Positions 1 to 64,000 of a stretch of DNA of 64,000 nucleotides are shown one piece after another. How positions within the stretch are numbered: position 1 is the stretch's first letter; the number at the start of each line of letters is the position of its first letter. Location of the stretch: positions 160,001 to 224,000 of the forward strand of contig CAVUVW010000005.1 of the NCBI GenBank assembly GCA_963745035.1, given 5' to 3'. The notes beneath the pieces are model-generated. The model did no database searches. It was not told where the DNA came from and saw only the letters and a list, made by a program, of their open reading frames with translations. The translations under genes and the position numbers were made by a program. This DNA comes from an uncultured delta proteobacterium (GTDB taxonomy: Bacteria > Desulfobacterota > Binatia > UBA9968).

Positions 1-1313
1 AGTTTGAATGTCAAGCCGGACAACTGCAGGGAGCCGATGACCAGCCCGGCCAACGAGGTGATCACGACGATGTCGAGCAATGTGCGGCCGGTCTCTTCGA
101 TCGACGTAACAATTTTTCCGAACGTGGGGCGCGTTTCTTTTTGTAGAGCGCCGACGACGAAAGTGAGGATGACCGTCGCCATGCCGGCTTTGCCCGCTTC
201 CCAGTTTTCCCACATCAGCACATAGACCAGAAAAGCGAGTGGAAATACAAAAACCCACCCAAGTCTGATCACGCCGCGAAACTTTGGAATCTGCTCCGCC
301 GGCAACCCGCCAAGATTGTGCTTGGCGGCTTCCAAATCCACCTGCGTGAAAAGGGCGAGATAATAAAGCGCGGCCGGAACTGCGGCGGCCAAAGCGATCT
401 CGCCATATGAAATATTGAGGAACTCGGCCATCAAAAACGCCGCCGCGCCCATGACCGGCGGGGTGATCTGCCCGCCGTTCGATGCCACCGCCTCGATGGC
501 GGCGGCAATGTGGGAGGGATAGCCGGTTTTCTTCATCAAGGGTATCGTGATCGCGCCGTCCACAGCTACGTTCGCCACAGCGCTGCCCGATACAGTACCG
601 AACAGCGCCGAAGAGACTACGGAGACTTTGGCCGGGCCGCCGCGGTATCTTCCCATGACGATCAGCGCGATGTCGGTGATAAACTTGTCGCCGCCGACGG
701 CGTACAGGGCTTGGCCAAAAAAGATGAAAGCTACGACAACGCCGGCGGCAACCGTGAGCGGCACGCCGAGCAGGCCGTTGGAATCGAGATAGAGATAGCT
801 TGCGATCCGCGCCCACGTTGCGCCTTTGGCGGCGAAGAGGCCGGGAAAGAAATCGGCGAACTTGGCGTAGAGAATACAGACTACGCCCACCCAAACTAGC
901 GGCCAGCCCGCGACCCGGCGCGTGGCTTCCAGGATGAGCAGGATTGCGAGTCCGCCGAGGATCCAACGCTCGGGCGACAAGATGCCAAGGCGGTAGGCGA
1001 TCGACGGATACATCACCATGATAAAACCGCCGGTGATGAGACAGGCAAAGAAGCAAAGCCAATCGTAGGCGGGAACGCGGCCGCCGGTTTCGTCGCTGCG
1101 GCTCTTCACGCGCAGAAACACGCCGGCCATGCCGAGCGCGAAGAAAAAACCTAGAAATTGTTCCTTGAAGAAAGTGATATTGAAAAAAACGTGGACCTCG
1201 CCGGCCCAAAGTGCCGAGACCAGCGTGAGTACGATGACGACGGCGCGCTCGGTCGCGCGCGCCGCGCCGGTCAACGAACGAAACTTTGTCGCCGCGTTAA
1301 AGTCGTCGCTCAT
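1..1313 (-). CDS. TRAP transporter fused 4TM/12TM permease (3' end outside window)
   Basis: Own translation from ATG at 1313: MSDDFNAATKFRSLTG... with GRYRGGPAKVSVVSSALFGTVSGSAVANV and EAVASNGGQITPPVMGAAAFLMAE, the signature motifs of fused DctQM permeases; lies downstream of TAXI receptors. Confidence 0.93.
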   Translation of the reverse strand, partial: MSDDFNAATKFRSLTGAARATERAVVIVLTLVSALWAGEVHVFFNITFFKEQFLGFFFALGMAGVFLRVKSRSDETGGRVPAYDWLCFFACLITGGFIMVMYPSIAYRLGILSPERWILGGLAILLILEATRRVAGWPLVWVGVVCILYAKFADFFPGLFAAKGATWARIASYLYLDSNGLLGVPLTVAAGVVVAFIFFGQALYAVGGDKFITDIALIVMGRYRGGPAKVSVVSSALFGTVSGSAVANVAVDGAITIPLMKKTGYPSHIAAAIEAVASNGGQITPPVMGAAAFLMAEFLNISYGEIALAAAVPAALYYLALFTQVDLEAAKHNLGGLPAEQIPKFRGVIRLGWVFVFPLAFLVYVLMWENWEAGKAGMATVILTFVVGALQKETRPTFGKIVTSIEETGRTLLDIVVITSLAGLVIGSLQLSGLTFK

Positions 1314-1331
1314 CGCTTTTAGGATCGGTCA

Positions 1332-1365
1332 GTTCAAAACGTTCAAGCCGTTCAAATCGTTTCGG
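1332..1365. repeat. 9-bp tandem repeat array (GTTCAAnnC)
   Basis: GTTCAAAAC GTTCAAGCC GTTCAAATC GTTTCGG, intergenic. Confidence 0.85.
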
Positions 1366-1410
1366 GCGCAAATGTTGTCGACTGTTTGGAACACTTTCCG
1401 GGTGACGGAG

Positions 1411-2443
1411 TCACGGATTTAGCGCAAGAAGTCGTTTTTGGATTTCGTCCATCTTTGCGGGCCAAGCGTTCTTTTCCTTGTAGAACTGCACCGCGGCCGG
1501 GTGATAGGGCATGGTTGCGTCGTCGGTGACCGCACGTTCACGAGTCCATTCCTTCAGGGACGAGTGCAGCGGCGCAAGCTTGTCGATATTGTCCCAGATC
1601 GCTTTCAGAGACGCGTGAACTACTTCATTGCTCAGAGCTCTGTGGCCGACCAGGTACATGTCGTAGGCTTGTATGCAGGTATCGCCGATGACTCCGGTCG
1701 AGGCGCCGGACTTTAGCGTCGTCAGATAGTATCCCGGCACGGCTTTCTTAAGCCGCGCCTCGCCTTGAGGCGAGCAGTCGAGCGAAACGAAGCGCACACC
1801 GATGGCGGCATCGGCTTCCTTCACTTTGGCCGAGCCGACGGTGTGATTGCTCACCTCGGCACGTCCCTGAACCAAGGCGTCGATACCGTCGTTTACCGCG
1901 GGAACCGGCACGACCTTTACATCGTCCCACGTCAAACCGCCGGTGGCGAGCGAGCCGAAAACACTGAACCAGACGGCGAGATGCGCCGGATAATCGCCGG
2001 TCACGCGCTTGCCTTTAACGTCGTAGACGGTCTTCACCGGACCGTCTTTGCGCGAGACCATGCTGGTGAGCAGCGGTGAACCGCGCATGATCAAACGGGT
2101 GCGCGGCGTGTGAGGCATGGGATTGCGGCCGCCGATTTTTAGGCGTTGCCCCTGATACGCCAGTCCCATGTCCACGGCATTGATGATGCCGAAGTCGATC
2201 TCGCCGTTGTCCAAAAGCGGCAAGAAGGTGCTGCTGCCGGTATACGGCTGAACCACGGACTGCATCGGACCGGCCTCGCTGATCACCTTGGCGAGGCCGC
2301 TCGCTACGGAATAAAAGAGACTGCCGGCGGGATTGGCGGCGATCGTCGTCGAGGCCGGGAGTTTCTGCGCCTGAGCCGTGCCGCCGGCGAAGAGCCGTGG
2401 CAACAATCGCGAAACTTAGAAAATGCATTCGGTGGCTGCGCAT
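1411..2443 (-). CDS. TAXI family TRAP solute-binding protein (frameshift in signal peptide)
   Basis: ANPAGSLFYSVASGLAK, P(Y)HPAAVQFYKE motifs; RBS GGAGG precedes ATG at 2443, frame switches near 2400. Confidence 0.88.
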
Positions 2444-2460
2444 ACTGACCTCCGATCACG

Positions 2461-3492
2461 CTACGGATTCACCGCCAGTAACCTTTTCTGCGCTTCGTCG
2501 ATTTTTGCGTTCCAGAGATTTTTGTCCTTGTAGAATTGCATCGCTGCCGGATGGTAGGGCAGGGTGACATCGGCGGAGGCCGCGCGTTCACGCGTCCAAT
2601 CTTTGAATTGCGCATGCAGCGGCGGCAACTTTTCGATGTTGTCCCAGATCGCCCTGAGCGACGCTTGTACGACATCGTTCGAGAGCCCTTTGTGGCCCAA
2701 AAAGTAAATATCGAAGTTCAAAACACAAGTGTCGCCGAGGATGCCGGTGGAGAACCCCGTTTTTAAAGTCGTGGTCGAGTACCCGGGAACTGCTTTTCTT
2801 ACGCGAGAATCGCCTTGAGGCGAGCAGTCGAGCGGAACGATGCGCACGCCGACCGAGGCATCCGCCTCTTTGACCTTTGCTGCGCCGATCGCGTGAATGG
2901 CCGCGTCAGCCCGGCCCTGGACTATGGCGTCGATGCCGTCGTTGACGGCGGGAACCGGCACGACTTTGACATCGTTCCAGGAAAATCCCGCGCTCGCGAG
3001 CGCGGCGTAGCCGTGATACCAGATTGCAATGTTGGCTGGATACTCACCGGCGACGCGCTTGGCTTTGACTTCCTGGATGGTTTTGATGCCGTCCTTTTTT
3101 GCCACCAGGCCGATGAACAAAGGCGAGCCGCGCATGATCAGTCTTGCGTTCGGCACATGCGGCAAGGGATTCTTGCCGCCGATCTTCAACCTGTTCGGTC
3201 CCTGATACGAGAGATTGCTTTCGACTGCATTGATGATGGCGAAGTCGAGCTCGCCGCTGTCGAGCAGCGGCAGCAACGTGCTGGTTCCTGTATAAGGTTG
3301 CACCGCCGCTTGCATCTGTCCCGCGTCGCTGATCACCTTTCCCAAGCCGGCGCCGACGGCGTAGAAAACGGTGCCGGCCGGATTGGTGCCGATGGTCGTT
3401 GATGCCGGCAGTTTTTGGGCGCCAGCCTCGGCGGCTGCGAGCACAAGGCAGATGATTGCCGCCTCTAGCATTTTCATTCCACGTTTTGCCAT
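2461..3492 (-). CDS. TAXI family TRAP solute-binding protein
   Basis: Signal peptide, GTNPAGTVFYAVG, PYHPAAMQFYKD; paralog of neighbours. Confidence 0.92.
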   Translation of the reverse strand: MAKRGMKMLEAAIICLVLAAAEAGAQKLPASTTIGTNPAGTVFYAVGAGLGKVISDAGQMQAAVQPYTGTSTLLPLLDSGELDFAIINAVESNLSYQGPNRLKIGGKNPLPHVPNARLIMRGSPLFIGLVAKKDGIKTIQEVKAKRVAGEYPANIAIWYHGYAALASAGFSWNDVKVVPVPAVNDGIDAIVQGRADAAIHAIGAAKVKEADASVGVRIVPLDCSPQGDSRVRKAVPGYSTTTLKTGFSTGILGDTCVLNFDIYFLGHKGLSNDVVQASLRAIWDNIEKLPPLHAQFKDWTRERAASADVTLPYHPAAMQFYKDKNLWNAKIDEAQKRLLAVNP

Positions 3493-3570
3493 CTCGTTCT
3501 CCTCTCGAAAGTCGGTGTTCGAAGTCTAGGTCTCGGACCAACGAAACGTGAACCCAAGACTGAGCTAAAC

Positions 3571-4592
3571 TTACGGATTCAGCGCCAGCAGTCTTTTCTG
3601 ACCTCATCGAGCTTCGGCGACCATGCGCCGTTGTCCCTGAAGTATCGGATCGCGGCGGGATGGTAGGGAAGCGTGACTTCCGGATCGACGGCGCGCGCTC
3701 TGGTCCATTCGGTGAAGCCGGGATGAAATTGCGGCAGCTTTTCGATGTTCACCCAGACCGCCTGAATGATATTTCGAACCACGGCGTCGGGCAGCGCTTT
3801 GTGGCCGACGAGATAGATATCGTAGGTGTAAGCGCAGGTATCTTCGACAATGCCGGTGGAAGAACCGGCTTTGACGACAGAAAGATAATATCCCGGCACA
3901 GCCTTCTTGATGCGCGCTTCGCCCTGCTTGGAGCAATCGAGCGGGATGTAGCGGATGCCCACGGAGGAGTCCGCTTCCTTTACTTTCGCCGAGCCGATGG
4001 CATGCGTCGATACATCGGCGCGCCCCTGGATGAGCGCGTCCATGCCTTCATTCACCGCCGGAACCGGAACGACCTTGACGTCGTTCCACGTAAGCCCGCC
4101 GTTGGAAAGCGAGCCGAAGACGTTGTACCAAACTGCAAGCTGCGCCGGATATTCTCCGGTCACGCGTTTGCCTTTCACGTCGGCGATGGTTTTGATCGGC
4201 GAATCCTTGCGGACGATCAAGCTGCTGCGCAAGGGCGAGCCGCGCATGATCAAGCGCGAGCTGGCGACGTGAGGAAATGGATTTCTGCCTCCGACCTTGA
4301 GCTTTTGCCCCTGATACACCATGCCCATGTCCACCGCGTTCACTACGCCGAAGTCGAGCTCGCCGGATTGGAACAGTGGCACGAAGGTGCTTGTGCCTGC
4401 ATAAGGCTGAATCTGCGCCTGGATCGGCGAAGCGTCGCTAATGACTTTCGCGAGCCCGCTGCCGAGCGCATAAAAGAGCGAGCCCGGCGGATTGGAACCG
4501 ATGGCGACGGATCTTGGGAGCTGCTGCGCATACGCGATGGGAGCCAAAAGAAAAGTTGCTGTCAGCACAACGTAAAACAAGCGACGACGCAT
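3571..4592 (-). CDS. TAXI family TRAP solute-binding protein (frameshift in last codons)
   Basis: GSNPPGSLFYALGSG, PYHPAAIRYF; another frame gives QKRLLALNP* ending at 3571, matching the C-termini of the paralogs. Confidence 0.9.
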
Positions 4593-4707
4593 AGAGCCTC
4601 CTCGTAAAGTGGCGTCAATCTAGATCGAATGTGATTTTCGGTCAACGGCGATGTGCATCGAGGAGAAAACCGGAGGTCAACGGTTCCCGCGTGAATTCGG
4701 AAGGTTC

Positions 4708-4803
4708 GTCATTCCCGCACGTTTTAAGCGGAAATCCAGGCGAACTCCGATGCCGGCCGGTAACCTGCGGACAAAAACTGGATTGCCGCTTGCGCGGCAA
4801 TGA
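4708..4803. repeat. REP-like palindromic element (GTCATTCCCGC...GCGGAAATCC / GGATTGCCGC...GCGGCAATGA)
   Basis: Two hairpin-forming ends in inverted orientation in an intergenic region. Confidence 0.65.
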
Positions 4804-4866
4804 GCGAACGAATGTGAATTTGTCATATGGACGTGAGGCTGCTTCGTTGGACGCGATGCAGGAGAT

Positions 4867-5953
4867 TCACTCGGGACGCGTCGCGCCTAGGTGCTTGGCG
4901 AGAAAATCCCAGATTGCCGGGCGGTAGCGGAACGGCATGTTGTTGCAGACGTGGTTGCCGCCTTCGAGCAAGAGCCACTCTTTCATTCCCGACGCTTCGT
5001 CGTAAATCCGTTTCGCTTGCTCGACTGGAACAAAATCATTCGTGCCGTGAACGACCAAGAGCGGGCAGCGGATTTTCGACGCCAAGCCTTCAAGCGTGCA
5101 GCGGCTGTGCAGTTCTATGAGCTTCTGCTTGTCGTAGATCTTCCAGATGTGCGCCACGCGCGCGAATTCGAAGGGATCGTCGAAGCGATTGAGCACGCGT
5201 GTGCGATCGTACATGCCGCCGGCGAACGCGCAGGCTTTAATGCGCATATCGCAGGCGGCGGAGCGCGGCGCGAGATAGCCGCCCATGCTCGGACCAAAAA
5301 CGCCGACGCGACCGGCATCGACTTGAGGCAATTTTTCGAGATAATCGATCACGGCCGAAGTCGCGCGCTCGAACTCGACGATTAAGCCCGCCTTGGAACC
5401 AACTCTCGCCCTGGCCGGGACCGTCGAAAGTGAAGGTCGCCACGCCGCGGCGCAAGAATCCGTCCTCCATCGTGCGCGCTTCTTCTTTGGTCGATTCGAG
5501 ACCGGAGATGATGATGACCACGGGCGGTTTATTTATGCCGGTGGGGACGCGGAGATAAGAGGCCATGCGGAAGTTTTCGAACGGCACTTCGTGGCGCACC
5601 GCGGGCGGATTCAAATACGGCGCTGCCTTGGCATAGCATTCTACCCGCTTCTCGGCTGCGGGAATGTACTGATCGAGATCATGCGGAGAATTGTTGCAGC
5701 CGAAATGATAGGCCATCGAAGCCATGAGATATGCTTCCGTCGCACTCTCCCGATTGCCGGCGGCTCCCGCCTTGCGGGCGAAATCTTCATGTCCGGCCGC
5801 GGTCGCGCACCACTCGCGGCACCAATCGTCCCAAGTGCGAATCCGCGCGGCGGTCGTCATGAGATCGTTGTAATCGATCCCTTGAACGATCATGCGCGGC
5901 GCCCAGGTTTTCAGGACGTGATCGACGGTCGGATCGGGGTGCGGAGCTAGCAT
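4867..5953 (-). CDS. Alpha/beta hydrolase, 2,6-dihydroxypseudooxynicotine hydrolase/FrsA-like (frameshift ~5380)
   Basis: SGLESTKEE, FDGPGQGE, G-P-S-M-G nucleophile elbow, HGTND, GGNHVCNN in two adjoining ORFs. Confidence 0.85.
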
Positions 5954-5959
5954 TTCCGC

Positions 5960-7112
5960 CTAACGCCCCCATAACTCTTTTGTCGCGATCCGTGCGCCTT
6001 CGGCCATGGCTTCGAACTTGGCCCAGGCGATTTGCGGGTCGCCGACGCGTGGGCCTAAACCGCAATCTGTGCCGGCCATGACGTTTTCGCGGCCGACGAC
6101 CTTGGCGTAGCGCACGAGACGATCGGCGATCGCTTGCGGGTGTTCGACGATGTCGGTCGCATGGCCGACAACGCCGGGCACGAGGACTTTGCCCGGCGGC
6201 AGTTTCGCTTCTTCCCAGACGCGCCATTCATGTTCGTGGCGCGGATTCGCCGCTTCGATGGAGATGGTATTCGCTCTCACTTTTAGGATCAGGTCGATGA
6301 TGTCCCGCAGCGGAATATCGTACTTGTGCGGGCCATGATAGCTGCCCCAGCAGGTGTGAAAGCGCACACGATCGGGGGGAATATCGCGCAGGCCGTGGTT
6401 TAGCGCGTCGACGCGCAGCTCGGCATACTTGCGGTACTCCGGCACGCTCATCTTCGACATGAATTGCCAGCCGTCCGGCAAGTCTGGATCGTCGATTTGC
6501 AACAGGAAACCGGCATCGACAATAGCCTTGTATTCTTCGTGCATGGCGTCGGAGATCGCGACCAGATAGGCTTCGTCATTCGGATAGTAGTCGTTCTTCA
6601 TCCAGTGCTCGATGGTACCCGGCGCAATAGCGGGAAGAAAAGCCTCTTCGTATTTTTGGCCCTGCAAGCCGGCTTTGAAGTCCTCGATCTCGGCTTTCAA
6701 GGATTCATGTCCGACGTATTTGAGGGGCGCGTTGCAGAAGACGCGTCTTCAGGTTGTCGCCGCGGTGCGTGGCGCGGTTAGTGAAATATTCGCCGAACTC
6801 GACCATGTCGCGCGCGTAGATCGTGGAGGCGTGATCTCCCGGCTTTACTTCGCGCTCGATAAAGCCGCTGAGGCGCTCGCGCGCATAGCGTGAAAAGTTG
6901 GATTTTCCGACTTCGCCGTCGTTGATGACGTCGAGACCGCAAGCGATTTGTTTCTTTACAACTGCGGCGACCGCCTCGCGCACGCGCTTGGTGAAGGCGG
7001 GCTTGTCGATGGATTGGCCGCCGACTTGGGCCTGGTGCATCGCCTTCAAGTCCGGCGGTTGCGGCAATGCGCCGGCATGGGTGGTCAATATTCGTTCGCT
7101 GCTGTACTTCAT
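5960..7112 (-). CDS. Cobalamin-independent methionine synthase II family (single barrel) protein (frameshift ~6740)
   Basis: ILTTHAGALP, DVINDGE, HTCWG, EAANPRH, GTDCG zinc-ligand motifs. Confidence 0.9.
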
Positions 7113-7129
7113 TGAGCCTCCGAATAATC

Positions 7130-7185
7130 GTTCAAGCCGTTCAAAACGTTCAAATCGTTCAAGCCGTCTAGCTCAATCGTTTCGG
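7130..7185. repeat. 9-bp tandem repeat array (GTTCAAnnC)
   Basis: GTTCAAGCC GTTCAAAAC GTTCAAATC GTTCAAGCC ... GTTTCGG. Confidence 0.85.
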
Positions 7186-7188
7186 TGT

Positions 7189-8181
7189 TTACTTCATACC
7201 GTCCGCAACCTTTTGCGCGAAGGTGAAATCGAAGACACGCTCGGGGGGCGGCAGCTCCTTGGGTTTGATCCGCTGGGCGGCGACGGTGATCATTTCGCGC
7301 TGCAATTTTTCATCTACAGCGCCTGAAGCCACGTAGTATTGAAGCGCGGCGTCGTATATGCGATCGGCGAATCGATCACGATCTTTGCCGAGATCGAGGT
7401 ACGGCCCTTTGATGAACTCGATAGCGTATTTCCTGTCGGAGCGAATCAGCCGAATCCCTTTCTGGGTAGCGCGAATCATTTTCGTCACCAGCTCCGGCCG
7501 TTCGTTGACCGTTGCTTTGGTCGTGGTCAGCCCGCCCTGCACGGCGCGATAGACGTCCGCGCCGGCGGCGAGTTTTTTGAATCCTTCGTCTTGTGCGAGA
7601 AACGTCTGCGGGATTTGCAGCATCGTGGCGTCGATGGTGCCGGCTTTCAGCGCGATATAAAGGACATCGCTCGTGCCCAGCGGCAGAAACGTGACTTGCT
7701 CCGGCGGTATCTTGTTGGCGATAAAAATGTGGCGGGCGAGAATTTCCGCCAGCGCGCCGAAGGCCGTGATGCCGATCTTTTTGCCGCGCATTTGCGGGAG
7801 AGTAGTTATGCTCGGATGGCTAAGCATGTCGAAGGACGGCTTGTCCGTCAGAGCGAATACGACCCTGACATCGACGCCGCTGACAGCCGCGGCGACGGCG
7901 GTCCCGGTCGCGGTGCCGAAATCGATGCCGCCCGCGAGCATCGCCGGAATCGTTTGCGCCGCTTTCATGAAGATAAGCTCCGGCTCCAGCCCTTCCTCGC
8001 GAAAATAGCCGCGGTCGCGAGCGATAATAAACGGCATGTCGAGAATGCTGCGGGAAACGTAGCCGATGCGGACCGGAGGAAGTTTTGCGGTTTTTTCGGC
8101 GGCTTGAGTGTTCGGTCGGTGGGAAACGATGCTCGACAGAAGTATAAGCGCAAACAGCGCCACGCGGGTTCCATTTTTCAT
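7189..8181 (-). CDS. ABC transporter substrate-binding protein, SsuA/TauA/NMT1 family
   Basis: Signal peptide; IARDRGYFREEGLEPE, RGKKIGIT motifs; start placed at MKNG after AGGAAAGG. Confidence 0.88.
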   Translation of the reverse strand: MKNGTRVALFALILLSSIVSHRPNTQAAEKTAKLPPVRIGYVSRSILDMPFIIARDRGYFREEGLEPELIFMKAAQTIPAMLAGGIDFGTATGTAVAAAVSGVDVRVVFALTDKPSFDMLSHPSITTLPQMRGKKIGITAFGALAEILARHIFIANKIPPEQVTFLPLGTSDVLYIALKAGTIDATMLQIPQTFLAQDEGFKKLAAGADVYRAVQGGLTTTKATVNERPELVTKMIRATQKGIRLIRSDRKYAIEFIKGPYLDLGKDRDRFADRIYDAALQYYVASGAVDEKLQREMITVAAQRIKPKELPPPERVFDFTFAQKVADGMK

Positions 8182-8216
8182 GTTTCTACCTTTCCTCGTT
8201 GGAGCAGCGTGAAAAA

Positions 8217-8250
8217 ACACGAAACTCTAAACCCGAGACCCGAGACTCGT
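8217..8250. repeat. 7-bp tandem repeat array
   Basis: CGAAACT CTAAACC CGAGACC CGAGACT. Confidence 0.7.
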
Positions 8251-8251
8251 A

Positions 8252-8921
8252 TTAGGCGTAGGCGTCGTAGATGCCTTCGAACTTGGCGAGCTTGAAACGC
8301 ACCATGTTGCGCGCCGCCGCGCGCACCAACTCTTTTTCCCGATCGGTGTTGGCGTTGCGCGCGATGGTCTCCGCGGCCATGGCGGTATGTTCCTGGTCGA
8401 CTTTGCCATGGACGATGAAGAACGTTCGCGCCCGGCTGTCGAGCCCGTAATGCTTTTCCAGTGCTTCGTTGAACTCGTCGGAATAGCGGCAGACCATCGT
8501 CTCGTTGACCAGCGCGCCGGCGCGGGTCTCCGCCTGAGTGCCGAGGAACATGCCGCGGATGATCGCCGCGGTATGGGCGACGCACTCGAAAATCATGATT
8601 TCCTTCTCGAAGTCCTCGTCGCGTCAAACCCATCGCTTGGCCGAAGCGCTTCATCAAAGCCGGATGCGATGACTCTTCGACGAACAGCTCGACGAATTGA
8701 TTGTACGCCGGCGGATTGCTGGCATTCTTCACCATGCAATAGGCGAGGCCTTTGTTGATGGCGTGATTGGAAAGATAGTGCTGCATGGCGAAACCGGTGA
8801 TACGTTTTTTGGAGAGCTTGCCGTCGCGCAGCTCGGTGAAGTAGCGGTTAGCCATCAATTTGTCGACACCGGGCTGAATGATCTCGCGCATGAGTGAATC
8901 GATAAAGGCTTGATTTTCCAT
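8252..8921 (-). CDS. Heme-oxygenase-like (TenA/PqqC/CADD superfamily) iron-containing redox protein (frameshift ~8620)
   Basis: EESSH, NE, HGKVDQEH putative diiron ligands over two adjoining ORFs. Confidence 0.8.
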
Positions 8922-9003
8922 TTTTCACCTCTATGGAGCTACGAATATTCGCCAGCCGAACACTGTCAGAGCAGGAAAATAGAGTCAAGGCCAACATGTT
9001 GAA

Positions 9004-9033
9004 GGAGTCTAGAGTCTCGGGTTCCGTGTCTCG
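9004..9033. repeat. 7-bp tandem repeat array, reverse complement of the 8217 array
   Basis: GAGTCTA GAGTCTC GGGTTCC GTGTCTC GG. Confidence 0.65.
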
Positions 9034-9150
9034 GCGTTAATGGCCAAACTCTATGAATATTTGATTTCGAAACGGTTTCCGCTCCTCAAATGGGACGTCT
9101 TGCCTCTAATCTCTGCCGTCGCGACCGCAAGACTTTCCTGCGCCGCTTGG

Positions 9151-9180
9151 TTGACAGAGGTGCGCGGTGCTCCATATATT
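9151..9180 (+). promoter_or_regulatory. Putative sigma-70 promoter of the CoA-transferase operon
   Basis: TTGACA-N18-TATATT, 30 nt upstream of ATG 9210. Confidence 0.5.
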
Positions 9181-9209
9181 CGCGGAACGAAGAAGAGGAG
9201 AGAAATTAG

Positions 9210-10391
9210 ATGCCTGGCGCACTCGACGGAATCAAAATACTCGACATCACCAACTATATCGCGGGACCGTTTGCGACCATGTTGCTCGGCGACTTGGGCG
9301 CGGAGGTGTACAAGATCGAAACGCCCGGATCCGGAGATCCTTTCCGCAGTTGGGACAAGGAGCCCAAAAATTACGCGCCGAGCTTTTGCGCCGTGAATAG
9401 GAACAAGAAAAGCGTGACCCTCGATATGAAGACTGCCGAGGGCAAAGAAATCTTTTTGCGTTTGGCGAAGGACGCCGACGTGATCGTCGAAAATCTTCGG
9501 CCCGGGGTCGTCGGCCGCTTGGGCGTCGGCTACGAAGACATCAAAAAGTTCAATCCCGAGATTATCTACTGCTCGATTTCGGCATTCGGCCAGGAGGGAC
9601 CGTACAGCAAAAAACCGGGCTACGACACGCTCGGGCAATCTTTGAGCGGACTGCTCAGCATTCTTACAGATCTCGATAAGCCGGAGGGACCGGGCGCGTC
9701 GTTCTCGGATCATCTCGCGGGTTTCTACGCCGCCTACGGCATTCTTGGCGCCATCGCGGCGCGCCAGCGCACCGGCAAAGGACAGAAAGTAGAAACGTCG
9801 CTCTTGGAAGCGACGATCAGCTTCATCGGCTTCAGTATCACCCAGTATCTTTTCAGCGGCGACGTGCCCAAGAAGAGCACTCGGTTGAAAACCGCCGGGG
9901 TGTACGCGTTGGTCGCCGGCGACGGCAAACCGTTCGTGATTCATCTGTCGCATCCGCCGAAGTTCTGGATCGGCGTCACGGAAGTGATCGGGCGGCCCGA
10001 TCTGCAAACCGACCCGCGCACCAAAGACCGCCAAGCGCGCGTCAAGCACTTCGACATGATTCACGAGATTCTTTCGAAAGCGGTGCAGACAGCGCCGCGC
10101 GAGCATTGGCTCAAGGCGCTCCAGGAAAAGGACGTGCCGTGCGCGCCGATCAACAATCTCGCGGAGGTCTTCGAAGATCCGCAGGTGCAATTTCTCGATC
10201 GATTGATGACGGTCAACGATCCGGAGTTCGGCACGTTCAAACTGGTGAAGAACGGCGTCGGCTTGAGTGCGACTCCGACGGCGCTAACGCTTCGGCCACC
10301 AAAGCTCGGCGAGCATAATCAGGAAACTTTGCATGCTTTAGGCTATAGCGCGTCGGATATTCAAGAGCTCCGCGCCAAAAACGTCATATGA
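9210..10391 (+). CDS. CaiB/BaiF class III CoA-transferase
   Basis: LDGIKILD, AGPFATMLLGDLGAEVYKIE, NRNKKSVTLD, ADVIVENLRPG, GYD, PPKLGEH. Confidence 0.95.
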   Translation: MPGALDGIKILDITNYIAGPFATMLLGDLGAEVYKIETPGSGDPFRSWDKEPKNYAPSFCAVNRNKKSVTLDMKTAEGKEIFLRLAKDADVIVENLRPGVVGRLGVGYEDIKKFNPEIIYCSISAFGQEGPYSKKPGYDTLGQSLSGLLSILTDLDKPEGPGASFSDHLAGFYAAYGILGAIAARQRTGKGQKVETSLLEATISFIGFSITQYLFSGDVPKKSTRLKTAGVYALVAGDGKPFVIHLSHPPKFWIGVTEVIGRPDLQTDPRTKDRQARVKHFDMIHEILSKAVQTAPREHWLKALQEKDVPCAPINNLAEVFEDPQVQFLDRLMTVNDPEFGTFKLVKNGVGLSATPTALTLRPPKLGEHNQETLHALGYSASDIQELRAKNVI

Positions 10392-10447
10392 ATTTCCACT
10401 CGGATCGGCGCGTCACGAGAACGCAAGCGGGCCGCAAAGAGATGTCT

Positions 10448-10526
10448 CACCGCCGAGACGCGGAGTTCACAGAGATCGGAATGGTTGAAAAAGCCTTTTC
10501 TCAGCGTCCTTTGCGCCCTCTGCGGT
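10448..10526. repeat. Inverted repeat element CACCGCCGAGACGCGGAG...CTCAGCGTCCTTTGCGCCCTCTGCGGT
   Basis: Imperfect inverted arms made of 9-bp units overlapping the predicted 5' end of the next gene. Confidence 0.55.
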
Positions 10527-11513
10527 CATCCCTCTTTGATCGTGATGTTTTTCGCGATGGGCGTGATGACCGCGCTGATTCTTGCGGGCGCTGCTTCTGC
10601 GCAAACCAGAAAAGTGCGCGTCGCGGTGCCCGGCTATACGATTGCGGTGCTTTCGTTTCTCGCGGCCAAGATGAACGGCTACTATACGGCGGAAGGATTG
10701 GACGTCGAGTTGATCGCGATGCGCGCGCCGACCGCAAATTTGGCGCTTATCGGCGGTAACGTCGAGTTTTCCGCGGTGCCGCTCGCCGGGCTGACGACCG
10801 CCATGCGGGGCGGCGGCCTGAAACTCATCTTTTGCCAGTTCGACAAACCGCAGCATGCGCTCTATGCCAAGCCCGAGTTTTCCAATATCAAAGCGCTGCG
10901 CGGGAAGAAGATCGCGCGTGTCGGGACTGGGCACCATCGATGATATGTTGCTGCGTGAAACGCTCTCAGCGGAAATGGCCTCGACCCAAGCGAGATGTGA
11001 CGATTCTCGCCATGGGCGCGGCCGATACCCGGTTCAGCGCGCTTATGGCCGGTGCCATCGATGCTTCGGTGCTCATCGCGCCGGTATCGTTTTATGCCCA
11101 GGATCAGGGCTACCGCGAGTTGGTATCTTTTCAGAACATGGGATTTGTCCTGCCAAGCGGCGGGATCGTGGTCCGTGACGAGACCCTCAAAGCCGATGCG
11201 TCGATGACCGAACGATTCGTGCGCGCTACGATCATGGGCTTTGTGTTCATGCGCGACAATCGGCCGGGAACTCTCAAGGTGATGTCCAAAGCGCTTAGAA
11301 TCGACGAAGCCACGGCCGCAAAGCTTTACGATTCCTCGCGTCCGACGCTGACCAGCGATGGAACGCGTCTCTGGAGAGAGTGAAAGAAAGATGACCGCTA
11401 TGGTGGCGAAGATCGCCGCCGTCAAGGAAGTTCCGGCCGCGGATAGGCTCTATGACTTTGCGCTTGTAAAAAAGGCCCACGCCGCGCTGCAAGCGAAAGG
11501 CTGGAAGCCGTAG
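10485..11513 (+). CDS. ABC substrate-binding protein, SsuA/NMT1 family (several frameshifts; true start probably ~10545-10560)
   Basis: AKMNGYYTAEGLDVELI, LRGKKI, ALMAGAIDA, C-terminal YDFALVKKAHAALQAKGWKP* across frames. Confidence 0.8.
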
Positions 11514-11545
11514 CGCGTCGAGGATTCGAGCATTCGAGGAGCATA

Positions 11546-12379
11546 ATGGCTAGCGCGAAGATCGGAGACATCGAGATCTACTATGAGGAGCACGGACAAG
11601 GCGAGCCGGTGCTGCTCGCGCCGCCGTCGTGGTGGCCGAGCGATACGTGGAAAGTGGGGGTTGTGCCGTTTTTGTCACGGCGTTACCGGACGATCATTTT
11701 TGATTGCCGCGGCACCGGATATAGCAGCAAACCTGATCACGGTTACACGATCAGCCAGTTCGCCAAGGACTGCGCCGGCCTACTCCAGCATTTGAAAATC
11801 TCCCGTTGCCATGCGGCGGGTTTCGCTCTCGGTGGGCAGATCGTTCAGGCGCTCGCCATCGAGCGTCCTGACCTCGTCGCGACGTTGACGATTGCCGCTG
11901 CGGGGGCGGGCATGAAGGCCACGAGCGGCGCGCCGCGCGAGGTGCGCAACACCGACGAAGAAGAGATTCGCGCGCACGGCTTCGAACGCTTCATCCGCAA
12001 TCACATCGAGAACACGCACATGGCGTTCGATCCGAAGTTTTATCAGGCACATCCTGAAGTTGTCCGAGCGCTCTCCGATGCGCTGTGGAAAAGGCAAACG
12101 AGCCCCGAGCAGCATCAATATCACTACGAGGCCCGGCGCACGTGGGACACGCTCGGCAACGCGTCCAAGGTCAAAGTGCCGACGTTGATCCTCTGCGGCG
12201 CCGACGATGACGTCAACCGCGGCGGCAGCACGCCCGTCGGCACGGCGCGCAAACTCGGCGAATTGGTTCCCGGCTGCGAGCTTGCGCTCGTGCCTGGTGT
12301 CAAGCATATGACTTTCTGGGACGGCGACGGCGCACTGATCGCGCTGCAGGAGTTTCTACGGCGCCATCCGATCGCATAA
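11546..12379 (+). CDS. Alpha/beta fold hydrolase (atypical elbow G-F-A-L-G)
   Basis: YEEHGQGEP, FDCRGTGYS, VPTLILCGADD, GVKH. Confidence 0.88.
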   Translation: MASAKIGDIEIYYEEHGQGEPVLLAPPSWWPSDTWKVGVVPFLSRRYRTIIFDCRGTGYSSKPDHGYTISQFAKDCAGLLQHLKISRCHAAGFALGGQIVQALAIERPDLVATLTIAAAGAGMKATSGAPREVRNTDEEEIRAHGFERFIRNHIENTHMAFDPKFYQAHPEVVRALSDALWKRQTSPEQHQYHYEARRTWDTLGNASKVKVPTLILCGADDDVNRGGSTPVGTARKLGELVPGCELALVPGVKHMTFWDGDGALIALQEFLRRHPIA

Positions 12380-12421
12380 CGTTCGAACTTACGAGAAATC
12401 TAATGGAGGAGATACCGACCT

Positions 12422-13499
12422 ATGAAACATTCCAGCTATTCGCGATCGTGCTGTCATTGCGGTTCTTATCAGCTGTTTCGTTAGCGGCTCGGGCGTACGC
12501 TCAAGACAAAGGCAAAGGCGGGAGCGAAGGGCGTCACGCAGCTTTACAACGCTGCAAGGAAGGAAGGCAGGGTGGTGATCTGGGGGCCGACGGACGCGGT
12601 TGATCTATCAACGGCATGCAGGAAGCGCTCGATAAAAAATATCCAGGTATCAAGATCGAGTCACTTCGAAAGCATACCGGAGCCGCTCGTGCAGCGGATC
12701 ATCGCTGAGAGCCAGGCCGGTAAGCCCGCGGCCGTCGACGTTATCCAGTCCGGGTCGTTGCGCGCGCTCAGGCCTCTGATCGATCGCGATATGCTGGCGA
12801 CCGTTCCCGGCTGGGAAAAGGAGTTCGGTCTCGACGCCGTCTATGCCAACCAGCGCTTCGTCGGCGGCTATAATCTTGACCTTGCCGATCGCCTACAACA
12901 CCAAGGCGGTGAGCGCACAGGACGCACCCAAGAGCTGGGAAGATCTCGCGGATCCGAAATGGAAAGGGCAGGAAAATTATCATCGAGGCCAGGCTGGTTC
13001 CCTTCGCCATGCTCGGCACGGAATGGGGCAAGGGCAAGGCGCTCGAACTGGTCAAAAGAATACTTTCGCAGCAGCAACCGCTCATCGTCCAGGGTGGCAC
13101 CACGGTCGCCAACGCGCTCGCCGGCGGGCAGGTTTCGATCGCCGTCGGCACTTACGCTTACACCATCGAGCGGTTGAAAAAGCAGGGCGCCGCGGTGGAC
13201 TGGGTTCCGGTGTCGCCTCTGCCGGTGCTGACATTCGGCGAATGGGAGTGCTCAAAACCGCGGCCCATCCCAACGCCGCGCGATTTTTTGCCGGTTGGTT
13301 CGGCACGGCGGAGGGACAAAACGTTCGATACAGCGACCACCGGGCAAGCCATCGAGGTCGGCAAAAACGGCATCGGCAACGGTGGCGGAAAGAATTCGGA
13401 GCGGCAAGCCCGCGATCATCTTGGAGACGGAGAAAAACTTCGCGTCCCATTTTGGAGATTCAGCGCGAGCTGGGCAAAATGCTCGGCGCGCTGCGGTAG
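12422..13499 (+). CDS. ABC extracellular solute-binding protein, Fe3+/thiamine (AfuA) type (multiple frameshifts)
   Basis: AARKEGRVVIWG, IAYNTKAV, PKSWEDLADPKWKG, AAHPNAARFF in different frames. Confidence 0.8.
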
Positions 13500-13549
13500 A
13501 ATGACGGGTTGAATCAGAAACCAATCGTCAAAGCCGGGAGACGAGAGAC

Positions 13550-13650
13550 TTCATCCTGAGCGGGAGCGAAGGATCTGTTTGTGTTCGTCACTGCACTCCT
13601 GGATTGCCGCGCATGATGCAAACAGATTCTTCGTCGCTTGCGTTTCTCAG
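13550..13650. repeat. REP-like element TCATCCTGAGCGGGAGCGAAGGATCT...AGATTCTTCGTCGC
   Basis: Inverted ends GCGAAGGATCT / AGATTCTTCG in an intergenic gap. Confidence 0.55.
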
Positions 13651-13709
13651 CACGATGGTAATTGTGGTCGCGCAAATGATCCTGTGGTCTTAATGAGTGA
13701 ATCTCAACC

Positions 13710-15485
13710 ATGAGTGTAGCGCAACCCACTGTTGGTAGTAGCGCGCAGCGGCGGACGTGGCCATGGATGCGGTTGTCCGTTCGTTCCATCGCCTTCGGCT
13801 CAACTCTCGCTGTGATTTCCTATCTCGTGCTCGTTCCGCTGGTGATGCTTCTCTACGCCAGCATCAAGAGCACCGAAGACAAGCTGCCCTTCGAGGCGAC
13901 CGGCGTGACGCTGGGCAATTACATCACAGTGTTTACCAATCCCGCGACGCTGCCGATATTCGTCAATACCCTTCTATTCACCGCAGGCTCGCTCGCCGTC
14001 GGTCTGCCGCTGGCGGTGCTCATGGCGTGGCTCCTGGAGCGGACGGCGATTCCGGCGCGCCGCTGGATCGCTTTGCTCATTCTGGTACCCATGACGACGC
14101 CGTCGCTGTTATCGGCTATAGCCTGGATTCAGCTTCTCGATCCGCGCATCGGTCTCATCAACGTCGTGTTGCGCAGCGTGTTCGGTTGGTCCGGCGACAC
14201 CGGGCCGTTCGATATCTATACGCTCTACGGCATGTGTTTCGTGCAGGGCTTGCGGCTGGTGCCGTCGGCTTTTCTAATGATTGCGGCATCGTTTCGCTCC
14301 ATGGACCCTTCTTTGGAAGAACAAAGCGCCATGGCCGGGCGGGGCGTCGCCCAGACGACTTTCCGCATCACCCTGCCAATCATGCGCCCGGCGCTGCTCG
14401 CTATGTTCATCTATTACATGATCGTCGTTATCGAAGCCTTCGACATTCCCGGGCTGTTGGGATTCACCGCCAGGATCCGAGTGCTCAGTACGGCGATTTA
14501 CTGGGCGACCCACTCCGAAGTCGGACTGCCTGACTACGGTCTCGCTTCCGCTCTCGGCGCGCTAGTGCTCGGCGTGGCGTTGCTGCTCATGTGGTTCTAT
14601 CAGCATTTGACCGCGCACCAGGAGAGGTTCACGACGATCACCGGCAAGGGATACCGTCCGCGGCAGATCAATCTCGGCGCCTGGACGGCGCCCGCCACGG
14701 CGCTTTGTCTTGCCTATGTGGCGCTGGCGGTCGTGTTGCCGTTCTTGATGCTGCTCTGGACGAGCTTGCAGCCGTTCTACGCCGTGCCGTCGGCGGACTC
14801 TTTCGCGCGAATGAGTTTCGACGGGTACTTCAAGATCTGGCACGAGAGCACGGTGATGCGCGCGCTATGGAACACCTTGGTGCTGGCGCTGGTGACTTCG
14901 GCCGCGACGATCTTGCTGGCGCTGATGGTAAGCTGGTTTGTCGTACGGCGCGGGCGCGCGGCCGACGGCTTGTCGCATTACCTTGCGACGGTTTCATTTC
15001 TGCCCCAGTGCGTTCCGAGCATCGTCATCGGCTTGGCGTTCATTTTTGTGTACGTGCGCTTTCCGCTGCCGCTCTACGGGACTTTGTGGATCATCGCTCT
15101 GGCGATGACGACCCGCTACCTGGCCTACAGTTCGCGCACCATGACCTCGGCGTTGATGCAAGTGCACGGCGAGCTGGAGGAGGCTTCGCAGATGTCGCGC
15201 GCATCGTGGGCGCGCACCTTGAGGAAAATCACCATGCCGCTATTGGCGCCGGCCATGATCAACGTGTTTTTCTGGGTCGCGGTGCATGCCATGCAGGAGC
15301 TGTCGATGGCGCTGATGCTCTACAATCCGGAGACCGTGGTGGTCTCGACGATGATCTGGAGCATGTGGCAAAACGGTCGCACGGCGGACGCAGCGGCGCT
15401 AGGCGTGATTTTGATTGTGTTGTCCGCAGTATTTCTTCTCGGCGGCCACCTGTTCGCGTATCTGCGCCGGGATGTCAATTCCTAG
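13710..15485 (+). CDS. ABC transporter permease, FbpB type (two TM modules)
   Basis: Two EAA-loop motifs (DPSLEEQSAMAG; ELEEASQMS), many TM helices. Confidence 0.92.
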   Translation: MSVAQPTVGSSAQRRTWPWMRLSVRSIAFGSTLAVISYLVLVPLVMLLYASIKSTEDKLPFEATGVTLGNYITVFTNPATLPIFVNTLLFTAGSLAVGLPLAVLMAWLLERTAIPARRWIALLILVPMTTPSLLSAIAWIQLLDPRIGLINVVLRSVFGWSGDTGPFDIYTLYGMCFVQGLRLVPSAFLMIAASFRSMDPSLEEQSAMAGRGVAQTTFRITLPIMRPALLAMFIYYMIVVIEAFDIPGLLGFTARIRVLSTAIYWATHSEVGLPDYGLASALGALVLGVALLLMWFYQHLTAHQERFTTITGKGYRPRQINLGAWTAPATALCLAYVALAVVLPFLMLLWTSLQPFYAVPSADSFARMSFDGYFKIWHESTVMRALWNTLVLALVTSAATILLALMVSWFVVRRGRAADGLSHYLATVSFLPQCVPSIVIGLAFIFVYVRFPLPLYGTLWIIALAMTTRYLAYSSRTMTSALMQVHGELEEASQMSRASWARTLRKITMPLLAPAMINVFFWVAVHAMQELSMALMLYNPETVVVSTMIWSMWQNGRTADAAALGVILIVLSAVFLLGGHLFAYLRRDVNS

Positions 15486-15512
15486 AAAGCTGATTCGGAC
15501 ACATCCTGCTCG

Positions 15513-16605
15513 ATGATCCACGTCAAAGATCTGCAGAAATCGTTCGCCGGCGCAAGGGGCGAAGTGCGCGCGCTGCGCGGCGTGTCTTTCGAAGTCGGCA
15601 AAGGCGAGCTGTTTACCTTGCTCGGTCCTAGCGGTTGCGGCAAGACGACGACCTTGCGCTGCATCGCCGGCTTGGAGCAGCCGCTGGCGGGAGAAATTCT
15701 GATCGACGGCCATCCGGTTTTCAGCGCTGCGAGCGGCGATGTTCATTCCGCCGGAGCGGCGCAACATCGGCATGGTGTTTCAATCCTACGCCATCTGGCC
15801 GCACATGACGGTCTTTCAAAACGTCGCCTATCCGCTTGCGAGAGAAGCGAGCCGGGCGGAGATCGACGAGCGGGTCGCGCGGATTCTCGACCGGTTGAGT
15901 CTGGGTCCGCTGTCGGATCGGTTAGCGCCGAACCTGAGCGGCGGCCAGCAGCAGCGGGTCGCATTGGCGCGTGCCTTGGTCGCGCAGCCGCAGGTGCTGC
16001 TCTTGGACGAGCCGCTCAGCAACCTCGACGCCAAGCTGCGCGAGCAGATGCGTTTCGAATTGAAGGCGCTGCAGGAGTCCTTCGGCATCACGACGGTGTA
16101 TGTGACCCACGATCAGGAAGAGGCTCTGGCGTTGTCGGATCGCATCGGGCTTATGCACGAGGGCGCCCTGGTTGAAGTCGGTTCGCCGGCGGATCTCTAT
16201 TTGCGACCGGCGCATCGGGTGACGGCTGATTTTTTGGGCACGTCGAATTTCATTCATGCCGAGGTCGAACGCAACGGCAGCCAGCCGTGGGATGAAATGC
16301 TGGTGGCAACGCCGATCGGTGCGTTCGCCGCCCAGCGCAGCGCCGAATGGCAGCCAGGGATGGGCGCGCAGCTATTTTTCCGACCGGAGTCGGTGGAAAT
16401 CTTCGAGGAAAAAACGCATGCCGGCGGCAATTCCACATCTGGCGTCGTCGAGCGCGTGACGTTTCTCGGCAACTCGGCGGACGTGATCCTGCGCTGCAAC
16501 AACCTCAGGCTCCGGGCGCGCATGCATCCCACGCGCACGCCGACCGTCGGGACAACCATCCATTTTTACGTGCAGCCGAGGTCGTGCATCGTCTTTCCTA
16601 GGTAA
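15513..16605 (+). CDS. ABC transporter ATP-binding protein (frameshift ~15740)
   Basis: Walker A GPSGCGKT, LSGGQQQR, LLLDEPLSNLD, C-terminal TOBE-like region. Confidence 0.93.
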
Positions 16606-16709
16606 ATCACCGCAGATCAAAACAGTTCAGTTGAAAAAATTTAGCGTTCTTGACAGAGTTGGGCCGGCTCGCCAGGCCGCATCCATATAGCGCTTTAGAA
16701 GGGACATTT

Positions 16710-18463
16710 ATGGCAGAGAAATCCAACCGCACGATTCCGGTTTCCAGCGGCGCCGAGGCGTTTCTGGCGCAGATGAAAGAGCTGGGCTCGGTGCGCTACA
16801 TGTTCGCCAACACCGGCACCGATCACGGCCCGCTGATCGAAGCGATGGCGAAAACCGCGAAGGAAGATCCGCGCGATATTCAACCGATCGTCGTGCCGCA
16901 CGAGCAGGCGGCCGTGTCCATGGCGCACGGCTACTATAACGTAACGCAAAAGCCGCAGATGGTGTTGGTTCATACGCTTGCCAGGGACGGCCAATGCGCT
17001 AGGCGGCGTCATCAATGCTGCGTCCTGCAACGTGCCGCTGTTCCTCGTCGCCGGTCGGACGCCGATCACCGAGGGCGAACTGCGCGCCGGGAAGAGCCAG
17101 AACATTCACTGGCGCCAGGAGTCGCGCGATCAGGGCAATATCGTCCGCGAGTTCGTCAAATGGGATTATGAGATTCGCACCAATCAAAATCTCGCTGCGG
17201 TGGTTTCGCGCGCCTACAAGATCAGCATGAGCGAGCCGCGCGGACCGGTTTACATGACCTTGCCGCGGGAGTGGCTCTTCGAAGCGATGGAGTCAACGCA
17301 ATTGTTGTCGCCCGAATCTCTGTCGCCGGCGAGCAAGATGCAGGCGGATCAAGCTTCGTTGGAGAAAGCGGCCGACTGGCTGATCGCCTCTGAGAGCCCA
17401 TTGATCGTCACCAAATATCTCGGGCGCAATCCGGAGGCGGTGCAGTATCTCATCGAGCTGGCCGAATTGCTCGCCATTCCCGTGGTGCAGCAACTGAGCT
17501 ACGTGAATTTTCCGACGGATCATCCGCTCAATCTCGGAACGCAAACGACCAAGTACGTGCGCGGCTCCGATGTGCTGTTTTTCATCGACACCGACGTGCC
17601 GTGGGAGCCGCCCAACCGCAACGTGCTGCGCGACGGACGTGAAGATCATTCACCTGGAACGCGATCCGATGTTCACCGGAATTCCCGGCTGGGGTTTTCC
17701 CGCCGATCTGCCGGTGACCGGTTGCTCGGAAGTGTCGCTGCCGGTTCTGACCGGGATCATCAGAGCGAAGCTAGCATCCGGCGCCGTGGTCAATACCAAG
17801 ATCGAAGAGCGGCGCAAGAAAACCGAGGCGGAGCATAACGAAATGATCCGCGAGATGGACGCGAACATCGCCGCCGTGAAGAACCAAAAGCCGATCAATC
17901 CGGTCTGGTTATCTCACTGCATCGGCGACGCCATGGACGACAAGACGATCATCGCCAACGAAACCGTTACTTCAAGGCTCGCCGAAAGCATCCATCTGAA
18001 TCGTCCCGGCTCGATGTTCAACACGCCGCTGGCGGGTCATCTGGGCTGGGGGCTGGGCGCGGCCATCGGCATGAAGCTCGGCGCGCCGGAGGCGACGGTG
18101 ATCGCGGCCGAAGGCGACGGCTCCTACATGTTTTGCGCGCCGACGGCCTGTCACTTCACGGCGCAGAAATATCGGATTCCGTTTTTGACGGTCATCTACA
18201 ACAATCAAGTCTGGAACGCGAGTCTCAACGCCGCGCGCGGTTTGTATCCCGAAGGCGTGGCGGCGCGCACGCGCAACTTTCCAGGAACGGACCTGAGTCC
18301 GTCGCCAAGTTTCGAACTTACCGCGCAGGCTTGCGGAGCTTATGCCGCCCGTGTCGAAGAGCCGGGCGAGTTGCCCGATGCGATCGCCAAAGCGCTCAAA
18401 GTCGTCAAGGAAGAGGGGCGGCAGGCGCTGCTGAACGTGGTGTGCAAGAATCCGCTGGCGTAG
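16710..18463 (+). CDS. Thiamine pyrophosphate-dependent enzyme, acetolactate synthase/benzoylformate decarboxylase-like (frameshifts ~16980, ~17635)
   Basis: FANTGTD, PHEQAAVSMAHGY, HLGWGLGAAIG, GDGSYMF...YNN ThDP motif. Confidence 0.9.
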
Positions 18464-18469
18464 ACAGAA

Positions 18470-18505
18470 TTGGAGTGATGGATGTGGAGCAATGGCGTGA
18501 TGGGC
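18470..18505. repeat. 8-bp tandem repeat array (TGGAGTGA-like)
   Basis: TGGAGTGA TGGATG TGGAGCAA TGGCGTGA TGG. Confidence 0.6.
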
Positions 18506-18743
18506 GATGAGCAGGGATCGGATTTCCGCAAAGAAAGTAGCGTAGCGCGCTAAATCCAAAGCGGCAAGGTGATCTCAGCGCAAGAGGCTCGAAGGTTGCA
18601 AAGGAAATCTGCATGTCATTTTGAATGATGAAGATGTTTTTCTCGGCTCGTATCTGTTCGAGACGTCTGCCGGGCGTGTCGCTTAACGTCTCGATCCAGG
18701 CGCGAGAAGAATGCTTGTCTAAAATACGAAAGGAGAATTTGTC

Positions 18744-20534
18744 ATGGCTGATGCAATTTCACACGATGCGCGATGGAGCGAATATCCGGGTGAGGATTGG
18801 TCGGATGCGTTGGTGCAGTCGATGAAGCTTGGCGGCATCGATCATCTGTTTTTTGTCTCCGGTTCGGAAATCGCTTTTTGGCAGGAGAGCATCGCAAAGG
18901 CGAATGAGCGCGGCTGGCCGGCGCCGAAACTTATAACCGTAACCCACGAAGCTGTTGCATTGAATGCCGCGCTCGGCACGGCGATGGTGCGCAATCAACC
19001 CGCCGCTACGGCAGTGCACGTAGATGTCGGCACGCTTAATTACGGTGGCGCGATTCACACGGCATGGCGCGGGAACTATCCCGTGCTGATCACCGCGGGC
19101 ACGGGGCCGCGCGCTTATCCCGGCTCCATGACCGGCGCGCGCAACAGTCCCGTCCAGTGGGTGCAGGAGCCGCGCGATCAGGGCGGCATCGTCCGGCAGT
19201 ACACCAAAGTCGATCATCGTCTGGAGCACCAGGATAATCCCGGCATGATGATCAGCCGGCTCTTGCAAATCGCCATGAGCGAGCCCAAAGGTCCGGCGTA
19301 TCTCACCGTGCCGCGGGAGACCGCGATGTTGAAGCTTCCGGGCAAGACGTACTTCCCGACGCGCGACGAGCTCGGGATCGCGCGGCCCGTTTGGCCGGAT
19401 CCCTCAGATGCTCGGCGCGCCGCACAGTGGCTCATCGAAGCAGCGCAATCCGGGTATCTACTCGGCGACCGCGGGCCGCAATCCCGAAGCAGTCGCGGAA
19501 GTGCTGCGCCTTGCCGAACTGCTTGCTTTGCCGGTGCTCGACATGGACCGTTTGAACCGGCTGAATTTCCCGACCACGCATGCGCTTTACGGCACCGGGC
19601 CGGAGCCTAAGGATGCGGACGCCTTGCTCATGCTCGAACCGCTGGTGCCGTACATCACGCCGGCCGCGGCGCCGAAGGCGGGCAGCAAAACCATTTGGGT
19701 GGATAGCGATCCGGTTTTGACCAGCGTACAAGACGATGGAGTTTCAGGCCGATCTCTGGCTGCCGGTGACCGTGGCGGCCGCGGCGCGGGCGATCTGCGA
19801 CGCGGCGGAAGCGATTGCTTTCAAAAAGCGACATGAGCCGCATCGCCGAACGGCGTGAGCGCTTGGAAGCGCGCAAGCGCGAGCTGGCCGCGGAAAAGCG
19901 AAAGACTCGGCCAGGAGGCGGGACGGCGCCGGCCGATGCATCCGCGCTGGGTCGGCTATCAGCTCGGAAAAATTCTCGAGCCGAGCGCCATCGTTCTCGA
20001 CGACGCCATCAGCAATTCGGATTACGTTTGCGCGTATCACAATCGATCGCAAGCCGGAACTTATTTCGCCAGCGGCGGCTCTTCGGGCGGCTGGGGCGCG
20101 GGCGCGGCTTTCGGCGCTAAGCTAGCGGCGCCTGACCAGCGACGTCGTTCTCGCCACCGGCGACGGCTATTTCATGTTCGGCACGCCGCTGCCGGCGCTG
20201 TGGTCGGCGGAGCATTACAAGGCGCCGTTCTTGACCGTGGTGTTCGTCAACCGTTCCTACACCACCGGCACGAATGGCCTTAAACGGACCTATCCCAGCG
20301 GCGTCGCCGTGCGCACGGAGAACTACGAAGGCGGCGTTTTCGATCCGCCGCCGGATTTTGCCAAGCTCGCGGAAGCGGGCAATTGCTTTCGGCCAGACCG
20401 TGCGCGAGCCCGAAGAAGTCGCTCCGGCTCTCAAGCGAGGTTTGGAGCAAGTGCGCAAAGGCACGCCAGCAGTGATCGCGGCGTATTTGCCGACGCTCGT
20501 CGAGGAGATGAGTTTTGCGCAACGGAAAATATAA
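18744..20534 (+). CDS. Second thiamine pyrophosphate-dependent enzyme (multiple frameshifts)
   Basis: THEAVAL, HVDVGT, QEPRDQGGIVRQY, SGGWGAGAAFGAKLA, GDGYFMFG...FVN. Confidence 0.85.
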
Positions 20535-20545
20535 GACTCGCCGGA

Positions 20546-20576
20546 GTTCAAAAAGTTCAAGACGTTCAAATCCGTT
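20546..20576. repeat. 9-bp tandem repeat array (GTTCAAnnn)
   Basis: GTTCAAAAA GTTCAAGAC GTTCAAATC. Confidence 0.75.
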
Positions 20577-20624
20577 GTTAGGAAATTCGAGACTCAAGAC
20601 TGGAAACAAGCGGACGGGAACATT

Positions 20625-21332
20625 ATGCAAACATTTCGTGAGCAGGTGGCTGTAGACGATAGCACGATGAATTTGTTTGTCGCCCGGCCGGATGGGGACA
20701 AGCCGTTGCCGGCTATCGTGGTGATCCAGCACCAGTACGGCGTCGATCAATTCATGGAAGAGATGACTGTGCGCACGGCCGGGGAAGGGTACTTCGCGGT
20801 GATGCCGGATCTGTATCATCGTGATGGTCCGGACTGTAAAGACGACGGGCCGACCCGGCGCGGACGGGCGCGCGACGTGAACATCATCAAAGATGTCGGC
20901 GCGACGGTGAGCTATTTGAAATCGAGCAAATTCGTCGATCCTGGCACGATCGGCATTCTCGGCTTCTGCATGGGCGGGCGAGTGGCGTACTTAATGGCCG
21001 CCGCCAGCAAAGATTTCAAAGCGGCGATCACTTGGTACGGCGGCAGTTGTTTTCGTCAGTGGGGCGAAGGCCCGACGCCCTTTGAGCGCACCGCGCAGAT
21101 CAATTGTCCGATTCAAGGCCACTTCGGCGAAACCGACGAGAATCCAACATTGGAGGACATGGCGAAGCTCGACGCCGAGTTGACGAAATATGGCAAGCCC
21201 CACGATTTTCACGTCTACAAAAACACCGGCCATTCCTTCATGGACCCGCACCATCCGGAAAAATATGTCGCGGAGTCGGACCGGCTATCATGGCAGCGCG
21301 GCATGGAGTTTTTGAAGAAGCATTTAGTTTGA
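20625..21332 (+). CDS. Dienelactone hydrolase family protein
   Basis: GFCMGG nucleophile motif, PDLYHR, GHSF. Confidence 0.93.
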   Translation: MQTFREQVAVDDSTMNLFVARPDGDKPLPAIVVIQHQYGVDQFMEEMTVRTAGEGYFAVMPDLYHRDGPDCKDDGPTRRGRARDVNIIKDVGATVSYLKSSKFVDPGTIGILGFCMGGRVAYLMAAASKDFKAAITWYGGSCFRQWGEGPTPFERTAQINCPIQGHFGETDENPTLEDMAKLDAELTKYGKPHDFHVYKNTGHSFMDPHHPEKYVAESDRLSWQRGMEFLKKHLV

Positions 21333-21366
21333 ATAGGAGCGAAGAGCTCTCACGAAGTTGTATTCG

Positions 21367-21444
21367 CCCCCTTTGGCAAAGGGGGCTATGGGGGATTTCC
21401 GTAACCAATCAAATCCCCTTCAATCCCCCCTTTTTGAAAGGGGG
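21367..21444. repeat. Double-hairpin element CCCCCTTT-nnn-AAAGGGGG
   Basis: CCCCCTTTGGCAAAGGGGG...GGGGATTT...AAATCCCC...CCCCCCTTTTTGAAAGGGGG. Confidence 0.7.
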
Positions 21445-21478
21445 AATTCAAGGGCAATGCGAAACTCGGAGGTTTTAG

Positions 21479-22469
21479 ATGCCGGAAAAACCCAAAATCA
21501 CATTCAGCACCAATCCCAATCCGCGCAATCGCGCGCTCATCGACGGGCTCGTGCCGATCGACGGCTACGATCTCGAGTACGTCGGCGACAAGTATACGCC
21601 GGGCGAGATGCACTATCGCTTCGTCCACGGCGAGTTCGATTTGGCCGAGATGTCGACGGCGACTTTGATGCGCGTCAAAGAAAAGGGCCAGCGCTTTCGC
21701 GCTTTGCCGGTATTTTTCCAGCGCGGGCCGCGGCAGAGAAATATTTTCTTATTGCGAGGGCAAGCTCAATCATCCGCGCGATCTCAAAGGCAAACAGATC
21801 GGCTGCTTTCGCTATGGCGCGACGGCGGTTTCCTGGGCGCGCGGTTTTCTGCTGGACGAATACGACGTCAAAACCACGGATGCCAGCCTGGTTCGTTTCC
21901 GGCAAGGAGGTTTACATCGGGAACGAGTTGCCGGTGAAGGTGGAGCGGCTCGACCCGCCGCCGCCGTTCGGCCAGGAGAAAATCCACCTGTCGAAGCTCC
22001 TCAGCGAAGGCAAACTCGCCGCCGCGATGGTTGCCGGCGATTCCGGTTATCCGGCTTATTCGGCGGCGGCTCGCTGCCCGGGGTCATGGGACAATATCCC
22101 GGGGTGAAGCCGATGTTCGAGGACACCGACGAGATCGTCCGCTATGTGAAGCGCACGCAGATTTATCCGATCATTCACATCATGGCGATGAAAGAGGAAA
22201 CCGCGGAGAAATATCCCGATCTGCCGGCAAAGCTGATCGAAGCATTCCGCGAAGCGAATCGACTCGCGCCGAAGTATTTCACTGCTAAAGATGCCGAGGG
22301 TTACGCCAAAGAGCGCGATCTGCTTGGTTACGATCCGTACGATTGCAGGTTGACGGAATCGGACAAGAAGAGCATCCAGGCGCTCAATCGCTATCAGATC
22401 GAGCATGGACTGGTGAAGAGGGAGATCCCGCTGGAAGACTTGTTCGTGAAGGAAGCGTTTAGAATGTGA
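21479..22469 (+). CDS. 4,5-dihydroxyphthalate decarboxylase-like / PhnD-SsuA fold protein (frameshifts)
   Basis: RALIDGLV, EFDLAEMS, ALPVFFQR, DLKGKQIG, IYPIIHIMAM, EDLF across frames. Confidence 0.75.
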
Positions 22470-22472
22470 AGA

Positions 22473-22499
22473 ATGGAGTGATGGAGTGTTGGAGTAATG
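22473..22499. repeat. 8-bp tandem repeat array
   Basis: ATGGAGTG ATGGAGTG TTGGAGTA ATG. Confidence 0.7.
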
Positions 22500-22529
22500 A
22501 AGTCGTCTGGGTCCGGACGGTCGCTCCGA

Positions 22530-24384
22530 CTAGTCCGCCAGGGAACGGATCTCGGCGTCGGCGCGGCGCAAGCGACGAGCGAGCTCCCGGGCGATATTGC
22601 CGATCAGTTTTCTCTCGATCTCGGGGTGGCGCTTGGCCAGCTCCTGGAGCTTTGCCATGGGCAAAACATAGCAGCGCGCCGGCTCCTCGACGATCGCATC
22701 GGCGGAGCGAGTGCCGCCGTCGAGGAGCGCGAGTTCGCCGAAGACCAAGCCGGGGCTGATGGTGCTCAGGCGCTGGCGGCGCGAGCCGTTCTTGAGGCTG
22801 AGGCAGATGCTCACCTGTCCGGCGGCCAGAAGATATAGCGCGTTGGCCCTTTCTCCCTCGTGGATGATCACCGCGCCACGAGGGTAATCGGCTTCTTCCA
22901 CGATGGAGCCGAGCAATGTGATCTCCCGCTCGTCGAATCCCGACAGCACGTCCATGGCGCCGAGCGGAACCTGCCTGCATTCGGCCGGCTTCGTGGCTTG
23001 ATCGTGCAGTAGACGATTCTCGCACCATTCAAGAGCCGCATCGACGTCGACAAAAGTGCCCTCCGCTTCGGTGCCGCGTGACGCCTCCTTTTCGGGCTCG
23101 CTGCAGTCCGGCGCGCCGCTCAAGAGTAGCGTTTTGCCTCGCTGCGTTAGCATTTCCTGGGTTTGTAGCAGCAGCGCAGCGGCGCATTCGTCGATTTGCA
23201 ACACCCGCTTGAGGTCGAGGATGAGATAGGAAAATGAATCGATGACCGTCCATGATCTGCCGCAATACCCGCTCCATCGTGCCGAAGAATAGACTTCCTT
23301 GAAGCTCGAAGATGCAGATCGCGTCACCATCGCGGTTGAGAATCGCCTCTTCGGCATGGCTCCGGCGCCGCTTCGAGCGTATGGTGCTGCCTCGATAGAC
23401 GCGGCGCACTACGACGCCCACGGCGGAGCGGCTCTTGAACATATGGATCTTGAACCGCTCGGAGATTTCCTGGCAGACCTGGATGCCGCGCACGCTGTTG
23501 CCCTGATCGTCGAGCAGCGCTGAGAAAGTCCCGATGCCGAACTGGCCGGGCAGTACGGCGATGATGCCGCCGCCCACACCGCTCTTGGCCGGCAGCCCGA
23601 TGCGGTAGCTCCATTCTCCGGCATAGTCGTACATACCGCAGCTGTGCATTACGCTCAGGACGTTCTTCGCATAGCGTTCGTCGAAAGCTCGCGCGCCGGT
23701 TATCGGGTTGACGCCGTTGTTGGCCAAGGTCGCGGCCATCACCGCGAGGTCCCGGGCACTCACGAGGATCGCGCATTGCTGGAAATACAGATCGAGATGC
23801 TCCGTTACCGGCTCGTCGATCATGCCGGAGTTGAGCTCGAGGTAGCCGATGGCGCGGTTGCGATGGCCCGTGGCGCGTTCCGAAGCGTAGACCGAATCGT
23901 CGACTTCAAGCGGCCGGCCAGCCAAGGCGGAAAACTTGTCCAGCAAGCGTGTTACCCGCTCTTCGTAGTCCGCGCCCTTGATCAGCGCCGTCGTGGCGAT
24001 CGCTCCGGCATTGACCATCGGATTGAACGGCCGGTTGTGGCGCTCGTCGAAGACGATCGAATTAAACGCTTCGCCCGTGGGCTCCACGCCAACTTTTTCG
24101 AGCACATAATCGACGCCGCGGTCTTCAAGCGCGAAGCCGTAGACAAAGGGTTTGGAAATCGACTGGATCGTAAACTGATGGGCGCTGTCGCCGACCTCGT
24201 ACAGTTGGCCATCCGCCGTGACCAGGGCGATGCCGAAGAGCTTCGGGTCGGCGCTCGCCAGCTCGGGGATATAGGTCGCGACCTTGCCGTTAAAGTTTGT
24301 CCGATGCTTGGCGAAAATTTCTTCGAGGGACGAGAGGATCGGCGAGATAGCGGCGGTGCGGCAGCTGTTGTCGGACGGGTTCAT
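22530..24384 (-). CDS. glsA: Glutaminase A fused to STAS and cNMP-binding domains (frameshift ~23245)
   Basis: GKVATYIPELA, IQSISKPF (S-x-x-K), NPMVNAGAI, CGMYDYAGEW, PAKSGVGGG; then LQGSLFFG STAS region and FGELALLDGGTRSA cNMP motif. Confidence 0.92.
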
Positions 24385-24436
24385 GCAAGTAGGCTTGTAC
24401 TGCTCGATGCGCCAAGTTATGGCTTCGCCGCATAAA

Positions 24437-24451
24437 GCATCCGGCATGCCA
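24437..24451 (-). promoter_or_regulatory. Putative sigma-54 (-24/-12) promoter of glsA
   Basis: TGGCAT-GCCGG-ATGC on the minus strand about 50 nt upstream of ATG 24384. Confidence 0.5.
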
Positions 24452-24644
24452 GCGATTAAAAAGTCGCCTAACCCGAGAATTGCCGTAAATTCCGGGACCG
24501 GAAGATGCGAGACAGCTCAGCTAAATTCGGCTGGACTATTTCTTGGGCAGAAGGTGACTTGAAAATGGGCAGACGAGACTAAATAGGCACTCGTGAATCA
24601 TCGACTGGAAGCAGCGGGCGTAGTGATCGTGGTGGAGGTTTCGA

Positions 24645-25001
24645 TCAACGTGGGCTTCTGATTTCCATTTCCAGGCCGTTGGGGTCCTTGACGAAAATGG
24701 TCGTGAGCTTGCCTGCCTCATCGCGATTCTCGCGCAGGATCTCCGCGCCTTTTTCTTTGAATTCTTTGGCGACCTGATCGATATCGTCGGTTACGTAGCC
24801 GTAGTGATGCACGCCGGCTGGGCCGGCGGACTCCATCAATTGTACGGAAGGCGAGCCGGCGATGCGCACGAAGCAGAACCCGTAGCCCGCGCTGCCCTTT
24901 CTGATCGGCGTCGCATGGCCGCCGAAGAATTTTTCGTAGAATTTGATCGATTCGGCGATATCTTTGGTGTAGATGGCCACGTGTTCGAGTTGATAGTTCA
25001 T
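24645..25001 (-). CDS. VOC/glyoxalase family protein
   Basis: MNYQLEHVAIYTKDIAESIKFY, HHYGYVTDD, FVKDPNGLEME; RBS GGAGG. Confidence 0.9.
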   Translation of the reverse strand: MNYQLEHVAIYTKDIAESIKFYEKFFGGHATPIRKGSAGYGFCFVRIAGSPSVQLMESAGPAGVHHYGYVTDDIDQVAKEFKEKGAEILRENRDEAGKLTTIFVKDPNGLEMEIRSPR

Positions 25002-25048
25002 CGATACCTCCGATTGGTGAAGCCTAACCTTTGCAGATCCGGATAAGG

Positions 25049-26138
25049 TCAGCTCAGATTGATGACCGCTTTGACCACCGAGTAGCTCGCCATCGCCGCC
25101 ATCGCTTCGTTGATCTGATCCAGGGTGTAACTCTTGCTGATCATTTCTTCGAAGGGAAAGGTCTTGCGCCGCGTCGCCAGAAAATCGATCGCCTGCAGCC
25201 AGTGGCGCGGTTCGGCGGAGCGCACGGTGATGAAGAGCATTTCCTGGGGAATCTTTTCCACGGCGATGTTGGCCTTGCCGCCGGCGCCGATATTCAAATA
25301 GCGGCCGCCGCCGCGCAGCAACGTGAGGCCTTCGGGCACGGCCATGTTGTTGGCGACTTGAATGACGACGTCGGCGCCGCGCCCGTCGGTGTGGTCGCGC
25401 ACCCACTTGCGCCGCTCTTTCTCGTCGGTGACTTCTTCGAGATTGAGCACGGCATCCGCGCCCATGCGCTTGGTGACTTCCAAGACGATTCGCCGGCGCG
25501 CCGATGACCAGCACTTTCTTGGCGCCGTGATCTTTCGCCACAGCGGTGGCGAAGTTGCCGAGCGGGCCGCTGCCTTGAATGACGACCGTCTCATGGCTCT
25601 TGATCGCGCCCAAACGGTCGAAGCCGTGCATCACCGTGCGATAGGCGCAGGCCGAGGCCGCCGCCGAAGCGGAGGTCACTTCGTCGGGGACTTTGATGAT
25701 CAGACATTCCTTCGGCACGTACATGTATTCGGCGCAGCTCCCGAGCAGATACGGATGCTGATCGCTGCGGTTGTGTCCCCAGGAGGCGCGTCCCGGACAG
25801 ATGCAGGGCTGCAACGCCACGGCGCAGTAGTAGCAGGAGCCGCAGGCGACGTAACTCCAGACGATGCGATCGCCGCGCTTGACCGGCGTTGCCGAGAATA
25901 TCGGTGCGCTCGCCGGCGATGTCTTCGACGATAGCCGCACGGCTCGTGGCCGGTGATGATCGGCAAAGTATCGCCGTCACTCAGCGGCCCATGCCAGCGG
26001 TGCACGTCGGTGCCGCAGAGCGTCGATGCGGTGATTTTGACCAGCAGCGAGCCCGGATCGAGCTTGGGAATTTGCACCTGTCTCGATGGTCAGCGGTTTG
26101 TTGTGTTCGGTGATGACGGCGGCGCGGCAGGTATCCAT
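25049..26138 (-). CDS. Zinc-binding alcohol dehydrogenase (several frameshifts)
   Basis: LCGTDVH, GHE, CGSCYYC...C structural Zn motif, IQGSGPLG. Confidence 0.88.
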
Positions 26139-26169
26139 GTAAATCCTCTATTGTGGCGGGCCATCGAGT

Positions 26170-26210
26170 TCGACGGCTTGAACAGTTTGAACGGCTTGAA
26201 CGATTTGAGC
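26170..26210. repeat. 9-bp tandem repeat array, reverse orientation
   Basis: GGCTTGAAC AGTTTGAAC GGCTTGAAC GATTTGAGC. Confidence 0.85.
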
Positions 26211-26222
26211 TCTTCAGTTCTA

Positions 26223-27309
26223 TCATAGCGGCAGTTTGTAAAACGTCTCCGCGTTGCGCCAGAGCATGGCGGCTTTGTCGTCCTCGCTGATCTCGTCGCT
26301 TTCCAGCAGCTCGCCGAGATCGTGCTTGCAGCTCTCGTTGGTCACTTCATGCGGAAAGTCGGACGAATAGAGGAAAGGCTTATTGCCGACGGTCTTGATC
26401 GCGAACGGCATGGTCAGCTCTTCGGTCTCGATGCCGAGGTAGAGGCGGCCGTCTTTAATCAGCTGTTTGATTTGCTTTGCCGGATCCTGTTCTTCGCGCA
26501 CGCCGAACTCGCCTTCGGGGATGTATTGGAAATGGGTCTCGTGCGAAGCGTGCAGTCGTTCGAGCAGGAGCAGCAGCCAGGCGATGCCGCCCTCGAGAAA
26601 GGCGATGCGCACGCGCGGGAAGCGCTCGAAGATGCCGTTGTAGAGAATATCGGCGCAGTTGATGGTCAGACCCCACGGATGTCCGAGGGCGTGCACCGGC
26701 ACGTACATGTTCATATGGTCCATGCCGAAGCGGTCGTGCGCGCCGCCGTGAACGGCGAGGCAGCAGCCGAGCCGGTTGGCTTCTTCATAGACCGGCCAGA
26801 ACTGTTTCGCGCCCAACGGCTGGGCGAGCCCGTTGGACGGCATCATGGCCCCGAGCATTCCCAGTTCGGTGACCGCGCGACGCAGCTCCTTGGCGGCTTC
26901 TTCGGGGTCCTGCATCGGAATAATCGCCATCGCCTTTGAAGCGCGGATTGAATTTGATGTAGGTCTCGGTCATCCAGTCGTTATAGGCTTTGCAGACCGC
27001 TACCGCGTAATCGCGGCTGACGATCTTGCCGTAGGAGAGCGCGAGAGTGGGATACATGACGGTCCATTCGATGCCGACGTCGTCGAGAAACTCGAGCCAG
27101 CCTTTGGGCCCTACCGGAGGGCGTTGGTCACGTTGCGGCGGTGTCTCGACGGCGCGCCCCGAATGCAGATGATCCAAGGGCGGAAAACAAATTCCCTTGC
27201 GCGCCGCGATCTCGCGGTAAGCGCCTTCCATGTGGGCGATGATTCCGGCGTTGTCTTCCATGATATGACCGTCGCCGTCGATGATTCGGCTGCTGAGCTT
27301 GGCTGACAT
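26223..27309 (-). CDS. Amidohydrolase family protein, LigW/ACMSD-like (frameshifts)
   Basis: IIDGDGHIME, AYNDWM, AVHG, FLEGGIAW, SSDFPH, NAETFY. Confidence 0.9.
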
Positions 27310-27417
27310 TTTTCAATACCCTCCTGACAATTGTGCGATGAACGGACAATCGACGATGTCTGTCTTTCTCCATTCTTATAATCTGACTCGGGGAGGCCGA
27401 TCAAGCGACCGGGGAGC

Positions 27418-27470
27418 AAAAACAGCGCTACGCCCGCTTCGGCGGGCGCGCACTCCGCTAAGCTGTTTTT
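27418..27470 (+). other. Structured intergenic element with C(UUCG)G tetraloop hairpin
   Basis: AAAAACAGC...CGCCCGC-TTCG-GCGGGCG...GCTGTTTTT nested stems. Confidence 0.5.
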
Positions 27471-27560
27471 CGCAATCGAAATGAAATATCTTCGAACGGT
27501 TGCAGGGCTGCGGCTGCTTGACCCGCGTAGATACGAAGCCAACAGAAAACGGGAGGCGTT

Positions 27561-27815
27561 ATGGCGGAAGAAACGGCGGAAGAAAAACTGGCACGCTTGG
27601 AGGCGGAGAACCAGGCGCTCAAGGCGCAGATCGATCGGCGTAAACCGGGCGAGCTGCGTTTGAAGATCAGTGAAAAGGGCGGCCTGTCGGTGTACGGCTT
27701 GGGAAGGTTTCCCGTCACGCTTTACAAGGAACAGTGGGCGAGGCTTTTGAACCATGCCGACGACATCAAACAATTTCTTCAAGATCACGATCACGAACTG
27801 AAAGCAAAGCAGTAG
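27561..27815 (+). CDS. Small conserved-looking hypothetical protein (N-terminal coiled coil plus possible PC4-like domain)
   Basis: RBS GGGAGG; KISEKGGLSVYGLGRFPVTLYKEQW. Confidence 0.8.
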   Translation: MAEETAEEKLARLEAENQALKAQIDRRKPGELRLKISEKGGLSVYGLGRFPVTLYKEQWARLLNHADDIKQFLQDHDHELKAKQ

Positions 27816-28086
27816 GTTAGGCAACCGGTCGGAGCGCCCCATGCCGTCGGGGGCCGCGGCGGCGGCAAAACCCGCGATTTTTTCCAGTTCACCTGGGTCC
27901 GTATTCCGGCACGGCCGGGCCGGTGCGGTTTTTCGAGTGCCCAGATCACCGGTCCTGGCCATTGTTGATATTTGGCGGCTATTTCGAGTAAAAGACTACC
28001 CGGAGAATTGTTTTGGCAAATTCTCGGGGGAAGCGTAAAATGACCGGATATTGCGGGCAAAGCCGTCCGCGCTGCAGCACAACTCC

Positions 28087-31000
28087 ATGCGAACGCGAGA
28101 GAAGCTGATTATTCTTCTGGTCGGAGGCACCCTCATTTTGGGCGCGCTGATCTTCTTTGCTTTCCAGGACAACGAGGTCGAAGCAAATTACTTCCGCTGG
28201 CTCCTCGCCGACAAACTCAGTCGCGGCATGTCTTCGCCGGAAGGGTTCGTCTCCGATGAGTTTCCTTCCGGGACGATCTTCTACGGTGGTTTGGCGATTT
28301 TCGCGAGCATCATGACGATCGTCGTGCTCAAGATGGTCCGCTCCGGCGAGATTCAGGCGCTGCGCCAGCGACTGCGCGATTTGCGCCGCGAGAAGCACGA
28401 AACGCAAAGCGCCCTGGAAGAGCAGGTCTGGAAAGGCAAGACCGAGCGCCATGCGAAAGACTCGGTCATGCGCGATCTCGAATCGAGCATCGAGAAGATC
28501 GAAAGGCTGCTGAGCGAGCTGAGTGAAAAAGAGGGCGAATTAAAGGCGCGCGATGCCGAAATGATGGCGCTCAAGGCGAGCGCGGCGGAGGAAGCCGCGG
28601 CGGCGCTCTTGCCGGGAGCGGATCGACGGCTGGGTGACGAGCTCAGGCGCAGAAACGAGATCTTGCAGGCCAAGGATGCCGCGCTGAGAGACGTCGAACA
28701 GCGTTTCGCCGCCCGATCGCGCCTCTGGGAAAACCAGCTTCGGGAAAAGGACGGGCTGGTCAAAGAGCGGGAAGGCGAGCTGAGAAGCGTTCGCTCGGAG
28801 ATAGTGGAGCTCAACGGCCGGGTGGATCAACTCGAGAGCGCGCGGAAGCGCGCGGAAGAACGCCTGGACCAGGAACTGCGGCAAAAAAAGCAAGTGCTCG
28901 ACGCCGAGGCGCTGGCCAGACAAACCGAAGAAAAGCGCCTTGGCGAAACGATCAGAGGTCTGGAAACTCAATTGGGCGAGCGCGACAAGGCGCTCCGCCA
29001 GCGCGACGCGGAGATGAGCGGCATGCGCCGCCAACTTACGGAACTCGAGGCCGTTAAGGCGCGGACGGCCAATGAGATCGAGGACCTTTCCGCAAAGGCG
29101 CAGAAGGATCAGCAAGAGAAGGAGCGCGCGCTGCACGAGGTGCAGCAGCGGATGGGGATCCGGGTGCACGAGTTGCAGGAAGAGATCGGAAAGCGGGATC
29201 TTCTTCTGCAGACGCGCGACGACGAGCTCAAGTCTCTGAATGTGGAACTGAAGGCGGTAGCGCTGCGTTTAAGCGAGACGGCGGCCGCCAAGGTCCGGAC
29301 CGAAGAGGCGCTGCAGGAAGGCCTCAAGAATGAGAGACAGCAGCATGAGGCCGGAAAGCTCGAGTACCGCCAGCTCGAAGAGCGCTATCACACCGAAATC
29401 AAACTCTTGAAGGCTCATCTCAGCGAACGGGAGGAATTTCTCAAGCGCCGGGACGAAGAGGTGCGGTCTCTGGAGCAGCAGACCCACCAGGCGCTGCGGC
29501 GTCTCGAGGAGAACAGCTCGGCGCGCGAGCAGAGCGAGAAATCGCTGCGCGAAACGCTGGAAGAGCAGCAGCGGCAGAAACAGGCGAGCGAAGCCGCGGC
29601 GCGCAGCTTGGAACAACGCTACGGGGAAGAAGTTGCGGCTTTGAAGAAGCAGCTCCGGCAGCATGAGGAGGCACGCAAGGGGCGCGAGGAAGAAAACAAG
29701 GCGCTCAAAACCCAAGTGGCCTCGCTGGCCCAGCAGCTTGCGAAAGTCGGCTCGGCGAAGGAGCAAGCCGCGCAGCTTCTCCAGCAGTCGCTAAGAAGGA
29801 AAAGGCGGCGGTGCAGGCGAGCGATTCGGCCGTGCGCGAGATCGAAGAGGGATTCAAGGCTAAAATAGCCGCGCTCGAGACCCAACTGGCGGAACACCAG
29901 GATCTCGTCGGCAGCCGAGACACCGAGCTTGGCTCCCTGAAGGCGGAGCTTCTATCGCTCAACAGTAAGATGTCCGATCTCGCGACGGCCAAAGAGCGCG
30001 CCGAAAGCCTGTTCGAGGACGCGATCAGACAACAAAAGGAGGCAGCGCAATCCAAAAATGCCGGCATCAAGCAGCTCGAAGAGGATTTGAACGGGAAAAT
30101 CTGGAATCTGGAAACGAACCTTCGGGAAAAAGAAGAGCTGCTCCATCGCCGTGAAGCGGAAGTCAGCGGCATCAAGAACCAACTTGCCGAGTTGGCGACA
30201 GCGAAAGAGAGCGCGGCGCTGACTCTCCATGAGGACCTCAGAAAAAAAGACGAGTTGCTGCAAGTGAAGGAGGCGGCGCTTAGCGCTCTGGAAGAACGCT
30301 TCACTGCCGCAGTGCGCGCTCTGGAAAACGAGGTCCACGAGAAGCAGGAGCTCTTAGGCGCGCGGGAAGCCGAAGTCAAGTCGCTTTCGGCCAAACTCTA
30401 TAATCAGTCGGAGCATTTGGTCGACATCGAATCGTCGAAAGACAACGCCGCGCGAGCGCTGGAAGAGGAGCTTCGCCGTGCTAACGAGGTGGCGCGGTCC
30501 CAGGAGACAGCGCTGAAAGCGCTCGACGAGCGCCTCACCGGCCGTCTCCAATCCCTCCAAGGCCAGTTGAGCGAAAAGCAGGACCTGCTGGCGGCGCGGG
30601 ACTCGGAAGTCGACGCGCTCATGGCTAAAGTCGGCGAGCTTACCCAGAAACTGGGCGAAATCAACGTCGAGCGCGAGCGCTCGGATCGCCTGCTGCAGGA
30701 GGAGCTTCGCGAGAAAACCGCGCTGCTCGACTCTAACAAGTCTTCGATCGCCGAGTTGGAAGAGCGTTTCAGTGGCAGGATCGAGTCTCTTCAGCGCCAG
30801 ATTGCCGAGAGACAAAAGCTCCTGGAAAGCAGCGGCGCCGAGCTCGGCGATCTACGCACCGAGCTGAATGCGATGAGCGAGCGACTTAACGAGGCCGAGG
30901 CGGCTAAAGTAAAACTGGAAGGCTTGCTCGAGCAGGAACGCAGCAGCTCCGACAAGGCTCTCGTGTCGGCGCCCACTTTCGACGAAAACGGAGATGAACG

Positions 31001-31214
31001 AGCCAACGGCGAGCTGCGCGGCGTGGATACGCTGATGAGCGAGAGAGAGGAATTGCTCAAGGCGCGCGATAAATTGATTCAGAATCTGATGGGCGAGCTC
31101 AAAGAAAAAAAGACCCAGCTGGCCAAGCAGGAAATCGAGGTATGGAAGGGCATCGAACGACGCGATGCGTGGAAACACAGGCTGGCCAAAGTCGGTATCC
31201 GCCTGAAGGACTAA
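28087..31214 (+). CDS. Large membrane-anchored coiled-coil repeat protein, ~1040 aa (frameshift ~29795)
   Basis: Two N-terminal hydrophobic helices, then E/K/R/L-rich heptads; the 78-aa repeat register continues across the frameshift. Confidence 0.85.
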
Positions 31215-31586
31215 CTCACCTGCTCTCATCGCGGCGCCGCCCGCGATTCCTCCGCCCGCCAAACTATCCCGAAATCCGCAGTTGAAATGATATGCCCCGC
31301 GGGGCGCAATCCTCCCGGTTATTTCCAGTTATAAAGACAATACTTTCTGTATCTGGGCGGATGCGATCGCCTGCAATCCGGGAATCATTTGCCCCATGGC
31401 GACGGGTTGACCCCATGGGCGAAAAGACTTGCGGCGCCCTGGCTCCTCACCGCCGAAGATCCGCGGTGAAGGATATTGCCCTCGTTTTTGAAGCTGAATT
31501 TACAGATAACAGTGTCTTCTAATTCATTCGAATCGATTCGTCGCCGCGCTGCGATTCAGTTGAGGAGCCAGCGGTTTTCCTGGAAA

Positions 31587-31601
31587 TGGCACAGTTGCTG
31601 C
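31587..31601 (+). promoter_or_regulatory. Possible sigma-54 promoter
   Basis: TGGCAC-AGTTG-CTGC followed by GGAGGAG and a 39-codon ORF (31638-31757). Confidence 0.35.
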
Positions 31602-32055
31602 TCCTGTAAAAAAGTCCGGAGGAGAACATCTACGATCATGCGCCGAATTGTTTTTACGCAGGACCCGGGTGGCGCTGGCGAGCGCGACCGGCGATCGACA
31701 GTAGGAATGTTTTTAATTCTTATTGGAGTGCGAGGCGCAAGCTCGCGCTCGACTTAATGATTTAGCTTTGCTCATTACGGCTTCGCGAACCGTTTCGCCC
31801 CAGAATTTCACGGAGGATAAAAAAGGCAAGGAAACCAAGAAAACCTGCGGCGGTTAAAAAGTACGCAAGGCCACAAGGAAGCAGCCCCCCTACCAAGACC
31901 AGCAAATCCGGTAAACCGAAGGTGATATGATGCGATATAACTTCTTCATATTGTTCGTCTCATTTCTGGGGCGGGACGGCGACATTTTCGCGACTTTGGA
32001 TCGAATCTAGCTCCGTATCAAACTAGGATTCGGCAAAAAACGCCGGTTCGATCGC

Positions 32056-32070
32056 TGGCACTAGGTTTGC
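32056..32070 (+). promoter_or_regulatory. Sigma-54 (-24/-12) promoter
   Basis: Perfect consensus TGGCAC-TAGGT-TTGC 49 nt upstream of ATG 32119. Confidence 0.75.
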
Positions 32071-32118
32071 CGAAATACAACTCTGCGAACGTATACCCCG
32101 ATTTGAAAGGAGGCATGC

Positions 32119-32640
32119 ATGGCGAAAAACAAAGTAGCGTTTTCGGCGCTTCTGTGTGCGGGCGTGATGCTCGGCGGATGTGGAATGTGGTCCGACCGAG
32201 ACAGCGGACGATCAGGCCAAAGTTCCGGCCGCGCGTCGGCTACGGCGAGTCAAGGCTCGGGAAGCCAGTCAAGCGCACAAATCACCCAAGTTCAGCAGGC
32301 TTTGAAATCGAAGGGCTATGATCCGGGGACGACCGACGGCGTGATGGGTACTCAGACACAAGAAGCGCTGCGAAAATTTCAGAAGGCGAATGGGCTTCCG
32401 GTAACCGGAATGGTGGACAGTCAAACGGCCAAAGCGTTGGGCATATCGAGTTCGGCAAGCGGTGCCACCTCGTCGGGGGCAGCGGGCTCATCGAGTGAGG
32501 GCAGGAACTCCACGGGTTCCGGCTCTTCGTCATCGCGTGAGAGCAGTGGAAGTTCGACGGGTACGGGCGGCTCGTCGGGATCTTCGTCTAGATCCGGGGA
32601 GGGTTCCAGCGGCTCGGGGCGGTCAGGCAGCGGCTACTAA
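32119..32640 (+). CDS. Peptidoglycan-binding (PG_binding_1) lipoprotein with Ser/Gly-rich tail
   Basis: Lipobox LGGC; QVQQALKSKGYDPGTTDGVMGTQTQEALRKFQKANGLPVTGMVD. Confidence 0.9.
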   Translation: MAKNKVAFSALLCAGVMLGGCGMWSDRDSGRSGQSSGRASATASQGSGSQSSAQITQVQQALKSKGYDPGTTDGVMGTQTQEALRKFQKANGLPVTGMVDSQTAKALGISSSASGATSSGAAGSSSEGRNSTGSGSSSSRESSGSSTGTGGSSGSSSRSGEGSSGSGRSGSGY

Positions 32641-32668
32641 TCCAGATTGACGGGGTTACGATCGCCAC

Positions 32669-32704
32669 AAGAAAGGGGAGGCCTCGGCCTCCCTTTCTTT
32701 TTTT
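32669..32704 (+). terminator. Rho-independent terminator
   Basis: AAGAAAGGGGAGGC-CTCG-GCCTCCCTTTCTT followed by a T run. Confidence 0.85.
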
Positions 32705-33222
32705 AAGGGAGCGGCGACAGTTTCTGGTGGCGATAAATTCACGCAGTTCGCCGCAGAGTTTAACCGCAATCGCTGGCAGAGATCTTCGAACCGGTTGTAT
32801 TGCTTCGCTGCAGCGCCGGCTCGCCGGTTCCAAGCATCGAGCGCGATCAGTTGACAGCTTTTCGGACTCGGGATAGCGTCGGTTGCTTGAAGTGACCGAA
32901 CGTGGCGACAATCCGAGACATCGTGCAAAACGGCGTCGGCGGTCGGATCGTGAAAGATTCGAGCAATTCGCGGCCGACCGATCGCGCGGCGGCGTGAGTG
33001 TGCTCCGATGCGTATCCCCGCATGCGTCCCCGCAAATCCGCCGCGGCGCCGATGTTGCGCTACATTGGTCCTCGGTATCGACGCGCGGGTCGACAGCTGG
33101 CGTGGAGTTCGACTCAGATGACGGCGCCACTGTCCCCTTTCGTCCCTCTATCGCGTCAGGTTCGCTCAATGAGTGACGCCGGTTGCCGATATTTCCACCC
33201 CGCGATCGCCTGGTTGTAGAAA

Positions 33223-33726
33223 ATGTTTCGTCGCGTGGATCTGCCAACCCACATCCCGGGAAAACTGCTGCTGCACAGCATGCCGGGCCGTTTCGAAACG
33301 CTCGACAAGGTGTGGCGTCAGGTCCAGAGCGAAGCCGTCGGCGCCATCGTCTGCTTGAACCAGCCGCACGAGATTCGCCTCAAATCCCGGCAATACGCCG
33401 AAGCCTTGGAAAGCGGCGCGGTGCCGTGCGCCGTGCTGCCGTTCGAGATTCGCGAAGGCGGCGCGCCCGAAGACCGGAACGCTTTCTGGGCGCTCTCGAA
33501 TGATATCGCCGAGCGCCTGCGACGCGGAGAAGCAGTGTTGGTTCACTGCGCGGGTGGGGTCGGCCGCACCGCCATGCTCGCCGTCTCGGTGCTGCTCGCG
33601 TTGGGCCGGCCGAGCGCCGAGGCAGAAAGCGCAATCGCGCAAGCGGGCTCCATCGTGGAAACCATGGCGCAGATCGAAATGCTGTCCTGGTGCGCCGCGC
33701 AATGTGTCGGGGAAAAGAGGCAATAG
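33223..33726 (+). CDS. Dual-specificity/tyrosine protein phosphatase
   Basis: VHCAGGVGRT (CX5R) and ETMAQ Q-loop. Confidence 0.88.
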   Translation: MFRRVDLPTHIPGKLLLHSMPGRFETLDKVWRQVQSEAVGAIVCLNQPHEIRLKSRQYAEALESGAVPCAVLPFEIREGGAPEDRNAFWALSNDIAERLRRGEAVLVHCAGGVGRTAMLAVSVLLALGRPSAEAESAIAQAGSIVETMAQIEMLSWCAAQCVGEKRQ

Positions 33727-33747
33727 GCCATACTTGGGATTAAATGC

Positions 33748-33840
33748 CGTTCAGAACGTTCAAGCAGTTCAATCGCTCCGCTTCGTTCAAGTCGTTATAG
33801 AAACACTGTTCCAGACGTGCCAGGTTCCAATCGTTCCAAC
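33748..33840. repeat. 9-bp tandem repeat array (degenerate)
   Basis: GTTCAGAAC GTTCAAGCA GTTCAATC GCTCCGCTTC GTTCAAGTC ... GTTCCAATC GTTCCAAC. Confidence 0.75.
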
Positions 33841-33959
33841 GGCTGACATAGGCATCGAGTGCAACCGAGCGCCATGTTCTAGCGCTGCGAGCGGTTGATT
33901 CATGCCCCTCATGCCTTACAATCGGGAAAACTTCAGCGAATCAATTGGGAGGTGGCGCG

Positions 33960-34973
33960 ATGCGGTTTGGCGTCGAGTTCGGCAGTTATCCGGCGGATTT
34001 AGATGCCGCCGAGGTGTGTCGGCAGGTTTCGGAACGGGCGCTGGTCGCCTACAAGAATAACTTCGAGGGGCTGTTTTCGGCACAGCACTTTCTCACCGGG
34101 CCGGATGCGGCGATCCTGCAATCGATTCCGTTGCTGGCCTATCTCGCCGGACAAGTTCCGGGAATGTACCTCGGCACTTCGATTTTCCTGCTGCCGCTGC
34201 ACCATCCGGTGATGGTGGCCGAATATATTTCCACGTTGGACAATCTGTCCGGCGGCAAAGTGCTTTTCGGCGTCGGTCAGGGCTACCGGGACAGCGAGTT
34301 CAACTCCTTCGGCATCGACAAACGAGAGCGCCGGGGCCGCCTGGTCGAAGGGCTCGAAGTGATTCGGCAGCTTTGGAGCGGAGAAGCCGTCACTTTCCAC
34401 GGCAAGTTTTTCCACTTGGACAAAGTCATCTGCGCGCCCAAGCCGCGACGACCGGGAGGGCCGCCGATTTTGATGGGCGCCGACCTGGTGAAGACTGTCG
34501 CGAAAGTGCCGCAGGTCGCGGACCACTGGATTGCCAGTCGGCGCCACACCAAAACGTTCTTGCGCGAAGCCTTGCCCGAGTACAAAGCCGCCCTCGAGCG
34601 GCAAAGAAGGCCGTTCAAAGGGCTGTTCATTTTTCGCGATCTTTGTATCGCTGACAGCGCAAGCGAAGCCGAGGCGCGCATCCGCGACGGCTACGAGCGG
34701 CGCTACCGCCGCTATCAACAGTGGGGCCAGCCGGGTGAGCGCTACGACCTCGCCTTCGACGAGTTGAAGCGCGACCGCCTCATCCTCGGCAGCCCGGCCG
34801 AAGTGGTCGAGCAGGTGATGTCCTACCACGAAGAGTTCGGCGCGGAGGTCATGTGGTTCATGGTCGACTGGCCCGGCATGGACCCGAGCTTCACTCGCGA
34901 AACCATCGAGCGCTTCGGCGCCGAAGTGATCCCTCAGATCAAGCGGCTGACGCCGTCATGTCCGCTGCCTTGA
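33960..34973 (+). CDS. LLM class flavin-dependent oxidoreductase
   Basis: SAQHF, LPLHHPVMVAE, LDNLSGG, GVGQGYRDSEF, ILGSPAEV. Confidence 0.92.
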   Translation: MRFGVEFGSYPADLDAAEVCRQVSERALVAYKNNFEGLFSAQHFLTGPDAAILQSIPLLAYLAGQVPGMYLGTSIFLLPLHHPVMVAEYISTLDNLSGGKVLFGVGQGYRDSEFNSFGIDKRERRGRLVEGLEVIRQLWSGEAVTFHGKFFHLDKVICAPKPRRPGGPPILMGADLVKTVAKVPQVADHWIASRRHTKTFLREALPEYKAALERQRRPFKGLFIFRDLCIADSASEAEARIRDGYERRYRRYQQWGQPGERYDLAFDELKRDRLILGSPAEVVEQVMSYHEEFGAEVMWFMVDWPGMDPSFTRETIERFGAEVIPQIKRLTPSCPLP

Positions 34974-35104
34974 CGCACCGCGGCGGTTGGTTCGAGACGG
35001 TACACGTACCAGTCTCGGAGATGCCGAGCTCGCGGACTAAGTTGGAACTTTCCCGGCCACTGCGGCCTCTGCGGTGGGTCTGAAAAAAGCCTGGGTTCGC
35101 GCGG

Positions 35105-35866
35105 CTACCTCGTCGCGAGGTCGAACTCCGCGATCACCGGCGCATGATCGCTGGTGCCGACTTCGCGGTAGGCGGCGCAGCGCGTTGCTTTCGCCGCCAG
35201 CGCTTCGCTTGCAAGGATGTAGTCGAGCCGCCAGCCGATGTTGCGCTCGCGGAGCTTGCGCCAGGGCGCCCACCAGGTGAAAAGATTGTCGTTGTCCGGA
35301 TCGAGAGTCCGGCCGACATCGACCAGGCCGCGCGCCAGGATGCGCTCGAAGATTTCCCGCTCTTCCGGACGCTGTCCGACCAGCGCGGGATTGCGCTCTT
35401 TGGGATGAACGTCGCGCTCGGCGCGCGCGATATTGATATCGCCGCACAAAATCACCTGCAGACCGCCGGCGTGCGCTGCGCCGATGAAATCTTCCGTGCG
35501 GCGGAGAAATTCCATTTTCGCGGGATAATCCTTGCCGCCGTTCGGCACATAGACCGAGACGAAGATGAGTTCGCCGATCTGCGCGCTCACGACGCGGGTT
35601 TCGAAATCGAACTCCGGATGGGCAAAATCGGGTTCGGTGGAAAACGCGTCGCGGCGAACGTGCAAGCCGACGCCCGAGTAAGCGCGCGCGCCGTGCCAGT
35701 AGCACCGATAACCGCCGAGCTCGCAAAGCGCCGCCGGCACCTGCGCGACGGTCGATTTAAGCTCTTGCAGGCAAATCACATCCGGCCGCTCGCGCTCGAC
35801 CCATTCGAGGAGCTGGGCTTCGCGCGCGCGGATGCCGTTGACGTTCCAGGTGGCGATTTTGAGCAC
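35105..35866 (-). CDS. xth: Exodeoxyribonuclease III
   Basis: ATWNVNGIRA, CLQELK, YSGV, YVPNG, CGDINIA, GWRLDY, SDHAP. Confidence 0.95.
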   Translation of the reverse strand: MLKIATWNVNGIRAREAQLLEWVERERPDVICLQELKSTVAQVPAALCELGGYRCYWHGARAYSGVGLHVRRDAFSTEPDFAHPEFDFETRVVSAQIGELIFVSVYVPNGGKDYPAKMEFLRRTEDFIGAAHAGGLQVILCGDINIARAERDVHPKERNPALVGQRPEEREIFERILARGLVDVGRTLDPDNDNLFTWWAPWRKLRERNIGWRLDYILASEALAAKATRCAAYREVGTSDHAPVIAEFDLATR

Positions 35867-36089
35867 TTCAAGAGTCTCCCATGGCAGTCATCACAGTTCC
35901 ATCGCTGCGCCGCGTTCAAGTTGCCGCGCCGGAAGATCGTCGTCGAATTCGCATAATGAGTGCGGTGCGCCGCGCCCGCCGCCGGCGAAAAGGGCGACTC
36001 ATGGCACAAGACTGGGCCGGGCTGCTTGGGAGACCGCTAATGGCTAGATCCGGGCAATCTTAACAACGATTTGCGAACGTACGGCGTAA

Positions 36090-36335
36090 TTAGTTTTTCA
36101 CGCCGGCCTCGAAATCCGCTTTCGATATCTCTCTGACCTCCGACGACGGCAAGGTTATCTTGGAGCGGTTCTTCGCGTCCTCGAAGACGATCGCGCCGCT
36201 GTCGGAGCGATCATAATCGGTGGTGTAGTAAATTCTTCCCGAAGTCTGATCGTTGATCCGGTAATAGGTCGTGCACCCCGCAATAAACAGAAGCAGCGAA
36301 GCCGTGCCCAGCCGAGCAAATAGTCCAAGTTTCAT
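36090..36335 (-). CDS. Small lipoprotein (YgdI/YgdR-like)
   Basis: RBS GGAGGTG; lipobox IAGC; short beta-rich body. Confidence 0.75.
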   Translation of the reverse strand: MKLGLFARLGTASLLLFIAGCTTYYRINDQTSGRIYYTTDYDRSDSGAIVFEDAKNRSKITLPSSEVREISKADFEAGVKN

Positions 36336-36590
36336 CGCGTCACCTCCATTCAATTCATTTTCGCCACTTTCGTTTTACATTGTCAATGTACTCAAATCGG
36401 AAACAGGCATGAGGCGACAGACGACAGCAGAACGGAGTAGCACGGCGCGGTCGGCCAAAAAAGTTGGCGGCCGTACTTCGTGGCAACATAGACCGAATGT
36501 GATCGGAGCGATTGGGCATGGCTGCTCTTGAACAGAGGAATGAATATGAATATGAGTTGACGGATTGAATCTCACGTTGATGAGGTTTCC

Positions 36591-37853
36591 ATGGAGGAAG
36601 CGCGCTCGTTTGCACCGCTGCTGATTGTTGTCATCTTGGCGTCGTTGGTGCCGTTGGCCCTCTCGTCCGTGCGCGGACGGCTGGCGATCCCGATCGTCGT
36701 CGGCGAAATCGTCGCCGGTATGATCGTCGGCCGAAGCGGCTTGGGATGGGTGTTGCCGGACAACTACGCGCTCGATTTGCTCAAAGAGCTGGGTTTTGTT
36801 TTCCTCATGTTCCTCTCCGGCATGGAGATCGATTTTCGCGCCCTGCGCGGCACCCAAGGCGAGCGGGCACCGGAGCCGGCGCGCTGGAGACCTCTTCCGC
36901 TGGCTGCGCTCAATTTCACCGCCACGCTGATCTGCGCCGCGGCGTTTGCCTGGGGCCTAAAGTGGATCGGCGCTACTACCGATCCGTGGATGATGGCACT
37001 GATTCTTTCCACCACCGCCTTGGGCGTCGTCGTGCCGATCCTCAAAGAAGCCGGGTTGAGCCCAACTCTGTTCGGACAGACGATCCTGCTCGCCACGGTC
37101 ATCGCCGATTTCGTCACCATGTTCTTGATCAGCGTGCTGGTCGCGGTGATTTCTCGGGGATTGACCGCCGAAATTCTGCTGGTTTTCCTGTTGTTCGTCG
37201 CGTTTTTCTTCGCGGCGCGGTTCGGTTTTTTCCTGAGCCGGATGGAGCGTCTGCAGCGCGTCATCGAAGAGCTCAGCCACGCGACGGCGCAGATCAAGGT
37301 CCGCGCCGCGTTCTCCACGCTGTTGATCTTCGTGGTGCTTGCCGAAACGTTGGGCATCGAAATCATCGTCGGCGCGTTTTTGGCGGGTGCCATCGTCGCG
37401 CTGCTGCGCACGCCCGCGGACCGAGAGCTGGCGAGCCAGCTCGAAGCCATCGGTTTCGGATTTTTCATCCCAATTTTTTTCATTATGGTCGGCGTCGATT
37501 TCAATCTGCCGGCGCTGCTGTCGTCGAGAGGCGCGCTCGTCTCCGTGCCCCTGCTGCTGCTCGCCGCCGTCGCGGTAAAAGTCGTTCCGGCGTTGGTGTT
37601 TCACATCAATCACTCATGGCGCGAAGCTTTGGCGGCGGGCATTCTCATGTGCCCGCGGCTCTCGCTGATCATCGCCGCCGCCGCGATCGGCAAAAAGCTC
37701 GGGATTATCGACGAGTCGGTCAACGCCGGCATCGTTCTGGTCGCGATCGTCACGGTAACGAGCGCGCCCCTCGGTTTCCTCAGAGTTTTTCCGGCGCGGC
37801 GGGAGAAAGCCGCGCGCTTCATGGTCGCCGACCCCGAGCTGGGCGCGCGGTAG
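36591..37853 (+). CDS. Monovalent cation:proton antiporter (CPA2)
   Basis: IPIVVGEIVAG, LMFLSGMEID, STTALGVV, GAFLAG, GFFIPIFF. Confidence 0.9.
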   Translation: MEEARSFAPLLIVVILASLVPLALSSVRGRLAIPIVVGEIVAGMIVGRSGLGWVLPDNYALDLLKELGFVFLMFLSGMEIDFRALRGTQGERAPEPARWRPLPLAALNFTATLICAAAFAWGLKWIGATTDPWMMALILSTTALGVVVPILKEAGLSPTLFGQTILLATVIADFVTMFLISVLVAVISRGLTAEILLVFLLFVAFFFAARFGFFLSRMERLQRVIEELSHATAQIKVRAAFSTLLIFVVLAETLGIEIIVGAFLAGAIVALLRTPADRELASQLEAIGFGFFIPIFFIMVGVDFNLPALLSSRGALVSVPLLLLAAVAVKVVPALVFHINHSWREALAAGILMCPRLSLIIAAAAIGKKLGIIDESVNAGIVLVAIVTVTSAPLGFLRVFPARREKAARFMVADPELGAR

Positions 37854-37964
37854 ACCGGATTATTCATGTGAGGTGCGGCCGAGGCGTGATCCTCGGAGCA
37901 AATGCAATGGGGCTACGCCTAACCGTCATATCGCCATGCCGCAAGCCAGGAAAGGAGCGTCGTC

Positions 37965-38474
37965 ATGAAATATCTGCACCCGAGACGCGGCATGCCGCGA
38001 TTTCCGCTGCTCGGTTCAATGATTTTTTTGTTGGCCGCGTGCAGCGCGGCGGGTCCGAAGTTTTCAGACACGCCCTTCGCAACCGAGCCCGTTCCGGGAG
38101 ATAAGGCGCGGATCATTCTTTTCCGCGGCAGCGATAGCAATTTTCAGCCGGCGACTGTCGGCGTCGACGGCGCCGTCGTCGGCGCGCTGGCCCAGAGCGG
38201 ATTCATCGTCGCGGATGCCGAACCGGGCGATCGCAAGATCGGCGCGTGGCTGCGCTATGCGCCCGTGAGGGCATCGGCCGCAACCATGAGCGTCAAAGCC
38301 GGGGAAGTCTATTACATCAAGATTTCGCAGCGGATCGAGCGCATCGCCTATCCGCTGCTGGGGCCGCTCGGCATGGCTTTTTGGTTCGTTGACCCGCAAG
38401 GGGAGTTTCACCTCGAGCCCGTAATCGCGGCCGCCGCGCTGCAGGCGCTGCCGGAGATGAAGCTATCGGACTAA
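37965..38474 (+). CDS. DUF2846-like lipoprotein
   Basis: Lipobox LAAC; ARIILFR, VGALAQSGF, VKAGEVYYI. Confidence 0.75.
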   Translation: MKYLHPRRGMPRFPLLGSMIFLLAACSAAGPKFSDTPFATEPVPGDKARIILFRGSDSNFQPATVGVDGAVVGALAQSGFIVADAEPGDRKIGAWLRYAPVRASAATMSVKAGEVYYIKISQRIERIAYPLLGPLGMAFWFVDPQGEFHLEPVIAAAALQALPEMKLSD

Positions 38475-38509
38475 ACGTGCGGCTGCTGATCCGCGGCCGA
38501 GATGAAGCG

Positions 38510-39472
38510 TCACCGGGTCTTCTGGATCGGCCTTTCCAACTCCTGCACGAGGGAAGCATCGACGAAGTTTGCCGGGTTGGCGCCGGCGGCTTCGCTGCCG
38601 AGACCTTTCAGCAAGCCGCGCACGCCTTCGAGGTCCACGGCGATCGTTCTGGGCAGGTGCCGATCGCCGTAGATGCGATAGACTTCCCCGAGAATCACCG
38701 GATCGTCGAGCCGTACGTACTTGGCGAGAATCTTGAGCGCGCCGTTTTTGTCGCCGCGAATCTCCTGCACGCTCTCCTGATAGGCGCGCAGGATGCGCAC
38801 AACCGTGTCACGGTTGCTCGTGATAAACGAGCGGCGCGTGCTGAGCGGCGAATTCACATACGGGATGCCATAGTCGGCGGCGTCGACGAGCTCGTTCAGC
38901 CCGAGTTTTTTGCCGCGAAGATTATTCGGCGCGGAGATCATGCCGCCGTCGACGAAGCCTTTGGCGACCGACACCAAAAGCTCCGGCATGCCCCCGCGGA
39001 TGCCGAGCACGGTCACGTCTTTGTTGCGCTGCAATCCCCAGCGCTCCAGCAGCAAGCTCAAAACGAGATCGGGAGAGTCGCCGAGATTGGTGACACCGAC
39101 TTTCTTTCCTCTGAGGTCTTCGGGCCGTTTGATCTCCGGTTTGGTCATCATGGAGAAGACCGCGACGTTGACCGTATTGGCGATGATCGCCAGGTCGGCG
39201 CCCCTGATCGTGGAGCGCACCACCGACGGCGGCGAGGCGCGCACGAACTGCACTTCTCCGGCGAGCAGTGCCTCGATGGCGACGCCGCGGATATACATCA
39301 CTTCGACGTCGACGCCGTGCTTGTCGAAAAGCTTTTTGTCCTTGGCGACCCAGAGCGGCAGCATGGCGCCGCTGATGGAGCTATAGGCGATGCGTACCGG
39401 CGCGGCGTGGGAGACTTTGCCCGCGCTCGTCAGCAAGGCGAGCGCGAGCGCAACAAAAAGTGCGCCCCGCAT
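38510..39472 (-). CDS. ABC substrate-binding protein, SsuA/NMT1 family
   Basis: PLWVAKDKKLFDKHGVDVE, EDLRGKKVGVT. Confidence 0.9.
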   Translation of the reverse strand: MRGALFVALALALLTSAGKVSHAAPVRIAYSSISGAMLPLWVAKDKKLFDKHGVDVEVMYIRGVAIEALLAGEVQFVRASPPSVVRSTIRGADLAIIANTVNVAVFSMMTKPEIKRPEDLRGKKVGVTNLGDSPDLVLSLLLERWGLQRNKDVTVLGIRGGMPELLVSVAKGFVDGGMISAPNNLRGKKLGLNELVDAADYGIPYVNSPLSTRRSFITSNRDTVVRILRAYQESVQEIRGDKNGALKILAKYVRLDDPVILGEVYRIYGDRHLPRTIAVDLEGVRGLLKGLGSEAAGANPANFVDASLVQELERPIQKTR

Positions 39473-39480
39473 GGCGCGGC

Positions 39481-40254
39481 TCAGCTTGGAAACGAGCTTT
39501 CTCCCGCGGCTCCGCCCGCGCGAGCGCCGTCCACGGTTTCACCGCGGACCACGTAGGCCATGTAGATGCAGTCGGCCATCGCCCGGCGCATGTTGTTTTT
39601 CATGAGTTGAGCGTTGATGCAGGCTTCTTGGAGTTCTTTGGTGTCGGCGTATTTTTTAAGAATCTCCTTGCGGATCAGGCCGTGTTCGACGTCGACGTCG
39701 GCGTGGAGCTTATAGAAGGTCAAGGCGTCGTCGGGCACCCATTGATAGTGTTTGCGAAAGGTGTCGAGGTCGCGCGACATGGCCTTGGCCGTGTCGTCGC
39801 CTTCGGACACGGCGACGCCGAGCAGCCATGACGTGCGAAACGCCGCGTTGGCGAAGCTGTCGACGGCGAACTTGACGCCGTAGAGCGGCTCGGAATTGCG
39901 CACGAACTCGCGGTCAAGGCCCATGCCGACGCAGACGTCGAGCCAATACTCGGGATGCGGCTTGCCGGATTTTCCGATCAGGTCTTCGCCTTCCTCTTCG
40001 ATCGCCTTGGGCAGCCACATGCGGCGCACGTCGGTGTGCGGGCAGTTGTAGAGGATCGAATATTCCTTGATCGGCACCTGCTTGGTGAAGTAGTAGCGCT
40101 CCTTGCCCCAGCCGTGCAGATGCTCCCGGGTCGCTTTGCCTTCGCGGAAGATCGCTTCCCAGGGATGCGGCGGGCGCTGATGGTCCTGGCGGTTCGCTTC
40201 GAAAAAGGTCTGGATGAATTCGTCGGGCGCGAGCTTGCGGTCGAGCTTGAACAT
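39481..40254 (-). CDS. PqqC/CADD-like iron-containing redox protein
   Basis: HPW, WGKERYY, EEEG...PHPEYW, SE, HADVDVEH. Confidence 0.82.
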   Translation of the reverse strand: MFKLDRKLAPDEFIQTFFEANRQDHQRPPHPWEAIFREGKATREHLHGWGKERYYFTKQVPIKEYSILYNCPHTDVRRMWLPKAIEEEGEDLIGKSGKPHPEYWLDVCVGMGLDREFVRNSEPLYGVKFAVDSFANAAFRTSWLLGVAVSEGDDTAKAMSRDLDTFRKHYQWVPDDALTFYKLHADVDVEHGLIRKEILKKYADTKELQEACINAQLMKNNMRRAMADCIYMAYVVRGETVDGARAGGAAGESSFPS

Positions 40255-40301
40255 GATTGTCAGTCCTTTCAGACGTACCGATTCTTCGAGTCGCCCCTAC
40301 G

Positions 40302-41318
40302 CTAATCTGCTTTGGCGTCTTCTCGATAGTGTCCGATAGCATCCATCAACGGCTTGTCCGACATGACGAAGAAAATCGCCGGGTCCTTGGAGGTATTTTC
40401 GTGGCGATGAAAGTTCCACAGCGGCACGACGAAGGAATCGCCTTGTTCCCACTCGTAGCGCTTGTCGCCGACGTAGCTCACGCCGCTGCCGCGCCAGACG
40501 TGGTAAATCGTCGAGCTCGTGTGGCGATGACTCTTGGTCTTCTCGCCCCCGCGCAGCATGTGAATCTGGCACGCCATGGTGGGCAGGGTGGGCCCGCCTG
40601 TGACCGGGTTGGCGTAATCGAGCACGATGCCGTCGTAGGGATCGCCTGGCTGCTCACCGACTTTGCTCAACGCATTTTCCGTGTCGGCCCATTTGTAGCA
40701 GAATGCCGGCGGTTGAATCGAATTCTGCTTGGTCCACGCCGGCCGAAGCGCGCCGGTTGTCGCGAGGGTATAGCCGTCGGGTTTGGTCACGGGCTGTTTT
40801 TTGCGCGGATCGGATTCGTGAAAATCAGTTTCCAGCAGGCGAACCAGCGGCGCGTCCAAGCCGTCGAGCCACATCATGGTCTCGCCGCGATTTTCGTGAT
40901 CGTGCCAGGTCCAACTCGGCGTGGTAACGAAGTCGCCTTCGCCGATCTCGAAGGATTCGCCTTCGACGATCAGGCGGGTGCCGTGGCCCTTGGTGATAAA
41001 TCGGATCGCCCCGGCCATGTGACGGTGCGACAACGCGTTCTCACCGGGTTTGAGCATCTGCAGATTCAACACCAGAGTGCGCGAGGTGCCGTTTTTTAGG
41101 GCGGGATTCCATAGCTGAATGACGCGGCGAAACGAGACGTCCAGGCCGACTACGTCGCCGGCTTTCTCCATGGCGGCGTAAAGATCCTTGCCTTTCCAAA
41201 AGCATGCTTCGAAAGAAGCCACCGGCTCGCGGTTGACGTCGCCCTGCTGGTTTTGCCAGTAACCTTTGAAATTTTTGCTCTGGAGCTCTTCCTCGAAAGC
41301 CTTGAGTGCTTCGGACAT
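40302..41318 (-). CDS. Gentisate 1,2-dioxygenase-like bicupin
   Basis: RRVIQLWNP, PGENALSHRH, TPSWTWHDH, WLDGLDAP, YANPVTGG, HRHTSSTIYHV. Confidence 0.9.
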   Translation of the reverse strand: MSEALKAFEEELQSKNFKGYWQNQQGDVNREPVASFEACFWKGKDLYAAMEKAGDVVGLDVSFRRVIQLWNPALKNGTSRTLVLNLQMLKPGENALSHRHMAGAIRFITKGHGTRLIVEGESFEIGEGDFVTTPSWTWHDHENRGETMMWLDGLDAPLVRLLETDFHESDPRKKQPVTKPDGYTLATTGALRPAWTKQNSIQPPAFCYKWADTENALSKVGEQPGDPYDGIVLDYANPVTGGPTLPTMACQIHMLRGGEKTKSHRHTSSTIYHVWRGSGVSYVGDKRYEWEQGDSFVVPLWNFHRHENTSKDPAIFFVMSDKPLMDAIGHYREDAKAD

Positions 41319-41478
41319 GGCGTTACCTCCCTGGCTTATTTGAGTCTTATCTAGCGCGATTTGCAGAAGGGTTGCAAGGCGAGTGATTGGTCGCTTTTCG
41401 ACCGGCTTTGGCATCGCCCGTTCCAGGTTCTGCGCAAATTTAGAGCGCGCCGGGGCTCGTGTGAAAACTCTATCGGAG

Positions 41479-41565
41479 CCCTTCGACACGGCTCAGGGCG
41501 AACGGATAAGTTCCCAAACTTAAAGAAGGTGATCTAATTCGTGATGAGCACGGTTGAGGCAGAAA
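41479..41565. repeat. REP-like element CCCTTCGACACGGCTCAGGGCGAACGG...TTCGTGATGAGC
   Basis: Degenerate inverted ends in the gap between pyk and the cupin gene. Confidence 0.55.
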
Positions 41566-41566
41566 C

Positions 41567-42970
41567 CTATTCGATCACTTTGACGGTGATCATGTTGGTG
41601 GTGCCCGCCTGGTGGAGCGGCAAACCGGCGGTGATCGCCACCAGATCGCCGCGCTTGACGAAGCCCAACTCGAGGGCTTTGGTTTGGAGCGACCGAACCA
41701 TTTCATCGGTGCTTTTGAATCCTTTGATCGGCACCGGGCAAACCCCCCAGACCAGACAGAGCAGTTTAACGGTCTGCGGCTCGGGGCTGATGGCGATGAT
41801 CGGCTGTTGCGGCCGGTAGCGCGCGATCAGGCGCGCCGTGGTACCGGAGGTCGTGGGAATCAAGAACGCCTTGACTTGCAGGTCGCGCGCCAGGGAAATG
41901 GCGCCGACGCTGATCGCTTCGGGTACGGTTTTTTTGAGTCCGGCAAAACGCTGGCGCGGCTCCAGGATCGATTCGGTCTCCTCGGCGACGCGCGCCATGA
42001 CCTTGACGGCCTCGATCGGATAATCACCCGCGGCGGTTTCTTCCGACAACATCAGCGCGTCGGTGCCGTCGAGGATGGCATTCGCGATGTCGGCCACTTC
42101 CGCGCGAGTGGGCCGCGGGTTCCACACCATCGAGCGCAGCATCTGGGTCGCGGTGATCACCGGCTTGCCGAGATGATTGGCTTCGCGGATCATCATCTTC
42201 TGCATGGCCGGGATGCGCTCCTGGGCGATCTCCACGCCGAGATCGCCGCGCGCCACCATGATGCCGTCGACGTTCTGCAGAATGCCGTCTAGATGGTCGA
42301 GCGCTTCGTGCTTCTCGATCTTGGCGATAATCGGAATCGACGAGCCGCGCTTGCGCATCTCACGCCGGGCGTAGAGAATGTCCTCGCTGTTGCGCACGAA
42401 CGAGAGCGCGATCAGATCGACGTTTTCCTTGATGCCGAAGGTGAGATCCTTCTTGTCTTCGTCGGTGAGCGCGCGGATGTCCAGGCTCGTGCGCGGAAAA
42501 TGAATACCCTTGTGCGAGCCGAGCATGCCGCCCACGACGATGCGGCACTTAACCTCGCGCTTCCCGACCTGCAGCGCTTCAAGCTCGATCTCACCGTCGC
42601 CGAGAAGGATGGGATCGCCTTTTTTAACCGCTTTGGTCAGACCGGGAAAATCTACGGAGACGGCGTCCTCGGTGCCGACGATGTTTCGTGTCGTGAGTAC
42701 GAAAGGCTGGCGTGTTCGCAGCCGGACGCGATCGCCGTCGACCGCACCGATGCGGATTTTGGGACCGGGCAAATCCTGCAGGATGGCGATCTGGCGGTCG
42801 AGCTTACGCTCAAGACGGCGAATTTTGCGAATCAGTCCCCGATGAGAAGCGTGATCGCCGTGACTGAAGTTCAAGCGCGCGACGTCCATGCCGGCGCGAA
42901 TCAGGCCTTCGAGCACTGGCTCTGACGAACTGGCCGGCCCAATAGTGCAAACAATTTTAGTGCGCCGCAT
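41567..42970 (-). CDS. pyk: Pyruvate kinase
   Basis: MRRTKIVCTIGPAS, RLNFSHG, DLPGPKIR, IAKIE, GIMVARGDLGVE, ATQMLRSM, PTRAEVAD. Confidence 0.97.
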   Translation of the reverse strand: MRRTKIVCTIGPASSSEPVLEGLIRAGMDVARLNFSHGDHASHRGLIRKIRRLERKLDRQIAILQDLPGPKIRIGAVDGDRVRLRTRQPFVLTTRNIVGTEDAVSVDFPGLTKAVKKGDPILLGDGEIELEALQVGKREVKCRIVVGGMLGSHKGIHFPRTSLDIRALTDEDKKDLTFGIKENVDLIALSFVRNSEDILYARREMRKRGSSIPIIAKIEKHEALDHLDGILQNVDGIMVARGDLGVEIAQERIPAMQKMMIREANHLGKPVITATQMLRSMVWNPRPTRAEVADIANAILDGTDALMLSEETAAGDYPIEAVKVMARVAEETESILEPRQRFAGLKKTVPEAISVGAISLARDLQVKAFLIPTTSGTTARLIARYRPQQPIIAISPEPQTVKLLCLVWGVCPVPIKGFKSTDEMVRSLQTKALELGFVKRGDLVAITAGLPLHQAGTTNMITVKVIE

Positions 42971-43012
42971 TTTCAGTAATGTACACCAGTCGACTCGGGA
43001 ATCAACGAAAAC

Positions 43013-43135
43013 AAGTTTCGGGTTTCTAGTTCCTGGTCTCCAGTTTTCGGTCGACAGAGTCGAACGACACTTCGGATCAATCGACACTTGATCATGCAAA
43101 CTAGGAACCACAAACTGGGAACTCGAAACGCGCAA
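43013..43135. repeat. Inverted pair of 7-bp tandem arrays
   Basis: GTTTCGG GTTTCTA GTTCCTG GTCTCCA GTTTTCG ... CAAACTA GGAACCA CAAACTG GGAACTC GAAACGC. Confidence 0.8.
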
Positions 43136-43141
43136 CGGTTT

Positions 43142-44037
43142 TTATAGTCCGGTGCCGCTTCGTTTAAGGCGCGGATCGAGGAGATCGCGCAGGGCGTCGC
43201 CGAGCAGGTTGATGCCGAGCACGGTGACAAAGATGCACAGGCCGGGGAAGAGCGGCATCCACCACGAGGTGCTGATGTAGATGCGCGCATCGGCGAGCAT
43301 GGTTCCCCAGGTGGGAATTTCCGGCGGCACGCCGACGCCGAGAAAGCTCAAGCTCGCCTCGGCGATGATCGACGAAGCCATGGCGAACGTACCGATGACG
43401 AGCGAGGTCTGAATCAAATTGGGAATCACGTGGCGGGTAATAATTTGCCGGTTGCTGGCGCCGAGGCATTGCGCGGCGGTGACGAAATCACGCGATCTCA
43501 GCGACAGAGTTTGCCCGCGCACCACCCGGCAATACGGTATCCAGCGCTGCGCCACCAAGCGCCAGGATCAGATTGAACAGCCCCTGGCCCAAAAAGGCCA
43601 TGATCGTGATGCCGAGCAAGAGCGGCGGGAAAGCCCACACGACCTCGACCAGTTTCTGAATGACAAAATCCACTTTGCCGCCGAAATAGCCCGAGATCGC
43701 GCCAAGGGTGATGCCGATAAATCCGGAGACAAACACGACCGCGAACGCGACGAGCAAGGATACGCGCGAGCCGTAAATCACCCGGCTCAAAATATCGCGT
43801 CCTAGGTTGTCGGTACCGAGCGCATGCGGCGCGCCGATGCCTTGCGGCTGCTTTCATCATGGCGGTGAGCTCTTGTTTATTGGGATCGCGGGGGGCGAGC
43901 ACGGGACCGAGTATGCCGACCAGGATAAACAGCAAGACGATCAAGCCGCCGGTGAACGCCTTCACATGAAGACGCGGCATCCTCCTTGCGCGAGCGGCGC
44001 GCTCTTCAGTAGCGGATTCGAGGGTCAATGACTGCAT
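43142..44037 (-). CDS. Peptide/nickel ABC permease, DppC/OppC type (frameshifts)
   Basis: HALGTDNLGRDILSR, EASLSFLGVG, NLLGDALRDLLDPR. Confidence 0.9.
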
Positions 44038-45008
44038 AAAGTCCGTCGATAATCAGATTGATCGAGACGAACGCAACCGTGTACGTCATCACCACGCCGG
44101 TGACGAGCGGATAATCGCGCGCGTTGAGCGCCGTGATCAGCAGGCTGCCGCTTCCCGGCCAGGCGAACACGGTCTCGACGATGATCGAGCCGCTGAGCAG
44201 GGTGCCGAGCTCGAGGCCGACCACGGTGATCACGGGAATCAGCGCGTTGCGCGCCACATGGCGCCAGACAATTTTGTTTTCGCGCAAGCCTTTGGCGCGC
44301 GCGGTCTGGATGTAGTCTTCCGTCATGACTTCCAGGATCGACGAGCGGGTCACGCGCATCAAAATGCCGAGCATGTTGACGCCGAGCGCCAACGCCGGCA
44401 AGAAAATGTGGGTGAGCGCGTCCCACACCGCGCGCCAGTTCTGCTGCAGGAGGCTGTCCAAAATATAAAAACCGGTCTGCTCGGGTCCGGCGATGCCGTA
44501 AGTGCTGCGGCCCGAGGTCGGGAGAATATTCAAGATCCCGGCGAGCAGCAGGATCAGCATGATGGCGAGCCAGAAACTTGGCATGCTGATGCCGAAAAGA
44601 CCGAAGGTGGTGCCGACGTTATCGATCCACGAGTTGGGCCTGGAGCCGGCCCAGACGCCAAGCGGTATCGCCATCAGGGTGGCGATGATGATCGCAAAAA
44701 ATGCGAGCTCGATGGTGGCGGGCAATCGGGTCATGATCACGCGCAGCACCGGTTCGGCATATTTGAACGAGCGGCCGAAATCGCCCGCTGCGGCCGACTT
44801 AAGGAATTTGAAATACTGGACATAGATCGGTTGATCCAGGCCCCAACGCTCCTTGGCCCGTGGCTACTTCCGCGGCGTTGGTTTCCTCGCCGAGGAGCAT
44901 CAAGGTCGGATCGCCGGGCGCGGCGTGAATCAGCAGGAACACCAGTAAGCTGATGAGCAGCAGAACCGGAATCGTGCCCGCGAGACGTTGGGCTAAGTAG
45001 CTAGTCAT
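44006..45008 (-). CDS. Peptide/nickel ABC permease, DppB/OppB type (frameshifts)
   Basis: PGDP, DFGRS, TARAKGL, IVETVFAWPG, DPRIRY. Confidence 0.9.
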
Positions 45009-45020
45009 CGCAAGGATTAA

Positions 45021-45087
45021 CTGGAGTGGTGGAGCTTTGGGGCCTAACCATTACTTACTCCATCACTCCAATACTCCATTACTCCAA
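45021..45087. repeat. Inverted pair of 8-bp tandem arrays
   Basis: TGGAGTGG TGGAG ... TACTCCAT CACTCCAA TACTCCAT TACTCCAA. Confidence 0.75.
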
Positions 45088-45095
45088 CCTCAACA

Positions 45096-46619
45096 TCAGC
45101 GTTTCACCTGCATGTCGATGGCGTAGATGCGCGCGTCCGGCAGCGGCTTGTAATCGACGCGGTTGTGCAAACCCCACAGCAGCTTGTGGCGCCACATGAA
45201 GCACGCCGGCGCATCCTCGGTAAGAATACTCATCGCCTGCGATAGATACTCACGGCGGCGTTTAGGATCGAACTCCTGCTGCTCTTTGTCGAGGAGCTCA
45301 TCCAGTTTGGGATTGGAGTAGCCGATGCGCGGCGTCTCGCCGGTGTGGAAGTACTGATGCAGCGCGGCGCTCGGATCCTGCACGGAACCACGGCCCATGT
45401 AGTAGAAAGGAATGGTTCCTTTTTGCACGCTCGCCCACAGAGTCGCCCACTCCGGCGTGAGCAGCCTGGCGCGGAAACCGGCTGCGTTGAGCATGGGAAT
45501 CATCGCTTCGGTCAGTTGCTTGTCCAGGGTATAGCGACCGACGGGAGTTTGTAGCTCGACATCGACGCCGTTCGGATAACCGGCTTGGGCCAAAAGCTTC
45601 TTCGATCGCTCCGGATCATAGGCGAGCTTCGGTTTCAGATTGGGATCATAGCCGTACTGCCCGGGCCCAATCGGCCCGTCGAGGCGGCTCGCTTCGTTTT
45701 GCAGTAGCGTGGATATGATCTGGTCACGATTGATAGCGTGGCAGACGGCTTGGCGAACTTCTTTTTTGTCGAAGGGCGGTTTGGGCTGCATGGCGAGGAA
45801 CATGATCTCCACTGAATCGACGGGAGTGATCTTCAAGTTTTTCGATTTCTCCACGCGCTGGCGCATATGCGGCGGGACGAATTGCGCGATCTGGATTTCA
45901 TCGTTGAGCAACGCGGTCACGCGCTGCTCGGGCTCGCGCATGATGCGGTAGATGACCTCATCGGGCGCGCGGGGATTTTTTTTGGCGTCGGGATGATCGT
46001 TGCGTTTTTGTAACACCAGGCGCTGTCCCGGGATAAGCTCCTTCAATCGATAGGGACCGCCGCCCATCATGTGTTCCTTGTCGGCGGCGTCGCGACCGTA
46101 CTTGTCGAATATCGCCTTGCTCGTGACGATCAAACGGTCGCAGAGAAAGGAGAGCAGCGGCGCGGTGGGTTTGTCGGTGTTAATCCTGACGGTGAACTTA
46201 TCGACGGCTTCGGCCTTGGTGATCGACGGCGCGACCGAGGCTTTTTGTTTGGACTGAGGATCGCCGATCACGCGGTTCATCAGCGAATGGACGACGTCAT
46301 CCGCGGTCACCGGCGAGCCGTCGTTGAATTTGTAGTTCTTGTTCAACGTGAAAACCCAGGTCGTCGGGTTTTCAGTTTTCCATTTTTCGGCGAGCCGTCC
46401 TTCGAAATCACCTTTGGCATAGCTGTACGTGCAAAACGGTCCGGTGATTTCGCTGTAGATGCCGTAGAGCAGCGAAACACTGTCGCCGTAGGGGTTGTGG
46501 GTTTCGATGGTTTCCGTGACGCCGACCGATATCCGCGTCTGTGCTCCGGCGGACGTGGCGCCGCCCAACATTAAGGCAAATGCCGCGAATATAATCACGA
46601 AAGCTCGGATGGTTCGCAT
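45096..46619 (-). CDS. Peptide ABC substrate-binding protein (SBP_bac_5)
   Basis: LAEKW, FNDGSPVTADDV, GGGPYRL, KEVRQAVCHAINR, LLAQAGYPNG. Confidence 0.92.
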   Translation of the reverse strand: MRTIRAFVIIFAAFALMLGGATSAGAQTRISVGVTETIETHNPYGDSVSLLYGIYSEITGPFCTYSYAKGDFEGRLAEKWKTENPTTWVFTLNKNYKFNDGSPVTADDVVHSLMNRVIGDPQSKQKASVAPSITKAEAVDKFTVRINTDKPTAPLLSFLCDRLIVTSKAIFDKYGRDAADKEHMMGGGPYRLKELIPGQRLVLQKRNDHPDAKKNPRAPDEVIYRIMREPEQRVTALLNDEIQIAQFVPPHMRQRVEKSKNLKITPVDSVEIMFLAMQPKPPFDKKEVRQAVCHAINRDQIISTLLQNEASRLDGPIGPGQYGYDPNLKPKLAYDPERSKKLLAQAGYPNGVDVELQTPVGRYTLDKQLTEAMIPMLNAAGFRARLLTPEWATLWASVQKGTIPFYYMGRGSVQDPSAALHQYFHTGETPRIGYSNPKLDELLDKEQQEFDPKRRREYLSQAMSILTEDAPACFMWRHKLLWGLHNRVDYKPLPDARIYAIDMQVKR

Positions 46620-46839
46620 GTGTCTCCTCCAAGAATAGGTGCTGTGCGTGCCGTCGATGCGGAAATGTTGTATCGCTCCCAGTTCCCTTGTCAAGACGAA
46701 AAAGCCGCTGCTCACGACGCCATTTTCGGTTGACAGGAGGGAAGCGGCGGTACTAATCGTTAGTCAATGAACACAAAGCAAAATCAAATCGTGCGCTGCG
46801 ACCTCAACGGTTGAGCGACGCCTGCGGAGGTACGGAGTC

Positions 46840-47991
46840 ATGGCGAAAAACGGCTACAAGATACTCGACAGCGATATGCATGTCTTCGAGCCGCACGATC
46901 TCTATTTGAAGTACATGGATCACCGCTGGGGCGAGCGCATCCCGCGCGGCGCGCCGCGAAAACGGCACGGCCAAATCAAATTCACCTTGGGCGACAACAA
47001 GCCGGTGCGGACTTCCGGGGTTCAAGCGCTGGCGGTTACGATGCCCGCAAGAAATGCCGATGAAAGCTCACCGGGCGAAGCCGAAGTCGCACATCGCTAT
47101 GCGAAGCCGCTAGCGCGCGACTATGACGCGATCTCGCAACTCGAAGCGATGGATGAGGAGGGCTTGGACGTCGCCGTCTTGTTTCGAACCTTCCCGCTGC
47201 ATTGCGATGACAGCCTGGAGGCCGAGTACGCCAACGCTCTTTGCCGCGCATGGAACGATTGGATGGCGGATTTTTGCAGGGCTGATCCACAGCGATTGCG
47301 TCCCTCGGCGCTGATCACGCTCCATGACGTCGATCTGGCGGTGGATGAAACGAGGCGAGCAATCACAGAGTTGGGCGCAATCGGATTATGCCTCGTGCCC
47401 GAGCCGTCCAACGGACGGCACATTCACGACCGCTACTACGATCCGGTGTGGCGCGAAGCGGAGAAATTAGGCGCGCCGATCTGTTTTCATCCGGCGGCGA
47501 GTCCCAATCAGGAGCAAGCCGTGCATCGGTTCAAAGGCCACGCCAACGAAGCTGTGCTCATCAACGCTTTTCGTAATCCGGTAGAGCTGATGCTTGCGGT
47601 CGGGAGCTTCTGCGCCGGCGGGGTGCTCGAGCGCTTTCCCAGTCTCCGGGTGGCTTTTCTCGAAGGCAACTGCGGTTGGCTGCCCTGGTCGCTTTACCGC
47701 TTGGATGAACGCTGGGAACTACGCAAGGGGTACTGCAACGAGCCGATGAGTCTGCGGCCGAGCGATTACTTCATGCGGCAATGTTTTATTTCAGTCGACG
47801 TGGAGGAGGATCTCGTCACCGACGTGATCCGGCGCATCGGCGACGACAACGTGGTGATCTCGACCGACTATCCGCACGCCGACTCTCACTGGCCTGATGC
47901 GGTTAATCATTTCATGGCGCTCGAAATGCCGAACGCATCGCGAAAGAAAATTCTCTGGGACAATTGCGCGCGGCTGTACGGCGTGGACTAA
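46840..47991 (+). CDS. Amidohydrolase family protein
   Basis: ILDSDMHVFEP, AWNDW, CFHP, FLEGNCGW, STDYPH, ILWDN. Confidence 0.92.
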   Translation: MAKNGYKILDSDMHVFEPHDLYLKYMDHRWGERIPRGAPRKRHGQIKFTLGDNKPVRTSGVQALAVTMPARNADESSPGEAEVAHRYAKPLARDYDAISQLEAMDEEGLDVAVLFRTFPLHCDDSLEAEYANALCRAWNDWMADFCRADPQRLRPSALITLHDVDLAVDETRRAITELGAIGLCLVPEPSNGRHIHDRYYDPVWREAEKLGAPICFHPAASPNQEQAVHRFKGHANEAVLINAFRNPVELMLAVGSFCAGGVLERFPSLRVAFLEGNCGWLPWSLYRLDERWELRKGYCNEPMSLRPSDYFMRQCFISVDVEEDLVTDVIRRIGDDNVVISTDYPHADSHWPDAVNHFMALEMPNASRKKILWDNCARLYGVD

Positions 47992-48027
47992 GAGGCGCGG
48001 CGCGAGCTACGCATCAAGCGCCCCCGT

Positions 48028-49050
48028 TTATTTCAGAATGTCTTTGAGCTTTGCCACCAGGTTCTGATCGAGCTTGTAGGTTCGGTCGACGATTTTTTCC
48101 AGCTCTTCGCCGCTGAGCGGCGCCATATCGAGGCGCGCCTTCTTGGCGTCGGCGAGAAATTCCGGGTCTTTGTACGTGTCGGCCAATCCCTTGCGCAGCG
48201 CGAGCACGCGCTCTTTCGGTGTGCCCGGCGGAAAGACATATGGGCGGGCGATGGAGGCGTAGTCGAACGCGCCGGCCTGGACGATCTTGCGATTGTCATC
48301 GTCTTTCACGTAATCCAAGATCGCCGGGACGTTGGGCAAATCGGGATGGCGCTGGGGCAGCATCTGCAACATGACAACCACCGAGCCGGTTTCAATTTCC
48401 TTCACCCAGCCCGATTTGAACGATTCCCAGGAATTGACCAATCCCTGAAGCTCGCCGCTGTTTACAGCCAGTTTGATATCGGCGGTTCCTTTGTAGCCCG
48501 ATACGAGCTGGAGCGGGACGCCCACCGTGGCGCGCACGATTTTCGCGACGTCATCGGTGGCGGCGCCCGGGCCGACGCCGCCGAATTTGAGGGTCGTCTT
48601 GGTCGAAAGCCAATGATCGATGCTCGTGATGCCGCTCGCTTTGTTGATGCCGACAGTGGTGGTGTCCTGAGCCGGCACACCGAGGTGTTCGAATTTTCGT
48701 CCGTCGAATTCGATGCCCGGTTTTCCGAGCACGTGCTGGAGTATGAGTCCGCCGATAAAGTGGCCGATCGTGAGGCCGTCCGGCCTGGCGACTTTGTAAG
48801 TGTGGTTCGCCGCGATCAAACTGCCCGCGCCGGTCATGTTCTCGACGACGAAAGTCGGATTGCCGGGGACATGCTTGCCCAGGTGGCGCGCGATGGTGCG
48901 CGTGTAGGTGTCGTAGCCGCCGCCGGCCGAGCCGCCGACGATGATGCGCACGGTTTTGCCGCTGTAGAATTGCGCCTGCGCGAGACCGCTCGTTGTCAGC
49001 AAACCTAAGACAATGCCGATCGCGAAACTTCCAACGTGCCGGTTAGCCAT
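48028..49050 (-). CDS. Tripartite tricarboxylate transporter substrate-binding protein (Bug/TctC)
   Basis: GGSAGGGYD, VENMTGAG, PDGLTI, GYKGTA, PPGTP. Confidence 0.92.
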   Translation of the reverse strand: MANRHVGSFAIGIVLGLLTTSGLAQAQFYSGKTVRIIVGGSAGGGYDTYTRTIARHLGKHVPGNPTFVVENMTGAGSLIAANHTYKVARPDGLTIGHFIGGLILQHVLGKPGIEFDGRKFEHLGVPAQDTTTVGINKASGITSIDHWLSTKTTLKFGGVGPGAATDDVAKIVRATVGVPLQLVSGYKGTADIKLAVNSGELQGLVNSWESFKSGWVKEIETGSVVVMLQMLPQRHPDLPNVPAILDYVKDDDNRKIVQAGAFDYASIARPYVFPPGTPKERVLALRKGLADTYKDPEFLADAKKARLDMAPLSGEELEKIVDRTYKLDQNLVAKLKDILK

Positions 49051-49167
49051 AGAAGCTCCTTTGCCGGTTCAACTGTTCGCGCGATTCTTAGCAAAAATTG
49101 CCCTGGATGCAACTTGCATCGCGACGGTGATGTGATCATGATCCAGCCCAGTTGGAGGACTCACGCC

Positions 49168-50157
49168 ATGAAGTATCGCTTTCTCGGCAAGGATCGCTTG
49201 AAAGTTTCGGCGATCGGCTACGGCTGTCCGCCGTTTCAAGGCAAGTTGAGCGATGCCGGTGAAAAGCAGGCCATCGCCGTGCTGCATCGGGCCATCGAAA
49301 TCGGCGTGAACTTCATCGATACCGCCGATCATAACAACGGCAACAACGAAGAGATTCTCGCCAAGGCACTCAAGGGCCGGCGCGCCGACGTCGTGCTCAC
49401 GACCAAGTTCGGCAACCTGCGCGGCCAGCCGTGGGCCGAAGGGCGCGAGGTGGAAGGCAAGCCGGAGTACGTCGCATGGGCCTGTGAAAATTCACTCCGG
49501 CGGCTCGAAACCGATTACATCGATCTTTACTATTTGCATCGGGTCGATCCCAAAGTACCCATCGAGGACACCGTGGGCGCAATGGCGCGACTGGTGGAGC
49601 AGGGAAAAGTCCGTTATATCGGCTTGAGCGAAGCGGGACCGCAAACACTCCGCCGTGCCAACGCGGTTCACCCGGTCACAGCCGTGCAGAGCGAATATTC
49701 GCTTTGGACGCGCGACTACGAGGCCAATACGATTCCCGCCGCGCGCGAGCTCGGTATCGGCTACGTCGCCTACTATGCGCTCGGACGCGGCTTTCTCGGC
49801 GGCGCGTTCAAGAACTTTTCGGACCTCGGAGAAAAAGAAGCGAAGCGAAGAGGACCGCGTTTCCACGAAAAGAATTTTCAACACAACGCGAATTTGCTCG
49901 ATCAGCTTCAAGGCGTCGCCGAAGCCAAGAAATGCACCTTGGCGCAGCTCGCGTTGGCATGGATTCTCCATCAAGGCGACTTCTTCGTGCCGATCCCGGG
50001 CACTCATAAGATTGAAAATCTCGAGGCGAATGCCGCCGCCGCTGACATTCAGCTAACGGATACCGAGCTGGCGGCGATGGATAGAATTTTTCCACGTCAA
50101 GGCGCGGCTGCCGGGACGCGGCATGATTACGATCGGTCGAAGGAGCTGAATATTTAA
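49168..50157 (+). CDS. Aldo/keto reductase
   Basis: IDTAD, TKFG, SLRRLETDYIDLYYLHR, IGLSE, QSEYSL, PIPGT. Confidence 0.93.
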   Translation: MKYRFLGKDRLKVSAIGYGCPPFQGKLSDAGEKQAIAVLHRAIEIGVNFIDTADHNNGNNEEILAKALKGRRADVVLTTKFGNLRGQPWAEGREVEGKPEYVAWACENSLRRLETDYIDLYYLHRVDPKVPIEDTVGAMARLVEQGKVRYIGLSEAGPQTLRRANAVHPVTAVQSEYSLWTRDYEANTIPAARELGIGYVAYYALGRGFLGGAFKNFSDLGEKEAKRRGPRFHEKNFQHNANLLDQLQGVAEAKKCTLAQLALAWILHQGDFFVPIPGTHKIENLEANAAAADIQLTDTELAAMDRIFPRQGAAAGTRHDYDRSKELNI

Positions 50158-50160
50158 AAA

Positions 50161-50208
50161 GTTCAAGCCGTTCAAAACGTTCAACCGCTTCGGTCCGTTC
50201 AAATCGTC
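50161..50208. repeat. 9-bp tandem repeat array
   Basis: GTTCAAGCC GTTCAAAAC GTTCAACCGCTTCGGTCC GTTCAAATC. Confidence 0.85.
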
Positions 50209-50300
50209 TTAACAGAGTTCGTTGTTCAACGGCTCGACGATTCAAGATTGGGATGCTGGACTCATTTGCATCTAGATTACGAATACGATCACGAGCACGT

Positions 50301-50820
50301 TTATAGCGCCTCTGGGGCGGGCATGATGTCGCCGCACTTCTTGCACGTGCGGAATTCTACGCTGTCAAAGAAGTGCTTGTAGGCTTTCGAGACAGGGTCG
50401 AGCGCATAGTCGTCTACGACGAATCGCTCTTCGTGCAGCAAGGCATCGCACTTGAGGCAAAACCACTGAAAACAGTCGATCTCGCCGCTTCGCCTTTTGC
50501 GCTCGGAAATTAGCGCGAAGGCATCCTCGGGAGAAGCGCGGTGAGTGCGGCGTGCCGGCGGGCGTGTAGATGATCGCGCCTTCCGGGATCAGCGCTATTT
50601 CTTCTTTGCCTTCCGGCGTGCGGTAGTGCAGGCGCATGTCACCTTTGATCATGTGCATGGTCTCATCGCTCGGGTTGATGTGAAACTCACTCCGATACTC
50701 GCGCCCGCGCGCGAGAAACACCAAAGTGTCGGCGTGCTGCCAGAGCACGCTCACGCGCCCGCCGGATTTGGCAAGCTTGAGGCCTTCTTGGAGCAAGCTG
50801 ACGATCGGCATGGAGAACAT
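50301..50820 (-). CDS. nbaC: 3-hydroxyanthranilate 3,4-dioxygenase-like protein (frameshift ~50530)
   Basis: RSEFHINPSDE, PHSPR, ERKR, WFCLKC and RTCKKCG rubredoxin-like cysteines. Confidence 0.8.
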
Positions 50821-50841
50821 GGCGGCTCCCTCTGAGGAAAA

Positions 50842-50928
50842 TTGGAGTAATGGAGTGATGGAGTCTTGGAGTAATGGGCTTCCGATTCCCGAACATCACT
50901 CCACCACTCCACTACTCCATCACTCCAG
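50842..50928. repeat. Inverted pair of 8-bp tandem arrays (long hairpin)
   Basis: TGGAGTAA TGGAGTGA TGGAGTCT TGGAGTAA TGG ... CACTCCAC CACTCCAC TACTCCAT CACTCCA. Confidence 0.85.
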
Positions 50929-50940
50929 CCTTTTCCATCC

Positions 50941-52197
50941 CTAGTCCGGCAACGGTTGGCCCTTGGTTTCGCGGGCAAACAGCAGAATGATCAAGCCGAA
51001 AAAATAGACCGAGCCGATGGTGGTGATCGCCGGAGCGAACGAGCCGTGCGCCGAAGTGAGCACGCCGGTTAGCAGCGGCCCGGCGGCGGAGAAGAAACGC
51101 GCGAAGTTGAAGCAGAAACCCTGGGCCGTGGCACGAATGGCCGTCGGAAACAATTCGGGAAAATAAATCGCGAAACCGGTAGTAACTCCGGCGGCGAAAA
51201 AGCCCATGATCGGCGCCGCCATTACCGCATGGCTCAATTCCTTGGCGAGGAAAAATGTCGTCGGCACGGAGAGCAAAGCGCCGAGGAAGTAGATCCACAA
51301 AGCTACTTTTCTCCCCCAACGATCAGCGACAAACGGCAGACACAAGCAGCCGATAATGCTGCCGGTCGTCAGCGCGGTCGTGACCAGGCTTACTTGCGGG
51401 ATGACCTCCCTTGTGCCCTGTGCGTGCAGCATGGCGGCAATCCAGCTCGGCACCCATTGGATAGCGCCCTGATAGCCGAAGGTGGCGACCACTGCGAGCC
51501 CCGTGCCGATCAGGACGTCGCGGCGCACCGGTTTCTTGAAGAGGAGGGGCAGCGGGTTTTGCTTGGCCTTGGCGTGCACCCAGCGCTCGGGTTCCTCGAG
51601 CGCGTAACGGATGTAAAACGCGACGATGGCCGGCAGCACGCCAAGCGCGAAAACCCAGCGCCACCCGTAAGGACCAATGAAGAGGTACAATCCAATCGCG
51701 AGAAAGAATCCGATGCCGCCCGAAGCCTGCATGATGCCGGCGGCTTTGGCGCGGGATTTCGCGGGCCAGCTTTCGGCGATCAATGCCGCGCCGGCGGCCC
51801 ATTCCCCGCCGATGCCGATACCGGTCAGAAACCGATAGACCGCGAGTTCCTGCCAGCTCGTCGCGATGCCGCAAAGACCGGTAAACGAAGCATAGATCAG
51901 TATGGTGATCGCCATCGTCTTGGCGCGGCCGTAGCGATCTGCGACGGGACCGAAAATGAGACCGCCGAGAGCCCAGCCGATCATGAAGATGCTGAGCACG
52001 ATGCCGCCGTAAAGACCGATCACCGCGCTCTCCGTCGTCCCGAGCAAATCGCTCATGGCGGGAAACAGGATGATCGCGTAAAGGTAGCCATCCATGATGT
52101 CGAGGGCCCAGCCGAGGCACGCGCAAATCAATACGCGCCACTGATACGGCGTGAGCTCGGCGTACCACTTCGGTTCTGTCGTCGTTGCCGGCGTCAT
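50941..52197 (-). CDS. MFS transporter (aromatic acid/sialate:H+ symporter-like)
   Basis: GWALDIMD, GPVADRYGR, GIGIGGEW, ELFPTAIRATA, ETKG. Confidence 0.93.
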   Translation of the reverse strand: MTPATTTEPKWYAELTPYQWRVLICACLGWALDIMDGYLYAIILFPAMSDLLGTTESAVIGLYGGIVLSIFMIGWALGGLIFGPVADRYGRAKTMAITILIYASFTGLCGIATSWQELAVYRFLTGIGIGGEWAAGAALIAESWPAKSRAKAAGIMQASGGIGFFLAIGLYLFIGPYGWRWVFALGVLPAIVAFYIRYALEEPERWVHAKAKQNPLPLLFKKPVRRDVLIGTGLAVVATFGYQGAIQWVPSWIAAMLHAQGTREVIPQVSLVTTALTTGSIIGCLCLPFVADRWGRKVALWIYFLGALLSVPTTFFLAKELSHAVMAAPIMGFFAAGVTTGFAIYFPELFPTAIRATAQGFCFNFARFFSAAGPLLTGVLTSAHGSFAPAITTIGSVYFFGLIILLFARETKGQPLPD

Positions 52198-52291
52198 AGC
52201 GCAACCAAAAAACGCAGCTCCCCGTTGCGGGGTTTTAAAATGCAGGAGCAGTCGCGTAAGATAAAAGTGACCGCACCATCGTCAAGCCAGC

Positions 52292-53560
52292 ATGCAGAGC
52301 CTACGAAATCTTCGCACCCTGCGTTCTCTCAAACACCGCAATTTTCGTCTCTTGATGGAAGGCGCGCTGGTCTCCAGCGCCGGCGACTTTATGCAGAACA
52401 TCGCACAAAGCTGGCTGGTCTGGCACGTTTCCAAATCTCCGGTGGCCATCGGCGTCGTGGCCTTTTTTGACACGTTTCCCCGACTGCTGGTGGGCGCTCT
52501 CGGCGGCGCCATCGCCGACCGATTCGACCGCAGGCGCGTGCTCATGATCACGCAAACGGCGGCGATGATCCAAGCCATTGTCTATTGGCTCGCCGTCGAG
52601 TTCGACGTCATCGAGCTTTGGCATATCGCCGCGCTGGCATTCTTTCTCGGCGTGGTGAACACGATCAATCAGACGGCGCGCCAGTCGCTGGTCAGCAGCC
52701 TGGTGCCGAAGGACGAGCTACTGAACGCCATCGGCTTGCAATCTTCGGTGTTCAATTTCTCAAAGATTCTTGGACCTTCGGCTGGCGGCATCATCATCGC
52801 GTATGTCGGCATCTCCGCCTGCTTTATGATCAACGCGATCAGTTTCATTTACTTGCTTTTCAATCTTTATCAAATGGAGCTGCCGCCTTGGGAAAAACGG
52901 TCGGAAGAACAAACTCTGTGGGCCGACGTCAAGGAAGGGTTCGTTTATTTGCTCGGCAACCGCCGCCTGCTCTATATCGTCGGGCTATCCTACGTGATCG
53001 CGACTTTTTGCGCGCCGTACAATCGATTCGTGCCGATCTTTGCCACCAATGTGCTGCATGTCGGCGCTTCGGGTTTTGGGTTGTTGATGGCCGCGCCGGG
53101 AGTGGGCGCGACGGTTGCGGCCTTGGCGCTTGCTTCGGTCAACAAACTGCGGGTGGGAATCAGCTCGATCTGCTACTGCGCCGTCGGTTTTGCGCTCTGT
53201 ATAGCGCTGTTCGCCTTTTCCCACTATTTCGCTTTGTCGTTTTTCTTTCTGGCACTGGTCGGCTTTTGCCAAATCGCCGGTCGCGCCCTGTCGAATACCG
53301 CGATCCAAACCTCGACACCGCCCAATCTTCTGGGACGGGTCCTGAGTTTATTTTTTATGGACCGGGGACTTTGGTCGCTGGGCAGCGTAATCATCGGCGC
53401 CGCGGGCGCCGCCATCGGCATGGAGTGGACCTTTACCGCGTGCGGCGTGATCACCGCGGCCGCCGCGCTCACGCTGCTGACCGTAAACCGGAAATATCGC
53501 GCTGAACTAGCGCGACAGCGCGCTTCAGAAAGCAACTTTACGCGACCACCGGTTCTCTGA
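52292..53560 (+). CDS. MFS transporter (MFS_3/transmembrane secretion effector type)
   Basis: SLKHRNFR, GAIADRFDRRR, GPSAGG, LLGRVLS. Confidence 0.9.
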   Translation: MQSLRNLRTLRSLKHRNFRLLMEGALVSSAGDFMQNIAQSWLVWHVSKSPVAIGVVAFFDTFPRLLVGALGGAIADRFDRRRVLMITQTAAMIQAIVYWLAVEFDVIELWHIAALAFFLGVVNTINQTARQSLVSSLVPKDELLNAIGLQSSVFNFSKILGPSAGGIIIAYVGISACFMINAISFIYLLFNLYQMELPPWEKRSEEQTLWADVKEGFVYLLGNRRLLYIVGLSYVIATFCAPYNRFVPIFATNVLHVGASGFGLLMAAPGVGATVAALALASVNKLRVGISSICYCAVGFALCIALFAFSHYFALSFFFLALVGFCQIAGRALSNTAIQTSTPPNLLGRVLSLFFMDRGLWSLGSVIIGAAGAAIGMEWTFTACGVITAAAALTLLTVNRKYRAELARQRASESNFTRPPVL

Positions 53561-53924
53561 GCGGCAAATGGCTCGGGATTTTCGGCACCCTTGTCCGGGG
53601 TTTGCCGTCGACGCCCGAATTGCCCGCACCGAGGAGCAGCATCCGGCCTTCACCGGTGTTGCAGAGTTGGTAGGACTCGCCCGATTTCAGCAAGACGGTG
53701 TCGAACTGCTTCAGCAAGAAGGCCTTGTGCGGCGTGCGCACCGTGCACTCGCCTTCGAGGACCATGAAAATATGATCGTCGTTCTCATGATAGTGCATGT
53801 CGTCTTGTTGCTTTCCCTCGCAGTTGATCACCCAGAAATACGCCAAGTCGGTTCGCCAGAGACTCAGATGATTGATCTCCGGGTTGGCGTCGGCCTCCTT
53901 GATGGGATTCTTCATTTCAACCAT
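53538..53924 (-). CDS. Cupin domain protein
   Basis: MHYHENDDHIFMVLEGE. Confidence 0.8.
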   Translation of the reverse strand: MVEMKNPIKEADANPEINHLSLWRTDLAYFWVINCEGKQQDDMHYHENDDHIFMVLEGECTVRTPHKAFLLKQFDTVLLKSGESYQLCNTGEGRMLLLGAGNSGVDGKPRTRVPKIPSHLPLREPVVA

Positions 53925-53939
53925 AGAACCTCCTCATTT

Positions 53940-53990
53940 GTTCAGATCGTTCAAGCTGTTCAAAACGTTCAACTCGTTTCAATCGTTCGC
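53940..53990. repeat. 9-bp tandem repeat array
   Basis: GTTCAGATC GTTCAAGCT GTTCAAAAC GTTCAACTC GTTTCAATC. Confidence 0.85.
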
Positions 53991-53992
53991 TT

Positions 53993-54295
53993 TCAATCCT
54001 TCGAGCTTTGATAAGCGGCGGTCTTGGGTTGTGGGCGGGGCCCTCTTTCTTTCGGCTTCACCAGGCGTCCGTGCGTGCCGTCGCAATAGGGGTGATCTTT
54101 GGAGCGCCAGCAGCGGCAGATCGCGATCGTCGTCGGCTCATTAAATTCCAGAACATGCGGCTGTATGTTTGTTCCTTCATGCGAACCATCGCAAAAAGGC
54201 GGGTTCTTTGTCCGGGTGCAGCGGCAATACGCCACGCTTTTCGAAACCTGTTTGACGATCGTCGGTTCGATCAGATCATCGTAGGACAGCGTCAT
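53993..54295 (-). CDS. Tandem CDGSH iron-sulfur domain protein
   Basis: CRCTRTKNPPFCDGSH and CRCWRSKDHPYCDGTH. Confidence 0.92.
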   Translation of the reverse strand: MTLSYDDLIEPTIVKQVSKSVAYCRCTRTKNPPFCDGSHEGTNIQPHVLEFNEPTTIAICRCWRSKDHPYCDGTHGRLVKPKERGPRPQPKTAAYQSSKD

Positions 54296-54570
54296 TTCCA
54301 ACTCCTTTATAACCTACTGGTTACTAGGCCCAATTCGGTTCTTTGTCAATTGAGCGCCCCGCGCACCGTTCTCGAGCCATCAAAATGCGGCCAAGCTTTT
54401 GAGCCTTTCTAGTGGCAGAAGCCACACCTACTTTTCCTTTCCACCTGCGATCGAAAAGCTCGCGAATCCTACCGACCTTTAACTGTGTCCACACGGTTCA
54501 TTGCTCGCTAATCGATTTGGCGCGGACAGTTTTCAACTCCGTTTTCAGATACGTAAGATTACTTGAGGGC

Positions 54571-55257
54571 TTACCCTCTCGGTACCGTCCTTCCTCTCCC
54601 CGTCCAGCGGTAAACCAATAAATAAAATGACAGTAACGAATAATTATAGAAAAAATCTTCCAGGGGAATAGTAATGAAACGCGCGCCCCAGATCGCGTCA
54701 GGGTTGTATTGCACCACCGGAAGCGCCGTGAGGACGAAATTCACAATCAGAAATGGTACCAGACAGATGGTGAGCCAAATCCAGTAGTGGCGGCTTTCGA
54801 GCAGGGGCCGGTCGAAGTACAGCGCAACGAGCAGAAAGAGCGCGCACGAGCCCAAGGCTTTCGAGGTGTAGCCTTGGTCGAAGAAGAACAGACTGCCCGC
54901 CGCCAGGATGACGACCGCGGCAAAGACGACTCCTGCCGGCATCCTCAACGTGGTGTGTTTGCTCGTCGCCAAGATTGCTTCATAAATAAACAAGCAGGAG
55001 TACGGGACCGTAATAAAAAAAAGAATCTCTTCCACGGGAAGGTTTACGACTTTGATTCCGCTGACATAATGCGGATTGAAGCTCCACTCGCCCCAGTCAG
55101 TGGCCATAATATCCCACGCGATGTACTGGCTACCGACTAAGATGATCGCGGCTCCCAGAGCGCGAAAATTGCGGTAGTAGGCGATTCGGCGATTACCTGT
55201 GGCGCAGAGCGGCCCCAAGATGATGCCGAGATTGATCCAAAGATAGGTCAGCAACAT
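54571..55257 (-). CDS. Lycopene cyclase domain protein (fused CrtYc/CrtYd type)
   Basis: Hydrophobic; two repeats WD...WSFN...LPVEEILFF and YNP...IPLEDFFY. Confidence 0.85.
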   Translation of the reverse strand: MLLTYLWINLGIILGPLCATGNRRIAYYRNFRALGAAIILVGSQYIAWDIMATDWGEWSFNPHYVSGIKVVNLPVEEILFFITVPYSCLFIYEAILATSKHTTLRMPAGVVFAAVVILAAGSLFFFDQGYTSKALGSCALFLLVALYFDRPLLESRHYWIWLTICLVPFLIVNFVLTALPVVQYNPDAIWGARFITIPLEDFFYNYSLLSFYLLVYRWTGRGRTVPRG

Positions 55258-55282
55258 TGGAGAATTCGCAAGTCGGATCGAG

Positions 55283-56797
55283 TTAAGCAAAAATTCCTTG
55301 CAGTGGCACGGAATAAATCGGTTCTTCCTGCAAACCCTGCTTGGCCACGATTGCGTTGGCACACAACAAGCCCGAGGTGAACGCCGCTTCCATGAGCATC
55401 GCCGGCGTCGGGATCTTGACCCAATCGCCCGCCAGATAGAAATCGGCGACTTCCGTTTTGAATCCCGGCCGGTTCCGGTGCAAGCTCGTGTGAAAAGCCG
55501 TGAAGTCGCGCTTGACTTGCAAATGCTCGCGCAAGATGCGCGCTGTCTGGAGATCGGGAAAGTAGTCATAGAGCTCGGCCAAAAACGCGCTCTTCAATCT
55601 CTTCTCGTTTTCCATGCCGGGCGGCAGCGCGTAGCAGTGCAGCTCATAAACCCCCCCGCCGGTTTCTTTCGCCCACCGCACCGCAGCTTTGTCAAATTGA
55701 TGATAGAAAGTTACCGAGTCGAGCACATCGCGTTTCTCGGTGATGATAAAAACGGGTAGCTGCGGGCTCGTCTGCCGCTCCAGCCAGATCCGGTAGATCG
55801 CGTAACCGTCGGATGGCCGCAGCGAGGCGAGCTCCATGTGAGTTCTTTCCGAAGCGGATTTGATCCAAGGAGAATTGACGGCGATCTGCCGCGCGCCGAC
55901 GACGTCGCAGGCTAGAATCAACGAGTCGAAGTCCCTGCCATCGACCTTGAAGCGGCCCTTTGCGTGCTCGGTATGGGTGACGCTTTGATTGAGCTCGACG
56001 GCAACGTGATGCCGAGCCAGGTGACACCGCAGGGGTTCGATCAGCGCCTCGGCATAATCGGCGTCAAAGTATTCATAGAGCAGGCCGTGATCGTGGCTCA
56101 AATAGAAAAAATGAAAACTCTTCATGAGCTCGGCCGTGCTCAGCTTGTACGCCGGAGCAAAGAACGCCCGCGCGAAAGTATGAAAAACGAGGCGGAGGGA
56201 CGCGGGGAGACGAGCGCGATCGGCGAACTCGTCGAAACTGACGCCGTCGAAGTCGCCGAAGGTTTTCTCTTCGTCGTATTTGACGAAGTCGCCCATGCGC
56301 CAGCTCGCCGGGTTAAGCAGCACGTCGCGCATCCGGTAAAATCCGTTTCGGCCCAAAGAAATGATATTGAGCACTGGCGTAGTCGCGACATTCTTGAAGC
56401 TGAAGCGTTTACCGTCCTGGGTCAGGACCAGGTAATCATCGATCGTTTTTAGGTAGCGGCTAGCGCCGATCTTTTCGAGAAACGCTCTAAGGTTGTAATA
56501 ATGGCGAAAGAAAGCATGAAAGCCGTGGTCGACGTTTTCAACGCTTCCGTCCGGGAAACGCACCGGCCAGCAGCCCGTCTTGCCGCCCAGGTAGGAATTC
56601 TTTTCGAACAGCGTCACTTGGAAACCGCGCTCACCCAATAGAGCCGCCGCACCGAGGCCTGCGAGTCCACCTCCGATCACAGCGACTTTGTGAGAGCCGT
56701 GAAAATCCTTCGGCTTGCTCGGATCCACCGCATTGACGAGGGTAACGTAGCCGTCGAGGCGCTTCTTGATATATGGCCGCAGCAATCGTTCGAGCAT
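55283..56797 (-). CDS. FAD-dependent carotenoid oxidoreductase, CrtU/isorenieratene synthase-like
   Basis: GGGLAGL, LGGK, DHGFHAFFRHYYNL, ELHCYA, LAGDWV, LMEAAFTSGL; carotenoid context. Confidence 0.75.
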   Translation of the reverse strand: MLERLLRPYIKKRLDGYVTLVNAVDPSKPKDFHGSHKVAVIGGGLAGLGAAALLGERGFQVTLFEKNSYLGGKTGCWPVRFPDGSVENVDHGFHAFFRHYYNLRAFLEKIGASRYLKTIDDYLVLTQDGKRFSFKNVATTPVLNIISLGRNGFYRMRDVLLNPASWRMGDFVKYDEEKTFGDFDGVSFDEFADRARLPASLRLVFHTFARAFFAPAYKLSTAELMKSFHFFYLSHDHGLLYEYFDADYAEALIEPLRCHLARHHVAVELNQSVTHTEHAKGRFKVDGRDFDSLILACDVVGARQIAVNSPWIKSASERTHMELASLRPSDGYAIYRIWLERQTSPQLPVFIITEKRDVLDSVTFYHQFDKAAVRWAKETGGGVYELHCYALPPGMENEKRLKSAFLAELYDYFPDLQTARILREHLQVKRDFTAFHTSLHRNRPGFKTEVADFYLAGDWVKIPTPAMLMEAAFTSGLLCANAIVAKQGLQEEPIYSVPLQGIFA

Positions 56798-56832
56798 GGC
56801 TCAGGAGAATAAATCGATGGCGCCGTCTCAGC

Positions 56833-57906
56833 TCACGCGGCATTTCCCGCTTGCCGCTGAATGAACTGCTGCACGCGGCGAATCGTGCGGTTTACTTCGA
56901 AGGGCTCGCGCTCGGGATTCTCATCGAAGGCAGCCTGTTCTTCTTCGATCATCACAGTATCCTGGCGGATAAGATTCCGCAGGAGCCTGCGGGCGACGTT
57001 GTTTAGCGCGCGCTTGATCAGCCGGCGCACAGAGGGGGGAGCCTTCTGCAAAACTGCGAACTTTGCGAGAGAGGTGTAGTGGATCAAGTAGGCGTCTGTA
57101 AGACGCTCGTTGGCCGGACAGATCAGACAGAAAATTTTGAAGTCGTCGCCCAAAGTCGCGCGCCAGTTGGGATAATCGTAGGTCACCGTCAAAGGCGCGG
57201 CGTGGAGCTTGCGCAGCCATGGAATAAAGAGCTGCAGAACGGAACCGAGATCGGTTACGCGGTAGCACGTCGTGGCGTCGTATTTCGCGGTTACCTGATC
57301 CTCCGTTTGCACGACTTCGCGCAACGCCTCAGCGGTCCACACCTGGTATCGGGCATGCAGGCGCCCGTGATACATGTCCATGAGATTTTCCACCAGATAG
57401 GAGAAATGGGCGCGGCACGTCAGGCGGGCGACGCTGTGAATTTCGTTGAGATCATCCCACTCTTCCATCAACGTAGGCGCTACACTCTCAGACCGGGCTG
57501 GATCCCCAGGGTAAATCCAGATAAAGCCGTATTTCTCGATGACCGGAAAGGATCTGACGCCACAGTCCGGCAATGTCGGTTTTGACGCCAAATGCGGAAT
57601 ATGAACGCAGCGTCCCCGAGGATCGAAGCGCCAACCGTGGTAGGCGCATTCCACGCTGCCATCGACGATCCGCCCGTGACTCAGCCGCACCAAGCGATGC
57701 GCGCAGCTGTCTTCGATCGCGCGTATGGTGCCATCGATGCGAAATAGCACGACGCGCGTTTTCCAGATTTCGCGCCCGACCAAGCGGTCTCCGATCTCAG
57801 AAGACTTCGCGATCATGTACCAACGATCAGGATTTATCCGGGCGCGTCGCAGACGACTGCTCGCGGAGTCCTGGCGCATAGGGCCTAGCGCATCTTCGAG
57901 TTTCAT
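56833..57906 (-). CDS. Rieske non-heme iron oxygenase alpha subunit
   Basis: CAHR...CAYHGW Rieske motif and ENLMDMYHGRLH mononuclear iron motif. Confidence 0.9.
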   Translation of the reverse strand: MKLEDALGPMRQDSASSRLRRARINPDRWYMIAKSSEIGDRLVGREIWKTRVVLFRIDGTIRAIEDSCAHRLVRLSHGRIVDGSVECAYHGWRFDPRGRCVHIPHLASKPTLPDCGVRSFPVIEKYGFIWIYPGDPARSESVAPTLMEEWDDLNEIHSVARLTCRAHFSYLVENLMDMYHGRLHARYQVWTAEALREVVQTEDQVTAKYDATTCYRVTDLGSVLQLFIPWLRKLHAAPLTVTYDYPNWRATLGDDFKIFCLICPANERLTDAYLIHYTSLAKFAVLQKAPPSVRRLIKRALNNVARRLLRNLIRQDTVMIEEEQAAFDENPEREPFEVNRTIRRVQQFIQRQAGNAA

Positions 57907-58053
57907 AGGTGTCCGGATTGCCTTGCTGATCGCGCGTTGCCGAGAATCTTCAAATGTCGCCCTACCAACTGCTTTGGAGCGCGGCGTCCGCAAGCTGCCA
58001 TGATTTGTCTCATTTCCTGCTAGCAGATTTCGGGATCTTGTTCTAACCGGTTC

Positions 58054-58983
58054 TCAGAGTTGCGCTGAATTGGGCGTAGGCTGCTTGCGGCCGACCGAGC
58101 GAAGAATGGGCAGCGATTTCATGATTTTTAAGACGGAGCGTTCCTTGTCCTTGACTTCGAGCATGACGTCGATATCGAGATCTTTTATCTGACGATAGAA
58201 ATCGTGGAATTTCTCCACACTTATCGACTTGGAGTGAGTGCCCGCGGGCTGCCCGGGCCACTGGTTGGAATAGTGGATTTTTACCCGCCCATCGCGCCTG
58301 CGCCAGGTCGCCGCGCTACGCTTGATGATCGCGCGCAATGAGTCTGAACGGAGCGCCGGATTCCAGCGGTGATGAAACACATCGAACACGACGGGAACTC
58401 CGATGGCTTGTGAGGCGCTGAGCGTATCAGTGACTGTGTAGCAATGCTCGTCGTTTTCGATCACGAGCCTGGCCTTGATGCGGTCATCGAGCTCCGCGGC
58501 ATTTTGGATGAACCTTTTTAGACTTTCCGTCTTGTCGCCGTAGATGCCGCCCAAGTGGATAACGGTTTTGTGCGTATCATCGATTTCCAAGGCATCGAGA
58601 AATGTGGTGTGGTAGGCGAGCTCTCTGACGCTGTTTTCCACGACTTCGCGCCGGGGTGAATTGAGGACGGTGAACTGCCCGGGATGCATCGAGACGCGCA
58701 GTCGGTTTGCGCGTATGTAGCTGCCGATGCGCTCGAGCTCAGCTCGCAATATCGTCGGCCAAGGGACCTTGTTGATCTGATGGGAGGCGAACGGAACCAC
58801 GTCCGAAGTGATGCGAAATAGCTCGATGCCGTGCGTCACATTCCATTCCAAAATCCGTTGCAGCGCGGCGAGGTTGGAAGTGGCCAACTCGAGAATCTTT
58901 TCCGAGGTCGCGTTCCTTAATCGACAAGTCCGATTCGGCGAAATCAATCGGCTGTTAATGCAGGCGTAACCAATGCGAATCAA
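58054..58983 (-). CDS. uvsE: UV DNA damage repair endonuclease UvsE (UVDE)
   Basis: IGYACIN, FRITSD, PFASH, SMHPGQF, HLGG, IENDE, FDVFHH, KIHYS, MLEVKDKE. Confidence 0.95.
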   Translation of the reverse strand: MIRIGYACINSRLISPNRTCRLRNATSEKILELATSNLAALQRILEWNVTHGIELFRITSDVVPFASHQINKVPWPTILRAELERIGSYIRANRLRVSMHPGQFTVLNSPRREVVENSVRELAYHTTFLDALEIDDTHKTVIHLGGIYGDKTESLKRFIQNAAELDDRIKARLVIENDEHCYTVTDTLSASQAIGVPVVFDVFHHRWNPALRSDSLRAIIKRSAATWRRRDGRVKIHYSNQWPGQPAGTHSKSISVEKFHDFYRQIKDLDIDVMLEVKDKERSVLKIMKSLPILRSVGRKQPTPNSAQL

Positions 58984-58997
58984 TGCTAATGCTCCCT

Positions 58998-59498
58998 TCA
59001 GTGCCCGAAGCGATCGTTTAAAATGGATTCATGCCACACTTCGGATGAAGCGTCGGGCGTGAAAAGTTTTTGCAGCGCAGCGCGACGGTGAGCAAAAATT
59101 TTCGCCAGATCCGGCGCGACGAGAAGCTTGTGAATCAAACCACCTCCCGGGACCGCGTACTCTACGTCATCCCGGACGATCGTACCGCCGTCGCCATTGA
59201 CGAAAGTGTGCTCGTGCACCCAAAGCGAGTAGGGACCTTTGATCTGGCGGTCGACGAAGCGGAGGGGCGGCTCCCATACCGCGATCTCGCTTTGCCAGCG
59301 GAGCGGAATCCCGCGCAGCCTGAGACGATAATCGAGTAAAGTTCCGCGGCTCATTTTAGTCTCGAACGAAGTGAGAATTTCAAAACGCAGCCAGGCCGGT
59401 GTGATGCGCTCGAGATTTTTTGGATCGGCGAAAAACTCAAACACTTGTTCGCGCGGTCGGGGCAGCCACAGTTCGGACTTGAGATGATGGGTTTTCAT
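58998..59498 (-). CDS. SRPBCC family protein
   Basis: VFEFFADPKNLERITP, FVDRQIKGPYSLWVHEHTF, IFAHR. Confidence 0.9.
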   Translation of the reverse strand: MKTHHLKSELWLPRPREQVFEFFADPKNLERITPAWLRFEILTSFETKMSRGTLLDYRLRLRGIPLRWQSEIAVWEPPLRFVDRQIKGPYSLWVHEHTFVNGDGGTIVRDDVEYAVPGGGLIHKLLVAPDLAKIFAHRRAALQKLFTPDASSEVWHESILNDRFGH

Positions 59499-59512
59499 TT
59501 CGATTCGTTGTT

Positions 59513-60475
59513 TCAGACGTAGTTGCGCGGTATCAGCTCCTTCGGGGCTGGATCCAGATACATCTGATCGGCGAGATACGCGACCTCGTATTTTTTTACA
59601 TAATGTTGCATCAACGTGATCGGCGCGATTAGCGGCAGGAGTCCGGTGCGAAACTCGCGGATCAATTCCACCAACTCACGTCGCTCGGCCGCCGATAGCT
59701 CTTCGGAAAAGTAGCCCATGAGATGATCCAACACGTTGGCGTGCTTCTTGGCGCTTGCGCGAACGGCCAGGCCCTCCATAAAATTTTGCCCGTATTCTTC
59801 GTACGTGGCACGCAACGAGTTCTTTCCAATTCCTGCGACCAGACGGCCCAGCCGCCGGTAGTGGCGCTCGCTATGCGCCAGCAGGAGAAACTTATGGCGG
59901 GTGTGAAAGTCGACGAGAACACGGGCCGATTTCGCTCCCGCCAGAGCGCTTTGCCAGCGATGGTAGGCGAACACTCTTTCGACAAAGTTTTCCCGCAGCG
60001 CCAAATCGTTCAATCGGCCTTCTTCTTCGACCGGCAAAAGTGGTAGGGTTTTCATTACGGTGGCGGCAAAGATCCCGCGACCGTGGCGGCTCGGCATGTT
60101 CTTGGCGTCATAAAGGCGCACGCGCTCGATGCCGCAACTCGGCGAGTTTTTTTTGAATACGTAGCCGGATAGTTTCAGCTCGGCCAGGTCTTTAGTTCGG
60201 ATTGCGGCGAATCGCTTCATTGCCATGGTCCAATCCTTACCCGAACGCTCGGCGATCATTTTCGGATCGCTCCCCGATCCGACCAGGCGCACGCTCTCAC
60301 GCGGCACGCCCATACCCACTTCGATCTCCGGACAGACCGGAACCCACTCGACAAAACGGCCGAGAGTTTGACACAGGAAGGCGTCCTGTTTATGCCCGCC
60401 ATCGAAGCGAACTTTTTCCCCTAATAGGCAGGCGCTGATTCCCAGGCGCGGCGAAACACTAAAGTTATTTTTCAT
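59513..60475 (-). CDS. ybgA: DUF523 + DUF1722 protein (YbgA/RudS-like thiouridine desulfidase)
   Basis: ISACLLGEKVRFDGGH, VCPEIEVGMGVPRE, SPSCG, EEEGRL, FHTRHK, HLMGYF. Confidence 0.9.
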   Translation of the reverse strand: MKNNFSVSPRLGISACLLGEKVRFDGGHKQDAFLCQTLGRFVEWVPVCPEIEVGMGVPRESVRLVGSGSDPKMIAERSGKDWTMAMKRFAAIRTKDLAELKLSGYVFKKNSPSCGIERVRLYDAKNMPSRHGRGIFAATVMKTLPLLPVEEEGRLNDLALRENFVERVFAYHRWQSALAGAKSARVLVDFHTRHKFLLLAHSERHYRRLGRLVAGIGKNSLRATYEEYGQNFMEGLAVRASAKKHANVLDHLMGYFSEELSAAERRELVELIREFRTGLLPLIAPITLMQHYVKKYEVAYLADQMYLDPAPKELIPRNYV

Positions 60476-60487
60476 CTGGTGTTTACT

Positions 60488-60516
60488 ATTTAAAACATTA
60501 CTGGTAATAAAGTCAA
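60488..60516 (-). promoter_or_regulatory. Putative sigma-70 promoter with a palindromic operator in its spacer
   Basis: Minus strand TTGACT-TTATTACCAGTAATGTT(17)-TTAAAT; ATTAC-TG-GTAAT palindrome at 60497-60508. Confidence 0.55.
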
Positions 60517-60553
60517 TTATACTTAACTTTCAAATGCGCATTTGGGAAGTTAG

Positions 60554-61459
60554 ATGAAAATTATCGTCACGGGTGGCACTGGCTTTATCGGATCCAAATT
60601 GGTCGACCGCCTGTGGAATCAATTTCACTCGTTGGTTCTTCTCAGCCGCAAGCCGCCGGCAGAGGTGGGCGTCACCAAGAAGCAATGGTTTGCCTGGAAT
60701 CCACCGCAAGGTGGTGAGTGGGAAAGAGCGGTTGACGGCGCCGACGGCATCATCAACCTTGCCGGCGAGCCGATCGCCGGCAAGCGCTGGAGCAAAGAGC
60801 AGAAAGAAAGACTGCGCGCAAGCCGCATCGATGCCACCCGCGCGCTCGTCAGCGCCATCGCGAAGGCGCAGGTCAAGCCCAAGTTCCTGCTGAACGCCTC
60901 AGCGGTCGGCTATTACGGCGCGCATGGCGATGAGACGCTGACCGAGGCCAGCCCGCCGGGCAGCGATTTTTTGTCCCGGCTATGCGTGGACTGGGAGGCG
61001 GAGGCGCGGAAGGCTGAAAACCACGGGCTGAGAGTCGCGACCGTTCGAACCGGCATCGTTCTCGGCAAAGGACAGGGCGCGCTCGCCAAAATGGTTCCGC
61101 CGTTCAAGATGTTTGCGGGCGGACCGTTGGGCTCCGGCAAACAATACATGCCGTGGATTCATATCGAAGATGAGATCGGCTTGCTGCTGTTTCTCAGCGA
61201 GAATGAACAGGCCCGCGGCGCGTTCAATGCGACCGCGCCGAATCCGGTCACCATGGAGGAGTTTGCCAAGGCTTTGGGCGCAGTCTTGAACCGCCCGTCG
61301 TGGGTCTCCGTGCCGCCGTCGGCGCTGGCGCTCATCGCCGGTGAGATGGCCGATATGCTGCTCACCGGACAACGCGCCTTGCCCGATGCGGCGACCCAGC
61401 TCGGTTATGTTTTCACATACTCGACGATCGGCGCCGCCTTGCAGTCACTGCGCCTTTGA
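60554..61459 (+). CDS. TIGR01777 family NAD-dependent epimerase/oxidoreductase
   Basis: TGGTGFIG, INLAGEPI, SAVGYYG, RTGIVLG, GSGKQYMPWIH, NATAPNPV. Confidence 0.93.
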   Translation: MKIIVTGGTGFIGSKLVDRLWNQFHSLVLLSRKPPAEVGVTKKQWFAWNPPQGGEWERAVDGADGIINLAGEPIAGKRWSKEQKERLRASRIDATRALVSAIAKAQVKPKFLLNASAVGYYGAHGDETLTEASPPGSDFLSRLCVDWEAEARKAENHGLRVATVRTGIVLGKGQGALAKMVPPFKMFAGGPLGSGKQYMPWIHIEDEIGLLLFLSENEQARGAFNATAPNPVTMEEFAKALGAVLNRPSWVSVPPSALALIAGEMADMLLTGQRALPDAATQLGYVFTYSTIGAALQSLRL

Positions 61460-61473
61460 TTTCGTGACAATCG

Positions 61474-62406
61474 ATGAATGAAATTCGACCACTCAGAAAC
61501 CGCGCCGAACGCAAAATTAATTCGCAAGCTTGGCAGGGCGAATATGCGCGCGCGCTCAGCGCGGGTGACGCGGAAGCCGCCAACCGGGTAATCGAAGACT
61601 TGTTGGCGCAGCGCTGTTCTCTTAGTGACATCTACTTGCAGGTGATCACCCCGTCGCTCGTCAGTATCGGCGATTTATGGTGCCGCAAGGACATCACCAT
61701 CGCGGAGGAGCATCTGGCGACGCAGTTGGTTTTGCATCACTTGGATCGGCTGATCTCGACGTTTGCGTGGCGCGATCGATTATCTTCTTACCGAATCTTG
61801 GTGGGCTGCGTCGAAGGCGAGCGCCACTGGATCGGCGCGCGCATGTTCGCGGATCTCTGTCTCAGCCACGGCTGGTCGGCGGAATTTCTCGGCCCGGACG
61901 TTCCGAACGATGCGCTGATTGACATGGTCAGCAAACGCAGCCCGCAAGTGGTGGCGCTATCGGCGACCATGCTGGTGGGCGCCGAGCAGGCGCAAGCGCT
62001 GGCACGAGCGCTGGCGACCCTGCCAAGCCCGCCGCGCGTCATCCTCGGCGGGCAGGCGATCACGGACAGCGCGATGGCGCAGTCGTTTGGTTCTGGCTGC
62101 GCGATTGCACGCGACGCGATCGAGGGCCTGGAACATGCTCTTCAATTTCTTCGCAAGCATCGTCCAAAAGTTGTTCTCAAAGAGTATCTATTGGCGCTCG
62201 GCCGCCGCGTTCGTGATCTGCGTTTAAAAAAAGGCTGGACCCAGGAGCAGCTCGCTGAAGGAGCGCGGGTGACGCGAGTCTGCATCGTGGCGGTCGAGGG
62301 CGGCAAGCAGAATGTCTCGATGGATATTGTCGTTCGGCTGGCCAATGCTCTGGGAGTGTCGCCGCAAGCTCTTTTGAACGACGGCGGCGGGACGGATCAA
62401 GTTTAG
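61474..62406 (+). CDS. Cobalamin-binding (CarH-type) photosensor fused to C-terminal XRE HTH
   Basis: W-x9-EH (WCRKDITIAEEH), ERHWIG, LGPDVP, LSAT, ILGG; then LGRRVRDLRLKKGWTQEQLAE...VEGGKQNVS...LANALGV. Confidence 0.88.
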   Translation: MNEIRPLRNRAERKINSQAWQGEYARALSAGDAEAANRVIEDLLAQRCSLSDIYLQVITPSLVSIGDLWCRKDITIAEEHLATQLVLHHLDRLISTFAWRDRLSSYRILVGCVEGERHWIGARMFADLCLSHGWSAEFLGPDVPNDALIDMVSKRSPQVVALSATMLVGAEQAQALARALATLPSPPRVILGGQAITDSAMAQSFGSGCAIARDAIEGLEHALQFLRKHRPKVVLKEYLLALGRRVRDLRLKKGWTQEQLAEGARVTRVCIVAVEGGKQNVSMDIVVRLANALGVSPQALLNDGGGTDQV

Positions 62407-62416
62407 GGAGAAGCAA

Positions 62417-63545
62417 ATGAAAAATTCAGCTCTGAATGTGGCGGAGATCGTGCCGGCGGCGCTCATCATGGATTCCGATCGATGGATGAACGACACGGAG
62501 CGAGAACGTTCCGAATCGACCGGTGCCAACGGACATCTTCCGGGCCCGGCAGAGTGGCCGGAATTGCTGGGCGCGAGGCCAGGCGCAGCGGTTGAATCGG
62601 TTTTGCGCCGGGCGCTGATCGAGCCCATCGAAGAGTTGACTTCGATACGCGGCAAGCGTATTCGCGCCCACTTGGTGACGTTCAGCAACCGTTTGTTGAC
62701 TGGCGACCAGCCGTATTCCATGGCGGCGGCGAGCCGATGCCATTTGGCGGTCAACGCTATCGAATTCATTCATGCCGGCTCACTTATCGTCGACGATATC
62801 GAAGATGGTAGTCGGATGCGACGCGGTCGGCCAGCGCTGCATGTAAGCCACGGTATGCCGGTTGCGCTCAACGCCGGGAACTGGCTTTACTTCTGGCCGT
62901 TCGCTTTGTTTAAAGAACTCGCGCTGCCGAAAGACCAACTCTTGTTTGTGTACGAGTCTTGCCACCGCACGTTGCTGCGCGCCCATCTTGGCCAGGCGAT
63001 CGATCTCGGCGCGAAGGTCGGGACCTTGCCGCAGGCGCAGGTGGAAGAAGTTTGCCTCACGTCGATGCGGCTCAAAACCGGCGCGCTCATGGGATTTGCC
63101 GGCCTGCTGGGAGGCGCCGTTGCCGGTGCGCCGAACGCGGTGCTCTCGATCATCGACGATTTCGGCCGCGATCTTGGCGTTGCGCTACAGATGCACGACG
63201 ATCTTGGCAATGCGACCGGCGGATGCGAGCCGTCCAAGCGCTACGAGGATTTCACTCTGGCGCGTCCCTCGTGGGTTTGGGCCTGCGCCGCAGCGAACAG
63301 CACCCGCCGGTCCTACGAAGAATTTCTCACGGCGGTAAGTCGATTGCCCGACCGATCCGACTCTCGAGGCGTGGTTTTCCCATTACGACATTATCGAGCG
63401 GACGCGTCAAAGCGCGAGAGACTATCTCGATTTGAGTTTCACCACCTTGAAAACTCGTCTGGAGAAGGCCGGCGTAAATTGGTCACACGGCGTTTTTGAC
63501 GAGTTGCGCGAACTTGGCGAGGAGATAGCGCTTGCTTATGGATAA
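62417..63545 (+). CDS. crtE: Polyprenyl (geranylgeranyl diphosphate) synthase (frameshift ~63360)
   Basis: GKRIR, SLIVDDIED...RRGRPALH, GQAIDL, LKTG, QMHDD; overlaps crtI start. Confidence 0.82.
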
Positions 63546-64000
63546 GACCCGCGCGGCGGTCATCGGTTCGGGCTTTGGCGGATTGGCGCTCGCCATTCGC
63601 CTGCAGGCGGCCGGCTGCCGGACGATCATTTTTGAAAAGCGTGACAAGCCCGGCGGGCGTGCTTATGTGTATCGTGATCAAGGGTTCAGCTTTGATGCCG
63701 GTCCCACAGTGATCACCGCGCCGGATTGCCTGAGAGAGCTATTTTCTCTGGCGGGCAAGTCGATGGACGACTACGTTAGGCTTCTGCGCGTGAACCCGTT
63801 CTATCGCTTGTTCTGGCAGGATGGTTTCCAGTTCGACTATTCCGACGACGCGGCGCTGATCGAGGCGCAGATCGCCAAAAAATCGCCACGCGACGTGGAA
63901 GGCTATAAAAGATTTCTCAGCTACTCGGAAGAAGTCTTTCGCGAGGGCTATGAAAAGCTCGCCCATGTGCCGTTTCTCAACTGGTCGAGTATGGTGGCGG
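63538..64000 (+). CDS. crtI: Phytoene desaturase (5' part; runs off window)
   Basis: Own translation MDKTRAAVIGSGFGGLALAIRLQAAG...EKRDKPGGRAYVYRDQGFSFDAGPTVITAP...PFYRLFWQDG. Confidence 0.92.
   Translation, partial: MDKTRAAVIGSGFGGLALAIRLQAAGCRTIIFEKRDKPGGRAYVYRDQGFSFDAGPTVITAPDCLRELFSLAGKSMDDYVRLLRVNPFYRLFWQDGFQFDYSDDAALIEAQIAKKSPRDVEGYKRFLSYSEEVFREGYEKLAHVPFLNWSSMVA

Follow-up and report, generated by a model that had tools for sequence, protein, structure and literature searches.

A putative coenzyme B12-dependent photoreceptor with a C-terminal XRE domain at a carotenoid and UV-repair gene cluster of the Binatia

In CarH and CtMerR the cobalamin-based light sensor is joined to an N-terminal DNA-binding domain. 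A gene from an uncultured member of the Binatia encodes what appears to be the same sensor driving an unrelated, C-terminal domain, and the locus raises the question of what such a protein would sense, which DNA it would read and which genes it would control. The gene lies in a stretch of 64,000 nucleotides (contig CAVUVW010000005.1 of assembly GCA_963745035.1, positions 160,001 to 224,000), hereafter the window, and the features discussed are collected in Table 1. The reading favoured here, to which we assign a probability of roughly 0.7, is that of a single-chain coenzyme B12-dependent photoreceptor acting as a dark repressor of the surrounding carotenoid and UV-repair cluster, to be released by photolysis of adenosylcobalamin (AdoCbl). 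Cofactor binding, photoresponse, DNA binding, oligomeric state and the sign of regulation are all inferred from CarH and CtMerR.

Table 1. Features of the locus, in window coordinates
Feature	Positions	Strand	Basis or remark
Rieske protein, FAD-dependent desaturase-like and lycopene-cyclase-domain genes	54571..57993	-	Pfam, NCBIfam
uvsE UV-damage endonuclease	58054..58983	-	TIGR00629 above cut-off
SRPBCC / polyketide-cyclase-like gene	58998..59498	-	Pfam
ybgA-like gene (2-thiouracil desulfurase + DUF1722), first gene of the leftward run	59513..60475	-	Pfam
Candidate operator, left box, 18-bp TGT-N12-ACA palindrome	60480..60497		4 bp from the ybgA start codon
Candidate operator, right box, 18-bp palindrome, consensus GTCAA-n-TATA-n-TTGAC	60511..60528		Centre is a -10-like hexamer on both strands
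yfcH / TIGR01777 oxidoreductase, first gene of the rightward run	60554..61459	+	Pfam, NCBIfam
Regulator gene, 310 aa, CarH-type cobalamin-binding module with C-terminal XRE HTH	61474..62406	+	Stop-free frame
Four-helix cap (B12-binding_2), residues 23-91	61540..61746	+	Pfam, E 4.8e-14
W69-x9-E79H80 adenosyl-capping motif, with Cys70 at the CarH His132 position	61678..61713	+	Alignment to T. thermophilus CarH
Rossmann B12-binding domain, residues 107-200	61792..62073	+	Pfam, E 9.8e-17
E116-R117-H118-x2-G121	61819..61836	+	Translation
XRE/Cro-C1 helix-turn-helix (HTH_3), residues 246-299	62209..62370	+	Pfam, E 1.3e-11
crtE-like polyprenyl synthase	62417..63543	+	Pfam; one-base frameshift at 63360
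crtI phytoene desaturase, leaves the window; crtB next on contig C5	63532..64000	+	TIGR02734, E 1.4e-60

Domain organization and cobalamin pocket

The preliminary description of this DNA had proposed a helical cap and a B12-binding Rossmann domain followed by an XRE-type helix-turn-helix (HTH), without a MerR domain, and Pfam searches agree on both the domains and their order. The matches to B12-binding_2, B12-binding and HTH_3 each exceed the model cut-off, and the MerR models returned no match to the protein. Assignment to CarH/LitR proper is ruled out by the absence of the MerR domain and by the NCBIfam CarH model, which covers just residues 12-205 and scores 76 bits against a cut-off of 400. 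In the AlphaFold2 model (42 homologues; mean pLDDT 84.6, pTM 0.71) the cap is predicted to consist of four helices (residues 8-29, 33-45, 50-70 and 76-97), and the five-stranded Rossmann domain closes with a helix at residues 215-229. A short hinge of low confidence (residues 231-233) leads from there to the five helices of the XRE domain. A homodimer prediction with two full-length copies and a zinc ion scored 0.01 and is given no weight in either direction.

The fusion is real rather than an artefact, since contigs from two studies cross the junction between the Rossmann domain and the HTH without a gap (X6, 61578-62687; X7, 61873-63358); the reservation that the two domains might prove to be separate genes was thereby answered. 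A protein search gave 353 matches among 8000 scored candidates, with B12-binding_2, B12-binding and HTH_3 annotated in 120 of the 120 matches listed, and together with the spanning contigs this rules out two separate genes or an assembly chimera. At three of the 80 loci analysed (L020, L063 and L079) the regulator gene is split over two frames with the breaks in the sensor part, and these copies are probably sequence errors or decayed. Soil and rhizosphere metagenomes contain near-identical DNA. One RNA run includes a handful of 151-base fragments from the region, at a depth of 2-4, which are uninformative as to expression level or light.

The two motifs that define CarH homologues, W-x9-EH and the classic B12 motif (PMC8156234), are both present with correct spacing, and the translation places them where the preliminary description had located them, along with LGPD (residues 139-142), SAT (163-165) and GG (192-193). 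In full the B12 motif reads E116-x-H118-x2-G121-x41-S163-x-T165-x26-G192G193, with spacings of 41 and 26, the published form being D/ExH-x2-G-x41-SxT/V-x22-27-GG (PMC9304148). The ERH/LGPD region is identical to the GERH and LGPD of Thermus thermophilus CarH in a gap-free alignment. The presumed lower cobalt ligand, H118, is kept in 139 of 143 representatives of the family, and the Trp, EH and H118 occur together in 120 of them; this set comprises the sequences of 270 aa or longer among the best 150 representatives at 50% identity from a profile search, so that 143 is a lower bound and the family is larger. The regulator also carries the four-part light signature GxxW, EH, GxxH and GxxxP given in PMC11796333, which is complete in 63 of 76 aligned proteins, query included (75 from the loci plus the query, five broken or truncated loci having been dropped).

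The best sequence and Foldseek matches of the regulator are the photocobilins, CtMerR and T. thermophilus CarH, with TM-scores of 0.78-0.83 between the model and the CarH/CtMerR sensor chains; corrinoid methyltransferase proteins rank lower. The top three NCBIfam corrinoid methyltransferase models reach 33-48 bits against cut-offs of 215-370, and a corrinoid methyltransferase protein of the MtbC/MtaC/MetH type was rejected on these scores and on the presence of W-x9-EH. By analogy with its photoreceptor relatives, the regulator very probably binds cobalamin, and there is good reason to expect that it responds to light through AdoCbl.

The Arg-Asp pair that serves dark-state assembly in T. thermophilus CarH had also been noted in the preliminary description. 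It is indeed present in the regulator (R117 and D142 in the alignment), but it does not hold as a family feature: both residues occur together in just 8 of the 143 representatives, and the pair therefore cannot be the assembly device of the family. Directly following the Trp, 55 of the same 143 have His and 7 have Cys. Given the unconserved pair and the replacement of His132 by Cys, the assembly and light state of CarH cannot simply be assumed. Their loss is nonetheless no argument against photoreception, because CtMerR lacks both the pair and a His132 equivalent in the alignment and still goes from tetramer to monomer in the light (PMC11796333). Cys70, Cys112, Cys129 and Cys270 are invariant across 42 close homologues.

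Eight proteins of the Binatia clade (L006, L008, L010, L011, L012, L015, L016 and L023) have W-x9-EK or QK in place of the EH. They retain the candidate operator and the crt neighbourhood, and their upper-ligand pocket is possibly altered.

The host genome encodes a PduO-type adenosyltransferase, NrdJ and CobS matches, two cobalamin riboswitches and a BtuB-like receptor that falls below the model cut-off, and it could plausibly supply AdoCbl. No match to CobA/BtuR, methylmalonyl-CoA mutase or photolyase was found in this genome (92.6% complete). Within it the regulator is the sole B12-binding_2 protein apart from a 1349-aa frame, presumably MetH, and no second CarH-type protein was found. All of its matches to crtE, crtI, crtB, uvsE and lycopene cyclase fall in the regulator's cluster.

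Divergent gene runs and the candidate operator

A gap of 78 bp (60476-60553) separates two divergent runs of genes. The rightward run consists of yfcH, the regulator, crtE, crtI and crtB; the placement of the regulator just ahead of crtE-crtI holds, both genes being directly downstream, and crtB lies beyond the window edge. The leftward run comprises ybgA, the SRPBCC gene, uvsE, the Rieske gene, the FAD desaturase-like gene and a two-domain lycopene-cyclase gene. The spacing alone suggests that the last three are co-transcribed with the others, and together they may resemble a split CrtU-type aromatic carotenoid synthase. The frameshift in crtE is caused by one extra base at 63360 and is probably an assembly error, since the base is missing from contigs of two studies and the true C-terminus of crtE overlaps the start of crtI.

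The gap, which the preliminary description had proposed as an EMSA interval, holds a conserved tandem palindrome. Its two boxes are 31 bp apart, equivalent to three helical turns. A seed taken from the gap, which forces the first ten positions and leaves the right arm and everything upstream free, located the right box upstream in 21 of 23 Binatia-like loci; in one of the two misses the contig begins too late, and the other is a broken second copy. The left box, which was not used in selecting these sequences, has at least five of its six end bases at an offset of -30 to -32 in 21 of 22 of them, and at -31 the mean is 4.9 of 6 against a background of 1.6 ± 0.5. With matrices made without the window's own site, the pair scores 47.9 bits. 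The runner-up in 7.4 Mb scores 18.8 and lies beside unrelated genes, and no further convincing pair was found in the genome. The conserved element recovered in this way consists of palindromes at 31-bp spacing. Another palindrome, ATTAC-nn-GTAAT, separates the two boxes but is unconserved and was rejected, and a promoter scan of 60400-60620 found no complete sigma-70 promoter.

The same spacing recurs in other clades, as arrays in Bdellovibrionota. Among 55 loci outside the Binatia-like clade, the spacings cluster at 31, with 13 loci, and at 62, with 15 loci, where about one would be expected from 506 control upstream regions, and spacings of 30-33 occur in 25 of the 55 versus 11% of controls. 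The strict spacing test is positive in just 5 of 15 protein clusters, and 15 of the 25 matches come from one clade. When the Binatia-trained matrix was allowed any spacing from 19 to 45, it settled on triples with a 31-bp period in 16 of 25 Bdellovibrionota loci. The converse cross-test gave a weak result, with 31 bp as the preferred spacing in 7 of 22 sequences, and in 29 other loci the best spacing fell at 28-33 in 20, without a single peak. Shuffle controls lose the local AT-richness, so that every spacing scored high, and the conclusions rest on the upstream-region controls and the matrix tests. In three SAR202 loci, compared without a formal control, box pairs 32 bp apart precede a photolyase run away from the regulator start.

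The closest solved relative of the HTH is the restriction-modification controller protein C.AhdI (top PDB match, E 3.7e-8). Within the 143 representatives R268 is kept in 142 and E275 and N280 in all 143. The family consensus in this region reads D-R-x-Y-I-S, D-R-(T/A)-Y, of which the regulator here has the variant T-R-V-C. In the site of C.Esp1396I the outer TG/CA is read by R35, next to a central TATA and inner trinucleotides (PMC3488213), a layout shared by the boxes here, and by motif R268 would be the D-R-T-Y arginine that reads the outer TG (PMC3488213). Binding of the regulator to the two candidate boxes is highly likely. No restriction-modification genes were seen among the annotated neighbours of the regulator loci, and a restriction-modification controller protein proper is ruled out by the B12 fusion and by the crt, uvsE and ybgA neighbours.

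Family distribution and light-gene neighbours

Relatives of the regulator are encoded in 192 stretches of a one-genome-per-species collection, of which 80 were analysed. Members occur in Binatia, Dehalococcoidia/SAR202, Bdellovibrionota, Acidobacteriota, Bipolaricaulia and Uabimicrobium. In a tree of 42 rows, a chosen subset, the query groups with a Binatia protein in a well-supported clade. A search of 301 genomes of the class found full-length matches only within the genus (3 of 6 other genomes) and the family (4 of 25); the remaining matches are to single domains.

The preliminary description had expected homologues to be associated with photoprotection genes, and this expectation is borne out for part of the family. 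Counting crtI, crtB, cruF, photolyase, heliorhodopsin and uvsE within at most 8 kb on each side (often less), light genes are found at 22 of 23 loci of the Binatia-like clade and at 10 of 30 in other lineages, but at only 1 of 27 in the main Bdellovibrionota clade; kin among these loci are not independent. The neighbours are crt genes in Binatia and photolyase and heliorhodopsin genes in SAR202, and this difference in partners between clades suggests a repeated association with light stress.

In the main Bdellovibrionota clade (L025-L066) the regulator and a divergent J-domain gene of about 350 aa flank arrays of three or four boxes with a 31-bp period, and this J-domain gene may be the actual target there. 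A regulon test covering the 1.5 kb around each of 30 photolyase and 27 crtI-family loci, from 26 genomes of this clade, found no box arrays; the best triple scored 13.7 against a background maximum of 15.4. In a second Bdellovibrionota clade (L070, L072 and L074) the regulator is immediately followed by a DUF1295 and cyclopropane-synthase-like run, which extends to DUF1365 in L070 and L072.

The cultured Candidatus Lucifugimonas marina JH545 carries two copies of the regulator (L061 and L071). Both are oriented divergently to a fasciclin-folE-SRPBCC-photolyase-YbjT-heliorhodopsin run and are preceded by TG...CA boxes spaced 28-30 bp. Photolyase/heliorhodopsin clusters and inhibition of growth by light have been described for this organism (PMC10444878), where the mechanism of the light response is given as a hypothesis and the main text does not use the word 'regulator'. 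In three SAR202 loci a protein of about 390 aa with a weak DICT-domain match (L021:8065-9249, L077:9254-10396) is encoded 3' of the box pair and before the photolyase.

At many Binatia loci a photolyase-like gene (L001:93-1505 and relatives), in which just the N-terminal Pfam domain is detected, converges on the ybgA run. In the genome studied here uvsE stands at that site.

Proposed mechanism, alternatives and related systems

By analogy with CarH and CtMerR, the regulator is likely to be a dark repressor. One XRE dimer would sit on each palindrome, and in the dark the AdoCbl-loaded sensor domains would unite the dimers into a higher oligomer. This assembly would hold both boxes on the same face of the DNA, mask the -10-like hexamer in the right box and silence both directions together with the regulator's own gene; that one oligomer bridges both boxes has an even chance of being correct. 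Light would cleave the Co-C bond and shift the cap, and the oligomer would dissociate. With cooperative binding lost, crtE-crtI-crtB and ybgA-uvsE would be expressed. The scarcity of light genes in the main Bdellovibrionota clade and the eight Binatia proteins without EH were counted against the light-repressor reading.

An improbable alternative is a controller-like two-state switch, in which light changes the box that is held: a dimer on the left box would activate the rightward promoter and the dark oligomer would repress it. The HTH is closest to those of C.AhdI and C.BclI, and C proteins are described as activating from one box and repressing from a second (PMC2504287). If TATACT at 60518-60523 is the -10, the centre of the left box falls near -41.5, where a bound dimer could substitute for a consensus -35, to which the best match is 1-2 of 6 in all 22 sequences; the XRE dimers may, moreover, outlast photolysis. 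Such a switch depends, however, on an assumed start site, and the right box surpasses the left in symmetry and conservation and lies on the -10, so that a free dimer should favour it and repress.

Slightly less probable again is a sensor of cobalamin status or redox state, which would respond to how much cobalamin is present or in which form, or to the oxidation of thiols, with light acting only indirectly. The four invariant cysteines would fit such a role but are clade-specific, and while eight close members have lost the EH, most of the family retains W-x9-EH, which is reported to be missing in MetH (PMC8156234). A large clade without light genes nearby, and cbiX-like and cobN-like genes close to two distant members, also point in this direction; at the locus itself the neighbours are pigment and UV-repair genes, and the genome's B12 uptake genes carry their own riboswitches. 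Least probable is that the photoreceptor is real but the palindromes serve as -35 boxes placed back to back, or are bound by another factor. Read outward, each arm of the right box gives TTGAC, and the left-pointing arm matches TTGACA at 5-6 of 6 positions in all 22 sequences (partly through seed selection). Yet of the 22 sequences only 2 in the leftward and 1 in the rightward direction have a matching -10 at a distance of 16-18 bp, another phylum has triples before the regulator with the same TG...CA ends and 31-bp period without TTGAC, and the pair occurs once in the genome, as neither a promoter consensus nor the site of a global regulator would.

The dark-repressor reading could conceivably extend to the family as a second, independently wired class of B12 photoregulator, although we regard this as doubtful. 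AdoCbl-driven assembly of the sensors would then string controller-type XRE dimers at three-turn intervals, and the switch would be tuned by operator length, operators having two boxes in Binatia and either three or four in Bdellovibrionota and in part of SAR202. The light state of the Binatia clade could have a thiolate from Cys70 as its upper ligand, and the family would be the light switch of the SAR202 photolyase and heliorhodopsin clusters, including those of Ca. Lucifugimonas marina. The adjacency of the family to these SAR202 genes does offer a concrete regulator for a light response that was left hypothetical (PMC10444878).

The sensor chemistry is probably familiar. The C-terminal domain seems to recognize palindromes set three turns apart, which calls for a different assembly geometry. 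The candidate operator opens the system to direct EMSA or reporter tests, and a short palindromic operator would be a handy component of a switch for expression under green light that does not depend on CarH. The suggestion of an undescribed class is better put as an uncharacterized architecture: the literature searched yielded no paper on a B12 module with a C-terminal XRE domain, although Figures 9 and S9 of PMC11796333 may include one; the consulted text of PMC8717448, PMC10979010, PMC9304148, PMC8262859 and PMC8612252 does not mention the architecture. PMC11796333 already notes, without naming cases, that HTH and further outputs are found fused to either end of light-responsive B12 domains, and the B12 and HTH_3 domain pair is auto-annotated in databases.

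Of the known systems, CarH and class I LitR (T. thermophilus CarH, 5C8A/5C8D/5C8E; Myxococcus xanthus and Bacillus megaterium CarH) share with the regulator the cap and Rossmann AdoCbl module, W-x9-EH, the ExH-x2-G...SxT...GG motif, the identical GERH/LGPD elements and the carotenoid-gene setting. They differ in having an N-terminal MerR winged helix and a disordered linker, where the regulator has a C-terminal XRE HTH and a short hinge, and in an operator of tandem 11-bp direct repeats (PMC8156234), where the candidate operator here has 18-bp palindromes 31 bp apart; His132 is Cys here and the Arg-Asp pair is not kept across the regulator's family. CtMerR from Chloracidobacterium thermophilum (8JBS/8JBT) and the photocobilins SasPcob and AbDPcob (8J2W, 8J2Y) have the same four-part light signature and also lack a His132 equivalent, yet respond to light (PMC11796333). 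Photocobilins also place the sensor N-terminal to the output, but that output is a biliverdin-binding globin with or without a diguanylate cyclase, whereas CtMerR has its DNA-binding domain at the N-terminus; neither carries an XRE domain.

The output domain resembles the controller proteins C.AhdI (1Y7Y), C.BclI (2B5A) and C.Esp1396I (3CLC), with which it shares the XRE HTH and the D-R-x-Y consensus, and C-protein operators similarly combine outer TG/CA, central TATA and two tandem palindromes (PMC3488213). C-protein sites, in contrast, lie side by side, a double site spanning 35 bp in total (PMC2632904), whereas the candidate boxes here are 31 bp apart from start to start, and C proteins are small stand-alone dimers where the regulator has its HTH fused to a sensor.
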